The notes under the pieces: generated by a model
Databases searched by the model: none
The model's input: only the letters and a program-made list of their open reading frames with translations
Told to the model about the DNA's origin: nothing
Shown here: piece after piece, positions 1 to 64,000 of the stretch
Numbering within the stretch: the first letter of the stretch is position 1
Layout: each line of letters starts with the position of its first letter
NCBI GenBank assembly: GCA_965603825.1
Contig: CBFDEM010000035.1
Coordinates: 310,001 to 374,000, forward strand
Length of the DNA stretch: 64,000 nucleotides
Reading direction: 5' to 3'
DNA from: Blepharisma stoltei ATCC 30299
Taxonomy: Eukaryota; Protista; Ciliophora
Program-made: the position numbers and the translations under genes

Positions 1-440
1 CCCAAGTCATATTTTTCTAATTCACTATCTGAATTTATAGTCAATGACTCTTTTAATTTTTCGAAACTTTTAGGAAATTCTCTTGCAGTTTTTCCTTTCA
101 TTATCCCCAAGGTGGCCAGAAGTTCGCTGGTATTTTCTTCTTTTATCATTGATTTAGCATGATCAGCGTTATAAGAAATCCCTCGAGCTGTATTGAGTGT
201 TTGAATATTTTTCGATCTATCTGTTGAAATTTTTCTATTTGCGATATTAGCAAGCAATCTTGTCTTAAATGCTTTATTCTCTAAATGAATTTTGAATTTT
301 TGAGACGATAAGCCTGGAAGTGATAATGATGGAGATAAATTCTTTTTGTCAATAGCACTACTTGTGCAGTTATCAGCTGAAGGAATCATAATCATAAATT
401 TTTTCTTATTTGTTGGGGTTACTTGCTGACCACTTTTCAT
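1..440 (-). CDS. Hypothetical protein, 5' part only (runs off window start)
   Basis: ATG at 440 opens a frame (MKSGQQVTPTNKKKF...ELEKYDL) with no stop down to base 1; not in the ORF track; no recognisable domain. Confidence 0.6.
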   Translation of the reverse strand, partial: MKSGQQVTPTNKKKFMIMIPSADNCTSSAIDKKNLSPSLSLPGLSSQKFKIHLENKAFKTRLLANIANRKISTDRSKNIQTLNTARGISYNADHAKSMIKEENTSELLATLGIMKGKTAREFPKSFEKLKESLTINSDSELEKYDL

Positions 441-690
441 ACCTTCCTAAAATAAAAATATTTTCATTTTAATTTAAGGCGTAAAACCGAAAAATGGATA
501 TTTTTTGTTATGATGCAAATAAAATCGAAATTGTCGTTTATTCATTTTAAGTGTCATTGAATAATTTTAGACAAGAGAATATTTTCTTGCATTTATTTTT
601 TGATTCTTATTAAATCTAGCTCAATTTTATGATATATTTTTAAGGTTGATAATTATATGGAAATAATGAATTATTTGGAAGTAATATTCA

Positions 691-2388
691 TTAAATTAAT
701 CTTTTTTCATAAAACAGAAAATAAGCTTGCGATTGTAAAACTTCTTGTAAATCAACTCTTGTATATATAGAATCATTAAATCGATATCAATGGCTTCCAC
801 GCTTGCAAAATGAATAATAATGCCCACCTTCTGTATTCCCCATATGAACTCCAACAGCAATCAAATCATATCTAGCCCTTTCATTGCTGTAATCAGTAAC
901 ATCAAGCACACTTTCAAAAGTGCATTCAACATTTGACTTCCTTGGGTACGGGCTGTAGGCGTTAGATACAAACCTCTTTAGCTGTATTAATAAATATGCA
1001 GGATTCCTCACAATCTTATATTGCTTATCAATATCAGTGACTTTTTTACATGATTCACATTTATATTGATTTTTTATTTTTTCCTTCGCAGTGAAATGCT
1101 CTAGACTTTGATTTAGACTTGGAGCCAGCTCTAAAGCTAGGAGTGTAAATGGCTCAAAAGCATCACTATTTTTATTGCATTTCATGCAAGTTACCCGACT
1201 AACAAACAATCCTGAAAATATTTCAACTAAAAATTTCGAGTGGTTGTCTTCATAATACCTTCATGGGTCACTGCCTCCATTAATTCTTTTCTTAGGTCCT
1301 TGCTCTCGATCAAGATCATCTAATAATTTTCTTAAAAATTCAGGAGCATCATGCTGGCGACCAGCTGGGAAGGTTAAAGCAAAAATCCTTCAAATTTCGT
1401 TTGGTCTTAAAATCCCTCCATTTTCTGATGCCTTTACAAATGCAGACATTGCATTTGATAAGGGTGTATCTGATCTTTGTGTAATGCTCTTCAGAAAATT
1501 GCAAAAAGGTAATACTGATAATAGGCACTGTAAAGTTGCGTTCATATAGCAATAAAACATTGGGTTTTCCAACCCAATGACACCTCTATCTCTTGAGACA
1601 GAAATAGGCCTTGACTGCTGAATATCATCTATTTGATTAAATTTAGATTTAAATTCACCGCTTGGCTTAGGTCCCAAAATTTGATTTTTTTGGAGGTGTA
1701 TAGTATCAGTTATTAGTGACGATCTTGACTTCGGCCTAGGAGGAATTTCATTTTTTTCTTGTTTTAATATTGTTCTTTGAGCTGGGATTAAATCTGGACT
1801 TCTTGACTCAGATGATATAGAAGACGTTGTTTCCTGATACAGCTGCTGAGGAATTTTTGGGGTGACAGCTGGCTGAAAAGATTTGACAGGCGGCATTGAT
1901 ATGTATCTGGAGTTTTTTAAATTCATTTCAACTGGAAAATTTTGTTTAGGCCTCTGACTTAGAGTAGTAACTTGATTTCTTTTGTCCTGAACTGAAATAC
2001 TTTTGATTTCCCCTGTGCCTTTCATGCTAGCTATGACTGAAGGAGGTTTCTGAAAAGATGTGCTGGTTTTTTTTAAACTATAAATATCGTGTGATGAACA
2101 AATCAAGGGAGGGTCTCCTCCATAAATTGAATATAAATATTCTCACTGCTTTTTATTTAACATTCTATAGTCGCGGGATGGTCTGAGACCTGGCTTAATT
2201 AATCCTTTACTATCAAGCAAATTGGAAGTTATGAGCTTGCCAGGTTTATGATCTCCTTTTGTGAAATTTATCCAATCTTTAAGTCACTCTATAGGCACAG
2301 CATAGCAGCCATCTAAATATCCTTCTTTTTCGTAATTAATTATCATGCTTCTTTCTGATTCTCGAGAATTGGTTTTAGACTTCTCCAT
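691..2388 (-). CDS. Ubiquitin-specific protease (C19/USP) with N-terminal DUSP domain, ~565 aa
   Basis: Track ORFs 2284-2481, 1390-2106 and 787-1209 share one frame, joined by TGA=Trp. DUSP-like YAVPIEW..DW...PG..DYRML..WEYLYSIYGG; Cys box GLENPMFYCYMNATLQCL; QHDAPEFL; His box HMGNTEGGHYYSF; W(TGA)YRFND...AYFLFY; TAA at 691-693. Confidence 0.93.
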
Positions 2389-2752
2389 TATTATATTTTT
2401 TGATGCTGCCCTGAGAATTTGAAATTTGATATAGCTTGAATTAGTAATCATTTTGGAGATCAATGAGATTTTATTTATCAAAATTATCAGTATTACTAAA
2501 ATAAATCATTTTTTCCTATGTTTTAAAATATTTTAATATTTTGTAGTATTGCGATCTAATCATTGAACTATCCTATTAAAAGATTCTTACTAACTTTAAT
2601 TTTTAATTAAATTCCTTATATTTTGTTTAGAGATTATTCTACCTGCAAATTGCAGAGGCAATAAAATATCAAGCATTGAAACTTCTTGATCATATTTCTA
2701 AAAAACTAGCAATAAATAATCGAGAGTGCTTGCTTAATTTTCAATCAAAAAT

Positions 2753-5700
2753 ATGCATAATATTTCTAATATGAACAAAGAAGATCGTGCAACCCGTTGG
2801 ACCAGATTGCTGAAATTAGACTCTTCTTCTCATAACCATCTCAAACAACTAAACGAAGACTTCAAGCGTGATCACCCAGACCAACTAAAAATCCATAATG
2901 ACTGTCAACAAATAAACAAAATGCTTCCTATGTTTGAAGAAGCCGAGTTGAAAGACTACCTCGAGCTCCTCCTCACTTATTACTGCAAAACCGAAAACAT
3001 TTCTTATATCTCCGGGATGCACGAAGTCTTAGCTGCTTTTTTTGTGCTCGGATTTAGTTCTCTTAAGACTGTCTACGCGGCATTTAGGGAATTTGTTAAA
3101 AAAATGATGCCACGTGTATTCAAAAAAGACTCTTCGCTTCCATATTCCTATAAAATCTTCTACAAGCTTTTACTATACCACGAGCCTGTCGAATGCAGCG
3201 CTTTGGATGGGAAAATGCTGCATCCTCAAGCCTATGCTGAAAGATGATTTTTGACTATGTTTGCTTCAGCCTTAAATATCAGCTTACTTTTAGCTTTTTG
3301 GGAATTTTGTCTGCAAGAAAATAATCCAACTTTGCCTTATTTTTTCGCCTTGGTATGTGTGAGTAGAATTAAAGAAAAAATTTTGTCCAAAAAAAACTTG
3401 TCGATGGGAGATGTCCAATTGTTTAGATTCTATATAAATGAGCTAGATGAGCTGGACGAGATTTGCCAAGAAGCTTTGGCGCTACAGCATCAGACTCCAT
3501 CAAGCTTTATTTCGATAATTGAAGAATTAGTGTTGCATAGACATTCTCCAGAGCAATGGGCTGTAGATATGATTGATAATTCTGTTTCGCTTCCAATTTT
3601 AAGCGAGGATGTGAAAATTCCTAAGCCAGGGCTATTTATAATTGATTTGAGATCCCTCGAAGAGTATATAGAAGGACACTATCCTCAAGCTTTTAATTTC
3701 CCTAAAAATTTGAACCTTACAACAGGTACTTTGTAACTTAGAGCAGAGGAGCTTTGGAATATCCTATCTGGGTTTTCAGCAAACTTTACAAGTACAACAA
3801 CAAGACCGTGCCATTTTGCCTTTTGTTCTGACACAAAATCAAGGCATATTCGGCATGCTTCAACTTTGTGTTTAGACGTAATAAGAAGAGGCATAGAAAG
3901 AGTTAGCATTCTTCCTAGTGGATATTCTGGAGAAAGCAAACATGATTGGGAACAGTGTCAATGATGTGAGCTTAATAGGGATTTGGTTATAAGCAGTGAA
4001 GGCAGCTCTGGAGCTGCCAGATGCAATCTCATTAGGATCAAAATGTGGAACGCTTTTTTGCATGAGGTTGGCTCTAAGTTTTCAACGCCTTTTTCGTCAC
4101 AAGCTTCATCGCCTAGATTTATAGAGCCATCAATCCCTCGAGCAATTCATATAAATACTCAGCCTTCAGATAGCTCTTCAAAACCCACAACCACTGCAAG
4201 GAGCACTGAAATCGATACTTCTTCATTTACAATACAAGATTCCCTTAAGCTAATGTGGACATCAGGAATTCAGGATAGCGAACATTGGTTTGAAGAAAGA
4301 AAAAATTTTGATTCAAGATGTGCGTTACATTGAGCCGAAGCTGGATTTTTAAAAGCGTTATTGATGGGTGATAAGCCTTCTCGCAAGATTGCCCTTGAAA
4401 GGCTAGAAATTGCTGAAAAAATTGCAGATGCCCATGTGAAGAGCACTGAAGCTGCAGGGAATCGGCTTTCAGGATTTAAAGGAAAAGGGAATCCAGAACT
4501 TATCTTTAACATCTTAAAAGAAGCTCAAAGTGCTAGAATGAATATAGCTGTGCTTGCTGAGGTTTATTTATTTAAAGCAGGAAGCGATATATTGCATAGA
4601 GATTATCCGAAAGGATCAATTCATTTCCGAAATGCCTGGAAACAGCATAAAATCTGTGCTGATTTAACTAAGCTTCATAATGATTTTGAAAAAAATTTGC
4701 CTCAAAATTATAAAGACCAGCTTGCTAGTGGTATTGAAGATGATATTGAAAATTTGCTGAATTATGAAGAAGGGATATTTTTACTGTCTTTATCTATGGC
4801 ACCGCCAAGCTTATTGAGGCTTGCAAAACTAGCTGGAATGGAAGCAAATCAATCCAAAGGTGTCCAATTACTTTATAAATGTATCAATTCTAAGCGAGGA
4901 ATGCGCGTTCCATTAGCTCTCATGTTTATGCTTTTTTGGTTACTAGTCTATATCCCTGAATTTGTGCCTGGAAAAGAAGAGAGATATAGGGAAGCAAATG
5001 AACTGATAAAATTTGGAAGTCACTATTATAATAAAAGCATTTATTTCTCATGGCTAGAAAGTTACATGCTTACAAAGCAAGGAAATTTAGAAAGATCGTT
5101 GAAATTGCTTGAGAGAGCGCTAATTTCGTGTGAAAAGCAAGGTCTTCCATTTAGGTCACCAAGACTTTTGTTCGAAAAAGGATGGGTTTTATTCCTGTGC
5201 CAAGAATGAGAAGAAGCACTAGCCTGTCTCCTTTCAGCATCTGACCATTCGCCTCCATCTCCATTCACTCAGCTCCTATTAGGAGCCTGTTCTTGTATGA
5301 CTGGACAGCTCGATCAAGCTGAAGAATGGTTTCAAGGCTTAGGAGACCTCAATTTAGAAAGAAGTACAATTGAAAGATGAATAGGAAGAAGAGCTAAAAG
5401 ATATCTAAATAGGCGCTGGTTTCAATTATTCCCTTATGAAATCATATATGTAACTGATTACCTCAACGGAATGAAGCGAGACTGGTTTGAGCACGCCTTC
5501 GACTTCCTATCCTCAATTGGTGTCCCTGAAATCCCAAGCCCAGAAAATTTAGGTAAAGGTGAATATCAAGAAACTGACGAATATTCATTGCTTTTACTAT
5601 TGCAAGCGTCAATCCTCAGAAATTTCGGAAGGCTAAGAGAAGCTGTGAAAATGCTTGAAAAGTTAACAAAATATCAGAGCTGGATTTTGAACGAAAAATG

Positions 5701-5893
5701 GGTAATTCCTCATGCTTACTACGAGCTTGGACTAGTATACATGAGAGGCAGGGACTGGAGGGCTGGGTCTGATATGTTCCTGAAAGCTAAAATGTATAAA
5801 AAATACGATTTTAGAAGATCTTTAAATTTCAAGCTAAATGCCGCTTTAGAGTTTATAGCGCAAGAAGAGAGCAAAGAAAATAAGAGAGGATAA
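2753..5893 (+). CDS. TBC1D23-like TBC + rhodanese domains fused to a TTC39/IML2-like TPR region (needs a small intron over TAA 3734-3736)
   Basis: All track ORFs from 2753 to 5893 share one frame. TBC: IHNDCQQ..LLTYYCK.NISY; rhodanese: IIDLRSLEEYIEGHYPQAFNFP ... HFAFC ... RGIERVSILPSGY; TTC39-like C-terminus PHAYYELGLVY..AKMYKKYDF..LNFKLNAAL. The only non-TGA stop is TAA at 3734. Confidence 0.7.
3726..3743 (+). other. Candidate tiny intron (GT at 3726; AG at 3741 gives 16 nt, AG at 3743 gives 18 nt)
   Basis: gtactttgtaacttag(ag) covers the in-frame TAA. Only the 18-nt version keeps the frame (NLNLTT|AEELW). Confidence 0.55.
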
Positions 5894-5937
5894 TATTTGA
5901 AATATATATTTCCCTTAATTCTTCAGAAAATAATAAA

Positions 5938-7137
5938 ATGGAAAACACCCAAGAAAATTCAAGCATTGATGCAAAGTCAAAAAATTCTTCGAATCCAGAG
6001 CCTAATAAATCAAAACCACAGCCAAAAGAAGTACTAAAGCAGAGGCTTATGTTTGCAGTTTTATCTGTATTAAATAAGCAATGCAAGGTCATTACGAAGT
6101 CAGGGAAAAGCCATCAAGGGCGTTTACATAGTTACACATCTGAGGGAGCTTGCTTGCTAGATTGCAAGTCTGAAGACGGAATTATGCCGAAACAAAAATT
6201 TTTGATGAGTGATATTTTATCACTTGAGTTTAAGGGCATTTCAGTAATTTCCTATCGAAAATTCAAGACAGATAAAGAAATTTCAAGAGCAAGGACAAAC
6301 AAAGAAAGAGAATTAGAGAAGTTTGAATGTGAAGGCGAAGAAGATATGCTGGAACAAAACAATACTAAAGGCTGAAATCAGTTCGAATTCAATGAAAAAA
6401 ATTTTGGTGTCAAAAGTACTTATGATGAGAAATACTACACAACAAGCTTGGTGAGTGAGCACGAATTGACTGAAGAACAAATTAGGAGAGCTCGCAAAGT
6501 TGAGATGGAGCTAGAAGGAAGCAAGGGGGATGAAGCATTAGAAGACGATGAAGAGGCCATGTTTGGAGCTGTCCGTGGATCCGGGAGATACAAAAATGAA
6601 AAAAAATCAAAAAATAAGAAAAATAAGCAGAATGCACAGGAAAAAAGCGAAAGTCAACCTGCAGAAAGTCAAAGCCCAACCCAAACCTCGGGTGGAAATT
6701 TAGGCCAGAACTCAATAGTCACAGGAACTCCTAAAGACCATTACAAACAAGTCAGAAAGGAGCTCGTTCAGCCAAAGCTGGAGAAATATTCAAATGTAGG
6801 CGAATCTGTAGGATCACTCAATTTAATACTTGCAACACCTGAGCTCCCAGAGGAAGTGAAAGATGAGTTTTCTAGGTTTAAGAGATCCAAAGAAAAGAGC
6901 ATTTCTAGGGAAGAAGTTGCAGAAAGCTTCAAGGATTTTTCGAAAAAGCTTGATTCGAAAATAAGGACTTGGTCAAGAGTAAGAGTTATTTAGAAAAATA
7001 GTGAAATCACTGAAACATCAAAAGAGTCAATTGAAAGCACTATAGCGTTACCGCTCAAGCCTCCAAGCCTAATTATGGGGTATTTGGAGAATTGGGCTAG
7101 CTCGGAAAGAGATACAGAATATGCGCGATGGAGCTAA
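5938..7137 (+). CDS. Ataxin-2/PBP1-like protein (LSm + LsmAD), one 15-nt intron
   Basis: LSm-like N-terminus (RLMFAVLSVLNKQCKVITKSG..G); FKTDKEIS; LsmAD W(TGA)NQFEFNEKNFGVKSTYDEKYYTTSL..A..E..DDEEAMFGAV; after the intron the frame runs to TAA 7135-7137. Confidence 0.88.
6979..6993 (+). other. 15-nt spliceosomal intron
   Basis: gtaagagttatttag; GT..AG, A 6 nt from the 3' end, contains the in-frame TAG; removing it extends the ORF by 47 sense codons. Confidence 0.85.
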
Positions 7138-7641
7138 TTAATAGTCTAAATAAGAGTACATCTTTTCTCCTGTTGTTTGTTAGCAATGCTAAAATTATGA
7201 AGTAAGCTATTAATTTGAACCTAAAGCTATCAATAATGAAATAAAGTAGCAATTTAGTATATGACGGTAATTATCTTAAAATGCATCTGAAAGTTTATAG
7301 CGCTTGCAAAACCCAGAATGTTATATCTCCTGAAAAGTTAAGCCATATTTAATAACACTCGAACAAATTATTATATAGAAATTCGGCATTGACTCCAATA
7401 AAGATTTTCAAGTTGAATTTTAACTAAAAATTATTTTCATAAAATTAGCATGTCTTTTATTCATAAATTTTATCTTTTGACATTTATTTTCAGCACTTCG
7501 ACAGCTTATCTTTCAATTATATTAGTGTCGAGCTTCCAATTTCAGCTGTAAATTAGCTGGCTTTTGAAGGGGTACTCTCTCTTGAATGAATATTTTAGGG
7601 GGACTATTATCGAATAATTTTTATTGCGGGATATCCAGCAA

Positions 7642-9450
7642 ATGAGCACTAAATATAAAGAAAAATCTAAAATTGCTAAAGAAAAAAAGTATTCAGACAA
7701 TGAGGAAGAAGAACGTGAAAATTTAGAAGCTAGGAAAACTGAAATTCAATTAGATGCGATACCTGTAAATGGTTTCTATAAGACAGAGTGCTTTTCTAAA
7801 GGCTCTATTATGGTATGCAAAGATAGAAATCAGTTAATGACCATGATTAAGACGATGTGCAGCAACGATAACACTATAGTAAGAGGTGTCTTAAAGCATG
7901 GTCTCATGTGCATATTCCATTGTTATTTTGCTAACATACACAAATATATGAGGTTTCCTTCATTCGCACCTGAAACTCCTTGTCCATTTCGTATGGTTTG
8001 ATGCGCCAGAAAGAATAAATCACATTTAACTGAGTTTTATTGTAAAGAAATAAACCCTTACCACAACCACCCACAATTTACACAATCAGAAATTGAAAGA
8101 TTCACCGACAACTCTTCTATGCCTGCTAATATTAAAGATGAAATTATGCAGTTGTATAAGCAAGGATTTGATCAACTAAATATTTATGCAGCACTTAAAG
8201 AAAGCTACCCAAACCTTAATCTTACTCACAAAGCCATTAATGTGTTTATAGAAGGAGAGAACAGGAAAACCAGACTTGCCATGACTTATCAGGAAGTTAT
8301 TTTGAGAAATATTGCTGAAGATGGAATGACAATAATAAATAATCCTAAGAAAGAAAGAATTTTTGTTACAAGTAAAGATCGAGTTTTAACTTGAAATTCT
8401 ATGGCTGATATTTTATTTATTGAGACTTCACAGCAAATCCACCCTTATTTTGGGTCATGCATTTTAATATTAACTGTTGATAAGCATGGCGCAAACTGCT
8501 TACTTGCTGCATCATTTTCTAAAGAAGCAAAGGAAGATAACTATCTTTGGGCATTCAACAAATTCAAAGCTCAAGGCTTTTTAGACCCTCTAACAATTCT
8601 AACAGATTCCAATGGAATTCAATACAGTGCAATAAAAGAGTGTTTTCCAAGCAGCACTATCTTATTTAGTTTCATGATGCTTGCCAAAAGTGCAGACCTC
8701 GATGTCCCAAGAAAAGGCCGATTTATAGCCTCCAAATTAGCCACTCTTATTAAAACAGACACTGAGCAAGAGCTCACCGAGATTTGACTTAAATTAATGA
8801 CTGATTTTCCTCATTTACTTAGTAATGAAAAGCTGCTCCAAATTTACGATCAAAAAGAGCAATGGGCGAAATATTCCACAAGCAACTTCTTTACAGCTGG
8901 GCTATGCAATAATAAACGATTGAAATGCATGGAAACTTGTACAAAAGAAATATTAAAAAGTGTCAAAAGAGACTTAAACATCAAAATTTTTTCTCAATAT
9001 GAGTATATGTCTAAAAAAGATGAAGGGGCTATATCTGTGAAAAACGTTAGCTTAAAAAATGTAAGAATTCTAGAAGAGCTATTACTTCATGTCAATGGAG
9101 TTCAGTTTATTTTCACGGATTACTGCATACTACGAGTATTGACTGCAATTAAAGACCTCGAGTACTGCAGTTTGTGCTCCATTGTAGAAGATGATATTGT
9201 TGAAATCGGAGACGCGAGCGGAAAGCAAATAAAAATATTTGAAGTAAATCTAGATTTTCACCTTTGCACTTGCAAAAGAACTATGAAATATGGGATACCT
9301 TGTACTCATATGCTTTATGTTTGCCGAGGAAGAAAAGTAAACCTTTTTCAATACATTCTTGAGAATACCTCTAAAAGATGGCTTTTAAGCGAAAATGTCG
9401 GTTTAACGAATGAACAGCTACTAGAAAAAGCAGTAAAAATGCAAAAATAA
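7642..9450 (+). CDS. Domesticated Mutator/MULE transposase-like protein (FAR1/WRKY-GCM1-like Zn finger, MULE domain, SWIM), ~602 aa
   Basis: Four track ORFs in one frame joined by TGA. CPFRMVW...HNH; DILFIETS..Y..ILILTVDKHG..LAASF..E....YLWAF..F....P.TILTD....AIKECFP; SWIM CTCKRTMKYGIPCTH. No flanking TIRs seen. Confidence 0.88.
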
Positions 9451-9547
9451 ATAATTATTACTTGTCTTTGATTAATTAAATAGAAATTTATATGAGCATG
9501 AATAACTACCAATTTGTATTAAGTTTCATAAGAAAAATTCAATATAA

Positions 9548-12397
9548 ATGGAGAACGAAGAAGCTTTATTCAATGATGAAGTTTCAGATGGAGTAGATGC
9601 CCTCAATTTGAAATGGGTAGTAGGCTTCAATAAAGACATAATCTGCGGCGTGCATAACTTGACCTCTGAGAACCGAACAGAAATTTTCTATACTGCAGCT
9701 CATACAGGTGTCATTTACAATTACATCACCCGCGAGCAAAAACTTCTTCAAGGCCACTGCAACAAAATTTCATGCTGCACAGTTTCTGCAGACAAGCGCT
9801 GGATTGTTACAGCAGATTTAGGAGAAGATGCACTGATGGTTGTTTGGGATTCTCTAACCGCTACCCCAGTTAAAACAATTGCAAGTCCTCATGGTAAAGG
9901 TGTTTACTGCATTGACATCTCTAGCGATCCTCGCTACATAAGCACTCTTTCCCGTTCGTCCCCACAAGAAATCGCAGTTTGGGACTGGAGCCGCGATGTA
10001 GAAGACTCGAATGATGCAATAATCGTCTCTGGAGAAGTCCCATTCACTGCAGATTCCGATGAAGGGCTTCACTATAGTTTGAGGTTCAATACTTCTAATA
10101 TTTCAGAAATCGCCACTAACAGTGCAAAATCTGTGCTCTTTTGGCAGTGGGACGAAGATGAACAAACATTAAGGTACGATGACAATGAAAAAGAAATGAA
10201 ATCATTTTTTAGGCAGAGCATTGAAGCCTTAACACAAACTGTCTTTATTCCTAACACCACACAAGCTGTTACTGGCACTAAAAGTGGCCAAATTGTTGTG
10301 TGGGATATGAGCTTTATTATGGAAACTGACTCAAACCCAGAACAGAGAAGGCCGATCAAAATTGTGCAGCTTGTGAACACTGAAGCAACATTTTTGACAA
10401 CACAAGGGGATTATTTGGTTGTAGGGTCAAAAGATGGGGCAGTTAGGTTTTATGACCAAAGGTTTACAGTTGAAGCTTGGTTCGAGCATATTAATGCTGA
10501 AAATATTTTGAGCATTTCTTTTGCAGACTTACCACCGAGGAGTTGTAAAGAAGAATTGGCTAAGCGTGGTGAAGATTCTACGAGCAATTTTGCATGTCCA
10601 GATTTTATTGTTGCTTCTGATAATGCTAAGATTGTGGAATTGAAGTCAACATTCTTTGAAGAAGTCCCTCCTGCAGGTGAAGAAGAAACTTTTGTACAAG
10701 GGACTATTCTTGTGAAAGGAATGAGATACCCTGTCAACGCAGTAGCAGTTCATCCCAAAAAGCCTTGGGTTGCTTTTGCAGGTGGAGATGGGGAGCATAG
10801 CTATATTTATGTTTGGAATCATAGAACAAGGCTGCGTCAAAAATTCAAGCCAGTCAATGGCAAGAAAATTTTGCGAGAGTATAGTAAAGAGCCTCTTTGT
10901 CTAGAATATTCTCCAAATGGTGACTTTTTGTGTGTTGGCTTTAAGGATGGCACATATTTACTTTTAGACTCAGAAAATATTAATGGTGAGAGACAGCCTC
11001 AAATAAAATACACAGACAAAGCAAGGGATATATTAAGAATCATTTTTTCTCAAGATGGACTAGCCATGGCAATCGCAGACAAAGAAAATAAAGTTGCACT
11101 GTTTAAGTGGGAGCATAAGAAAAATAACCCAGACAACCCTATGGAGTGGGTGCACTGCGGTTCTCATAAATCCCACTATAAGCCAGTCACTGGCCTAGCA
11201 TTTGGTACTAGCATTGATGAAAACGACAGAAACTTGCTAAGGTTTTTTTCTGTTGGAGAAGACCGCAGACTTATTGAGTACGACACAAACTCAACAGAAG
11301 CTACTCAATTGCAAATTTTAAGTGTGAATAAAATAGATCAAGAAAATAAGCCCACTTGCTGCATTTGGTATCCAGTGAGTACAGGAGAAGATTTGCTACT
11401 TACAATGAATGATGCTTTTAAGGTCAAGCTGTGGAACGCTAACAATAAAGATTGCAGGCTGACTTGTCTTGGCCCTACATCAGGTGGCCCAGTCACCAAA
11501 ATAAAGCTTATTGTTAAAAGCAAAGACAAGCAGTCCACAATCGATCTTCCGGATTATTACCTAGCCTACTCAACAGCTGAAAAAATTATTGGACTTATTA
11601 AACTTCCATTAGATGGGAATCCAAACAAAACTATGGGTCTCATCGGACATCCTGGAGAGATTTCAGACATCGCAGTTTCTGGAGACTACAAGTTCATGTT
11701 TACAACAGGAGGCAAAGACTTGTGTGCTAATATGTGATTTATCGCTGAAGAAGCTATTGAAAGGCAAATTGCCCTTGGCGGCTCTGGAGAAGAGCCTTTC
11801 CAAAACATGATAGAAGGTGGGAAAAATGGAAAGGCTTATAAAGATATGAAAGACTTTTTTTATTACTCACAAATCAGATCTAAAAAAGAAAATACAACCA
11901 AAGCAAGGAAGCTTGAAGGGACAGTTCCATTAGAAGAAATTGGCTACTTGATGAGGGCTATGGGGTATTATCCAAGCCAGCAAGAAATTGATAACATGAT
12001 GAATGAGGTGAAATATAGCAAATTCACGAATACAGGAAAAGTTGTCAATTCTTTAGACATGGATACTCTTTTAAGGGTTTTTGTAAACCATAGACCAGTT
12101 TATGGGGTTGATAGAAATGAAATTAAAGAAGCTTTTGAAGTGATATCTGGAGGCAGAGGAGTTTTATTGAAAGATGATCTTTTTGAGCTGCTGTTTACCA
12201 AAGGAGAGCCAATGAATGAAAGAGAACTGAGAGGATGCTTAACTAGCTTGTTGATGCCTGTAGGAGGATCAGCTGAAAGCATGATCCCGAACGAAATTAC
12301 CCCAGATTACTTCTTGGAAAAGATTTTAGGCTTCGAAGAAGTCGCTGAAGAAGAAATAGAAGCTGAGTCTCAGTTAGTCTTTGAAAATGAGTCTTAA
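9548..12397 (+). CDS. CFAP251: Cilia- and flagella-associated protein 251 (WDR66), WD40 + degenerate EF-hands
   Basis: LNLKWVVGFN..HTGVIYNY..QKLLQGHCNKI; LPLDGNPNKTMGLIGHPG; DFFYYSQIRS..LMRAMGYYPSQQEIDNMMNEVK..FVNHRPVYG; one TGA=Trp at 11735. Confidence 0.92.
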
Positions 12398-12474
12398 TAA
12401 CTTAATAAGCTGCTATACGCTATTTATTATAATTATCCAGGATTCATGCAATTAATTTGAAAAGCTCTATAAAA

Positions 12475-14418
12475 ATGAGCTTCAACGCTGTCGACTATTA
12501 CAGAGCGAACTCCAAAAAGTTGATTACTAAAACGGCACGTGCCAATATCTATTTAGCCAGTTTTTTATGATACACTCCAGGCTTAAACTACCCAAGTCAA
12601 GCAGTCATCAAAGAAATCTTTAGTTTCACTCAAAATCAGCTAAAAGAAGCCGAAATTCAACTGACTGCCTGGAAGATTCACCCAAATATAATCAAAATCT
12701 ATTTTTGGGAACCCACAGAAAACGACACCCTCTCAATATATTTGGAGTATTGCGAAAAAGGTCTTGACAATGAATTAACACAGAGAAACCAAAACTGTGA
12801 CTGGTTTACAGGAGAATTGCTATTGAAACACTTTAAAAATTTGACCCACATTCTGAAGTCTCTCCATGAAAACAATATTACACATAGAGATATAAAACCG
12901 CACAATATTAGATATGACGAGTTCGGAAATTTAAAACTCGCTGATTTTGGGGAAAGTAAAATATTAGCAGGAAATGAAGAAAGCGAGTTTCATTCACTCG
13001 TAGGGACAGTGCCTTATTTTTCACCTGAAGCGCAATATAAATTAACCAATAAAGAATCTAGAATTTCAACAAGCCCATTGAAAGATGATGTTTATCAATT
13101 GGGAAGGACATTTTTCGATATGCTGATATGCAGGCTTGATCCGTATGATAATCAGCTTTCCTATGAAGACAGACTGAGCATTATGGTAGAAGTATGCAAC
13201 GAAAGAAACTATCCTAAAAATTTCATAGACATTATCCTTAAAATGACTGAGCCTAATTTTCATAATAGGATTTCAGCTAAAACTGCATATGATTTGCTTT
13301 CGAATATCATCATATCAAATGAGATCATACCATTTGAAATGCAAGATGAGATTGCTTTAGGCACTTATGAAGAAGATAAAAGTGAGCCAAATAATATCCC
13401 AGGTAGTGTCATTTCTAAAGAAAACAACGTAGATAGTGAAATTAAGTCAAGTAATTTCCCAGATATGAACATTTCAAAAGACAATGTAGATAGTGAAGAA
13501 GCTCAGGCTGAGCCCGCATACGACTATATATCAAATAGGTATCAAAGCAATAAAGTAGAAGAAACTAGCGAGGCTCAAGAAATAATCAAAAAGAACGAAG
13601 AAAGCAATTTGCCTAACGTTTATTCGACGCCAAAATTTGATAAAAAGCTTTATTTAGCAAGTGACTATGAAAGTGTAAGTTTCCGTTCCGATGAATTATT
13701 TGTCAAAAATGAGCTTAAAAACAAAAATTCAATATCAACTGCTGCATCTAATGAAATTGAAAATTTAAAAGAAGAAGAGCTGAGACGTTTGTCCTTAGGA
13801 ATTCCCTCTAATCCTGAACATATAACTAGACCTCCAAACTCACATGCTAACTCAGCAAATTTTGAAGGGTGGAACAAGCACAGCTCAAATTCTAACTTTC
13901 TATCAGATAAAACCAAAAAACTTGCTAACAATGAGAAATTGAACTATGATCAAACTAAAACTCCCAAGAGTAAAGCGAATTCAATGGCATGTGATATATG
14001 TAAATTAATGACTAAAACTGAAACTATTATTACAACTCCTTGTGGGCATAATTACCATCATCTTTGCTTCAATGAAAAAATTGGAAACTCGATTAAGCAC
14101 AGTGACAAATTATGTAATATCAGATGCCAGATCTGCCATTGCAGCCTTACATATAAATTCTTAGAAAGCAATATCACTGAAATATTTTATCCTGATATTG
14201 CTAAGCGTCTTTGCCTATTGAATTTTAGTGAAGTCAGCATAGACTGCCCTTTTTGTAAAACGCCCACTAAGAATAAGCTTATTAATGAGAAATTAAAGAA
14301 TAAGACAGTTCGATGTCCTAAATGCAGAGGAAATTTTTGTTCGTTTTGTAGTTACACTGGTGGCCATAGGAAATGTAAGGAACTATTAAAGGTTTTGGAA
14401 TCAAAATCATTGTTTTAG
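12475..14418 (+). CDS. Ser/Thr protein kinase with C-terminal RING and IBR-like zinc fingers
   Basis: ATG 12475 in frame via TGA. AVIK, HPNIIK, HRDIKPHN, DFG, GTVPYFSPE, DVYQLG; C-terminal CDIC..CGHNYHHLC..CQIC then CPFC..CPKC..FCSFC..H..C. Confidence 0.88.
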
Positions 14419-14560
14419 CATCGATTATAATGCAAATATATTGTTTTATTGCTAAAAATGTTTAAATGATAAATTTATATTATTCTTAAATTTATTAAAT
14501 TATTTTAAATAAATTTTTATAGTATGTATTCTTTATTAAAAACAATTTTTATTTTATAAA

Positions 14561-15388
14561 ATGGATAATCCGTCTGAAAATTTAACTATGATCGAACATG
14601 ACAGTGTCGAGTCAAAAAATGCCTCATTTTCAGTTAACCTTAATTTACCCCCATCTGATTCTTCTGATAGTCGGAGCTCCCAAGAAAGCAGCAGCAGTGG
14701 TGAGGAGGAATCAGAAAGCCAAGTTCAACAGAAATGAAAATTCTCAATAGTGCTAATGAAAACAATTTTAGAAACCTTGCATGGGGTAATCCGTGCAAAA
14801 TTGAGGATTGCAAAAGCAAAATACTTTTATAAATGAAGGAAAATGCCAAAAATCGATCATAAGCCTTTAATTGCTTTGAAAATTAGAAGCAAAGTCCAGA
14901 TTCTACTTAATGTTTTTAATTCATATTGAAAAAGAAGGATTTCTTCTGCCTTTATAAAGTTGGAAGAGCAAAATCTTGTATATAAAATCAGTGAGGATAT
15001 TGAAATAAAATCAAAGGAGACAGAAAAAAAATTTAAGCAAAGACTAAAAGAAGTAAGTGAAGCAGCAAATAAAATTTACCATAAGCAAGAAAAGCTTGAA
15101 AAGAAATCTAATGCTTGCTTTCAGCAGGAAAATCTATATAAAAAAACAATAAAAAGCTTAAATGCAGAGTATCTCAGAGAAAGGGAGATTATTTCAAAAA
15201 TCGATTCAGACAAGCAAAGTTATAGTATCTTGACAGCACTAGAAGTGGAGAATCAGCAACTTAAAAGTGATTTAGAGGATATTGAGAGCAGAGTTGTTTC
15301 TTTTTTTGATGATTTGTCAGGAATGATTGACAGCCACCAGGCAAGAGTTTGGGTGAAATCAAACAAAACAGGATCTGTTAAGTTATAA
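14561..15388 (+). CDS. Hypothetical coiled-coil protein with Ser/Glu-rich N-terminus
   Basis: ATG 14561 is in frame with track ORF 14960-15388 through three TGA codons; K/E heptad-like C-terminal half. Confidence 0.75.
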
Positions 15389-16067
15389 AAAAAATTGAAG
15401 TTACTATATTGTTGAAAATAAAACTTTCGAAAAACATATTGGCACTTCATATAAAATTAATCACAATAAGTATTATTTAATTTCTCATTGCGTTTGATGA
15501 AGTTTCTGTAAGGGTATCGTTGATATATTTGCATGACTTAGTAAAATATGAGATGAATAAAATAGATTCACTTGAGCACAACTGATCTCTTCTTTGATCA
15601 AAGCACATTCAACAAATTCTTACTCAGTTGCTTCTAATGATAGAATGCTTGACTTGGAAAATCCCGTAGCCCATCTCCACTTTGGAATTAAGGGTTTTAG
15701 CCTTATGCCTTTTAAAAATAATACATTAAAAGGTGGGTAAAAGTACAATTTAAGCAATATTTTTAATTTGATAATTTTCAAAGAATCTCGAAGTATATCA
15801 GGAAAATATGATTTTGTTTAAATGCCGTTATAATTTTATTTAACGAAAGTTTGTGTGAATTTATTCCTTATAGTTAAAATGTGATGTTGAATATTTTTTA
15901 TAAGTTGTTTTAAACCTTTTATGTGCTGCTCATAAGTTTATTATTTAAAATTTTGATTTTTTGATTTTGTTGCTCCAGTAATATTATGCAATTGACTTAA
16001 TAATCTGTGGATTTTCTTTTTTTTTTAAGGATAATGAAACTATTTTGATTAAATTTAAGATTTTAAG

Positions 16068-16469
16068 CTAAGAATTATTGGAGCTCATATACTCCTTAAT
16101 GTAGCAAGCTTCGCATTTCCCCTTTGCATAATGCTTCCTCTCAACATGCTTGCAGCTCCATGCGTTCTTTTCTCTTCCGAAACGATGATAGCAAGCATTG
16201 CACATATTCCTGGCGTAGTGCTTTTTATATATATGAGGGCAAGCTGTGATCTTTTTAGGTCTTCTGTGCTTCTTTTTAGGCTTCTTTTCACTAAGTGTGG
16301 CTGAAACTTCATTACCAACACTAGCTTGTTGTAATCCGAATGGTGAAGGAAGGAGAAAGTTTTCAGAGACTTCTGGAATCTGATTTTCTGTGCGTAGAAG
16401 TGAAAACATGTTAGAAAATATGTTGAAATTGTTCTCAGAACAGCAAGAAATGCCAATGGTTTTATTCAT
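16068..16469 (-). CDS. Small basic protein with two Cys/His repeats (putative zinc-binding)
   Basis: KKPKKKHRRPKK followed by CPHIYKKHYARNMCNACY and CKHVERKHYAKGKCEACY; the true start may be an internal Met. Confidence 0.75.
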   Translation of the reverse strand: MNKTIGISCCSENNFNIFSNMFSLLRTENQIPEVSENFLLPSPFGLQQASVGNEVSATLSEKKPKKKHRRPKKITACPHIYKKHYARNMCNACYHRFGREKNAWSCKHVERKHYAKGKCEACYIKEYMSSNNS

Positions 16470-16944
16470 TTATTATAAGGACTATGTATTCTAAATATGA
16501 TTATTGCGTCACTTTAGGACAGTTTTTTATTATTAGTTAAAAAATATTAACTCGTCATTACTGATTGTTTTTATTTGATATTTTTAGACGTTTGCCGTCT
16601 CAATTCAAATTCTGTCTTCACTGCTAATTTCAGTATTTGGCATCACAATGCTCCATTTTTTTGGTAGTCCTGCAGAGGTTTGGTAAAAAACAAAAGGATC
16701 AATTTTTTGTAAAATTTTAGAACTTTATGAAGAATATTTTAAAATTATTCGGAAATTGTGGGTAATTTTAAGTGTTGTGGCGATATGAATAATAAAATTA
16801 ATAGTCCTATTATATCTTATTCTTTATTTTTTAACCAAGATTGCCAGGATTATGATTTCATTTCTTTAGGAAATTAAATGCGAGCTATTAATTTTAGGGA
16901 TTTTAAAAATTACTTGACTAAGTTTTAAGGAATAATATTGATAG

Positions 16945-18072
16945 ATGGAGATGAATAAAGAACAGAATTTTGAATCAAAATGTCATGGAAAAGTGCTATT
17001 ACTTGGAGGATATCTGATTTTATTCAAGAAATACTACGGCTGAGTAATATCCTCATCTCCTTCTATTAAAGCTACTATTATTATGTCAGAATCTGCTAGC
17101 CACAACAAAATCACTGTAGTGTCAAACCAGTTTTCATATGAAGCACAATTTGAAATGATTCCTTTCAGTAAAGTTTCAGGAGAATGGAATCCGTTTATTG
17201 CTGAGTCCTTAAATGTTGTATCTTTTATCGCATCTATTATGAATTGTGGCTATTTATTATCATCAAAGTCTTTTCTTCTTGAAATTAATGCCGATCCAGA
17301 ATTTTACACCTCTGGGAAAACTGGACTTGGGAGCTCCTCAGCCTTGATATGCTCAATAATTTCTGCATTTTTTAATTATTTACAAATTTCAGATGAAAGA
17401 ATACTTCACTTCACATGCCAGCTTGCAAATTCTCGCGCCCAAAAGAAAATCGGTAGTGGGTTTGATATTGCTGCGGCATTATTTGGCTCTCAACTTTACT
17501 CAATTAAGGAATCTGACTTATTAAAATCTCTCCTAAACGAAACAATCAACGACATTACTGTCCAAGAGCTTCAAGAAGAAATAAGTAATACTGTATGAAG
17601 CACGCCGGTAAGAAGAATGGAGCTCCCTTCTCATTATCATTTAATTCTCTGCCAAGGTGGGGAAGGAACTGACACACGGTCTTTTGTAAGGAGCTTTCAT
17701 AGCTGATATGAGTCTGATATAGAGAATGGAAAGCAAAAGATGGAAGAATTATTTTGTATTGTTCAACAGTCAGTCAAGTTATTTATTGACCAAAATAGAG
17801 CGGAATTAAGGAAATTGTCAAGAGAACTCAGAGATTTCTGGTTAAGAACTAGCGAAGCTATAGGCGTAGAAATTATGCCAAGCAATATTTATAGTTTACT
17901 TAATGAAGTAACAGACACATGTGAAGATGTTGTATTTTCATGTGTTCCTGGAGCTGGAGGATATGATGCATTTTATTTCATAGTAGAAAAACCTACCTAT
18001 GAAGAGGCCACAGAATATCTAAGTAGCCATTTCCCAAATCTTTTAATAATACCTGCACAAAAATATCCATAA
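16945..18072 (+). CDS. ERG8: Phosphomevalonate kinase, ERG8 type (GHMP family)
   Basis: GKVLLLGGYLIL, KTGLGSSSAL, AQKKIGSGFDIAAA, VPGAGGYDA; one frame with TGA=Trp. Confidence 0.9.
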
Positions 18073-18103
18073 AGCTAATAAATTAGATTTACTTTTAATA
18101 TTT

Positions 18104-21100
18104 ATGGCAGAACAGGTCAACATCCTTTCAAAGGAATTTTGGATGCCAGACTCTTCTTCAAAGATGTGCTCTAATTGTGAAAAACCTTTTACATCAATCA
18201 GAAGACGGCACCACTGCAGATATTGTGGATTTTTATTTTGTTCGAATTGTACAAGATCTAAGAGAATTCTTCCCGATGGTGTTCAAATTTTAAGAGCTTG
18301 CGAGCCTTGCATAAATGCTTTGTCTGCACCAAAAAGACCATCAAGAACTTACCTGACTCGGCAAATGACTATTCATAAAGTTCAAGACCCCTCTAAAGCT
18401 GTAGGACAAAATGAGCAAGAGCAAGAAACATTGCAAGAAAAAATCAAGGAAGCTGAAGTCCAAATCAAAGAACTAAATGTGATAGATTTGCTAGGCGAAA
18501 TGAATAGCATGAGTGGAAGTGAATATGAACAATACACAAATGATTTTATGGAATTGAGGACAGAAGCAGTTTTAAGAGAACTTGAGCTTGGACTTGATAA
18601 AAAAGAAATGATTATTGAGTTGGTTAAAAAGGTCGTAGAAACCATTTGCCCATCAACACAATTTAGAGATGACTTAATGGATTTGAGCTCATATATTAAA
18701 TTTGTTATGGTTGAATCTGCAGATACATCTTTGACAGAATTTGTAAGTGGAGTTATAATTAAACAAAATGATGCGAAAAGGCTTGAAACGATAGATAATC
18801 CAAAAATTTTAATGCTACTAGGAATGGACAATGAGCAAAATATTGAAAATAATATTGATGCAGAAGAAAAGCAGGCTGGATTAGATTCAAATTATTCAAG
18901 AATGGTAATTAAAAGGATCCAAAGTATAAGACCAAACATAATTCTGCTTGAAAAGTCCCTCAATAAATCAACTGTTCAGGAACTTGAGAAATTAGGAATT
19001 ACAATTCTAATGAATTTAAAGCCAAAACAATTAGATTTAGTTGCAAGAGTTTTAGGAGGAAAGGTGCTTGAATCTGTATATCATTCTTCATTTTTGGATT
19101 TATATTTAGGAAACTGTACAGAATTTTCCTCTAAAAAATTGGAAAACGATCGGTATGTTTACTTTTCAGGCCCAAAATACTCATCAATTGGAGGTTCCAT
19201 AATACTATCAGACACTAGCAAAAAAATATTAAAATCAACAAAAATGGCTCTTAAAAGACTCTTAAATGAGTATAGACACATTAAATTAGAAACTCAATTT
19301 TACTTACAAGCAAACATAAAGCCTTTTTCCAACATTTTTTTGAGTATGCATAATATGAATGCTAATTTTATTTATTTATCCATTAGCAGAAACCAGATTT
19401 GCCGAAAATCAAACTTATCAGGATTTTTGTTCTATGGAATTGATGACCAGCCCCTTGGTGAATTTTTAACGGCAATTAGCCAAGAAATAGATGAATACTG
19501 CGACTATGGCTGTGGAAACTACCTTAAATCTCATACTTATTATTTTGTGAAAAGCAATGGTAGAGTTAAAATTTCTTTTTCAAAAGTGATTAATTCCGGC
19601 GTCGGTGATGAAATTAAAATGTTTATTTCTTGTGCTCACTGTAAAAGTGATGAAGAAAACCCTATCAATGTGAGCAGGTCTATATGGGAATTATCTTTTC
19701 ACAAATTTATCAGCAACTTTTTGCTTAACCAGTATATAACTCAAAAGAAATGCAGCCATGATTTATATAAATCTCATAAATTTATTTTTCTTTTGGCTTC
19801 TGCGAGAATAAGCATGATTTGGGAAGAAAATCATATGTATGAGCTTGTTCCTCAAAATTATAACTGTGAGGCACCAGCTGACCATGATAGAGAGGCTGTC
19901 GAAATTTTATTTAATATGCTGAAAGAAAACGGAATGCTAATTTTGAATTTTTTGCATAGTTTCATATGTGAGCTAATTGAAAAAATTAATAAAGATAAGC
20001 AAGAAGACCAAGAAGAATGGAATGAAATGTATAAAAAGAGTACAGCTATTAAAGAAGAGATTGAACAGAGAAGAGACAAGCTGGAGAATACTGAAGTTAA
20101 TATCTGCAATAATTATTTTGCAATTGAAAAAGCTAAAAGAAGCTTGTTTCTTAAATGCTGTAATATGAAAGTGCAGTCAGAAGTAACAAGCAACAATGTA
20201 TTAAGGCTAAAATTAGGGTTTAAAACTGTAATTGCAGAATCAATACCAACTAGAGGGCCTAGATCTGACTCAGATCCTGCAATTTCAATGAAGCCTCTGG
20301 CTCTTCCACTTACTGTAGCTCCATTCAGTGAAAAAGATAAATTCCTAGACCATCCTGCCTTTACATTCTTGAAGCATGGGAACATGACATTACCTTTAGG
20401 GATTAATAAACAGTGCATCTCAGTTGAAGAAAAAGACAGAATGTCTATAATTGCTTACTCTTTAAATTCCGTACAATATCAAAAATATATGTCAGCATTT
20501 GCAGAAGATTTTAAAGAAACAATTGAAAATCAGCTATACATAAATGACCATTTTACATTCCATGCTTCAAATTATGAAGAAAATAATAGGAAAGATGATT
20601 TCAGGCGGCTTTATGGAGACCGAATATCAATTAGTACTACAGCGTATTTTCCTAAACAATTTGATGCTTTCAGGAAACTTTTATATGGCCAGAATTTCGA
20701 TCTAATTAACTCGATAATAAAATCAAAATTAGATGACGAATCATTCGGTCCCAAAAAATTTTTTATTTCACATGATCATCGATTTTTATTGAAATTAATT
20801 ACTGAGCAAGAATTTTTGATGCTTACCCAGCTTGCTCCAAATTATTTTCGTCATATTTATAGACACTTTTATAGAGAAATGCACTCAAGACTGTTAAAAA
20901 TTATTGGACTATATAAAGTAGTATTCAATAATCACTATTCTGGCTGAAGCAGAATTGAATACTTATGTTTAATGGAAAACTTGAGATACAGAATGCCATT
21001 GAATTCAGTTGTGTATGAGCTGAGAGGGACATCAAAAAAAGACCATAGGAATAGAAAAGGGGATATGACTTTTCTAAATGATTTTGATGGGCTTCCAATC

Positions 21101-21391
21101 AATTTATCTTGGGAGGAAAAACAAATATTAGACGCTGGGATTTGAAATGACTCTATTTTCCTATCAAAACAAAATATCGTGGACTATACATTGCTGGTTG
21201 TGATTTCCAGCGATAGAAAAGTCAATATTTCCTTGATTGATTATTTCCAACAATACACTCTGTCCCATGCGATAAAAAACAGTGGGATTAAAGAAGAATT
21301 AAACCCTCCATTACTGCCTTATACCTATAAAGAGCGATTTCGCATGCAAATAAGCCAAAGCTACTTTCTTTGTCCTGATAAATATAATTAA
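18104..21391 (+). CDS. FAB1/PIKfyve-like PI3P 5-kinase (FYVE, Cpn60/TCP1-like, PIPK domain with degenerate motifs)
   Basis: FYVE FWMPD..CSNC..RRRHHCRYCG..FC; chaperonin-like FVSGVII..IDNPKILML; SIIAYSLNS; YFPKQFDAFR; LMENL; IW(TGA)NDSIFLSKQNIVDYTLLV; IDYFQQYT. Confidence 0.88.
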
Positions 21392-21422
21392 TCTATTTCT
21401 CTTAAAATCATAAGCTATATAA

Positions 21423-21845
21423 ATGGCAAAAGGTGAGGCTAAGAAAACAGCTAAAGCAGTCCGCAAAGGAGAAAAAGAGCAAAAGCACAAAAGAGTCACA
21501 AGTGTCAGATTTAGAAGACCAGACACAAAGATTGTAAAAAGGACTCCAAAATACGCTCGCAAAAGCTTGCCAGGCAAAACAAGACTTGATAAGTTTTCTA
21601 CCATCACCATGCCTCTAGCAACTGAAAAGGCCCTTAAGACAATTGAAGATCACAACACGTTAGTATTTTTAGCGCACCCTATGGCTAATAAAAAACAAAT
21701 TAAAGATGCTGCAGAGAAGCTTTACAACATCAAAGTAGCAAAAGTCAATACTTTGATAAGACCTGATGGGAAAAAGAAAGCTTTCATCAAAGTCACCCCA
21801 GATTATGAAGGGCTAGATATCGCTAACAAGATAGGCATCATATAA
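21423..21845 (+). CDS. RPL23A: 60S ribosomal protein L23a (uL23)
   Basis: [15 protein letters not shown]; [16 protein letters not shown]; ANKKQIK; [15 protein letters not shown]; IANKIGII. Confidence 0.97.
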
Positions 21846-21951
21846 GCTTAAATTATTTTCAAGTAAATAAATTCTCTGAATCAAGAAATATCGAAAAATA
21901 ATTATTAGGAGGCTTTGAAAATACAATAAATATTAATTGATTTAAACATTA

Positions 21952-22650
21952 TTATGTTATTCGATATTTACTTAAGCTTTTTTCAACCTTCATTGAAAGG
22001 GCAGGTCTTGATAATTTTCAAATTTTTCTCTTTTTTCGGCCTTGGCCGACTTCAAACATTTTTTGGAGCTCCACAGCTTCTTTTCTCATCCGTTCCTCTG
22101 ACAATTTTCTATATGGTTTTTTATAATTTCACTCATCTAATTCTTTCTGATTATTAATTGATTCTTGCAAATTTTTTCAAGAATTCGCATTTTCGATTGC
22201 TGTAAGCAAATTTGCCTTGCTCATGCTTTGCCTGACATTTTCACATCTGTTCACTATAGAATTTAGTGATGCTAATTTTTCAACTGAGCTTGAGTGGTAC
22301 CTATTTCTTTTAAATGGGTTTGTTTTTTTAAAGTTTTTTGCACTGCTTTCAAAGTTTGAGACCTGTGAGGATGTTTCAAATAAAGAAGAAAGCTCATATC
22401 TAACTGAATTCCGCTTGAATAATTTTTTAGCTTCTAGAGAATCAATATCTTTGATTGTATATCTTCTTGGAGGTGACAGCAAAACACTTTTGCTGCGTTT
22501 AAAATCACTTTGGTTTGGGCTGTCATTAGCTATATGATTGATTTGCATACTTTTATTAACTGCAAGTGCTGAATATGAAGTCAAAGGACTTTGTACATTT
22601 GAGGGTTTTATTTTGATTCTTTGTGATGATTTAGACCTGGCATTTATCAT
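21952..22650 (-). CDS. Hypothetical Ser/Lys-rich protein
   Basis: Track ORF 22177-22650 continues through TGA codons to TAA at 21952-21954. Confidence 0.7.
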
Positions 22651-22987
22651 CTGCGAATTATAATAGATAAATTCATTATTATTTATTTACATTCTTTTAC
22701 TTTCCATCTTCATCATAGCTCTACTTAGTAGTGGATTCATTATTAAATTCCTTAGAAGATTAACAACGGAAGATTTTTTATAAAATCCAGCATATCCCTT
22801 AAAGCTAAATGCCAAAAAATAAAGGCATAAATATAAGATAAAATTTGAACTTTTTTTTTGTAAATCGTAAAATTACTATATGTTAATTATGAATATATAG
22901 ATATTAACTCAAATTTAATATTGCTATTTTTTCATCTGAATTTAATATTTTGAGTGCATATACCCAATATTCCATAAATGGATAATT

Positions 22988-23452
22988 ATGCAAGCAATCA
23001 AAAGAATTCTTATAGGATTCTCAAAAAAGGAGTTCAAAGAGCATTGCTATTTATTTGGGAAAATAAGAAAATCTGCAATCAATGCTGAAGATTACGAAAA
23101 AGTTACAAATAAAATATCTCTCAATTTTATGTGAAAGGTATTTTCTTTATCGAGCTCGGCTTTTGTTGCGGTCTATTTTCATCCATTTTCATCGCTTCCT
23201 TATCCAATAGCATGAAATGGACTCCTTACTTTATCTCTCTATAGAATTTTGACTACAGAGCACAACTATAAGTCTTTTTGCATGGTAAGAGACATCAGTT
23301 TAAAGTATAATTTAAAAGGCAATCCGAACATGCTGAGAAGTGACGTAAAAGACCCATATGATTGAAGTTTCCAAAAAGAAGAACTCTCAAAATCTTTTGG
23401 ATCATACAAAGACAATGAAATAAAGCCTAAAAAAAATAATCGCAAAAAATAA
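22988..23452 (+). CDS. Hypothetical 154-aa protein with a central hydrophobic segment (absent from the ORF track)
   Basis: MQAIKRILIGFSKKEF...NFMW(TGA)KVFSLSSSAFVAVYFHPF..IAW(TGA)NGLLTLSLYRIL...KKNNRKK*; open only with TGA=Trp. Confidence 0.7.
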
Positions 23453-23582
23453 TAATGAGAGAAATTTGTCTAAGCTTAAAATAAGCTTAATTTAAATTTT
23501 CTGCCTTTATTAATAAAAATTTAAGGCAAATTAAGCTCTCAAAACAAAATGATTCTGAAATATTCTTCACCAACAAATTTAA

Positions 23583-24416
23583 ATGGCCGAAAATTGTAAT
23601 TATAATTGCATTAAGATGTCGATGAACTTGAGAACCGATCTCCCTTACCCGGAAGAGTTAGGAGAGCAATATCTTCCAGTTATCATGGAGGGTTTAAGAA
23701 AGCCAAACGAGCCAATTGATATTTCTCAGGCCCTGGCCTTTTTCGAATCAAAAACTCAACAGGATGATTCTGAAGGAAAGCATTGGGTCCTTCTTGGCCA
23801 CTGTTATTTTATAAAACAAGATTTGGATAGGTGTTATGCGACATATCAAAAAGCCCTTCACACTTTTAAAGAAGACATAAATCCTCAGCTTTGGTATGGG
23901 ATTGGCCTCCTTTATTGAAAGTTTGGAAATATAAAATATGCCGAGATAGCATTTTTGGCAACCCTTCGAATTTCACCAGATTTCGAAGAAAAAGGAATTA
24001 TTTACAGTAATTTAGGATCCATCTATAAAGCTCAAGGAAACTATGAAAACGCAGAGCATTACTATCAGAAAGCTTATGGGTGCAATACTTCTGATAATCA
24101 GCTAAAATCCCAGCTTCTTTGCCATCTTGGGCAATGCTTAGAACTTCAAAATAAAGCCCAAGAAGCAGTAAAAGTTTACAGAGAGTCAATTCGTGCTTGG
24201 AGAAATCAAGAAGCATTGAACTATTTAATCAACTTACATACAAAATTAAATGACTCAGAAAATGTAATTAGCAATTCGAAGCAGCTTATCAGCGAAAAGC
24301 CTGATAATACGATTTCAAGTGGTATTATTCAACCCATTCCGCAAGGCTACAATCCGTATATTATATCGCAATATATATATGCTTTATATTGCCTTCAAGA
24401 TCCAAAAATAGATTAA
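23583..24416 (+). CDS. Cyc8/Ssn6-like TPR protein
   Basis: WVLLGHCYF..DL..CYATYQKAL..PQLWYGIGLLYW(TGA)KFG...AE.AF...L...PDFE..IY.NLG.IYK matches Cyc8/UTX-type TPRs. Confidence 0.82.
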
Positions 24417-24922
24417 ATTTTATGATTATCACCATGTACAGGATTTGGTGTGGTGCCAAATTATAATGTAAATAGTTTATAAGCCAATATCGTTTTTTAA
24501 TGTCTTTAAGTAGTTTTCAGGTATAGAAAAACTTACAACTCTCAATTATTAAGAAACTGAATGCTGTTACAAAAATGGGAGGAAAACACAAATTAATTCA
24601 TTAAAAGACAGATAAGAAGCTAAAATAGGAGATATCAATAATCAGAAAAATCGCTAAATTGCATTCACCTATCAAATTATTAAATATAAAAGCTTATCCC
24701 TAATTCTGTTAGTTTAAGAATCAAATAGAAAATTTTGACCTTTATAGCTTATATATAAGCTATCTCAATTAGATAATTAACTTCAATAAGCAATAAAATT
24801 TGTTCTATTCATTGCCAAATCTAATTAAATATAATTTATTTTAATTTATTGTTTCCATTTATCTTAATTTCCATAAATTGCTTATATCTCTAGTTTCACA
24901 TAGATGATCGAGTTTAAATAAA

Positions 24923-25318
24923 TTAATTGCTTATAAGCTTTTTAAGCATTTCAATCTCCTGTCTAAGGTTTATGTTATCTTCTCCGAAACTTAGATTTTC
25001 AATAATTCCATATATGGTATCATTTTCTTCTAAATCGCAGGATTTTCTAGGGATAATATTTATATAAAGCCAAGGATTAACACCATCCTTAACTTCTATT
25101 GTAGTCGATGTACTAAAGTAATATTTTTCCAAAATTTTAGAAGCCCTTTGAACTGAGAGCCAAAGATCAAAACTTGAATCATTGCCTAATTGATATAGCT
25201 TAGATACTTGTTGCTTTGGGAAAATCAAGGAGTGGCCTGGGAGCACAGGAGATGGACATAAATAAGCAAGTGTGTGTTTTGTTTCAAGGTAAAGTAAATT
25301 CCTTGATATTTTTATCAT
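24923..25318 (-). CDS. FHIT-like HIT-fold protein with the histidine triad lost
   Basis: PVLPGHSLIFP..L..L...DLW..VQ...T....DG..IIPRK..DLEENDTIY; HxHxH is replaced by WLYIN. Confidence 0.82.
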   Translation of the reverse strand: MIKISRNLLYLETKHTLAYLCPSPVLPGHSLIFPKQQVSKLYQLGNDSSFDLWLSVQRASKILEKYYFSTSTTIEVKDGVNPWLYINIIPRKSCDLEENDTIYGIIENLSFGEDNINLRQEIEMLKKLISN

Positions 25319-25970
25319 TTCATTATTTGTTTAGATAGAATGAAAGATAAGGAGATATAAAGGGTAAATTAGAAAAATTTTAAAAAGTTTAAAATTATTT
25401 GCATGAGATTTGAATTGATCGATTTATCAAACTAAACACTACAGATTCAAAAATTAGTATTAATATTTGATATAAGCTAAATTAAAAGTTGAAATTATTT
25501 CTTAGTATTATGTATGTATTAGAGCTCTTTATAACTATATTTTTGCTTAAAGATAATTTATTTATCATTATATCTATTTAAAATGAAACCAAAATAAATT
25601 AGGTGGCAACTATTTATATTTCAGTGTTTTTAACACAATTCATTCGTGATCAAACTTTAACTTTCTTTATAAATAGCTCTCCTTCATTAATATCGTCTAA
25701 AAAATAGCTTATCTAAAATTCCTGATCAAATCTGAGAAAGAGCTGATAACCACAATCTCATTTTAAACACATTTCAAGTATATAGTGATAATTGCTTTAA
25801 GTTTTCAAATAGTTGCCCCCTGTTCTTTCTTATCTTCATCAATTCTTACTTTTGCAACGCATTTTCCCTTCCCTTCGAGAGTCACTGATTGTGCGGGAAA
25901 TTAAAAACGATTTCCTAATTATCGCTCTATTTCTACTCTGATTATGTAAAAAATAATTCTTAAGTTAGGT

Positions 25971-26333
25971 TTATTTTTTTCCGACTTCCCAAATGTTGAT
26001 TTTTGCTTTTCCATGCTTGGATTCCATAACTTGTTGCCATTCCTGAACGACTGAGCAGCACCCACAACAGCAGTGGCAAAGGAAATCCATAGGAATAGTT
26101 CCTTCGAGTTGAAGTTTATTTCTGACTTGGTATCTGTTGAAAGTAGCTCCGTAAACGCCAAGACAACAACTCATTAAGCATGCAATCAGGCATGCATTCT
26201 TGTTGTCTTTGTCGCATTCTCTAGCATCTATGGCTTGCATGCAACAGCCACCACATGGAACACACCAAGCCCATAAACACATGATAGGATGTTGCATACA
26301 ATCGAAGGTATTGAATTTCCACTTGTTCGACAT
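25971..26333 (-). CDS. PLAC8 / Cys-rich domain protein
   Basis: WKFNTFDC..CLWAWCVPC...R..VR.KLQLEG...DFLCHCCCGCCSVVQEWQQV. Confidence 0.9.
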   Translation of the reverse strand: MSNKWKFNTFDCMQHPIMCLWAWCVPCGGCCMQAIDARECDKDNKNACLIACLMSCCLGVYGATFNRYQVRNKLQLEGTIPMDFLCHCCCGCCSVVQEWQQVMESKHGKAKINIWEVGKK

Positions 26334-26699
26334 GTTTATTATTATGGATAACAGATTTCCATTTTCGAATAACGGTTTTTCAATAGATTTAGCTGGTTAA
26401 TTATAAAATTAATAAATAAATCATTAAAGAACAATCAATTCTGAAGAAATATTTAAATAATTAGGTATTTTAGAAGATATAAAGCTGTATATGTATAGTG
26501 CAATGAAAATAGGAGTCTTAGGTAATGTTTTAGGCTTCTAAATCTTTTTTTTTAGCTAATTTTATCTTTTAAAATTGATTATCTAAAAAAGCCACATTTT
26601 ATTTACATTAGTTGGATTTCGGAAATTGTTTAAAAGCCCCAATTATTTTTATCATAAAATTTTTGAAATATAAGAATTTGCAGGACAATGAATTTTATA

Positions 26700-27783
26700 T
26701 AATGAAATTCCATATTTGGCTTTATCGGTATTACTGAGACAGCTAAAGATATAACCTGTGATCTAAATACAAGATATTTTACTTCCTCTGGAAGTTTGAT
26801 CTACTATACATCTGCAGTCCAGCAACAATCTTCTATTACTCCTTATATCAACGATTTCTCTTTAAAATCAGGACAAGTTTTGGAGGCAACACAACTAACT
26901 TTTACAGCCCAAATTTTTACGACTTCACAGCAGCTTTTCAAGCAGAAATCTTAATTGATGAGGCAGCCTACCTAGTTACATATGCTATAATGCGCAAATC
27001 AGGTGTATAGCTCGGGTAAGATCGAATTATATCCCGTCTTCTTTCGCAATAACCATTTCTGGAGTTGGGTTTGCTATTAATCATGGAATGACTTATATGT
27101 ATACAGAAATGTGGAGTGGCCATACTGCATGGGAGAAGGAGCTATTCAGGACTTCTATAACTGACGAAGAGCTACAGAGCCTTAAGACCAAAATTACTTA
27201 ACTGAATAGTAGCGGTGCTTTACATTCACAAAATCTAGGAATGACTGTGATGGCAGCCACTTCGAAAACCTCAATAATCTCTTCTTTCAAACAGATAAAA
27301 GGTCTAGTAGCAATAGCGGAAGCTCAGGAGATGGTAGAAATATAATTCTGAAGGATACACTAGAGAAAATTGAGAAAGCACTGATAATGGAGAAGTTTAT
27401 AACCCTGGAGTAAATATTATATTCGAAGGACACTTAAATGAAGCTGTGAGTGACTTTTTGGTAAGACTGATATTATTAGTGATGGTAACTGGTTCAGTTC
27501 TTGCTCATACGCTTAGCAGGAGAAAGCGGTTTTCGTTAGAAGAACCAAGGTTCGTCCTATTTTAAAAGAAGTAGATGAGCACAATACAATATCTTTTGAG
27601 TCTCCTAAGAAGTGCGCTTTTGAGCTTGAAGAAGACTCTGCAATTTCCATCAAATTTTCACAAAGGATGAGTAAAATAAAGAAGTTGATGCAGATAATCC
27701 AAAGTGATGGAAGATATAGCCCCTGCTCATCATCTTCATCATGCGTCTGTTGTAGAAGTTTAGTCTTAAGCAGACTTAAATAA
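26700..27783 (+). pseudogene. Probable decayed gene (coding-like fragments broken by TAA/TAG and frameshifts)
   Basis: GC higher than the flanks, with short open stretches such as IFGFIGITETAKDITCDLNTRYFTSSGSLIYY...; no long ORF even with TGA=Trp; family not recognised. Confidence 0.3.
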
Positions 27784-27912
27784 TAAAAACCTTTATTATT
27801 TAATTATGAGTAAATAGAATAATATAAAATTTTGCAAATTTTCTAGGATGGCACAATTACTGCGATATTTAAAATATGTGACAAAGCTTATTTAATGTAA
27901 GTTCTTAAAGAA

Positions 27913-29013
27913 TTATAATATGTTTTCAAGATGTTTTGTCGCCAAATCAAATTTAAAGACCTTGAAATTCTTATTTCCTCCTGTAATAAACCAAATGTTT
28001 CCATCATAAAATTTCACTTGTGAAACTGAGCCTCATTCAAGCTCATTATTTCTAATGCGAGTATAAGCATATTCATTTTCAAGCTCGCTTTCAAAAATTC
28101 CTCCTCTTTCCAAAAAGTAGACCCTTGAGCCTGCTTTGAATAGCACCCTAGGTGTAAATGTTTCAACTTTCACAGCATCTATTTTTGAATAACTTTGTAT
28201 TTTTACATCATATTTATATATTTGCCTATGTCCTACCCCACAAATCAGTATTGAATCTTTAAAAACTGTGCAGGCACACATTGTGCTGGGATCTGGAAGA
28301 CTGGGAACATGAAATCAGATTTTTTTTTCTAAGTCGAATCTTCATGCTTCATCAAAAATTTGATGATTGGTGGCTCCACCAAAAAGATAGACAGAGTTCC
28401 TATAATAAGCCCCTCCTGGATACTGTATGTCTAAAACTTTGGGCACCTCTATTTTAGTTTTTAAATGGAGATCCAGGATGCAAGGAATCCCTACACAATA
28501 ATTTGGATTTCCAGAGGAGTAAATAAATAGCTGAGAATTTGGAAGAGAAACAATACAAGCTCCAAGCAGGAAGCTCTCTGAAGGCAGGCATTGGGATTTT
28601 TGGGTTTGCAAGTCATAAATTTGTAGACCAAGCCCGTCAGCTGTTTTAAAGCAAATAGATAGAGTTCTCGAGCCAACTACAGACTGCTTCATAAAACTCT
28701 TGTAATTTTGAGCGAGACTAGTGAATTCTTTGGTATAGTTTGAATAAATATCATTGAATTCAGTGTCAGTGTCAACTTGCAATAAAATCTCAAAAGTTTC
28801 TTTGAATTGTTTGGTAGATGCACGAAGGAGTTTGTATTCGTCTATAATTTCACATCGAATTTTATCAATTTTCTCTTCATCTTCAGACAAATCAAATAGA
28901 GATACGAAATCTTTAATCTCTTGGTCTATCTTTGGAATTATTATCCTAGCAGTATTAATTTTCTCCACAAAAATTCTTATATCAGGTAGTTTCTTTTTCC
29001 TCTCTTCCATCAT
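27913..29013 (-). CDS. Coiled-coil + kelch-like beta-propeller protein
   Basis: CIVSLPNSQLF, YYRNSVYLFGG, W(TGA)RFDL...W(TGA)..LP, CTVFKDSILICG, FKFDL; TAA at 27913-27915. Confidence 0.85.
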
Positions 29014-29194
29014 TATTGTCTAAATAGATCATCTCAGAAAATTTCAAAAAAGGAAAAATTCAATTATTTTGTTTCAAATTATTAATAAATAAATAAATCT
29101 GAAAAAGGCTTTTATGCCTTTAAACGCAGAGATGAAAAAAATTATAATAGTGTATCATTATTAATCAGTCCATATTTAGTCTATTTTAAGAAAA

Positions 29195-29860
29195 TTAATT
29201 ATTGCCAGGGTTTCTAACCCTAAAATTTTCAGGTCCAAAAGGCGATCCTAATTGGTTTTTCCACTTCAAATCATTAGGATGCTTATTATACCAAGGCCCA
29301 TAAGTTTGTCTTTCGTCTTCGTTATTATCAAGATACAAATCGCTGAGTACTAAATATTCAAGTCCCATATGTCGCATGCTGTGCTGTTCAATTGCTCCAT
29401 CAATTACAGGTCCAAGTGCCCACTTAACCATATAAGGTTTATCTCTTACAAGTTCAACGTCGCACTTGTCTCCAGTAATAAGTTTTCTTTTCCAGCAGAA
29501 AATGACTGAATTTGGCTCGTATCTTCTCCAGGACTCAATATCGTTAGTGCAACCTTGGTCAACATCTTCAAGGGAAAACCCATTGATTTCTGCATATCGG
29601 TCAGTCATAAGGCCATCGCTCATTAGGCCAATGAAGTAGTCCGCGTGAAAATTATCCCTGGCCTCGCTTATATCTTGGATTGCAATTCCTGCCCAGCCAA
29701 AGGACGCTTCATAACGTTTGGGAATTCAAAGTTCAAATTCAACCTCGTTGTCAGATGGAAAATACCATTTGAGCTTCATATCAAATGAAAAGTACTCCAC
29801 GCCCGAATCAAAGACCCAGGCTGAAGCAAAAGCTGCTGCTAGTATTATCCAACAATTCAT
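29195..29860 (-). CDS. Secreted DOMON-domain protein
   Basis: Signal peptide MNCWIILAAAFASAW; FGWAGIAI..ADYFIG..DRY..D...G..RKLITGDKCD..WALG....H; one internal TGA=Trp. Confidence 0.8.
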
Positions 29861-30122
29861 TTTTTATAAACCTATTGTTAGACTTATGCATATCTTTAAC
29901 GGAAATTTTGGACCTAAAAATGAAGATATGGAATTAAGAGGGCTGATAGGTTGAATTGTAAAAATATCATGGGTTATTTTTATTCTGAATTGTATCTTTA
30001 GCAAGTATAGTAAAAATCTAACAGTAAAATGATTCACGCATTTCTCTTTCAGTGCAATTACTTTTATTGATTTAGTGTTTAGATTTGCATAGAAAACAGT
30101 CTTATATTAGCTGCAATAAAAT

Positions 30123-32357
30123 ATGTCCTTAAAGCAAGAAAAAAGGCAAGGTCTCTTAATAAAAGAATATAGATTTTTTAAGAAAATCCAAAATCCACGA
30201 AAAATAGATGAATATTTAGTGAAATGCATTTTGAAAGATGTAAGAAATCGGAAAAGCATCGACTTGATCAAAACTTCTTATATAAATAAGCTTGAAATAT
30301 TTGACCTTCAAAATGTCTATCCCTTGTTTAACTATTTTTTAGATCAAAATTCCAAAGAAGACCTCTTACAAGTCATTTTTCTTTCAAGATCCTCCACAGA
30401 AATTGATTTAGCATGCAGTAATGCTGCAACTGTACTTGCAAAAAGTGATTTTTCATTTAATAATATCAATTTAAGCAATGTGCGTATTCCAAAAGCTGAT
30501 TTATCTCAGTGCTTACTTTTAAACGTGAATTTTGAAAACAGTAACTTAAATGAAGTTAAATTTTTGCAATCCCACATTATTAACGTGAATTTTAAAAATT
30601 GTAACCTCAGCAATGCAAAATTTGGATATTTTATGAAAACTAGTTCGCCATCTGCTACAGGGCTTAGCTTCTCTCCTGATGAGAAACAAATTTACTATAA
30701 AAATAATTATAGCTTGATAGAATGGGACTTGAAAACTCAAGAAACAAAATATCAAGCTGACATCAATGATCTTATTTCATCACATATCACTGCGATTTAT
30801 AGCACTAACCTTAAACCATATTTTGTGAAAATTCATGGACAGTATATGGAATTTTGGAACCAGCATGATCAAAACTATTTATTTAAGATAAACACAGCGA
30901 AAATTGTATTTTCGCCAAATTGAAAATATATTGCTGTTCTTGATAGTAAGTCATGGGTTCTAAGCTGAGATATAGATGTAAATAAGCAAACGCTTGGAGG
31001 AACCAAAGGCTTCATTTATAAGGGTTCCCAGCTGATTTTTTCTCCGTGCAGCAAATATTTAGCAATTATCAAAACAAGTGTAATTTATATAATTGAAACT
31101 GGTAATTGAAGCCTTGTTAAATCGATATGGGGAAAATTTTCAGTTAAAAAAGCTTTCGCAATTTCTTATTGTGGAGAATGAATTGCGTATGGTGATACAA
31201 ACTTATTGCAGCTGATAAATTTAACCACATCAGATAAAACAAGAATCTATCTAGCACACAAAAAACTCAGAGGACTATCATTTTCTCCTTGCAACAGATT
31301 TTTAGCTTTCGGATCAAATGACAGTACAGGGTATATCATGGAATTAAAAAGTCAGAAAATTTCTCAGATTTTTACTGGGTTTGAGAATAACGTGACTTCA
31401 GTGTTATTTTCACCATCAAGTAAATATATTTCTTGAAATGATTCTAATTGTAATATCAGAATCTATGAATTTTTCCCTAATATTTTTAAAAACGACTATA
31501 ATCGTCATTATCAAATTCATATAGCCAAAATATCTCCTAAAGGATCCTATCTCTTTACTTCAAGCCCAGACAAATCCATCTTGTGAGACTTAACAACTTT
31601 TGCTCCAAAGCAAATAAAGCAAATATCAGTCAGTGGTTCATATGATGAGTATGTATTTTCTCCGTTTGAAACTTATTTCGCTTTTGGGATTTTTGGTGGT
31701 GTCCATATTTATAATATAAAGCTTGATGTCCTAATTGTGCACAAATCAAAAAACTATGAGTGAAATTACTTTACATTTTCTAAGCATGAGGATAGTTTGA
31801 TTACTTTTGATAGGCGTTTTTACGAATATTATAGCTTTCCTGGTTTTGAAATTTTAAGAAAAATTGATACTCATGAGGTAAACGTAATTTCTCATAATTT
31901 TTCTGACTGTGGGAGGTATCATTTGTGGAGCACAAAATTTAATATTCATATATGGGACTTAGAAAAAGGCCACTTGATTAAAAGAATGGAATCAAAAAAA
32001 TATTGAAATTATAGATTTACTTTTACGCCTCTTTTAAAGCAAGTTGCTTCTTTTGATTCCAAAGAAGAAGTTTTTATTAGGATCTGAAATATAAAAATTG
32101 GAGGAGATACTTCTTTGAAGATTCCAGGAGTAGAAGCACTATGTTGTCGTTTTACTTCTGAAGAAAATTTGATTGTAGGAGGATATAAAAATGGGGTGAT
32201 TAATGTATGGGATATAAAAGCGCAGACTGTAATAGAAAAGATTAGGACTTTATTTTTAAGAGATATTAGTTGAGTTGAAGCTACTAAGTGTCATATTTTG
32301 GTAAAAGAAAAAAAGAATATTCAAATTTATAAATCGAACCAACTGGGCTACAAGTAA
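30123..32357 (+). CDS. Pentapeptide-repeat + WD40-repeat protein (paralog A), 744 aa
   Basis: ACSNAATVLAK..FNNINLSNVRIPKADLS..FENSNLNEVKF..FKNCNLSNAKFG, then FSP../IWD WD40 repeats; one frame with 10 TGA=Trp. Confidence 0.9.
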
Positions 32358-32419
32358 AACTTTAAGAGTAAGATTAAATAGTAATTTTTAAAGCAACCAA
32401 AATTATTGGAAATAATTAG

Positions 32420-32545
32420 TTCAGGAGGGGATTAAGGAAGAATTTCGATCTTTACTTGATGAAAATAGACAGTTAATGGCTTAATTATAATAAAAGAAAA
32501 GGATAATAATGAAATTTTCAAATCAAATCAATTGGGTTAATAAGT
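32420..32545 (+). pseudogene. Relic C-terminal fragment of a third pentapeptide-WD40 paralog
   Basis: Translates as IKEEFRSL.. and VNGLIIIKEKDNNEIFKSNQLG*, matching the ends of paralog A (HILVKEKKNIQIYKSNQLG) and paralog B (VKEKIRSL..VNGHIIIRENDNIEIFK). Confidence 0.65.
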
Positions 32546-32980
32546 AATAATTATTTTCCGAGTAAAATCCTCAAATATTAAATAATTAATCTCAATATCG
32601 CAAAGCAAACTCAGTTGTTTTTACAAATTTTTATATGAATATTGCATCGTCCACAACCATAATTAATCTATTCCAATCTAACTTTTGACTCTTTCTCTTC
32701 CCATGTCTGCTAAGATAGTTGGGGCTGATCTACCGAAATCTAAGTAACTCAAAGAATTATAAGCATTATTTTGTAATGTATTAAAAAGATTTGAAGGAAT
32801 CATTTGGATCTTATCCATATCCTATTCTCAAGCTTCATACCATGCACTGTTTTAACGGCACAATAGCAGTAGTGTATAGACTCAAATTCTTCTAATATGA
32901 TCATAAAGAAATTCTTTGTTTCATTAGAAAAACATTATTTTGTTCAAACATCTTGATATTTCATATTGATTATATTGGTA

Positions 32981-35167
32981 ATGCATAAAAGCAAAAAACT
33001 GAGTTGACAGAGAGTTTGTGATGAATATCTAGCCCAGAAAATTTTGAAGGACATAAGCAATTGGAAAACAATTGACTCTATTAAAACCTCTTATTTAAAT
33101 AAGCTCGAATTACTTGGCCTTCCAAATATTTACACTCTATTCAACAAATTTTTGAATAAAAATCTCAAAGAAGACCTCCTAAACTTAACATTACTTTCAA
33201 GATCCTCAAAAGAAATTGATTTGGCTTGCAGTAATGCGATTACCATTCTAGCTAAAAGCGATTTTTCTTTTAAAAACATAAATTTCAGCAATATTCGCAT
33301 CCCAAAAGCTGACTTATCTCAGTGCTTATTTATAAAAGTAAATTTTGAAGGCAGTGACCTAAAAGAAGTCAAATTTTTGCAATCACATATTATTAATGTG
33401 AATTTTAAAAACTGCGATTTAAGTAACGCAAAATTTGGGCTTGCTATGAAAATTAATTCACAAAAGGGAAAAGGATTAAGCTTTTCTGCTAATGATGACC
33501 ATTTTTACTATAAAACTGACGATATTTTGATGGAAGTAAATTTAAAAAATCAAGAATCTAAAATTAAAGCTGACTTAAGAGAATTTATTTCCTCAAAAAT
33601 TATAAGAATTCATAGTACAAAGTTAAATCCTGTTATATCAATGACTCATGGACAATACATTAAATTTTGGGATGAATATGAAAAAAAGCATTTATTTGAA
33701 ATAAATACCATTAAATTGGAAATTTCGCAAAATTGAAAATTCATAGCAGCACATGATAATAAATCTTTTGTCCGGTGCTGAGATATAGAAAACAGTCATC
33801 AAATTCTTGGTCCTTTTAATAAAATTCCTTATAAATGAGGACAATTGGTTTTTTCTCCATCCAGCAAATATTTCGCAATAAAAAAATCTACCATAATCTA
33901 TATAATTGAAACTGAAAATTGGACTCTTATCAGATCTGTTTGAGGCAAATTCTCTGCTAAAGGTGTAATTGCTATCTCATCTTGTGGAAGAAAAATTGCT
34001 TATAGTGAAAATGCCTTATTATATTTAATAGATGCTGTGTCGTCACACCAAACAAAAATTTTTTCTAGAAATAAAAAAATTCAGGCATTGTCATTTTCTC
34101 CTTGTGGGCAATTTTTAGCATTTGGGTCAAATGAAGGGGCTGGATATATAATGTGCTTAGAAAATCAAAGAATTTTACAAATTTTTACTCATTCAAAGCA
34201 AAAATTAGTATCAGTTCTGTTTTCAACGTCAAGCAAATATATTTCTTGAACCAATTCGCAGGGAGATATCTGAGTGTATGATTTTTTCCCAAAATTTTTA
34301 AAAAATGATAATAAATTGCATTTTCTAGTCTCAAATGTAAAAGTGTCACCAAAAGGAACGTATCTGCTTATTTTCGGTACAAAAAAAGCTATCTTATGAG
34401 ATTTAACAGATTTCAACCCAAAACAAATAGAGCAGCTTGCTTTTAACAGTTTTTATGCTGATTATGCATTTTCTCCGTTCGAAACTTACCTAGCCCGAAG
34501 AATCTACAAAGCTTTTGATATTTACCATTTAAAGAGTGGCATGTGGGTAAAAACAATAATAACTCAAGATTATATATACGATTTCACATTTTCTAATTGT
34601 GAAAGCTATTTTATCTGCTTAAACTGATATACTTATGAATATCACAGGATTCCTTATTTGGATAAAGTTAGAGTAGTTGAAACCAAAATCCAAAGCAGCA
34701 ATCACATTAAATTTACTAGTAAATATGATTTTCGATTTGATCCTCAATGCTTTCTTTACATATGGGACTTAGAAAAAGAGTATTTTATAAAAAAAATTCA
34801 TATAGAGCAGAGACCATATATATATGCAATTGAACCTATTTGCTCGAAATTTGCTTTTCTGGTTTCGGCACAAAGGAAAACATATATTAGAATTTTAAGC
34901 ATAAATACTGAAGAGAGTGTTTATATAGAAAGTCATGAAAACATTGCTTCTTTATGCTTCAGTCCTAACGGGACAGCACTTATATGAGGAAACGATAAAG
35001 GAATTATTAATATATGGGATATTAAAACTCAGACTGTAAAAGAAAAGATCAGATCTTTATTTTTGAAATCTATTGATTCAGTTGAAGCTGTGAATGGACA
35101 TATAATAATTAGAGAAAACGATAATATCGAAATTTTTAAGACAGTCCAATTAGACGAGAGCTTTTAA
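32981..35167 (+). CDS. Pentapeptide-repeat + WD40-repeat protein (paralog B), 728 aa
   Basis: Colinear with paralog A (IKTSY.NKLE, SRSS.EIDLACSNA, RIPKADLSQCL, FLQSHIINVNFKNC); ATG 32981, TAA 35165-35167. Confidence 0.88.
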
Positions 35168-35684
35168 TTTTTATATTACACTAATTGTGGGTTAAAAAAA
35201 ATTAATTATTAAATATTAAAGAATTGTCAAAAAGTAATTACATAGCAAGGCGTCTTTTGAGCGCTAATGATTTATGTAGCATCTTCGTAGAAGCAAACAT
35301 TAGATTCGAAAATAAAAGTAACATAAGAGGAAAGCTAAGATCGTAATAAGCATGCTGGCATTTAAATTTTATATAAAGGTATTAAAAATGCTTTTGATAA
35401 TGAAAACATAAAGGTAGGATAGCTATATAAAAAAATTAAAGTAAAGCCTCTGTTCAAGCACAACTGGGAAAGGACTCTAATATATAGAATACTGAGCACT
35501 GCAATTATTCATAGTTCATGAGCTATATAATGTTATCAAGATGGCTCAGCTGTTGGATTTATATTTCTAGTAATTAACTCCTTTTTTTAGAGTTGAGAAG
35601 AATAAAAAAAAATATCCTGTAATACAAAGAAAAAATAGATTGAAGAATCTTAAAAACAATAAAATATAACGCTTAAATAGGTAT

Positions 35685-37517
35685 CTATAATTCTCTTTGA
35701 TAATAATTATCAAACTTTTCCCATAAATTTGGAGATACAAGGGCCTGAATAGTGATAAGGCCTATTTCTCCATTACAATGATCAAGGGGACATCGCATAG
35801 TTTTTTCCATCATATTTTCCTTAATGCTATTCTCTAAATACTCTCTTAAATCTCTTTCACAAAAATAATGATAACATGTAAGTCCTCTTAATTCACTCGG
35901 AAAAACGCTTCCACATTTTCTGCGTTGTTTGGTATTCTCAGGTGCTGGATTGCTGCGATTATTTGGATGATCGGGCGCGTGCGCTTCTCTATATCTCCGC
36001 TCCTCTTCAATTTTTCGCAATTCTTCAATTCTTCTTAATTCTTCCTGTCTCTGCTCATTTATAGCTATGTTGCGACTTTCTCTCATTTTAAAAAAGAGAA
36101 CAGCCAACGAAAATATTCAAACCATAAAGACTGATAATGCAGAAAGCGTTATAGCAAGTGTTAGTTTCCATTCATTAGAAGAGTCAATAGTATTAGACCC
36201 TGAGCCAGTTGAATTCGTGTTGCCTGTTGTGGAATTGTGAGTACCAGAGCCATTTCCTGATGACCCTGAACCATTTCCTGATGACCCCGAGCCACTACCT
36301 GGGTTTGTGCTATTAGAGCCTGATGTAGAATTTGTTCCAGAGGACCCACTGCCAGAACCATTCGAATTAGTATAATTAGAATAGCTGATTTGAGATGTAT
36401 ACCCAACAGTGGCAAAGCCAATTTTCATGTTTTCCATATCAAAAATTGTATAAAATCTTCGGAGAAAAGAATCACCTAACACTCATGCATATGCAATTGT
36501 TGTATAATCAAATGTTGGGATGCAATAGGAATCACTTTGTATCAAATATCCTGCGGGCTTAATTGTAAATTTTATTCCACTTATTTGAACTATAAAATCA
36601 GGATACTTTCCATTGCAATTGCAATAGAGCTGCCCATCTACGTCATCGCAGTCATACTTGTCATGCAATCGTTTTAAAATACCGTTAATTGCGTCTTTTG
36701 GCCCTAAAATGAAGCTCGTCCCAGAACTAATTGCTGCTTTATATGCATTTGTATAATTAGCTCCATCAAAAGTAGCGCTATCGAAGTCCACTTGCCAAGC
36801 TCCATTGGAGTTTTTTGCTTTTATATATGTAAAAGTGCTTTCTGCTGAATATTTATTTAAATCATGACCACCAATGATAAGCATTGACTGGCCATAATTA
36901 GGCAAGTCAGAAGGATCGTTGAAATCATTGAAGTAAAGTGAAAAAATTATGTGATTAATGTCATGCTGGGCATAAAAAGTATTCAAAATAGAGGGGGTTC
37001 CATCACTAGAAGTGCTAAAACCTAAGCCAAATATACCGTCTGACTTAAGATTGTCCATGTCATGCTCCTTGCTGACTAAAAGTATTCTTTGGGATTTAGC
37101 AGCAATTCCTCCTATTTTGACTGTGTCTTTTCCTGTATATCCTTCTAATTGGCCAACAGAGTCTAGAGTTAAATAGATATTTTCGCTTTGAAAAGTTAAC
37201 GAAAGGCTTGAGTCAAATTTGTTAGACGAAAGCCTGCATGGATAACAGTTTTTCTGATCTATAAAAATCCAAGAGGACCTAAGGGATAGTAGTCCTGAAA
37301 AATATTGTGGAGGAGTTCCAATCTCAATTTTGACGTAATATTGATACTAAATAAAAGGTACGTTTTCATAGTTAGTCACTGTTGACGAAGATGCAAGTCT
37401 TCTGAATGGAGAGGGGTAACTTGTATTGGAAAAGTTTGCTGAAGGTTTAAAATCTAGATGAAGAGGGATGCGAATTAAGGCTTCTGTTAAAGATAGAAGA
37501 ATAAATAAAGAAATCAT
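35685..37517 (-). CDS. Type I membrane protein: signal peptide, pepsin-fold (A1) domain lacking both catalytic Asp, Ser/Gly/Asn stalk, TM helix, coiled coil, RING-like finger; 605 aa
   Basis: Three track ORFs share one frame via TGA, plus a 5' extension across a 15-nt intron. QYYVKIEIGTPPQYF, DGIFGLGF, IFSLYF, LIIGG, WQV, W(TGA)VLGDSFLRRFYTIFD...IGFA; TM LTLAITLSALSVFMVW(TGA)IFSLAVLFF; CYHYFC..Y...RCPLDHC. Confidence 0.88.
37347..37361 (-). other. 15-nt spliceosomal intron
   Basis: Minus-strand GTACCTTTTATTTAG containing an in-frame TAG; removal joins TNYEN|YQYYVKIEIGTPPQ, the canonical pepsin N-terminal motif. Confidence 0.9.
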
Positions 37518-38361
37518 TGTTTATTTATTATAGGATTGCATCATAAATTATTTTCTAAGTAAATTATGAGAAATAGGCTATTTTAGATGCTAATGCCAAT
37601 TGTTTCTATATTTCTTAAAAACATTCAAATCACTTTTGATGAAGGTTTCTTAAGGCAAAACCCAAAATATTACAATTAATAGAATTATGATAATTAAGAC
37701 ATTTAGAAAATCTAATAAAAAGGAATTTAATTATAATTATTTTAATTTACAAAAAAGATATATAAATTACTTATTCTATCCTTATATCTTCATAAGCGCA
37801 TTAACTAAGAAGAAGAGCTCTGCGGTTTTATTATTTGATCTTGAGCAAGCTATTTAAAATAAAAGGAATTTAAAAAAGAAATTTTCGAATTTCTTATCTT
37901 AAATGCAGGTAAAAGTATATTAAAAAGGTTCTGCTTCAGGAAGATAACTCATAGTTATCATTTTATTCATAAAAAGTTTGCTTATAAGAAGCATAGAAAC
38001 CCCAAATGATAACTTTTCTATTTTAAGTAATCCGATCAAATAAATTTTTCATAACTATAATTTTATATATTATCTTTTCAAACAATAATGAAAATAATTT
38101 TAGTGAAGCCTAAAGGCATTCTAATTCTTAAACAGTCCAAAAATTAATCGCTTATTAAGCTAGATGAATTATATATTGTATTTCAAAAAAATCTAAAGCC
38201 TTCAGTTCTCAAAATTGCTTTCAAATTGAATTAGTTTCTCTTGCAAACTAATAGTTAAATATTCCTTTTAGTTAGTTTTTCATAATAAAATTAAGAAGGT
38301 TTAAATCTATGCTTTGCATTAATTTAAAAATACATTTTTATAGAGTTGAATAATAATAATA

Positions 38362-39636
38362 ATGGATGAGCTTGTGACTTGTTCAATTAATTGCCAAAAT
38401 AAACCAATTTTTGTATGTGACTGCTCGGACAAAAATGTGTTTTTATGCTTAAATCATGTTGTAGCGCATGGAGAATCCGATGGAAAGCATCATTTCACAC
38501 GAATCATGAAATCTCCTGATCCTAAGACTATAATTATTATATTTGAGTTTATAAAAGGCTTAAAGTTACGAGCAAAGCAGGATCGTTGGAAGATTGTCAA
38601 AGAATCATCAGCATTAATAAAACAAATAAATGAAACAACCGAGAAAGCATTAGAAAAGATTTTTCTTATAGAGAAAAAATTAGATGAATATGTATATTTA
38701 TGTGAGACCTTAGAAGAGGTCAATAATTTAAACAGCAATAGCTTTATTGAATCGGCATTAAAATTATCTCCTGAAAGTGCAGCAAAAATAAAATGCCAAG
38801 AAGATATAATTAAGATTAACAATTCAAGCTTGAAAAAAAGACTGAAAAACTTATTTACTGTTAAAGATCCAAAAAGTTTATTTGATATTGATAATTTTGA
38901 AGCTTCAACGCCTAAAAAAGTAGGGCCGATTATTAAATACTTTAAAAGTCAGACTCTATTTGCAGTTGATGTTATATCACTAAACTCAGCATCGCAAAAC
39001 ATCAATAAAAATTTTATACAATGAGACCCAACTTGCTTGCTAAACGATGGTTCTGTGTTTTGCTGCTTTCAGTCAGAGACTTTTATTATAGATCCAAATA
39101 ATTCAATAATTGCTTTGGATTCTTCTCGATACAGTTATAATTCTGGACTTATTGCGGTTGATGATTTTGTTTATATGTTTGGAGGAGATGGAAACGCTTC
39201 ATTAAAATTTTCATTAAAATCGAAGAATTGAACAGAACTTTCGCTTTTTCCAGGATCAATGGTGAATAATACTTGCACTTTTATTAACTGGGTGATCTTA
39301 ATTTTAGGTTTTACTTCTCCTGATATATTATGCTACAATATTTTAAATAATTCATATTCATATGCTCCAATTACATTAAACTCAAATGCAGGGAAGATTT
39401 GCTTAACCGCTAAAAGCAAGGTCTATATAATTAGCAATAGAAGCTGCTATGAAAGTGGCTTAAATGATATAAATACATGAGCATCAATCGGAACTACAAA
39501 TGTGTTTGAGGAATATCATGGTCGCCACTCATACTCTCTGCTCTATGAAGATAGCTTTTACTTTATTACCACAGATTATGGATTTATTCAATTCGATTTG
39601 TCAACAAAACAATTAAAGCGTCTTAAGACCTTATAA
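38362..39636 (+). CDS. B-box-like Zn finger + coiled coil + kelch-like protein
   Basis: CSINC..FVCDC..FLCLNH...H; coiled coil; CLLNDGSVFC, FVYMFGG, W(TGA)TELS, FIQFDL; TAA 39634-39636. Confidence 0.85.
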
Positions 39637-39897
39637 TTTAATTTTAAACGGCTTTCTTGTAAGAATTAAGAAATCATTTCTAAACTAAAATTAATATTTA
39701 CTAAAAAAGTATAATCAAAAAATAGATTCTCTATCAAAACATTAAGGATAGCAAAAAAGAAACTGTTGGATTTGTCTCATAATAATTAAATGTGACATAT
39801 GTAAAATTTCGCTTAGTTTATTAATAATTTTCGCAAAAACTATCAAAATTAAAGATTGATAAATCGTGCATCACTTATAAGAGAAAAAATATTATTT

Positions 39898-40797
39898 TTA
39901 TAAATTGTTAGCTATGCTTCTTTGGAGTTCGGTTATAACCTTTTTATCCAAACTAAATCTATAGTATAAATTGTAATAAAATGTGCCAATTCCAATATAT
40001 ATTTCTCCTTTATTATATAAACAATAAGCTTGATCTGGATTAGGATTGGGAATAAAATTCGCTATTTGCTTTCAAGAATACTCATCTTCACTTTCATATA
40101 TCATCCCTTGGCACTCAACCAGATACAGTCTCTCTCCATTTATCAGGATCTTTCTTTTCCACTCTGCAAAATCATAAGAAATTTTGGAGAAGGAATCAAT
40201 ACTTGTTGAATATTGCCAAATATTTTTATTTTTTCATCCAGAAATCAAAATATTCCTATTAAATAACACACTATTACATGCGCAGTCAGCTTCAGGCATT
40301 GGTGCTAATTTAAATCATCGATTTTGATCTAAATCAAACTTACTGGAGAGATTTAAAAAACTATTTTCATCTTCTCCTCCAAAGCAATAAACATTTTTGT
40401 TAAAATAAATAGCTGATGAGCAGTGGCAGGCCTCTCCAGATGGCAACTTTTGCAATTCATAATTTTCATCAATTATTAAGGTAATTCTAGAGTCATAATA
40501 GCTGCCAAAGCAAAACAACTTGCAGTTTGGAAGCTGGGCTATGCATGTACCCAAATCTAATTCTTTAGTCTCTAATACTTTCAGTTCTTCTCTTTCACAT
40601 TTAGAATCATATATGGACAAATTAGCTCAATTGTTATGGCCTTTCCTAATGAGATAAAGAAAAGTGTCTTTATGGGCAACTTCTTGATAAGATTGATCCG
40701 GCACTGGATTAGAGACCAAGCTTCTATGCAGTAAGGAAGCTTTCTTTGAATTTCACTCTATTTCTGGGTAATTAACTCTACTTAAAAGCACAGACAT
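39898..40797 (-). CDS. Kelch-like protein (possibly 5'-truncated)
   Basis: GTCIAQLPNCKLFCFG, SSAIYFNKNVYCFGG, KFDLDQNRW(TGA)FKLAPMP, NILISG; open from ATG 40797 to TAA 39898; the upstream frame is blocked by stops. Confidence 0.8.
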
Positions 40798-41526
40798 TTG
40801 AGTTGAAATTCTTTAGAATTTAATGATTTATATATAACACTATTGAGGCTTGCATGACTCGTGGAGTATATCCAGACTTACACATTTTAAAGCATTTAGC
40901 TAAAAATTTAGTCTCGAATTTAAAATGTTTATTGAGCAGTTATTGTGATCCTTGCTCATCTTAAGGATATGCTATAAATTCAATCTGAATGTAAATTTCC
41001 ATAATAAGCTTGTGCAATTTATTCGAAGCGCTATTTAGTTTTGATAAAGTTATTTTTTTGAGTTCTTCTGGCGCATATTATTTCGCAAGCTACTCCAGCT
41101 GTTTTCCTCTTAAATTTATTTTCTTGCCCTCCTTCATCTTCTTCTCCAACTCTTTAGACCTTCCAAATTTCTTGCTTTTTTATTTCATTCATCCTTTAAT
41201 TTCTTCTCGTAATGCGTGAGCTCATACAATGATCAGTGTGAGACTTTGCCATTATAAAAATGAATTTTCTGGAGACATGCTATCAACTTCAGATGTGGAG
41301 AATGGGACTTTGGTATGTTGCCTAATGAAACTGTGTGGTCTAAAGTTGAAAAACAGCTTTTAAAAAATCTAAGAACTTGATGCCAGTGCATTAGCCGATC
41401 GAAGCCAAGTGGTGCCCGATAGACTGGTGTGTTTGGGTTAAACGTTTCAAATAGTAGCTTGATTTACTGGCTAATTAATATTAATAAACAAATAAAAAGA
41501 ACTGATAAGGTGTCAAAATTTATAAT

Positions 41527-42565
41527 ATGGGAAATCAACTTAGATTGCTTGATTTTAAACTAAGTTCAACTAAAGAGGCCTTAAATCATGAATTAAAGAG
41601 CAATCTTGCTGGGCCCAATCAAAATTCTAAGAATTGATTATTAAGCTATGAACAGCTTTGAGCCAAGAGATCTGCGCTTTTAAGCAGGCCTAATGATCAT
41701 AATACAGAAGATGATTTTCGAAGAACTTGCTTATCTTACAAAAAAATTCTATTTCAAGTCCACAATTAAAAGAAGCTTATCATGGCTACGTTAATGCTTA
41801 TCATAAAATTTCATCTCTTTACCTTATTAAAAAGGATGTTAAAGGTAGGAAGAATTTGATTATCTATGATACTGAAAATGAAAAAGAGCATATTAAAGTG
41901 TTGGAAACTCTAGAACTATTGGACTGTGGAACGTGCATTACTCAGCTTCCAAACGATGAATTGTTCTGCTATAGTAATTGAGATTCATCTGGGACTACTT
42001 TAATAATAGAAGTGATTATGGAATTCGAAAGCTGCCATCTGGAGCCCTTTGTTCCAAATCATCAGCTATCTATTTCGAAAGAAACATTTATTGCTTTGGA
42101 GGAGAATATGCGTCTGAGGAATTAACTTTGTCTTGGAAATTTGATTTGGATAAAAATCGGTGAATGAAGTTAACTCAAATGCCAAAAGCAGATTATCACT
42201 GCCAAAGCGTTATATTTAACGGCGATATTTTGATTTCTGGGTATGAAATCAGACATCTTTTACGGTATTCAATTGATATTGACTCATTCTCTATAATTCC
42301 TTATCACTTCGAAAAACGTACAAAAAAGATCCTAATAAATGCAGAGAACCTATATGTAATTGAGTGTAAGTACCAGTGATTTATCTATGAAAGCAAAGCA
42401 AAGGATGTGTATGGCCTTTGGGGAGTAGTAGCAAATTGAGTGATAAACATTTGGCCATCTCAGGTGTACTGTACATATAATAAAGGAGCAATCTATATTA
42501 TAACAGACGAGAAGCAAAGATACTGTAAGTTTGATTTACGCAAAATGAAAATTTCCTCATTTTAA
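41527..42565 (+). pseudogene. Kelch-like paralog with two frameshifts
   Basis: Divergently oriented homolog of 39898-40797 (GTCITQLPNDELFC, SSAIYFERNIYCFGG, KFDLDKNRW). Frame changes near 41720 and 42010, and no GT..AG mini-intron explains them. Confidence 0.7.
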
Positions 42566-42646
42566 TAAATTAATACAAATAGTAATGCAGTAAAAAAAGA
42601 AAAAAATAGCTTTATGCTAATAATATGCGATCCAAAATCATAATCA

Positions 42647-43236
42647 ATGAAACGAAACTTAGCAAACCCTCATCCAGCGCACTCAATTAAATGTCAAAAA
42701 GCTTAATTATTCTCAAAAAACGTTTCCAAAAGATCTACAGTCTTAAAAAGAGATATGGCTGAAGAATTAAAACAAGATTCTAGAAAAATGAATTCACTAT
42801 GTAAGATTCCTGCTTTTCATCTCCCAATCAGCCAATATTATCAAGATAATAGCTGCTACTATCAAAGCAAACTTTTTCATCTTATTGATAAAGATGATTA
42901 TGACTGAACTGACTGGGTTATTTTTGATACTGAAAGCGGAAGAGAGCAATTAAAAGCACCAGATGCTCTGCAATTATTAGACTGAGGTGCATGCATAACC
43001 CAGCTTCCAAATGGCGAATTATTCTGTTTTGGAAGATATATCCTCCATCAGATTTTCTCTTATTATTAACAGGTATTATGAAGCTAGGGTGCTAACATCT
43101 AGAACATCTTGTTGATATTTCTCAGCTATATATTTCAAAGGGCTGTCTATTGTCTTGGAGGATGAAATAACTCTTATGCCTTGTTGCTATCGGATAAATT
43201 TGATTTTATTAGAAATAAATGAGTTAAACTAGTTTA
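42647..43236 (+). pseudogene. Degenerate, 3'-truncated kelch-like paralog
   Basis: DTESGREQLK..LLDW(TGA)GACITQLPNGELFCFG..SAIYFKG..KFDFIRNKW(TGA)VKLV* with stops and frameshifts. Confidence 0.7.
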
Positions 43237-43772
43237 ATTTTAAACTAAAATATCACCGGATTGCAGCAAATTTAATTTGCAAAACAATTAGATTTTGCAT
43301 ATCTTAAATTAGCTCTAATTTCTTTCATATTGGCTTTATTATAACTTTACAATAGTGACTAATAGTAATATTTTTACATCTTATTGCAATGCTACTAGCG
43401 TCACAATGCGATATACATCAGTCCTAATATAAAAAATATAAAAGGAATTAATATTTTGTGCTAACACATCAATTAAATGAAAATTAATTTTCTCAAATAT
43501 AACAGGAACTCAAAATATTAAAATGAACTTAATTCTCCCCAATATATCTCAATAATATACAACATAATTGCTCAATCAAAAGTATGCAAGTCAATCGTTA
43601 TATCTTCAAGATCTAACAGAAAATACTGCAAACAAATCAAAGCTATATATATTCACTTAAATTTACAAACTAATGATATAGCCTTCTATTGCGAGGTTTT
43701 AACTATGAAAAGTCTTAACAATCTAGTAACATTGGGACTTTTTTAATTCTTAGTTCTATTACAGATTAAATA

Positions 43773-46700
43773 ATGGCTTTGCTTTTGCTCTTGATTATTC
43801 AAATACAATATCTGTTGCATACGTCACTCGCATACAATATCGATATACTAATATCAAAATCAACAAACCCTGACTTGGCAACATATCTATGGAGCTCTAT
43901 AAATAAGAAGTTTCAGAATAATTTTACAGTAAGTTTATCAAGTGTTGAAAGCTGCAATTTTCAATCTGATTGCATACATTTGCCTAGTATTGCGATTGAT
44001 GCAACCTTCAATACTTTTTACTCATTTCAACTTAAGCAATCTTCGGAAACCCAGCATTTCCTCTATATAAGTTTGAGGGAGCCTACGGGTAGCTATGGAA
44101 AATATGAATTTTCAGTCATATTTCTTTTGATTTTCGTTATCAAGCTTTAAAGCAACTGGTAAGTTACTTCAATTGAGAAACCTTTCTGATCATATCAAAT
44201 AGTGCTGCAGATCAAATTCCAATCCTATTTAAGAGTGAAGGCAAAGGATTAACTATTTTCTCTGCAGATAATGAAACGCAAGACACTTATGATTTATTAA
44301 TCGGAAGAGAAGTGAAATCATTGGGAATCGGAAATGTAATTATTCTCAATGATGGCAGAAGCGCTCCAATGCTGGTAAAAAGTTTGGAATCAAAGATGAT
44401 GATGCGAGAGGGATATGGAGTTATCTTGGGACCAAATAGTGTGTGAGGCCAGTTTAGCAGTGATGGACTAGTGATTTACACAGAAGAGGGTCTTGAAAGT
44501 TCAGATAACTACAGCCAATATGAATATTTGGCTATCGAAAAGCTATTAGGATTGATTTTGCAAGTACAAGATTATACAACCGAAGAAATAATGAATCTCC
44601 TTGAAGAAAATACACTTAATCATCATCCTTTGCCTGCATTTTCTATCGTTAATACTCAGAATGGAAAAAAGACCAAGGTTGGAGAAATTAGTAATGGTAT
44701 AATTTCCATATCAAGTCCTTTTATTTTCCCTGGCAACTCATCTGTCATTCCAAATCTACCAAAAGCAAGCATAACTATTTCTCTTGCTGACGGAGTAACG
44801 GATCCAGGAAGTCCTGATTTCACATACTTGGCTTTAATCAGGCAGGGAAATTATTTTGCTTTCAGAGTTGCCTATCAGTCTAACCTCTTACAAAATTTCA
44901 ATGTGAGAATACAGTCCACAGACTGTGGAGCTACTGTGTATAATCCTAGCTTCTCAAGGGCATGCTTTAGCAAGCTCAAAGATAAAATGGGAGTCGTTCA
45001 CTTATCATCTTTAACTGATAGTATCTGCTATGGAGATATTTTTGATTTCCGGGCTCTTGGAATTAACGTTCCGTTAGTCTCTGATGGATGCGCTATGTCA
45101 ATGTTTGTGAATAAGTCGACATTTCCTGAGTTTATGACAGTTCTGAAAGAGATAGCTTATACCGCAGGCATTCTTCCTGAGATCGCCAATATTTTTGGCT
45201 GGAAGAATGTGGTGGTGATTCAAAGACCTGAGTGAGCACAAAATGCATATAATGTTGTGGTAAATCAATGCTCGAGCTTGCATATTAATATAGTCAATAA
45301 CCAGTCTTATTATTTTAGCGGCACTTATACAATTGATCAAGTAGATGCTTATGGAGACTTATTTTCAGACATCATTAACTCGAAATGCCGAGTCGTGATT
45401 GCTTTGGTCGATCCTTATTCGTTTGGTAGTATTCTCATCACGCTTTATGACTTAGGGATGAGGAAAGGTGATTTGTTCTTTTTACAGCCATATAGGATCT
45501 CAGTTACAGACATTGTCGTCGGATATCCTGGATATGGAGATAAACTGGTTGAACTGTTTCAGAGGTCTTTAACTGTTCACACAGCTGAATGAATTGGAAA
45601 CTATGGACAAACAATGAAAACCCAAGTAGAGCAAGCTGTTCATTGGTCAAACTTTCTTGGCTTTTCTTTTGACCAAACAATGCTTGCTTTGCATGGCCTT
45701 GATTACAGCATTATTAAAGGGGATAATCTTGAAAACTTCACAGCTGTGAATGAGAATATACGAAAGCAGAAGTTTGTAGGAGTTACTGGGACAGTTTCAA
45801 TAGAGCCAAGCAGCAACAGTAGAAGCAATTTTTATCTGAACATTTTCAGTGTCCTGCCTGCTTCAAATAGTTCTGAAAAAGGAGATGAAATTGTTGGGAA
45901 TTATAGTATTACAGGCATCCAGAGATTTCTTTTTAGCAAAATTATAATGCCGGATGGCACAACTAAAATTCCAAGCGATATGAGAATAAACCCAATAGAC
46001 TGTCCTTTTGATTACAGACTGGTACAAGACTCTTCTAATGGCAAAATGATATTCCTTGCTATAGTAGCTTTTTTCATAATCCTCGAAATCTTTCTGGTGA
46101 TTTTTCAGCTTAGAAGATGAAAATTGGGAAAGATAGAGGACCTAAAAGAACCGAAATTGATGAAGTTTGGAGACCTGCTGATGATGATAATCCTTTGAGT
46201 AGAAACTCTTGAGCTAATCTCAATTGGCCCAGATATGAGAGCTTATAGTAGAATAATTTTCAGGCCAATTGCTTTATTTTCTCCAGATTGAAGTGGGCCG
46301 TTGGATAACACTAGAGATCATTTTTGAATTGAAATTTATATAGTTATCTCCTTGATAAGCTTTATGGTTTGCTCAGCAATTATAATACAGAAAAGACTAA
46401 GCAAAAAATATTCTCATCATTTATTTGAGCTAGCCGAACTTGTATCAGAGATAGGGGTTATTCTTCTCTGCAGTATTGCATATATCCCATTATCGTCTAT
46501 TCTTTTATCAGTATTTTTATGCAAGGAAAGCACAGGGGATTCAATTACAGACAGTTTTGTATGTAACGATTGCTATACATATTGCTGATCTGGGTTTCAT
46601 TTCAGCATTTCTTTGCTCTGCTTCGCTGTTTTAATTATGTACTTAAGTTTAGTGATTTACTTCCAGCCTTCATGGCAGCTTTTCCACCCTATATTTAACG

Positions 46701-47290
46701 TTGTCATAAATCCGAAAACTGCAGTATATAAATCTGCTGCATATTTTATCATGATTGGGATCAATAAAAATATTCATTTGGTCAGTGAAGCTCTGCAAGG
46801 GCTGGTTTACTCTATTGCATTGCTAGCCCTCGCTTTTATATATTGGAAAATAAGGATTTACAATTATCCACGTATGAACATGTGGGCTATTTTCTCACTT
46901 TTAGCTGTAATTTGAAGCAATTTGGTTTTTAGTATACATTCTATATTGGATAGGGGAAATAATGTATTTTGGGAGTTTGGTCTAGCGGCAGGATGAGGCA
47001 TTTTGGTTGTCGCTGGCATGATACTGCAAAACTTTAAGTTTCCAAGCCTTTTGATGACTGACAAAGGCATTGAACTCGGGGTTTTGTTTAAATTCAGCAT
47101 GGGAAGTAAAGTTTGTGCTGTAGAAATCAATGAATTAAAGAAACAACCTAAATTTCACCGTCATATGCAGAAACATATCTCATATGCTGAAGACCAGAAT
47201 TTAATCAATTCAAAAATATCATCAGAAAGAGTTGAAATAAATTCACAAAACAATTCCATTCCCCCGAAGTGCTGGGAAGTCCCCAATTAG
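43773..47290 (+). CDS. Secreted-type receptor: two ANF-receptor/Venus-flytrap-like domains + ~9 TM helices; one frameshift near 44110
   Basis: Signal peptide; ALKQLVSYFNW(TGA)ETFLII; STDCG..NKSTFPEF..IFGWKNVVVI..DIINSKCRVVI..IRKQKFVGVTGTVSI; multiple hydrophobic helices 46040-47030. 44114-47290 is one frame; 43773-44110 is another. Confidence 0.75.
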
Positions 47291-47537
47291 AATTTTTGTT
47301 AATTATAATAAACGAATATAGTCAGAGCATATCTATCTGACGTCTTAAATAATATTTTAAAATTATTTTTGCATCATAGTTCATTTATTTCTAAAAAATC
47401 AAAATTCTTCTGCTATTTATCCAAAATTTCCTTGCCTTTCTTTAACTTTCACAAAGGATAAATTGTGAAGTAAGTGTTCGATATGTCCATTTTCTAAAAT
47501 TGGTGAAGAAAATAGTCTTTCCAAAATAGGCGAATAA

Positions 47538-48527
47538 ATGTTATTCTTTTGGTCCATTATATACTTGCTAGGAATAGCCTATGCAAGTCCATCCTGCTAT
47601 GCGGTCTCTTTGGAAGCTGGAGGGACTCATGGAGCATTTGAGGCTGGAAGCCTTTGGCAGCTTGCTAATACACCCACCGTTAATTCTGCTTATAATGTTG
47701 TAATAGGAATTTCAACTGGGTCCTTAAATGCTGGAGGTGTCGCTCAATTTGCCCAAGGTAACGAAAAAGCTATGGGAGATTTTGTAGTCAATACATGGCT
47801 TACTCTAAATGGATCGCAAAGTACTTTTGTAGAGTGGCCAGGTGGGCTTATTGAGGGTCTTCTCTTCCAAAGAGGACTGCTTGATAATAAGCCTATGGCA
47901 GAAACTCTTCAGAAAAGATACACTTATGGGATAAATAGAAACATCACAATTGGTTCGACAGACTTAGATACTGGTCTTTTCGCACAATTTAACGAAAGTT
48001 TGGGCTCACAAGGAGTTTTGACAGCAATAACCTGTTCAGCATGCCCTGCATTCTTTTTCCCTCCCACTAACTATTTGGGTGCAACATGGATTGATGGAGG
48101 TACTGTTATTCTTCTCGATTCCTATGCAGCAGTTGATAGGTGTCTTGATGTCGTTGCAGAGCAGTCTCAAGTAACTGTCGACATAATTTTTACTGGGCCT
48201 TATTATGCTCTTCCAGCCGAAACCAAAATGACAACAATTGATGTCTATAAACGCGTGACAGAGATCGCTTACTATGATGCAAAGATGAAAAATTACTATA
48301 ACGCTCTCACAGCGTGGCCTGAGGTTAATTTTCGGTATGCTATTTTCCCTAGCGTTCAGATGCCAGGAGGATTTATAGAGCCTCTTAATTTTAATCAAAC
48401 AGTTCTTGAATGGGAGGTTCAGCTTGGCAAAAATGATACAGCTAATATTATCGCAAAAGGCGTCAGTGGTCGGGCTGTTTTGACTCAAATGTATGAGGAA
48501 AACAAGAAAAATATAATTTATCCTTAA
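47538..48527 (+). CDS. Secreted patatin-like phospholipase
   Basis: Signal peptide; EAGGTHGAFEAG, GISTG nucleophile elbow, SACP..FP, WIDGG. Confidence 0.92.
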   Translation: MLFFWSIIYLLGIAYASPSCYAVSLEAGGTHGAFEAGSLWQLANTPTVNSAYNVVIGISTGSLNAGGVAQFAQGNEKAMGDFVVNTWLTLNGSQSTFVEWPGGLIEGLLFQRGLLDNKPMAETLQKRYTYGINRNITIGSTDLDTGLFAQFNESLGSQGVLTAITCSACPAFFFPPTNYLGATWIDGGTVILLDSYAAVDRCLDVVAEQSQVTVDIIFTGPYYALPAETKMTTIDVYKRVTEIAYYDAKMKNYYNALTAWPEVNFRYAIFPSVQMPGGFIEPLNFNQTVLEWEVQLGKNDTANIIAKGVSGRAVLTQMYEENKKNIIYP

Positions 48528-49585
48528 AAATGGATTAAGAGAAAATTTAGATAATTTAATATTATCAAGCTAATGTAGAAATAAAGACTTATTATTTAAT
48601 TATGATAAAAAAATATATATAAAATAAGCTTAAGAAATTCAACATAATTATAGATAGGATTGGAAAATTACTCTTCATGTGCTTATAGCTACAAGAAAAT
48701 TTAGGCATCTTCAAATAGAACTACTAGTTTTTGTAAATAAGATGAATGTCCTGATATAAAAAAAGAAAGAAATATCAGTAAAAACGCCGTAAAAATTGAC
48801 TTATATTGAATTAAAATAATTAAAGATCTCCCCTTAATTGTCTTTGCTTAGTACACTATCGACCAGAGCCACCTGCTTGCCTCAAGAAAATTCACATTAT
48901 ATTTGGAGCAGTGGACTCTAAGTATAAAGCTTGGGCTATGACCCTAAGTATCTCGGCAGATCAATAAGCTCTTATGTCATTTCACTATAAGATGATGTGG
49001 TTACCGGTTAGCGGTGCTTCTTCAGCTCGCAACGAGGAGCTGTGGTACATAGGGAAATTAACCGTACTCTCCGTAAAGGTAGAGATATAGCTGTTGCCAA
49101 AAAACCATCTGAATTGCTCATTAAATTAAATAAGCTGACCCTCAAGATCTGCACAACCAATACTGTCGATCTACGCAGGCTAAGGGTTAGAATTAAAGAT
49201 TTCGAACCTTTATTTTAGCTATAAAATAATTTTTGTAACCACAAAGGAGCGTCGCCGTCAATGGACATATTTAGTCTAAGCATTATTAATTAATTCACTG
49301 ATTTCAGAGTTCATCAATATGAATCAAATATTAATTATCATTGATTTACCAGATAATTTTTAACCTAACACTATTAGTTTAAACAGCATTAATTTATTCA
49401 CTTTTACGTATACTTTGCCCAAAAAAAAGCCTTAACAAAACTAGTTCCAATCCTATTGTCTGAGGGTTCGGTTTCTAATCTTTTATCTATAAAGCAAGTT
49501 TCTTAATATAAATTATAATTGAGACCTCAAATCTTGTTTAATTAGCTATTTTAGATATATTAATTAATTAATTATTAGCCATGAG

Positions 49586-50713
49586 CTATATACAAGCATC
49601 TAGTGAGTCAACTTCAACCCTTCCTTCTTCCATTTTCTTTTTCTTCAAATCAAATTTAAAGCAAGAAACTGTATCGATGCCAAATAAGACTCCGTAAAGG
49701 CAGCTATCGCACTGCTTTGCGTGAATAAAGCCATATTCCTCACCTAGCTTAATGTCTCCAATTTTATTCCAGTTGTACTCGTTTCCGATTTCACTTTCCA
49801 TGACTTTCCCATCTATCTCGATTAGATAAACTCTTAAATTAAAAGTAGCCAGCAGTTTAAGTCTGCATTCGGTAACGCTGACGAAAGGAAGTTCTGAGTA
49901 ACTTTCAATTTTCCTATCAAACTTATATAGTTTTTTGAAAAAAAATCCGCAGATCAAGATATTTTCTTGGAAAACAAGACAGGAGCAACCAAAAGACGGG
50001 ACTGGAATTGGAGTCAGTCTAATCCAGTGATTAGTTGCTAAGTCAAATTTATAAGCAATATCCAGTATTTGGAGTTCAAACATCCCACCAAAAATGAAAA
50101 TGCAATTTTGATAGTAAACTCCAACACACCATGAGGCGTTAGGCCCATTTGGCAGCCTTCTTTTGATACTAAGCGTTTTTAGATCAAATATATAAGCTTT
50201 TGCAGATGAAAACTCCCAACATCCAAAAGAAAAAAGCTCTCAGTTTGGAAGTTGGACAAGACAGGCTTTATCAAAAGACTCTGGAACTTTTATTTCAGCC
50301 TGACTTAGCCTAGAGTTCTTTATGTCATAAACCATCACACCAGTCTTGCTTGGCGCTCCGCAAGTAGAATACATGAACTTGGACTCGAAATTTAACTGTT
50401 CAGCAAAAATCTTAAGGCTGGTTTTAATAGAGTTCCAAGCGTCAATGTATTTTGAATAAGCAGTCATGAATTCAGAGCTGATTTCACTTAAAAATTTGCG
50501 TTCTTCAGGAGATATTTCGATAAGTGAGATATTCTCAAACTCTTTTTCAAGACTGATTCTTGTTAGTTCATAATTTGATAGTTCACCTGACAAATATTTT
50601 TTCTGTTGCTCTTGAAGATATTTTTCAAGTGAGGATAACTCCAATATCTTTTTATTTAACTCCTGGGTTAGTATTTTGCTTCTTTTTTGTGCACTTCTCT
50701 TGATAGGTTCCAT
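49586..50713 (-). CDS. Coiled-coil + kelch-like protein
   Basis: CLVQLPNW(TGA)ELFSFG, YYQNCIFIFGG, YKFDLATNHWIRL, CSCLVF..ILICGF; one frame. Confidence 0.87.
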
Positions 50714-50908
50714 GTTTTAATATTCATAACTTATGGATGAATTAGACCAATTTATGTTAACAAGCATTATTTTATTCTTAAAATGATTAGTTATTATTAA
50801 ATAAAACAGAGCTCGAAGACCTAGAAAAAAGAAGAATTCTACAGTTATGACTAAACTGATTACAGTAATTCATTTTGATGATATGCTCAAGAAGTTTATT
50901 AGAAGTAA

Positions 50909-52132
50909 TTAATCAATTTTAAATATTCTATTGGTAGTATATTGCCTCTTTATTTCTATTTCTTCCAATTTTTGCTTATTAAGATCAAATTTATAGCATC
51001 AAGTATCCCTCAAATCGTATAAAATATTATACACAGCACCATTACAATGCTTTGCGTACCCATAGCGATAATCACCCGTTGTAGCAAACATCCCAATTTT
51101 ATGTCATTTAAAATCATCTTCTCATTCACTTTCAGCAATTTTCCCACCAACCTCAAATAAATAAGCTCTTGAATATCCCGCACTTAGAAGCTTCATCCTG
51201 CACTCTTTTACAAGGACTTCTGGTATCTCTGAATAGCTCTCAATATCCAAATCAAGTTTATATATCTTATTGAGAGAAAAGCCACAAACCAACAGTTTTC
51301 CGTTAAAAGGTACAATAGAGCACCCAAAAGATGATTTTGGCAGCTGAGACAATCTGGTTCAGTGGTTTTTCCTGAGATCGAACCTATTTACAAAATCCAA
51401 TCCTAGAGTTCTATAAGAGCTGGAAAATATATAAACAGAGTTATTATAGTAGGCACCTCCTGCTCATAAGGCTTGAGGGCCAGAAGGAAGTATTCTTTTT
51501 AGACTCAGTGTATTAAGGTCTATAATAGCGCAAGCTCCAGAAGTGCGATCTCAGGTTCCATAGCAGAAGAGCTCAGAATTTGGGAGCTGGATTGTGCAGA
51601 GGCTTCGATATGGTTCTGGAGAAGCTTGCTTTAATTGATGGGTGTCTATATCATAGTAAAATAGGCATACCTTATTGTCTACTTGAAAATTCACATAAAG
51701 GTATTTTGAAGATAAGTCTAGTTTCTCGTTTAAAAAATTCAATTTTTGATAAATCCTTTCTCGGCTGCTAAGGTAGGTGTTGTAGGCTATGGCAACGTTT
51801 TGATTTGAATCACATATAAATTTCAGCTGCTCATGACTTTCGTTTAGCAAAGTTCCCTCAAGCTTGGTTTCAATTGATTTTGTTGATATCTTGAAGTTTT
51901 GGACTTCCCCAAGAAAGTAATCTTTGGATATATTTTCAAGCATCTCTTCTAGCAATACAACTTCTTTTACAGTATTTCTCTTTTCTATTCAATAAAAAAG
52001 GAATTTAAAAAGAAAATAAAAAGATTGATCTATGAAGTCATTAATGGAAATATGAATTTATTGTATCTTTTCAACAAGTTTTTCGTTCAGCATGCTTCCA
52101 GAATCCTCTATACTCCTTTTGATGGTTTCCAT
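50909..52132 (-). CDS. Coiled-coil + kelch-like protein, tandem paralog of 49586-50713, interrupted by a 96-bp TA-bounded insertion
   Basis: METIKRS..EKI[insert]KEVVLLEEML aligns with paralog MEPIKRS..KKILELSSLEKYL; CTIQLPNSELFCYG, RFDLRKNHW(TGA), IESYSE.P.V.V.ECR.KLL; TAA 50909-50911. Confidence 0.8.
51968..52065. mobile_element. IES-like element (96 bp counting one TA), TA direct repeats, weak inverted ends
   Basis: TA at 51968-69 and 52064-65; ends TACAGTATTT / TACAATAAAT (reverse complement); ~20% GC; carries an in-frame TAA; removal leaving one TA restores gap-free alignment to the paralog. Confidence 0.75.
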
Positions 52133-52339
52133 AATATTATCGAGTCCTTCTATGCGCTTATTTTCTAATTAAATAAGCATTTTTCCTGCATCATGAAATT
52201 ATAATTATTTTATTTTAATCGACTTTTCGTAATCCTTGAAAAGACAACGCAAAATAGCAGTTTATAACTGTTCTTTTTTATATTATTATCAATTGTAGCT
52301 AAACTATGAAGAAACGCAGCTTTTCTTATAATAATAAAA

Positions 52340-55300
52340 ATGCTAGCTTGGCTAATTCTCTTGACCCAAATCTCTAATGTTTTCTGCCTTTGTCAACTTG
52401 ATTGTGTAAGTTTAAGCCTTGAATTATGCTCTAAATGCATTGAAGCGCAAATGCTAACGAGGAAAGAATATTCTTCCAAAATTTGTAACTTATGGTCTCA
52501 AAAAGAATGTTCTGTATCTGAAGGATTTATTATTTCAACCAGGGAAAAATACCTTTGAATCAATTCATCTTATCATGATCAAGTTATTATCAGCTCTATA
52601 AATGAATTCTTCTGATCCAGTATTTTAGTGAAGTTTTCAGACGAAAGAAATATAACTTTAGAGAAAATATGCCAAACTGAAAATCAAAATTTCCAGCATT
52701 TTGGGTTCAAATTTAAAGATAAGATGAGAGAAAATTTGATTTATATTTGAGCAATTGGCTCATTTAAAGAGGATTTTCAAGGTTTTGTATCAGTCCAAAT
52801 AATAAATGAATCTAAATCTTATTCATTAACAGAAGCTCAACGTTTGCCAATGCCAGAAGTGAAAAGCATTGAGTGTTCTCAGTCTAATGCACAATGCCCT
52901 CCATGGTTTTGGTCAGAAATCTTACCTTGAGAAACTAAAGGAAGATTGCTTCAAAATTGCTATGATGCAACTTGCAATATCTGTCCTTCAAGTGACAGCA
53001 AAACTTGAGGGGACTGCTCTGACTGTGGAACAACTTTATTTTTATATCAAGGTTTGTGCTGGACTTTCTGCCCGTCAGGAACAGTTAAAGACACCGAATA
53101 TAATACGTGCAATAAGAAAGACGTTTACTCTCTTGACTTAAGCTTATACGACGTCATATCAAGCAACCCAGCAGGGATGACACTTGCAGCAGATTATAAT
53201 TGCCCTATCCCTTATCCTGTTCTCAACCGGGGCTATTTCTTTGAAATTTGCTCTCGCATGTCTTCTGATAATTTTATCATGCCTTACTTCTTTTCAGTTT
53301 CTGGCTGGATTTTTGTGGTGGATTATCAAAATACCTGAAACGAAATATTGCATTGGAATTTAAACTATGTCAATATAAATAACAAATATCTGGAATTATA
53401 TGATAAAGCTATTGAGCCAAATCCTTTTACCCTCAATGAGTGAAACTTCTTTTACCTTTCTCAATCAACAGATTGGACTTATGTGTATTTTTCAGTATCA
53501 ATGAATGGAGGCTCCACAACAACAGCTCAAGAGTCAATCAATCTTAATGTGATTGACAATGCTAAAACTCTATATGTTGGAGCTCCATCTATGAGCGGAA
53601 GCGGGTATGGATTTCATGGATACCTGCACAAACTTCAAATTTATACTGATTACCAGTCAAATGGCGCTGGAAATGATTATTACCTAAGTAGCTGCTCAGG
53701 CAGCTGCTCAGCTTGTCCGTCAGAAATGATATGTCCCAGCATTCACTGTATTTCTACTCAATATGAATACTTTGATGGCTGCCAGTCATGTGAGGCTTGT
53801 GAAACCAGCTGTGTCAGAGCAAGCGACTGCAACTTATGTGTGGACTATTGCGATTCGTGCAGTTCTTTTTCTTTGTGCACTTCGTGCCAGGCCTATTATT
53901 TTCTTGGCCCATCGTCTAAAAGTTGCCATTCTGGAGGATGCCCTTCAGGCTCTTATGATAATGGAAATTATCAATGCAAGATTGACTGGACAGTGATTGA
54001 AGGAAGGATACCTTGCTTCAGCTTAATTCTCAACAAAATTCAAAGCAATTTTAAAGACACTACTTATAACACAAACACCCTAGCTGGAGCCACTACTGAT
54101 TTTTATCCAAAATATGATGAGTATGACCCTTACCCTTCCAAAGGTCGAGGCTACTACTTTAATGGCCACTCATTAATGCAGGTCACTTCGTTTATGTTTA
54201 ACGCTGAATTCAGCTTTTCAGCTTGAATTTATCTGCCTACTTCCACTAGCGGAATTATTTTCGCAAAGCAGATTAACGACAGCACTTTTACAAAATTAAT
54301 GGCTTTTGAAATAAATAGCAGCAATAAGCTCCAGCTAAGTTTATATCTAACTATGAGTAAGACTGGAAAGGTACTGATAGGAGAATCAAAGCAGCTTGTG
54401 TATGATTCTCAATGATACAATCTTGCAGTCTGTGTATCTTATGCAGCTCCATACTCTCAAATAGCTTTTTCTATTGCAGGAACAACCATGAGTGTTGACT
54501 ATTATGAAATTTCTTTATTGGGGTTATTTTTGGATTATAATAGTGGCTATACTGCTACCATTGGAGCATCTCAGTCAACTAAAGGCTATGGGAATTTTAT
54601 AAAGGCGTTTATATACAGCATAAAAATATGGAATTTCGTAATGGACCCTTGAAATTATGACCATTTCTTAGCTAGCTGCGGGTACTATCCTCAAGCCGCT
54701 GACAGCTGTTTATCAACTCAGCCAATTGAGAAGTATTATGACGGAAACTCATGGCAAACTTGTAAGCCAAATTGCACCACAAAAGGTTGCGTCAAGTCAG
54801 ATACTCAATGCAACTTATGCGAGTTTGAGAATTGCTACCTATGTGATGATTGGACTGGATGCAGTACCTATTGTGACTCAAGCTGCGCTTCCTGCAATGG
54901 CACAAGTTATAAGGATTGCATAACATGCGCCAATTCTACTCGTGTTTTAGCTTACCCTGGACAATGCTACTGCACATCAAGCCAGTATTTGATTTCTGAG
55001 GTACCTTATTCTTGTGGAGACTGTTATAGTGCTTGCAGCACATGTGTTGGACCTAACTATAATGACTGTCTAAGTTGTAGCGGCCAAAGCATTACACTTG
55101 CTGGCTCTCCTGGATTCTGTTCATGCAACTCTACTCAATATATCAAAACTAAAAGTCCTTTGGAGTGCGCTGATTGTGATTCTAGCTGTCTTACCTGCTC
55201 TAGGAGTGGCAAGTATAATTGTCTGTCATGCTCATCTGGATTTGTATTAGAAAAAGATGGATCATGCACTTGTGGAGAAGGGAAAACCTTTTATAATGGT

Positions 55301-57109
55301 TACTGCACAGATTGTACTGATGAGAGATGCAGCAATTGCACAAGTAGTCCAGATATCTGTCTCTCATGCTTTTCACCATTTGTTATTGGTGGACGTGGCT
55401 GTGTTTGTCCCGCTGGGACCAAAGAAGAAAATGAAACTTGTATTGATAACATTCTTTACGTGAATGAGTCTTATTCAGATAATACTTTCTATCTAATCTT
55501 TAGTGAAAATCTGAATGAAACTTTAAGCACAGCAGACATTTCTATTACTGTTCTTGCTGATATACAAGTTACAGTCACTTTTGAAGTCAAAACTGTTTCA
55601 AAATACGATTATTATAAAATCCCTGTGGAATTTACTCCTACAAATGTAAATGGAGCAGTAACTTTACAGCTCTTTATTAGTAAAATAGTATATGGGGTGT
55701 CGAATTCTATTATTGAACAAAGGCTGTTTAACCATAGCAATGCCACTATTACTGGACAGCCAAAAAGTAGTGAGCAAATTGCAAACGAAGAAATTGCTGC
55801 AGTCTTACCAACCTCTACTCAAAAATCCTTAACTTCAACGATTGCGTTTTATGGCGTTGTTCAGTATCTTTGAACCCAAAAATCCGCAACTTTATGAATA
55901 TATGTGAATATGGTTCAGATTATTGCCTTTGCTCCTCTAATGAATATTGATATTCCTTCTGATATATATGATATGCTAAAGGGCTATATTTCTTATAAGT
56001 CTATCCCAAACCTTGGAGTATGGATTTATGAAAGCCGTCATATTGGGCCTGAACCAATAAATAAATTTTATAAATACGGGTATAAATCAGGGCTTTTTGT
56101 TATTGCTGCAGGACATATGGTATGAATCGCTCTAATGTTTTTTGCTCTTTGGGGGATCTTGCTTTTGCTTTATTTATGTATCCCAGTTGCAAAGGTTAGG
56201 AATGTATTAAGTACTAAAGTTTTATCGAATTTTCAGTATTCTTGGCTAATTAAGCTTTGACTGCAAATTTATATATTAACTATAGCAGGCGCAGTGATTG
56301 GGATAAATAATCCTGATGCTAGTCAATCTGACTATGTGGCTGACTGCACTTTTTCGTGGCTTGTATTTCTTTTGTCCTGAGTCATTAATGGATTAATGAC
56401 TTGGTTCATTTGGAAAAATAAAGTCATCATTGAGTCTGGAGATGAAAATTTCATTAAAAAATATAGTTCATTACTGGAAGATTTTCACTGTAAAAAAGGT
56501 TTTTTAAGCATGTGCTATTATCCATGGTTTCTGCTTAGAAGGAGCTTATATGCACTAATACTATACAATCTCGCTGATTTTCCTGCTTTGCAATCAGTAT
56601 TGAATATCATTTTAACTCTTATTACAATCTTTTATATGATCAAATATAAGCCTTATAAAAGTGGCTTAAATAACCAAGTTGAAATAGCTGCAGAATTTGT
56701 AGTCCTCATAGTCTTCATATTTTTAACCCCATTTATTGATACAGATTTATCAGTGTCTGCTAGAGAAGCTTTTCAATCCATTATTCTGCTATCAATGATC
56801 ACATTTATTTTATACAGCTATGCTATTTTAGTTTGCCAATATTATGTGAAAATCAAGGTAAAGCTGAGCAAAAGAAAAGAGCTTAAAGTAGCTCAGGAAA
56901 CAGGGATTGTTGTTCCGACTAATTTATCGGACTTAATCAATTCTAATAATGGAGAGGAATGCAATAAATTAGACACTCTAAACACCACTCCAAGAGAAGA
57001 TAGTATTGGAAAGAAAGCTCCAATTAGCACACCTGACGTATCAATTATATATCAAAAAAGGCTAGCAAGCGAAAGTGCCTTATTTGATGAGCCTTCTGTT
57101 CATGAATAA
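52340..57109 (+). CDS. Large Cys-rich surface protein: furin-like Cys repeats, two LamG/ConA-like domains, C-terminal multi-pass TM region; ~1589 aa
   Basis: Track ORFs at 52340, 53054, 53483, 54989, 55904 and 56396 share one frame via TGA. Signal peptide; CxxC..CxxC repeats; duplicated PYP...RGY.F / FS.S.WI units; TM block with SLLEDF..YYPWFLLRRSLY..YKPYK. Confidence 0.87.
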
Positions 57110-57441
57110 TTTTTCTCGGTTTTTAAACTAAAAAAATAATTTAATAAATAAAGACTTATTTTAATTAATCTATAATAAAAGTCTATGCATCTTAAAAAAT
57201 GATTAAAGATTTAAAATTTCCCCAAATACTTGAGCATATATTTGAATCATGTTTTAATTTTTAGACATAAAGAAAATAATACAAAGGAACTAGTCAAATT
57301 TATAGATATTTAATTTATATAATTTAATTCATATCATAGTGAGAATAATTTCTCCTTTAAATTTTAGCAGATGATATACGTCCTAAATCTCTAAAATCAT
57401 TTCATATTTACAAATCTATTATTTTCATTTTCAAACTCTAC

Positions 57442-57909
57442 ATGTCTTCTCAACAGCTCAGTCCATACAAAGCTTTACGGCACAGAATAGTCCAGCTCAC
57501 AACTTCGCCAGGTTTGTCATGCAGAGCGAAGCTCTGCAAAGATCAGCGCGGCGCAGTTGGTGAAATTTTTTCCGAAAAGATCAAAATGAAGTCATCCTAT
57601 CACGACCAGTTTGGACAAACTTCTCCTATCCGAAGACCATCTCCTATATACCCCAAAGATAACGTTATATTTGAAGGAAAATGCGAGTACGTAACACAAT
57701 CAAGGCTAAACTTCTGTGAGAAGCCCTACTATCAGAACCAAAATCGGCCCCGCTCACAAACCCCTGACCGCAACCGAAGCGACAATTTTTTGACAGATGC
57801 CATGACTAAGCGATTCGAGGCAAGGACAGAAAAGCAAGACCAATTCGCAAACTTCCAGATCTCATATTCTACTCCTAGGACTAAAAAGTCAGTTAATTTT
57901 TGTGTATAA
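57442..57909 (+). CDS. Hypothetical Ser/Pro/Arg-rich protein
   Basis: Uninterrupted 155-aa ORF, GC higher than flanks, ends in TAA. Confidence 0.7.
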   Translation: MSSQQLSPYKALRHRIVQLTTSPGLSCRAKLCKDQRGAVGEIFSEKIKMKSSYHDQFGQTSPIRRPSPIYPKDNVIFEGKCEYVTQSRLNFCEKPYYQNQNRPRSQTPDRNRSDNFLTDAMTKRFEARTEKQDQFANFQISYSTPRTKKSVNFCV

Positions 57910-57920
57910 TTCATATAAAA

Positions 57921-60011
57921 ATGTCTTTAAGAGGAATTATAGATGTCATTATCCATTTAGAGAGCTTTAGAAATATTGACCTATACAACCCAGGACTTTA
58001 CCATTTGGAGATTTCTGTATATCATATTGTCTCTGGCCATACCGTCTCAGCTCATCCTTATAATGTGATTACATGTGAAGGAAACACAGAATTTCTCAGG
58101 ACTTTACCTCCAGAAATTGAGGATTTTTGTTTCAAATCTCAGATCTTTTACATCAAATTTTGTGACGAGGAATTTTTTTTGCAAGATATCATTGTGTTTA
58201 GAACAGAATTAGACCTTGAAACTGAAAATGAAATAATTATTCAGGTTAATCTGATGTATTTAGATATAGAGTACTCTGAAGATATTTTCGAAAAGAATAC
58301 TATGAAGCTTGATAGAGCAGTTTCTGTTAGCGAAGTGAAGCTGAAACTAAGAGACGCAATGGAAGGGATCAATCAATTTTTCCCAGTAATTTTTGATAAA
58401 GAGCATTTCTCGGTGGTGTCACTGACCGTTCACTCTTTACCAATAGATTTTCGATTCAGGTCAAAGTCTATCATTGAGTCAATATCAAATAACCGGCTAA
58501 GCATAAAAAGAGACAATTCTATAGACCTGGCAAGAGAAGTTTCTGAGTGTCTGCTTGAAGGAATCGAAGTACTGAAACAAGAAGATATTGACAGGATCTA
58601 CGACAAATATGTGAGGACGATTGAGTGTGTCCATGATAAAATTCAAAATTTAATCAAGGACTGAAACGACGGGCTGCATTTGCAACTATTTTATGTAAAT
58701 GGCCGAAGCCCAAGAAGACTTTCCATTGAAAAAATTAAAATTCCATTGGCTGAATGGAATTTATCATTGGAAGATTTCGCGAATAAATTCCTCAGTGACA
58801 TCCAAGAACTGGCGACCAAAATGTGCTACTTATCGACTACATTTTTAGAAATCCTAGCCAAAGATTCCTGACACATAACAAGGTCTTTAGAAATCGAATA
58901 CATTGAAAACCAAATGAACTATTGAGAAAAAAGCATTTTTATGGAGATGAAGCTTGTTACAGATTTTGCCTTAGAAACCGACCAAAATTTGGGGGAGAGG
59001 CATTCCTCTGTCGCAAGAACCCTGAGAAGGACTGAAATTTATAATGAAAACCAAACTTTATCCCTCCAGCTTCATTCTGAAGAAGCTTCGCACAAGGAGC
59101 CTCCTGTTTTGTTTTTAGATGTTTACTCAAAAGTCTGTGAAAGCTCTTTAACTCTGTTAGACACCTCAAAGCCATGAAGTCCTAACTGGTTGAGCTACTC
59201 TCCAAACATTGATTTTCAGAAGCAAGGAACACATTTAATTATTCTTGTTCATGGCTTCCAAGGAAATTCCTTTGACGTTCGGCATTGGAGGAACTACTTT
59301 GCCCTTTACCGCCCAGATGTGTTGTTTTTGTGCTCGGTTTCTAATGAAGACAACCCTGACCGTAATATAGCCGAAATGGGAGTAAAGCTGTCAGAAGAAG
59401 TCAAATATTATATCAAACAATATTGCCCCAGAAGTCTCACAAAAATATCATTTGTTGGGCACTCTTTAGGAGGCGTTGTAATCAGAGCAGCTCTTCCTTT
59501 TCTATCAGAATTTTCATCAAAAATGCAATTTTTTCTGACCCTTTCGACACCCCACTTAGGCTATATGTATAATTCATCGAAAATAATTGATGCAGGAATC
59601 TGGCTATTGAAAAAATGACGAAGAAGCAAATGCCTTGTACAGTTATCCATGACAGATTCTCTTAACCCCAGAGATTGCTATTTATATAAACTGAGCAACG
59701 AAACTGGACTGGAATGGTTCAAACATTTTTGCCTCGTCAGTTCTCATCAGGATGAGTATGCGCCATTTGGATCAGCGAGAATTGAAGTCAAAGAAAATAT
59801 AGAAAATTTTTCGGGGAAAAATGAATATATGGAAATGGCGAGAAATATTATGAAGAGGCTAAAAGTTGAGAAAATTCACAGGATCGATGTGAATTTTAAG
59901 ATGAAGAAGTCGCTGAATAACTTCATTGGGAGAGCTGCTCACATTGAAATGCTGGACAATGAAGCATTGATTCAAATGTTCATGTTTTCATGTGCAGGAT
60001 TTTTCGAATAA
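57921..60011 (+). CDS. FAM135-like protein (N-terminal FAM135 domain + DUF676 alpha/beta hydrolase)
   Basis: IIHLESFRNIDLYNPGLYHL; HLIILVHGFQGNSFD; ISFVGHSLGG; STPHLG; LVSSHQDEYAPFGSARI; IGRAAHIEML; five track ORFs in one frame. Confidence 0.92.
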
Positions 60012-60101
60012 ATGCTAATTATAATCGTGAATATGTTTATTTAAAAAATTATATCTTTGGTACGTATATATAAATAGCTATAAATATTATTTATGCAATT
60101 T

Positions 60102-63100
60102 TTACTTATCTTTTGGCTCTTTTTCTTCTTCATTTTCCTCTTCCAAAATTGAAGCATTGAAAAGTATTTCTGGAGGCCAGCCTTCTCCTGCAAACCTGAA
60201 GCATTTTCTGAGCCTTGGATGGTTGCCATAGATAGGCACTAAGCTCGGATCCACCATTTCTAGAAGTTTAGAAGGTTCCATTCTAATAAGATTCATATAC
60301 TGGTCAAAAGTTCTTCTAAGTCTTCTTCTACGGCACCATTTTTGGATCACAGCTGCTCCATTATTCAAAACCATAATTGCCGACTTTCCTCCTCTAAGTA
60401 TCTCTTTCAGCTTGATTTCATAATAAGTTTTAATTTCATTGATTTTGCTGACTAAATCTTCTTTTTCTTTGACCATTTTTGATGAGTACTCATTCAGCAC
60501 ATTATTGACTGAAATATAAAAGCTGCTGACATTTTCGACAAAATTTCTTCGGAAATCTTTCAAAGTTATAGTTTTGGAGTCAAAATTTTCTATAAGAGAG
60601 TTATTTTCTTTTACAATATTTTCCATTACCTGTGTAAGTTGTGGTATTATAGAAGAATCTTTAAATTGGAAATTTTCGGCTTTGACGATTTTTTCAAGTT
60701 CAGTAACCTCCTCTAAAGTTTCCAGCTCTTTAATTGTTTTTTCGTTAACTTTTCTATGGAATTTTTTTTTGAATATTTTAAAGCTGTTTACGATTTCCAT
60801 TTGGAGGGAGATAATTGAATCTTTATTTTGTGCATTCGTTGATCTTAGATTATTCAACTGAGGACCAATGATATTCTTTAATTGGCAAAGATTATATAGA
60901 TTGATTTTTTCAAGTTTTTTGATGTCTTGTTGAAACTTCTGGTTTTCTTCTGAAGCGCAATCCTTATTTTTTTCAAGAATTTTATATTGGCTTTTTTCGT
61001 TTTCAATAGCCATCTGAATTTTCAATTTGTTGAATTCTTCATTTTTTGTCCATTTTTCTGAAATAGACATTTGAAGTATGGTTTGCATTTCAATCAAGTA
61101 GTTATGCATTTCAGTAGTTATACTTGACTTTAGACCAGATATATATCCCTTTAGATCTTTGAGCTCGTTTACTAATAGAACAGATTTATTGGTTATATTG
61201 CGAATTTGAGTTAAATTCCCTTTAATTTCATTTCGCTTTGTATCTATCTCTTCTTTAAGTGAAGTAATTTCATTTTCTTTACTTTTTATCGATTTGTTAT
61301 GATTTTCTTCTAATTTTTTGCATTCAATAGTATATAATTCCTTATCATTCTCTTTTTCTTTCTGCAGCTTAAATATTTCATTTTTTAAACTATCACTTTT
61401 CTCTTTGTAAGAGACAATTTCAGATTCTTTACTTTTAATAGTGATATTTAAATTTTCTTCAAGCTTATTCTTTTCCATCATCATATTTTGGATCCCCCTT
61501 TCTTTTGCTAATGCCTTTTCAGATAAATATTGGTTTTCTTCTATGAGCTTTTCATTTTCTGCGTCTTTTTGAGTTAAATAATTCAATACTGTGCTGTTTT
61601 CTTCTTTAATTTTGCTAATTATTTTTTCATTTTCACTTTCATGGTTTTTCAACTCCTCATACTTGATCCTAAGTTCATTGATTTCATCTTCTTTCCTTTT
61701 GATAAAGCTGTTGAGATTTGCTTCAATGTTTTCCTTTTCTTCATTTATTAACTGCATTATTTTGCTGCTTTCCTGCTGATAATTGGACAATTCAATTTTT
61801 AATTCTGAGTTCTCTGCCGCCAACATATTTATTTCATTTTCTCTATTTTTTATTGACTCAGCAAGATTTTTCTCGATCATTTGCATTTCTTTGGTGATTT
61901 TCAGTATTTCCCAGTCCTTGCTTTTTTGAACCTTAGAGAGTTCATCCTTTAGTTCATTATTATTTGCTTTCAAGCCATCAACCACGGCTGGATCAATTTC
62001 CCTGCTCTTAGCTATCTTCATTTGTTCTAAAATTAATTCAACTTCTTTCTGCTTCTTCGACAACTCTTCACTTTGCCGCTTGTTTGTTTCTGCAAATTTT
62101 AAAGTTTCTCTTTCCTTATCTTCAATAGCTATTTTGAGTTTTTCTTTGTCGATTAATATTAATTCAATTTCTTTGCTGGCATCAGAGAATCGAGTTTTAA
62201 AAATGTCTCTCTCGTTTTTAACACTGCCCAGTTCTTCAGAAATCTTTATTGATTTATCTTTTATCTGAGCTACCATAGCTGAAGCGGTTTTATTGAAATG
62301 TGCTATGAAGTCACTGATTTTTCTTGAGTACTCAGATTTCATGGCCAAAACTGTGCTTTTGGATTCTGAAATCGACTCTTTTATTTTACAAGCTTTTCTG
62401 AAAACTGATAGTTTTGACTGGTGATATTGAAAAGTTAGAGATTTCCTCAAAATTTCTGCTTTTTCTTTGTTCTCACGCGCAATTTCACTTATTTTTGATT
62501 TTATCAACACTAAGCTTTCTGAGTTTGCCTTCATTTGCAGGTTTTGAAGTTTTTTTATATCATTGATGCTAAATTTCACACTTTCAGTTGTCTTTAGAAC
62601 ATATTTTAAGCTTGTTCGCAGCTTTTCTTGTGCTTTAGAAGCTTTAATCAAGCTAAATTTTAATTCCTCATTTTCTTTTTTCTGAAGCTTTGCATCATTT
62701 ATTTGATTTTCTAATAAGCCACTTAGATTTGCATTTGCCAGCTTTGTTTGGTTATTCTCATCCATAGCTTTTCTCAAGAAAATACTTATGATTCTTGTCC
62801 CGTTTTGGCAGTTCGAATTCCAATTTCTGGATTCCTTTATTAAATTTCCTTTTATTTCTCTTGCTGCATTTTTAAGTGCATGAATCTCAGATGAAACCAT
62901 TGGCAATCTATTAGATAAGCAGTTTTTTAAGCTCTCAATTTTCTTTTCTAGCTGGTTTATTAGAGAGTCTTGGCTCTCGATTTTCAATAAATAATAATCA
63001 ATTTCTTCATCTTTTTGGTTATCAAGCTTAATTTGACTGGCCAAATCTTTAATAATTTGTTTGCACTTTTCCACTTCATTTTGGAGCTCTTCTTTTATAC

Positions 63101-63995
63101 CATATAAACTTTCATTTTTTGTATAAAGAGCATATAATTCTATCTTTAAACTCTCGTTTTCTTTTATTAGCTCCTGATTATCATTATTCCCTCTTTTTTT
63201 TTGGAATTCCTTGAATTTTTCACCCGTAAGTTGTTTCCATAAATAAGAGTCATAGTCCACCACTTTTTTCAATTCCAAGTTCATTTCTCTCATTTCTTTT
63301 ATTTTCTTTTTAATAGCCATCATTTTCAAATTTAAGTTTGGCCCTGATTTTTTCCCTTTGCCTTTTTCAGCTTCCAGTTGGCTTTTCAGCTGCTTCAATA
63401 TTTCTTCATATTGATTTTGAAAAGGATGCCGGTTTGCATATTTTGAATCCGGGTTTAGCTTCCCATGTTTCCATTTTTCAATTTCTATAGCAAACATATA
63501 CAATTCTTGAATTTTTCTTTTCCCTGAAAAATTCCCTTCAAAAATACTAGCTTTTTTCTTCATTAAGTTGACCATATCATCTCTTGACCTATCAGCAAGT
63601 TCTACTGCAGTTTTTTCGCTTGCAAAAATAATATTTTCAAAAAAGCTTTGTGTGTCATTTTGGCTGATCAAGTAATTGATAATTTTCCCTTTGATTACTT
63701 CAATAGCTATAGCTGCCTCAATTATCTCTTCCTGTGATGAGTCTTGGTCAATATCATTGCTTTTTTCCACCAATAACTCTACTGCTTTTTGAATATTCAA
63801 AGGTAGCTTCCCACATTTTGAGATTATATTTTTCAAATTTTCTACTGATTTATTGATCAAGTCTCCACTTTTTTCACTAGGGATTGCCAGATTTGGAGAG
63901 TAAGACCGTTCCAGGTTTCTTGGCGTGAGATCACTGAAATCACTTGTATAGCTTGTGTCCCCAATTGTCATGAGACTCTTAGAGTTCAACAGCAT
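60102..63995 (-). CDS. Very long coiled-coil protein with C-terminal IQ motif and MFI/C11orf65-like segment (may extend beyond the window)
   Basis: 1297-aa K/E-rich ORF; AAVIQKWCRRRRLRRTF...EPSKLL..VDP...FRFAGEGWPPEILF; frame still open at the window edge. Confidence 0.85.
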   Translation of the reverse strand: MLLNSKSLMTIGDTSYTSDFSDLTPRNLERSYSPNLAIPSEKSGDLINKSVENLKNIISKCGKLPLNIQKAVELLVEKSNDIDQDSSQEEIIEAAIAIEVIKGKIINYLISQNDTQSFFENIIFASEKTAVELADRSRDDMVNLMKKKASIFEGNFSGKRKIQELYMFAIEIEKWKHGKLNPDSKYANRHPFQNQYEEILKQLKSQLEAEKGKGKKSGPNLNLKMMAIKKKIKEMREMNLELKKVVDYDSYLWKQLTGEKFKEFQKKRGNNDNQELIKENESLKIELYALYTKNESLYGIKEELQNEVEKCKQIIKDLASQIKLDNQKDEEIDYYLLKIESQDSLINQLEKKIESLKNCLSNRLPMVSSEIHALKNAAREIKGNLIKESRNWNSNCQNGTRIISIFLRKAMDENNQTKLANANLSGLLENQINDAKLQKKENEELKFSLIKASKAQEKLRTSLKYVLKTTESVKFSINDIKKLQNLQMKANSESLVLIKSKISEIARENKEKAEILRKSLTFQYHQSKLSVFRKACKIKESISESKSTVLAMKSEYSRKISDFIAHFNKTASAMVAQIKDKSIKISEELGSVKNERDIFKTRFSDASKEIELILIDKEKLKIAIEDKERETLKFAETNKRQSEELSKKQKEVELILEQMKIAKSREIDPAVVDGLKANNNELKDELSKVQKSKDWEILKITKEMQMIEKNLAESIKNRENEINMLAAENSELKIELSNYQQESSKIMQLINEEKENIEANLNSFIKRKEDEINELRIKYEELKNHESENEKIISKIKEENSTVLNYLTQKDAENEKLIEENQYLSEKALAKERGIQNMMMEKNKLEENLNITIKSKESEIVSYKEKSDSLKNEIFKLQKEKENDKELYTIECKKLEENHNKSIKSKENEITSLKEEIDTKRNEIKGNLTQIRNITNKSVLLVNELKDLKGYISGLKSSITTEMHNYLIEMQTILQMSISEKWTKNEEFNKLKIQMAIENEKSQYKILEKNKDCASEENQKFQQDIKKLEKINLYNLCQLKNIIGPQLNNLRSTNAQNKDSIISLQMEIVNSFKIFKKKFHRKVNEKTIKELETLEEVTELEKIVKAENFQFKDSSIIPQLTQVMENIVKENNSLIENFDSKTITLKDFRRNFVENVSSFYISVNNVLNEYSSKMVKEKEDLVSKINEIKTYYEIKLKEILRGGKSAIMVLNNGAAVIQKWCRRRRLRRTFDQYMNLIRMEPSKLLEMVDPSLVPIYGNHPRLRKCFRFAGEGWPPEILFNASILEEENEEEKEPKDK

Positions 63996-64000
63996 AGACT

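Follow-up and report, generated by a model that had tools for sequence, protein, structure and literature searches.

Protease-related domains are found on the outer side of the membrane in the PA-TM-RING ubiquitin ligases (GRAIL/RNF128, RNF13, RNF167 and the plant RMR proteins), in which an external PA domain is combined with a RING-H2 finger that is a ligase by itself. Pepsin-fold pseudoproteases are known as well, e.g. the wheat xylanase inhibitor TAXI-I, the ruminant pregnancy-associated glycoproteins and cockroach Bla g 2, all of which are secreted and have no cytosolic module. To our knowledge, no A1 peptidase works without both of its aspartates, and no RBR ligase reads a luminal or extracellular signal across a membrane. 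The role of RING1 in RBR ligases is confined to docking the E2, and ubiquitin passes via a catalytic cysteine in RING2; an RBR-type RING1 keeps E2~Ub open and non-reactive, suited to transfer onto RING2 (PMC7458406). The human membrane-anchored RBRs RNF144A/B have their TM helix C-terminal to a complete RBR and lack an ectodomain (PMC7458406).

Here, we describe a gene of Blepharisma stoltei ATCC 30299 that lies in a 64,000-nucleotide stretch of contig CBFDEM010000035.1 (positions 310,001 to 374,000 of the forward strand), hereafter the window. Its predicted product combines a dead pepsin-type ectodomain, a membrane helix and an RBR-type RING1 finger (Table 1), and it represents a reduced form within a receptor-like family restricted to this species.

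Table 1. Features of the gene, in window coordinates.
Feature	Position	Strand	Basis or remark
Window gene	37517-35685	minus	605 aa, dead-pepsin membrane protein, Blepharisma stoltei
Exon 1: start codon, signal peptide, short prosegment-like stretch (aa 1-52)	37362..37517	(-)	Translation, hydropathy
Intron, 15 nt, GT..AG	37347..37361	(-)	RNA contigs without exactly these nt
Exon 2, ending with TAG stop at 35685-35687	35685..37346	(-)	Unbroken frame with two TGA; equals P0001 residues 53-605
Pepsin-fold (peptidase A1) pseudoprotease domain, aa 53-365	36408..37346	(-)	Pfam Asp, PDB pepsin, AF2, Foldseek
Ser73 at catalytic Asp32 column (S-L-R vs D-T-G)	37284..37286	(-)	Porcine/human pepsin alignment
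Ser115 at flap Tyr75 column	37158..37160	(-)	Family alignment
Ser259 at catalytic Asp215 column (S-S-G vs D-T/S-G)	36726..36728	(-)	Pepsin alignment
In-frame TGA, Trp340	36483..36485	(-)	W of pepsin 'W-[IV]-L-G-D' motif
Ser/Gly/Asn/Thr-rich stalk, aa 366-444, 8 N-x-S/T sequons	36171..36407	(-)	Composition
21-nt tandem repeat, 2.5 copies (GSGSSGN duplication)	36250..36301	(-)	Tandem Repeats Finder, 87% matches, score 76
TM helix, aa 445-471, then K-M-R-E-S-R	36090..36170	(-)	Kyte-Doolittle maximum 2.41
In-frame TGA, Trp462, within TM helix	36117..36119	(-)	Crossed by RNA contigs
Charged ER/K-type helix, aa 472-508	35979..36089	(-)	10 Glu and 9 Arg per 35 residues (aa 474-508)
RBR-type RING1 finger and C-terminal helix, aa 527-605	35688..35924	(-)	ARIH1 RING1 match, family profile, alignments

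Gene model, recoded TGA codons and transcription

The gene model is identical to the public record P0001 (605 aa, NCBI 'unnamed protein product [Blepharisma stoltei]'), in agreement with an initial annotation of the window that had read a single 605-aa gene with a 15-nt intron and TGA recoding from the letters alone. For profile and PDB searches the spliced model was queried in pieces, while P0001 was used for the whole-protein steps; exon 2 and the paralog ORFs were translated with genetic code 4 for local alignments, trees and dN/dS. Tiny introns of 15-16 bp are typical of B. stoltei (PMC9942806), and splicing of the predicted one was seen directly, as its 15 nt were precisely absent from the RNA contigs of three runs (X2, X3 and X4). 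Both exon 1 and the intron position are kept in all five related copies on contig C26.

RNA contigs tile 35773-37506, the upper end lying in exon 1, and none were obtained in the flanks. Over 36050-36200, the interval singled out by the initial annotation, two overlapping contigs (36011-36158 and 36129-36251) run through the second TGA, and a further contig (35773-36030) carries the tiling into the finger.

If this second TGA terminated translation, or if two genes had been merged, translation would yield a dead pepsin whose anchor is truncated, without the finger. TGA is a stop in the standard code, and X3 and X4 have no contigs below 36247; in those samples the contigs support the transcript down to this point, and the gap beyond it proves nothing. 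Against early termination, RNA contigs of two runs span the codon and reach 35773, ending at 36117 would leave a TM helix of 17 residues, and the frame 3' of the codon is homologous to the paralogs, of which P0002 and P0004 likewise have an ORF that is continuous from the pepsin domain to the finger. UGA encodes tryptophan in B. stoltei (PMC9942806). The first TGA falls at an alignment column where Trp is nearly invariant in the pepsin family, and the Pfam Asp match resumes behind it (last 25 profile positions, 1.5e-05). Taken together, the RNA contigs, the UGA assignment and the paralog ORFs largely refute termination or merging, which we consider very improbable, and the recoding proposed earlier holds at both codons, which lie in one continuous frame with a conserved Trp at the first and RNA across the second.

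Variant RNA contigs, probably from strain HT-IV, differ from the window gene at 24 non-synonymous and 10 synonymous codons. This ratio is close to the expectation without constraint, and selection on the gene may therefore be nearly absent or diversifying.

The pepsin-fold ectodomain and its membrane anchor

The full pepsin fold assigned by the initial annotation was recovered by independent means. Pfam Asp (PF00026) matched 36486-37346 with 6.9e-40 (137.8 bits against a cut-off of 19.9), the PDB pepsin match had an E-value of 1.4e-25, with BACE2 also among the PDB matches, and an AF2 model built on a 108-sequence alignment reached a pLDDT of 89.9. When this model was submitted to Foldseek, chymosin, pepsin and renin were obtained at TM 0.8-0.88. 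The altered catalytic motifs are located exactly where they had been claimed, with serine at 37284-86 and 36726-28. At the Asp32 column 94 of 108 family sequences have Asp and at the Asp215 column 91 of 108, whereas the window protein has Ser at both; it also has Ser at the Tyr75 column, at which Tyr is found in 97 of 108 relatives. In the first catalytic motif the Thr-Gly pair is gone, the Gly being replaced by Arg. The domain is well folded in the model but cannot cut, because serine takes the place of Asp32, Tyr75 and Asp215 and Arg that of this Gly. Comparison with the sister copies gave an ectodomain dN/dS of 0.28-0.32.

The well conserved pepsin fold, with cleft-forming lobes modelled at high confidence, might suggest that the protein is still a protease and works with an unconventional catalytic centre. 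This reading is hardly tenable, and we reject it on the loss of both Asp, Tyr75 and the Thr-Gly of the first motif, to which an Arg at the centre is added; as noted above, general knowledge of A1 peptidases offers no example that functions without the two Asp.

The Kyte-Doolittle profile contains two hydrophobic segments only, aa 1-19 and aa 445-474, in accordance with the signal peptide and single TM helix described before. The internal segment lies between ectodomain and finger and is followed by basic residues; on the positive-inside rule, these residues after the helix indicate that the window protein is a type I membrane protein. The stalk with its GSGSSGN duplication was likewise found again as a 21-nt repeat, and equivalent stalks are carried by most membrane-anchored paralogs. 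Single-sequence AF2 modelling of the whole protein (pLDDT 38.7) is useful only for the TM helix, which is helical at a pLDDT of 65-92, and for the charged helix, which extends to residue 507. The charged segment, annotated earlier as a coiled coil, is indeed helical by model and composition, and an ER/K content of this sort suits a single alpha-helix no less than a coiled coil. It is not conserved among the paralogs, and dN/dS of the TM helix and linker is about 1.

The RING1 finger and its paralogs

Searched alone, the finger had ARIH1 RING1 as its best PDB match (E 0.0012). A profile of the family tails matched RBR RING1 structures at 8e-12 to 1e-5, with RNF144A and ARIH1 RING1 at 6e-11 to 8e-12 and further matches to the RING1 of CUL9, ARIH2, RNF216 and HOIP, which bears out the resemblance to an RBR RING1 that had been pointed out initially. 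Six of the eight canonical RING1 zinc ligands remain: alignments confirmed an intact site 2 (C543, H545, C571, C576) and a degenerate site 1, in which C1 is Arg527 and C6 is Asp551. Both the RRKC and the CERD motif had been taken as signs of degeneracy in this copy. For C1 this was correct, as the Arg is unique to the window copy and both sister copies keep Cys, but the Asp of 'CERD' at C6 is common to all three finger-bearing copies, the complete-ligase copy included. Zinc may not be retained by a site with three ligands, and the finger may then fail to fold.

The protein ends 29 residues past the last RING1 Cys, at the point where its relatives begin the RING1-IBR linker. Pfam searches of the window protein detected neither an IBR nor a RING2 with the catalytic Cys, and tblastn searches for relics of these domains beyond the stop codon, both in the window and at C26:124520, yielded only chance-level matches (E of at least 1).

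A dead-pepsin clade (tree support 100/99) comprises the window gene and, unlinked to it, five copies arranged in a tandem array on contig C26. All six lack both catalytic Asp. The window gene has the clade's substitutions, Ser for Asp32 and Ser/Thr for Asp215, along with the shared exon 1 and intron, the stalk, the TM helix and a RING1 with Asp at C6. P0004 (B. stoltei 'PGA_1', C26:120626-122878) joins a dead pepsin and a TM helix to a complete RING1-IBR-RING2 in one continuous ORF, with IBR_1 and IBR above the Pfam cut-offs and the RING2 Cys motif. It resembles the window copy in exon 1, intron position, Ser at both Asp columns, stalk, TM helix and RING1 C6 Asp, and the two ectodomains are 57-60% identical. 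They differ in that P0004 extends through IBR and RING2, which has the catalytic Cys motif, to a C-terminal extension with Cys and His; the window copy ends behind RING1, and an Arg at C1 and an additional ER/K helix set it apart. The closest copy is P0002 (B. stoltei 'PGA_2', C26:124520-126298; ectodomain 65% identical, dS 0.67), which also has RING1 only; unlike the window copy, it keeps C-x2-C at site 1, has a 5-residue deletion in the post-RING1 helix and ends in an unrelated tail of ~30 aa.

A soluble otubain/multi-zinc-finger/RBR family, represented by P0152 from a Logan assembly and by B. stoltei genes on C1 and C3, aligns along the whole window RING1 including the post-finger helix (L-x-S-P-x-L-W-x-K). 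In contrast to the window protein, they are cytosolic and carry neither a signal peptide nor a pepsin domain or TM helix. Their RBR is complete, none of the eight RING1 ligands is missing, and a Peptidase_C65 domain is present in P0152. The tail of P0004 is 49% and 44% identical to the soluble RBR genes on C1 and C3 over ~228 aa and 43% identical to P0152, the otubain-domain protein. Apparently, one of the membrane-anchored pepsin paralogs acquired an RBR ligase by fusion, the donor belonging to this soluble family of the same genome. Like P0002, the window copy has lost IBR and RING2 and hence the catalytic cysteine.

The pepsin-TM-RBR/RING1 architecture was not found outside Blepharisma, nor in any species but B. 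stoltei, in keeping with the initial annotation, to which it was unfamiliar. Word-based protein searches, whose sensitivity is low (one missed P0001 and P0002), returned nothing beyond B. stoltei paralogs and a single Logan protein, an ESM Atlas search with P0004 gave ordinary pepsin clusters only, at scores under 0.8, and a literature search retrieved nothing relevant on pepsin-RBR fusions or receptor-like RBRs in protists.

Does the tail still matter to the cell? The gene could be a decaying duplicate that is transcribed but has a functionless relic as its tail, with any role that is left lying in the ectodomain alone, or with the whole gene drifting. The loss of IBR and RING2 and of one more zinc ligand in this copy only would agree with that, as would the near-neutral 24:10 ratio of the variant contigs, and the family does decay, since frames are broken in two of the five copies on C26; moreover, no ortholog of the window gene was seen outside B. 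stoltei. On the other side, its 605 codons contain no TAA or TAG and are correctly spliced, 12 RING1 columns (among them five zinc ligands and the hydrophobic core) are invariant across five aligned sequences, soluble relatives included, and the C-terminal helix is closer to that of the soluble C1 gene than the helix of P0004 is. In addition, dN/dS is 0.24-0.46 in RING1 as against about 1 in the adjoining TM helix and linker, these values being averages over both lineages since duplication and no proof of present constraint on the window copy. On this evidence the finger looks constrained, and we regard decay as a serious but minority possibility.

Alternatively, the lone finger might act as a canonical RING that activates E2~Ub, so that ligand binding in the dead cleft would be coupled to ubiquitination by the window protein alone. 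The RING topology with its intact site 2 and the apparent constraint on the finger would suit such a working E3, and membrane RING ligases with luminal binding domains do exist in the PA-TM-RING family. Yet the finger is of the RBR RING1 type, which holds E2~Ub non-reactive (PMC7458406), and its RING2 partner is absent. Furthermore, site 1 is short of one ligand and has Asp at another, leaving no complete cross-brace, and the Pfam RING models stay below their cut-offs (zf-C3HC4, 14.5 vs 21 bits). When the tail (aa 518-605) was modelled in complex with L036:1489-1932, a UBE2D-like E2 encoded by the same genome, the score was 0.00, which is uninformative either way. A ligase activity of this kind is decidedly unlikely.

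Proposed function and comparison with known systems

The window gene encodes an expressed dead-pepsin membrane protein, and we consider it probable that this protein serves as a non-enzymatic binder and retains RING1 as a docking or regulatory remnant. The ectodomain would bind with what was once the substrate cleft or with another of its faces, and would do so on the cell surface or in endolysosomal or phagosomal membranes; the binding role is suggested by analogy with other pepsin-fold pseudoproteases. The cytosolic RING1 would be kept as a docking or regulatory module and not as a ligase, and it might hold an E2 or another partner unproductively or modulate the full-length paralog. As IBR and the catalytic cysteine of RING2 are missing, the window copy is not expected to pass on ubiquitin by the RBR mechanism. 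The initial annotation had proposed that the dead cleft binds a ligand and couples it to ubiquitin signalling. For the window protein the coupling was not borne out, given the missing IBR and RING2, the lack of relics downstream and the additional zinc ligand lost; the idea fits P0004 with its full RBR better.

More boldly, the family could form a receptor-type RBR system of Blepharisma. Its dead pepsin ectodomain would capture a peptide or protein, either extracellularly or in a vacuole lumen, and in the full-length member it would control a cytosolic RBR ligase across the membrane; the window gene, evolving fast and reduced to RING1, would act as a partner or decoy that tunes this signalling. 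We hold this to be unlikely as it stands. If true, the tuning could proceed via E2 sequestration or pairing with the full-length copy, and the system could serve the recognition of prey, of self and non-self or of mating signals. The reach of these findings is limited, as the family is so far confined to one species and has two broken members. The copies nevertheless form a natural series, from a full RBR via an intact RING1 only to a RING1 with a damaged zinc site, in which it may be asked what a lone RBR RING1 can do.

Compared with the known pepsin-fold pseudoproteases, the window protein resembles TAXI-I, the pregnancy-associated glycoproteins and Bla g 2 in having the fold without catalysis, which in those proteins is reused for binding, and it may add to the pseudoproteases employed as binding modules. 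In its type I anchoring it is similar to BACE1/2, but BACE is active. We know of no ubiquitin-system finger in any of these pseudoproteases or in BACE. With RNF144A/B the window protein shares an RBR-type RING1 beside a membrane anchor. The PA-TM-RING ligases are like it in their plan of a non-catalytic protease-related outer domain, one TM helix and a cytosolic ubiquitin-system zinc finger; unlike them, the window protein has a whole pepsin fold outside (Pfam found Asp only and no PA domain) and an RBR RING1 without its catalytic partner. Membrane-spanning ubiquitin ligases that sense luminal or extracellular signals have so far been simple RING fingers of the PA-TM-RING kind, whereas in the Blepharisma family a whole pepsin fold, stripped of catalysis, appears to be wired to an RBR, of which the window copy has lost the catalytic half and kept the E2-docking finger.

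Gene model and transcription

Judged by its sequence, the 605-aa minus-strand gene of the window (Table) is a reduced member of a dead-pepsin/TM/RBR family, RBR denoting the RING1-IBR-RING2 (parkin-type) ubiquitin ligases. The 41.46-Mb genome G000 (64 contigs; the window is G000:C35:310001-374000) was searched. The product is present in public databases as Blepharisma stoltei protein P0001 (605 aa), a record that was returned by a word search with a piece of a paralog and is letter-for-letter identical to the gene model proposed in the initial annotation. P0001 was used for whole-protein analyses, while the other searches were run on exon or frame pieces separately. In B. stoltei UGA encodes Trp, and introns are predominantly 15-16 bp (PMC9942806). 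In the family alignment the first in-frame TGA sits on a near-invariant Trp of the pepsin fold.

Contigs from four runs of one 2022 study were aligned to 35300-37800 (2,501 nt). They tile 35773-37506 and leave both flanks within this region empty. In contigs of three runs precisely the 15 nt at 37347 are missing, which identifies these runs as RNA and confirms the predicted splicing of the intron. Neither transcripts stopping before the finger nor a stop at the second TGA, the two outcomes that would have spoken against the gene, were encountered: contigs 36011-36158 and 36129-36251 span this TGA, and contig 35773-36030 covers the finger. This evidence is a tiling and falls short of proving one continuous molecule; two runs had no contigs below 36247 (X3 and X4, none found for 35636-36246). 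Just downstream of the window gene and convergent with it lie two adjacent similar frames, 30120-32354 (+) and 32873-35164 (+), which are tandem paralogs of 745 and 764 codons.

Table. Coordinates of features of the window gene and of related genes (window positions unless a contig, C, or locus, L, of genome G000 is named)
Feature	Position	Strand	Remark
Exon 1	37517-37362	-	translation
Intron	37361-37347	-	GT..AG, 15 nt; missing from RNA contigs of three runs
Exon 2	37346-35685	-	open frame with two in-frame TGA codons
In-frame TGA codons, exon 2	36483-85 and 36117-19	-	
Tandem repeat within stalk	36250-36301	-	21 nt, 2.5 copies
Loci that lost one or both catalytic Asp independently	C55:50131, C20:310094, C20:305817, C15:114594, C52:144876		
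Broken copies (apparent)	L034:1077-2012 (C26:118076); L033:3150-4097 and next frame (C26:110149-111595)		frame shifted at end of pepsin domain
Kelch-repeat genes, window	39901-40812; 41703-42562; 42707-43066	-; +; +	
Kelch-repeat genes, other loci	L033:8447-9595; L035:1-850		
Soluble otubain/RBR family	L004 (G000:C1:589989-593183), L005 (G000:C3:541552-544800), P0152		

The dead pepsin ectodomain and its clade

A Pfam Asp match (6.9e-40) covers 36486-37346, and the end of the profile resumes directly past the first TGA. A model predicted from a 108-sequence alignment (pLDDT 89.9, pTM 0.88; first 26 residues past the signal peptide left out) aligns structurally with chymosin, pepsin and renin (TM 0.8-0.88), in agreement with the full pepsin fold claimed earlier. 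Alignment with pepsin structures placed Ser at Asp32 (37284-86) and at Asp215 (36726-28), the same coordinates at which altered catalytic motifs had been noticed. In the family alignment these columns hold Asp in 94 and 91 of the 108 sequences, respectively. The flap Tyr75 (Tyr in 97/108) is Ser in the window copy, and the Gly of the first catalytic motif is Arg.

Apart from the signal peptide, hydropathy analysis revealed a single hydrophobic segment, the TM segment at aa 445-474; basic residues follow it and indicate a type I topology. The stalk contains eight N-x-S/T sequons besides the tandem repeat; signal peptide, stalk with its internal duplication and TM helix were thereby all recovered as first described. 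Of the 35 residues past the TM segment, 10 are Glu and 9 are Arg; a helix is predicted here, which could be an ER/K single helix or a coiled coil.

At least 70 pepsin-like loci were found in the genome, many in tandem arrays and many encoding type I membrane proteins with a similar Ser/Asn-rich stalk, a TM helix and a short tail. Most retain D-T-G; several have independently lost one or both Asp. The window gene falls within a clade of six (support 100/99) in which every member has Ser in place of Asp32, and either Ser or Thr in place of Asp215. The five remaining genes lie in a tandem array on contig C26 and have exon 1 and the intron position in common with the window gene. Two array members with broken frames look like broken copies, and one of these is publicly annotated as the 364-aa protein P0006. 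Kelch-repeat genes of one family occur near the window gene and also between or after the C26 dead-pepsin genes. At C26:114174 a code-4 open frame passes from pepsin, stalk and TM into a Kelch domain (Pfam Kelch_6, 9.7e-11); either this is a second type of tail fusion or a boundary between genes was missed.

The RING1 tail and its RBR relatives

The C26 sister P0004 (787 aa, C26:120626-122878) encodes in one continuous ORF a dead pepsin, stalk, TM and full RING1-IBR-RING2, with Pfam IBR_1 and IBR exceeding their cut-offs, the catalytic C-x-H-x2-C motif in RING2 and a Cys/His-rich extension thereafter. Over ~228 residues including this extension, its ligase module shares 49% and 44% identity with two soluble genes, located on C1 and C3. 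Its identity to P0152 is 43%; in this 928-aa protein an otubain (Peptidase_C65) domain and further zinc fingers accompany an RBR. As no other RBR gene of the genome exceeds 32% identity, the ligase part was most likely acquired from the otubain-RBR family, to judge from these identities. This soluble family carries an otubain-type deubiquitinase, Cys-rich fingers, a full RBR and a conserved Cys/His C-terminal extension in one chain; such a joining of deubiquitinase and ligase merits separate study.

Alignment with paralogs and soluble relatives showed that the window tail consists of RING1 and the following helix and stops exactly where the relatives' linker to IBR begins. Zn ligand columns C2, C3, H4, C5, C7 and C8 are kept in all aligned tails. 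At C6 the soluble relatives have Cys and the three pepsin-linked copies all have Asp; Arg at C1 occurs in the window copy only. Both changes behind the supposedly degenerate first Zn site (RRKC, CERD) were thus seen, but CERD is old and shared with the complete ligase of P0004, and only RRKC is a private loss. No Pfam RING model matched the window tail above cut-off. A profile of five tails matched RBR RING1 structures first (RNF144A 8e-12, ARIH1 6e-11, then CUL9 and ARIH2), which bears out the proposed resemblance to RBR RING1. No relics of IBR or RING2 were found downstream of the stop in the window copy or in the RING1-only sister P0002. The tree does not order the window copy, P0002 and P0004; since dS places the window copy slightly nearer P0002 (0.67) than P0004 (0.79), a single shared loss of the catalytic half (IBR and RING2) would be the simplest history.

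Comparison of the window copy with its two sisters gave dN/dS values of 0.28-0.32 (ectodomain) and 0.24-0.46 (RING1); for TM and linker the value was ~1 against P0002. Twelve RING1 columns do not vary across the alignment of five sequences, which takes in the soluble relatives; this argues that the finger is retained rather than a mere leftover. Variant RNA contigs (36240-37510; 96-98% identity) speak against such constraint: among the differences listed, 24 codons changed non-synonymously and 10 synonymously, ten of the changes clustering at 36480-36521, and seven more differences lie outside this count. The RNA-seq series is a mix of strains ATCC 30299 and HT-IV (PMC9942806). Because ATCC 30299 is reported to be virtually homozygous (PMC9942806), the variants probably represent an HT-IV allele; they diverge by several times the heterozygosity that is reported for HT-IV genome-wide, and could also stem from an unassembled close paralog. 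The near-neutral ratio of 24:10 suggests that ectodomain and stalk evolve rapidly or under relaxed constraint within the species.

Proposed function and distribution

In the RBR mechanism, E2~Ub docks with its E2 on RING1, in an open state, and ubiquitin then passes to the RING2 cysteine (PMC7458406). As the window protein lacks IBR and RING2, we infer that it is incapable of RBR-type transfer, and we read it as a putative non-enzymatic membrane receptor or binding protein with the tail as a docking or regulatory remnant. A ligand would bind through the former pepsin cleft, and the tail would still bind an E2 or a partner. Complex prediction for the tail and a UBE2D-like E2 of the same genome gave no answer. 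The coupling of ligand binding to ubiquitin signalling, suggested in the initial annotation, is not supported as it stands for this protein, which lacks IBR and RING2, and fits P0004 much better.

A full HMMER search with P0001 as query, run against 1.84 billion representatives, yielded 5,674 matches, and among the best 150 only P0004 combined Asp and RBR parts. All seven matches of >600 aa that were scanned with Pfam were tandem pepsins, a scan that left out 500-710-aa matches with a C-terminal Asp match such as P0084 and P0115. Seven of ten proteins looked up (eight close matches, a Cymbomonas protein and P0152) were B. stoltei paralogs; the first named foreign protein was a green-alga tandem pepsin (29% identity). 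Such an architecture was found neither among Atlas clusters with at least 50 members nor, as pepsin-RBR, in the literature, in line with the view that it had not been described. Elsewhere, such fusions may have arisen independently, and heterotrichs not yet sampled may carry orthologs. The proteins of the family are already in public databases without a described function. Among the kinds already known, the window gene is akin both to receptor-like membrane proteins of the ubiquitin system and to pepsin-fold pseudoproteases.

Follow-up and report, generated by a model that had tools for sequence, protein, structure and literature searches.

A TA-bounded 96-nt insert in a kelch-like gene of Blepharisma stoltei ATCC 30299, possibly a relic IES that is no longer excised

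The window analysed here, a stretch of 64,000 nt, is somatic (MAC) DNA of Blepharisma stoltei ATCC 30299 (contig 35, positions 310001-374000) with a GC content of 33%. The MAC genome of B. stoltei was assembled from MAC-enriched HiFi reads; its code reads UGA as Trp and its introns are 15-16 nt long (PMC9942806). Accordingly, when TGA is treated as a sense codon, the long ORFs of the window add up to 18.8 instead of 10.7 thousand codons, while their number barely increases. Whole-genome searches used the MAC assembly (41.46 Mb, 64 contigs) as the reference.

Two kelch-like genes are arranged in tandem on the minus strand of the window, and one of them is interrupted close to its ancestral start by an AT-rich segment. 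The elements of this gene pair are as follows.

49586-50713, minus strand: the uninterrupted tandem paralog (375 aa, identical to the public model P0002), which served as the collinearity reference
50909-51943, minus strand: the ORF from which the interrupted paralog is expressed (344 codons and a stop, identical to the public model P0001)
51968-51969, minus strand: downstream copy of the TA direct repeat, seen in the sequence and in the joint of an insert-free contig from another DNA run (X12), which has a 2-nt ambiguity
51970-52065, minus strand: the AT-rich insert with one TA copy counted, defined by the sequence and by the empty-site contig of X12
51991-51989, minus strand: in-frame TGA within the insert, read as Trp in this code
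52058-52060, minus strand: in-frame TAA (codon 25) that ends the frame begun at the ATG at 52132
52064-52065, minus strand: upstream copy of the TA direct repeat, seen in the sequence
52064-52132, minus strand: 23 ancestral N-terminal codons (MET...VEKI), which match the paralog and have no RNA cover

The TA repeat makes two sets of insert coordinates, 51970-52065 and 51968-52063, equally valid. Divergently from the interrupted gene, 52340-57106 on the plus strand is occupied by a cysteine-rich ORF of ~1,590 codons with a signal-peptide-like start; RNA contigs lie on this ORF only from ~52481.

A previous reading of the window, made from the sequence alone, described a 96-nt AT-rich insert (~20% GC) flanked by TA on both sides and carrying an in-frame TAA, in the kelch-like gene that starts at 52132 on the minus strand. 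This description was borne out. At 19.8%, the GC content of the insert is below that of the intergenic DNA nearby (24-25%), of the remaining coding sequence (35%) and of the upstream codons (37%). In the ancestral frame the insert follows codon 23 and precedes codon 24. Past it the frame resumes as KEVVLLEEML and stays free of stops down to 50909, the next in-frame Met being at 51943-51941; removal of the 96 nt yields VEKI directly followed by KEVV.

The insert is a single copy sequence, as its sole match in the MAC genome (DNA search, E<=10) is itself. A short-word blastn search for relatives in the window and 21 paralog loci returned only low-complexity T-rich words, and a repeat search for a palindrome or hairpin in the insert gave A/T-run pairs alone. 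T runs, which are prone to slippage, are abundant. The ends of the insert begin with TACA(A/G)TA, which we take to recall TA-duplicating Tc1/mariner/Pogo elements and MITEs. The imperfect inverted ends, which the sequence-only reading had noted, are not distinguishable from chance: they match at 7 of 10 positions, and 6% of the TA..TA pairs spaced 96 nt apart in the window equal that.

The assignment of both genes to the kelch-like group relies on a Kelch_1 motif in the paralog (33.4 bits against the Pfam cut-off of 20.1), on PF24681 in the precomputed annotation of P0001 and on 39% identity between the two genes over 346 aa. The two flanks of the insert were compared with the paralog one by one and were never joined into a spliced model. 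The downstream piece aligns with the paralog at E = 7e-20, its own residue 2 corresponding to paralog residue 25, so exactly 23 residues are required upstream. The 23-codon piece is too short for a BLASTP alignment and was scored by an ungapped identity count combined with a shuffle test: 10 of its 23 residues are identical to paralog residues 1-23 without gaps, and only 3 of 100,000 shuffles were as good. Removal of the insert thus restores a gene whose flanks are collinear with paralog residues 1-23 and 24 onward, and the colinearity with the neighbouring gene that had been proposed earlier holds on both sides.

Elsewhere in the genome, other paralogs have the same M-x-(P)IKR-x-RS start and no insert there, and no insert was found at the equivalent codon at the N-termini of the more distant C2-cluster paralogs. 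Taken together, the collinear flanks and the shared N-terminal motif indicate that the gene originally started with the 23 upstream codons and that the 96 nt are an insertion. In five paralogs on contigs 3 and 53 (L004, L005, L007, L009 and L010) the start takes the basic form M-x-(P)IKR-K/N-RS. This basic N-terminal motif looks like a nuclear-localisation signal, and the truncated product of the interrupted gene would be devoid of it.

Searches for homologous proteins were limited to the genes of the window in what they returned. A 145-aa piece retrieved nothing and P0001 as a query retrieved only itself, while an exhaustive comparison of the downstream piece with 1.84 billion representative proteins found only P0001 and P0002, both of them genes of the window and both recorded in NCBI/UniRef on a contig of 1,026,051 nt. 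The 90% clusters of P0001 and P0002 have one member each. Since no ortholog from another strain or species was found in these searches, the insert could not be dated from outside.

Thirteen runs contain the stretch according to a check of sampled words, and all of them bear the same organism label. Seven DNA runs from two studies have all sampled words; they are flagged as possible sources of the assembly. The four RNA-like runs each have 0.68-0.70 of the words, and the DNA run X12 has 0.22. Contigs of X7 and X12 (DNA) and of X8 and X11 (RNA) were aligned to window positions 49400-53000. All read evidence consists of Logan contigs, which show presence but not absence or exact ends, rare variants being dropped from them.

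X8 and X11 behave as RNA should, with gene bodies covered and intergenic DNA not covered. On the interrupted gene the RNA contigs extend from 50894 to the following limit, with 0 differences from the window.

51960/51961, minus strand: position at which the RNA contigs of X11 and X8 end on the 5' side, 17-18 nt upstream of Met 51943

This limit lies 9-10 nt downstream of the insert. Neither the insert nor the upstream codons have RNA cover in X8 and X11 (depth 0 over 52062-52424), and the contigs of these runs contain no splice joint over the insert. The share of sampled words in the RNA-like runs fits cover of 50894-51961 alone. The RNA contig of the paralog ends 8 nt inside the paralog's own ATG, which indicates that contigs fall slightly short of true 5' ends. 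Most probably, then, the transcript of the interrupted gene starts inside the final part of the insert or right after it, the exact start being beyond what contigs can place. The public model agrees: P0001 (NCBI/UniRef, 344 aa, 100% identical) starts at residue 9 of the downstream piece, which is Met 51943, so the RNA-informed annotation likewise starts the gene behind the insert.

N-terminal truncation with a start at Met ~51943, a possibility raised by the sequence-only reading, fits the RNA contigs as well as the public model. The remaining 344 codons are intact and have an RNA depth similar to that of the paralog. In both insert-bearing alleles known at this site (see below) the ancestral ATG runs into TAA. 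The expressed protein, which starts at Met 51943, lacks ancestral residues 1-31 and with them the basic IKRS motif. In ATCC 30299 the AT-rich insert is located directly upstream of the beginning of RNA cover, and may act as the upstream control region of the gene.

In X7, which represents ATCC-like DNA, the locus is identical to the window. A single contig of 2,222 nt runs through the insert at a depth of ~103, equal to that of the flanks; among the contigs, from which rare variants are dropped, there is no insert-free form and no joint. X12 differs from the window at ~4% of positions upstream of the insert (37/908), so this run represents another strain. Most likely it is HT-IV, the sole other B. 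stoltei strain sequenced in the same study (PMC9942806).

Between common flanks X12 has two short contigs. The empty form is a 100-nt contig with a depth of 55.6 (~25%) that lacks exactly 96 nt. Its joint connects 51967 with 52064 with a 2-nt ambiguity, which is TA, and one TA is left. The breakpoints drawn earlier at the TA pair from the window sequence thus recur exactly in another strain, 96 nt apart. The major form is a 137-nt contig with a depth of 168.9 (~75%) that skips from 51955 to 52025 with 10 letters in between. These letters resemble 52016-52024, so we read the major form as an insert-bearing allele from which the following stretch was deleted.

51956-52015, minus strand: stretch of ~60 nt missing in the X12 major form, with approximate breakpoints

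Of the missing stretch, 46 nt belong to the insert and 12 nt to the coding sequence, with the TA between them; it therefore extends across the right boundary of the insert. The depths of the two forms, 55.6 and 168.9, add up to about the flank depth of 217. Since the empty form holds the 12 coding nt that are absent from the deletion form, it can not be derived from the latter, and the X12 strain must have two alleles here. The site is thus polymorphic within the species, where it occurs with the full insert, as an exact empty site and as a derivative with a deletion of ~60 bp.

The second allele or strain departs from the window by 8% within the kelch gene (18/225 at 51211-51435, in RNA contigs) and by 4% upstream of it (the DNA contig over 52093-53000). 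The sharing of the insert by two haplotypes that are 4-8% apart implies that it is old. Over 49400-51925 no X12 DNA contig has an identity above 90%, i.e., the locus is unusually divergent between the strains.

Other irregularities were observed in the X7 contigs. At 50254-50249, in the paralog, a 1,471-nt contig contains ~558 extra letters with AAGTTG (6 nt) on both sides; this segment has the appearance of a true IES confined to the germline and bounded by a repeat other than TA. Contigs also run into unlike sequence at 49432, 50024, 50788 and 50889, where the junction bases are not obviously TA; either additional IES junctions or artefacts of the graph may account for these places.

What is known about the IESs of this species provides a frame for interpreting the insert. 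B. stoltei has ~40,000 of them, about three quarters TA-bound and ~70% intragenic; those of 65-115 bp number ~10,800 and are for the most part not repetitive (PMC9942856). The lengths of short IESs have peaks at 65, 72, 82, 92, 101 and 110, although many IESs are off the peaks, and the mean GC content of IESs is 33.3% (PMC9942856). The peaks are thought to mirror geometric limits of the excisase. The insert, 96 nt long, has a length that belongs to the 65-115 range and falls into a trough, the nearest peaks being 92 and 101, and its GC content of 19.8% is well under the IES mean. It is not limited to the germline, being present at full depth in ATCC-like somatic DNA and, by the sampled words, in all seven such DNA runs. 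Precise TA-to-TA removal leaving one TA is seen in the X12 DNA contig, as it would be for an excision product and a germline allele alike. A MITE or another multicopy relic is not indicated, given the one match in the MAC genome (the insert itself) and inverted ends at chance level.

With a probability of about 0.5, we consider the insert to be an old IES relic which ATCC 30299 no longer excises. It is TA-bound, intragenic, short, non-repetitive and old, and such a unique relic within a coding sequence favours an IES origin, since decay of a 96-bp segment during the time when it was excised is easier to explain than its constant presence in expressed DNA. The insert would then be a decayed germline IES, left by a transposon that duplicated its TA target, and the genome editing of ATCC 30299 would have ceased to remove it. 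One conceivable cause is that its length has drifted off the helical-phase classes preferred by the PiggyBac-type excisase; another is that a copy in the parental macronucleus protects it from excision in later generations. In either case the first 23 codons would have become dead upstream DNA, and the AT-rich insert would now lie directly upstream of the apparent transcription start. The sequence-only reading had likewise proposed an IES escaping excision. The discrete TA..TA insert at the DNA level agrees with that proposal; ongoing escape from excision in ATCC 30299 does not emerge from the data, as ATCC-like DNA contains the whole insert and no contig there is free of it.

A rival account, which we hold to be a real though tentative possibility, is a plain germline insertion polymorphism: a fragment of a TA-targeting element or filler DNA would have entered one haplotype lineage and never come under programmed elimination. 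The insert would then be ordinary MAC-destined DNA and the empty site of the other strain a surviving ancestral allele. The full presence of the insert in ATCC-like DNA, with no joint, speaks for such an allele, and the X12 strain requires two germline alleles anyway. Also consistent with it are the length off the IES peaks, the GC content far under the IES mean and a terminal inverted repeat at chance level, and the gene tolerates the insert because the downstream Met is used. On the other hand, a unique 96-bp relic without relatives in the MAC is unlike a recent transposon insertion, an exact TA duplication together with a size of 65-115 bp defines the commonest class of Blepharisma IESs, and the presence of the insert in two haplotypes 4-8% apart makes it old. 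The X12 empty site itself could be either an ordinary ancestral germline allele or an excision product.

A more specific scenario has the same germline IES in both strains: the other (mating-type) strain would excise it precisely, and ATCC 30299 would retain it heritably in the macronucleus, through a change of length or maternal protection, so that the retained IES provides the upstream sequence, or the promoter, for a kelch protein that has become shorter. We regard this scenario in its entirety as unlikely.

The insert could in principle be an unusually long spliceosomal intron, a reading that we find very improbable. To evaluate it, all frame-preserving GT/GC/AT..AG/AC pairs were enumerated. 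The earlier statement that the insert has no GT..AG ends is right for the boundaries supported by homology and fails 10 nt upstream, where GT at 52075 and AG at 51980, likewise separated by 96 nt, form a pair whose use would leave the frame open. Use of this pair, however, would put RNTV in place of VEKI, which matches NKKI of the paralog. Neither RNA run has a joint, RNA depth is zero on the supposed first exon and the RNA-informed public model starts at Met 51943. The insert-free form is seen in DNA, with TA boundaries rather than GT/AG. In addition, 97% of Blepharisma introns are 15-16 nt long, against 96 nt here, and splicing efficiency drops with length (PMC9942806). We therefore reject an intron on account of the DNA-level empty site with TA/TA boundaries, the missing RNA joint and the uncovered upstream exon; the previous view that the insert is not an intron is upheld by the absence of a joint in the RNA contigs and by the exact insert-free DNA form in X12.

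Finally, although assemblers can collapse heterogeneous somatic DNA (PMC9942856), we give next to no credence to an assembly artefact or germline contamination, in which a minority of IES-containing reads would have been taken into the somatic assembly, as all sampled words occur in seven DNA runs from two studies (possibly sources of the assembly and so not fully independent), and a single X7 contig passes through the insert at ~103 depth, the same as its flanks, with no insert-free contig beside it.

If the insert is a retained IES, it provides a concrete and easily assayed locus, where a single PCR amplicon would have three allele sizes. Such a locus could be used to probe whether retention is inherited through the maternal macronucleus in Blepharisma, as in Paramecium, and whether off-phase lengths escape the excisase. 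It also shows that a retained insert can shift the start of a gene without killing it. Should the scenario of one IES in both strains with retention in ATCC 30299 be true, no earlier case would exist among early-branching ciliates (Heterotrichea) in which the retention of an IES in one strain has rewired the start of a gene. The contribution of this one locus is modest, since cryptic IESs and excision that is partial or fails have been described for this genome before (PMC9942856). It is also known that IESs can be retained or excised only in part, that cryptic IESs exist and that strains differ in IES retention; what the present locus adds is three allele states at one site together with evidence for a shifted gene start.

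In Paramecium, IES retention can be maternally inherited and strain-specific IES+ macronuclear alleles occur, a copy in the parental macronucleus being able to protect an IES from excision. To our knowledge, maternally inherited or strain-specific IES retention has not been described in heterotrichs. The B. stoltei locus resembles the Paramecium cases in that the macronuclei of two lines differ by an IES-like segment, kept in one and missing in the other, and in that the gene product is affected. It differs from them in that the data here are the alleles of two strains alone, whereas inheritance, dependence on small RNAs and a common germline allele are features of Paramecium. Variability of IES retention as such is known (PMC6771405).

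With Tc1/mariner/Pogo insertions and MITEs the insert shares the TA target-site duplication. BogoMITE is ~390 bp long and has TAA/TTA repeats (PMC9942856); unlike it and other MITEs, the insert is 96 bp long and single copy in the MAC genome, and its ends do not form a significant terminal inverted repeat.

Closer parallels are found among the IESs of Blepharisma itself. Its MAC genome contains 10,048 cryptic IESs, segments that are excised in a minority of reads and have a median retention of 95% (PMC9942856, SI). Like these segments (PMC9942856), the insert is part of the MAC assembly, is TA-bound, falls into the same size range and has an insert-free counterpart. Unlike them, it has its insert-free form in the other strain only, at ~25% depth in contig data, and unlike typical cryptic IESs it is an insertion relative to the paralogs. 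True B. stoltei IESs have a MAC retention of <=0.02 (PMC9942856), in contrast to the apparently full depth of the insert in the somatic assembly, and typical short ones differ from it in length (96 bp being between the peaks at 92 and 101) and in GC content (33% against 20%). In its overall structure the insert is nevertheless like the short periodic TA-bound IESs of B. stoltei (PMC9942856): it has TA at both ends, is intragenic, non-repetitive and of a size within 65-115 bp, and its precise removal restores the ancestral frame.
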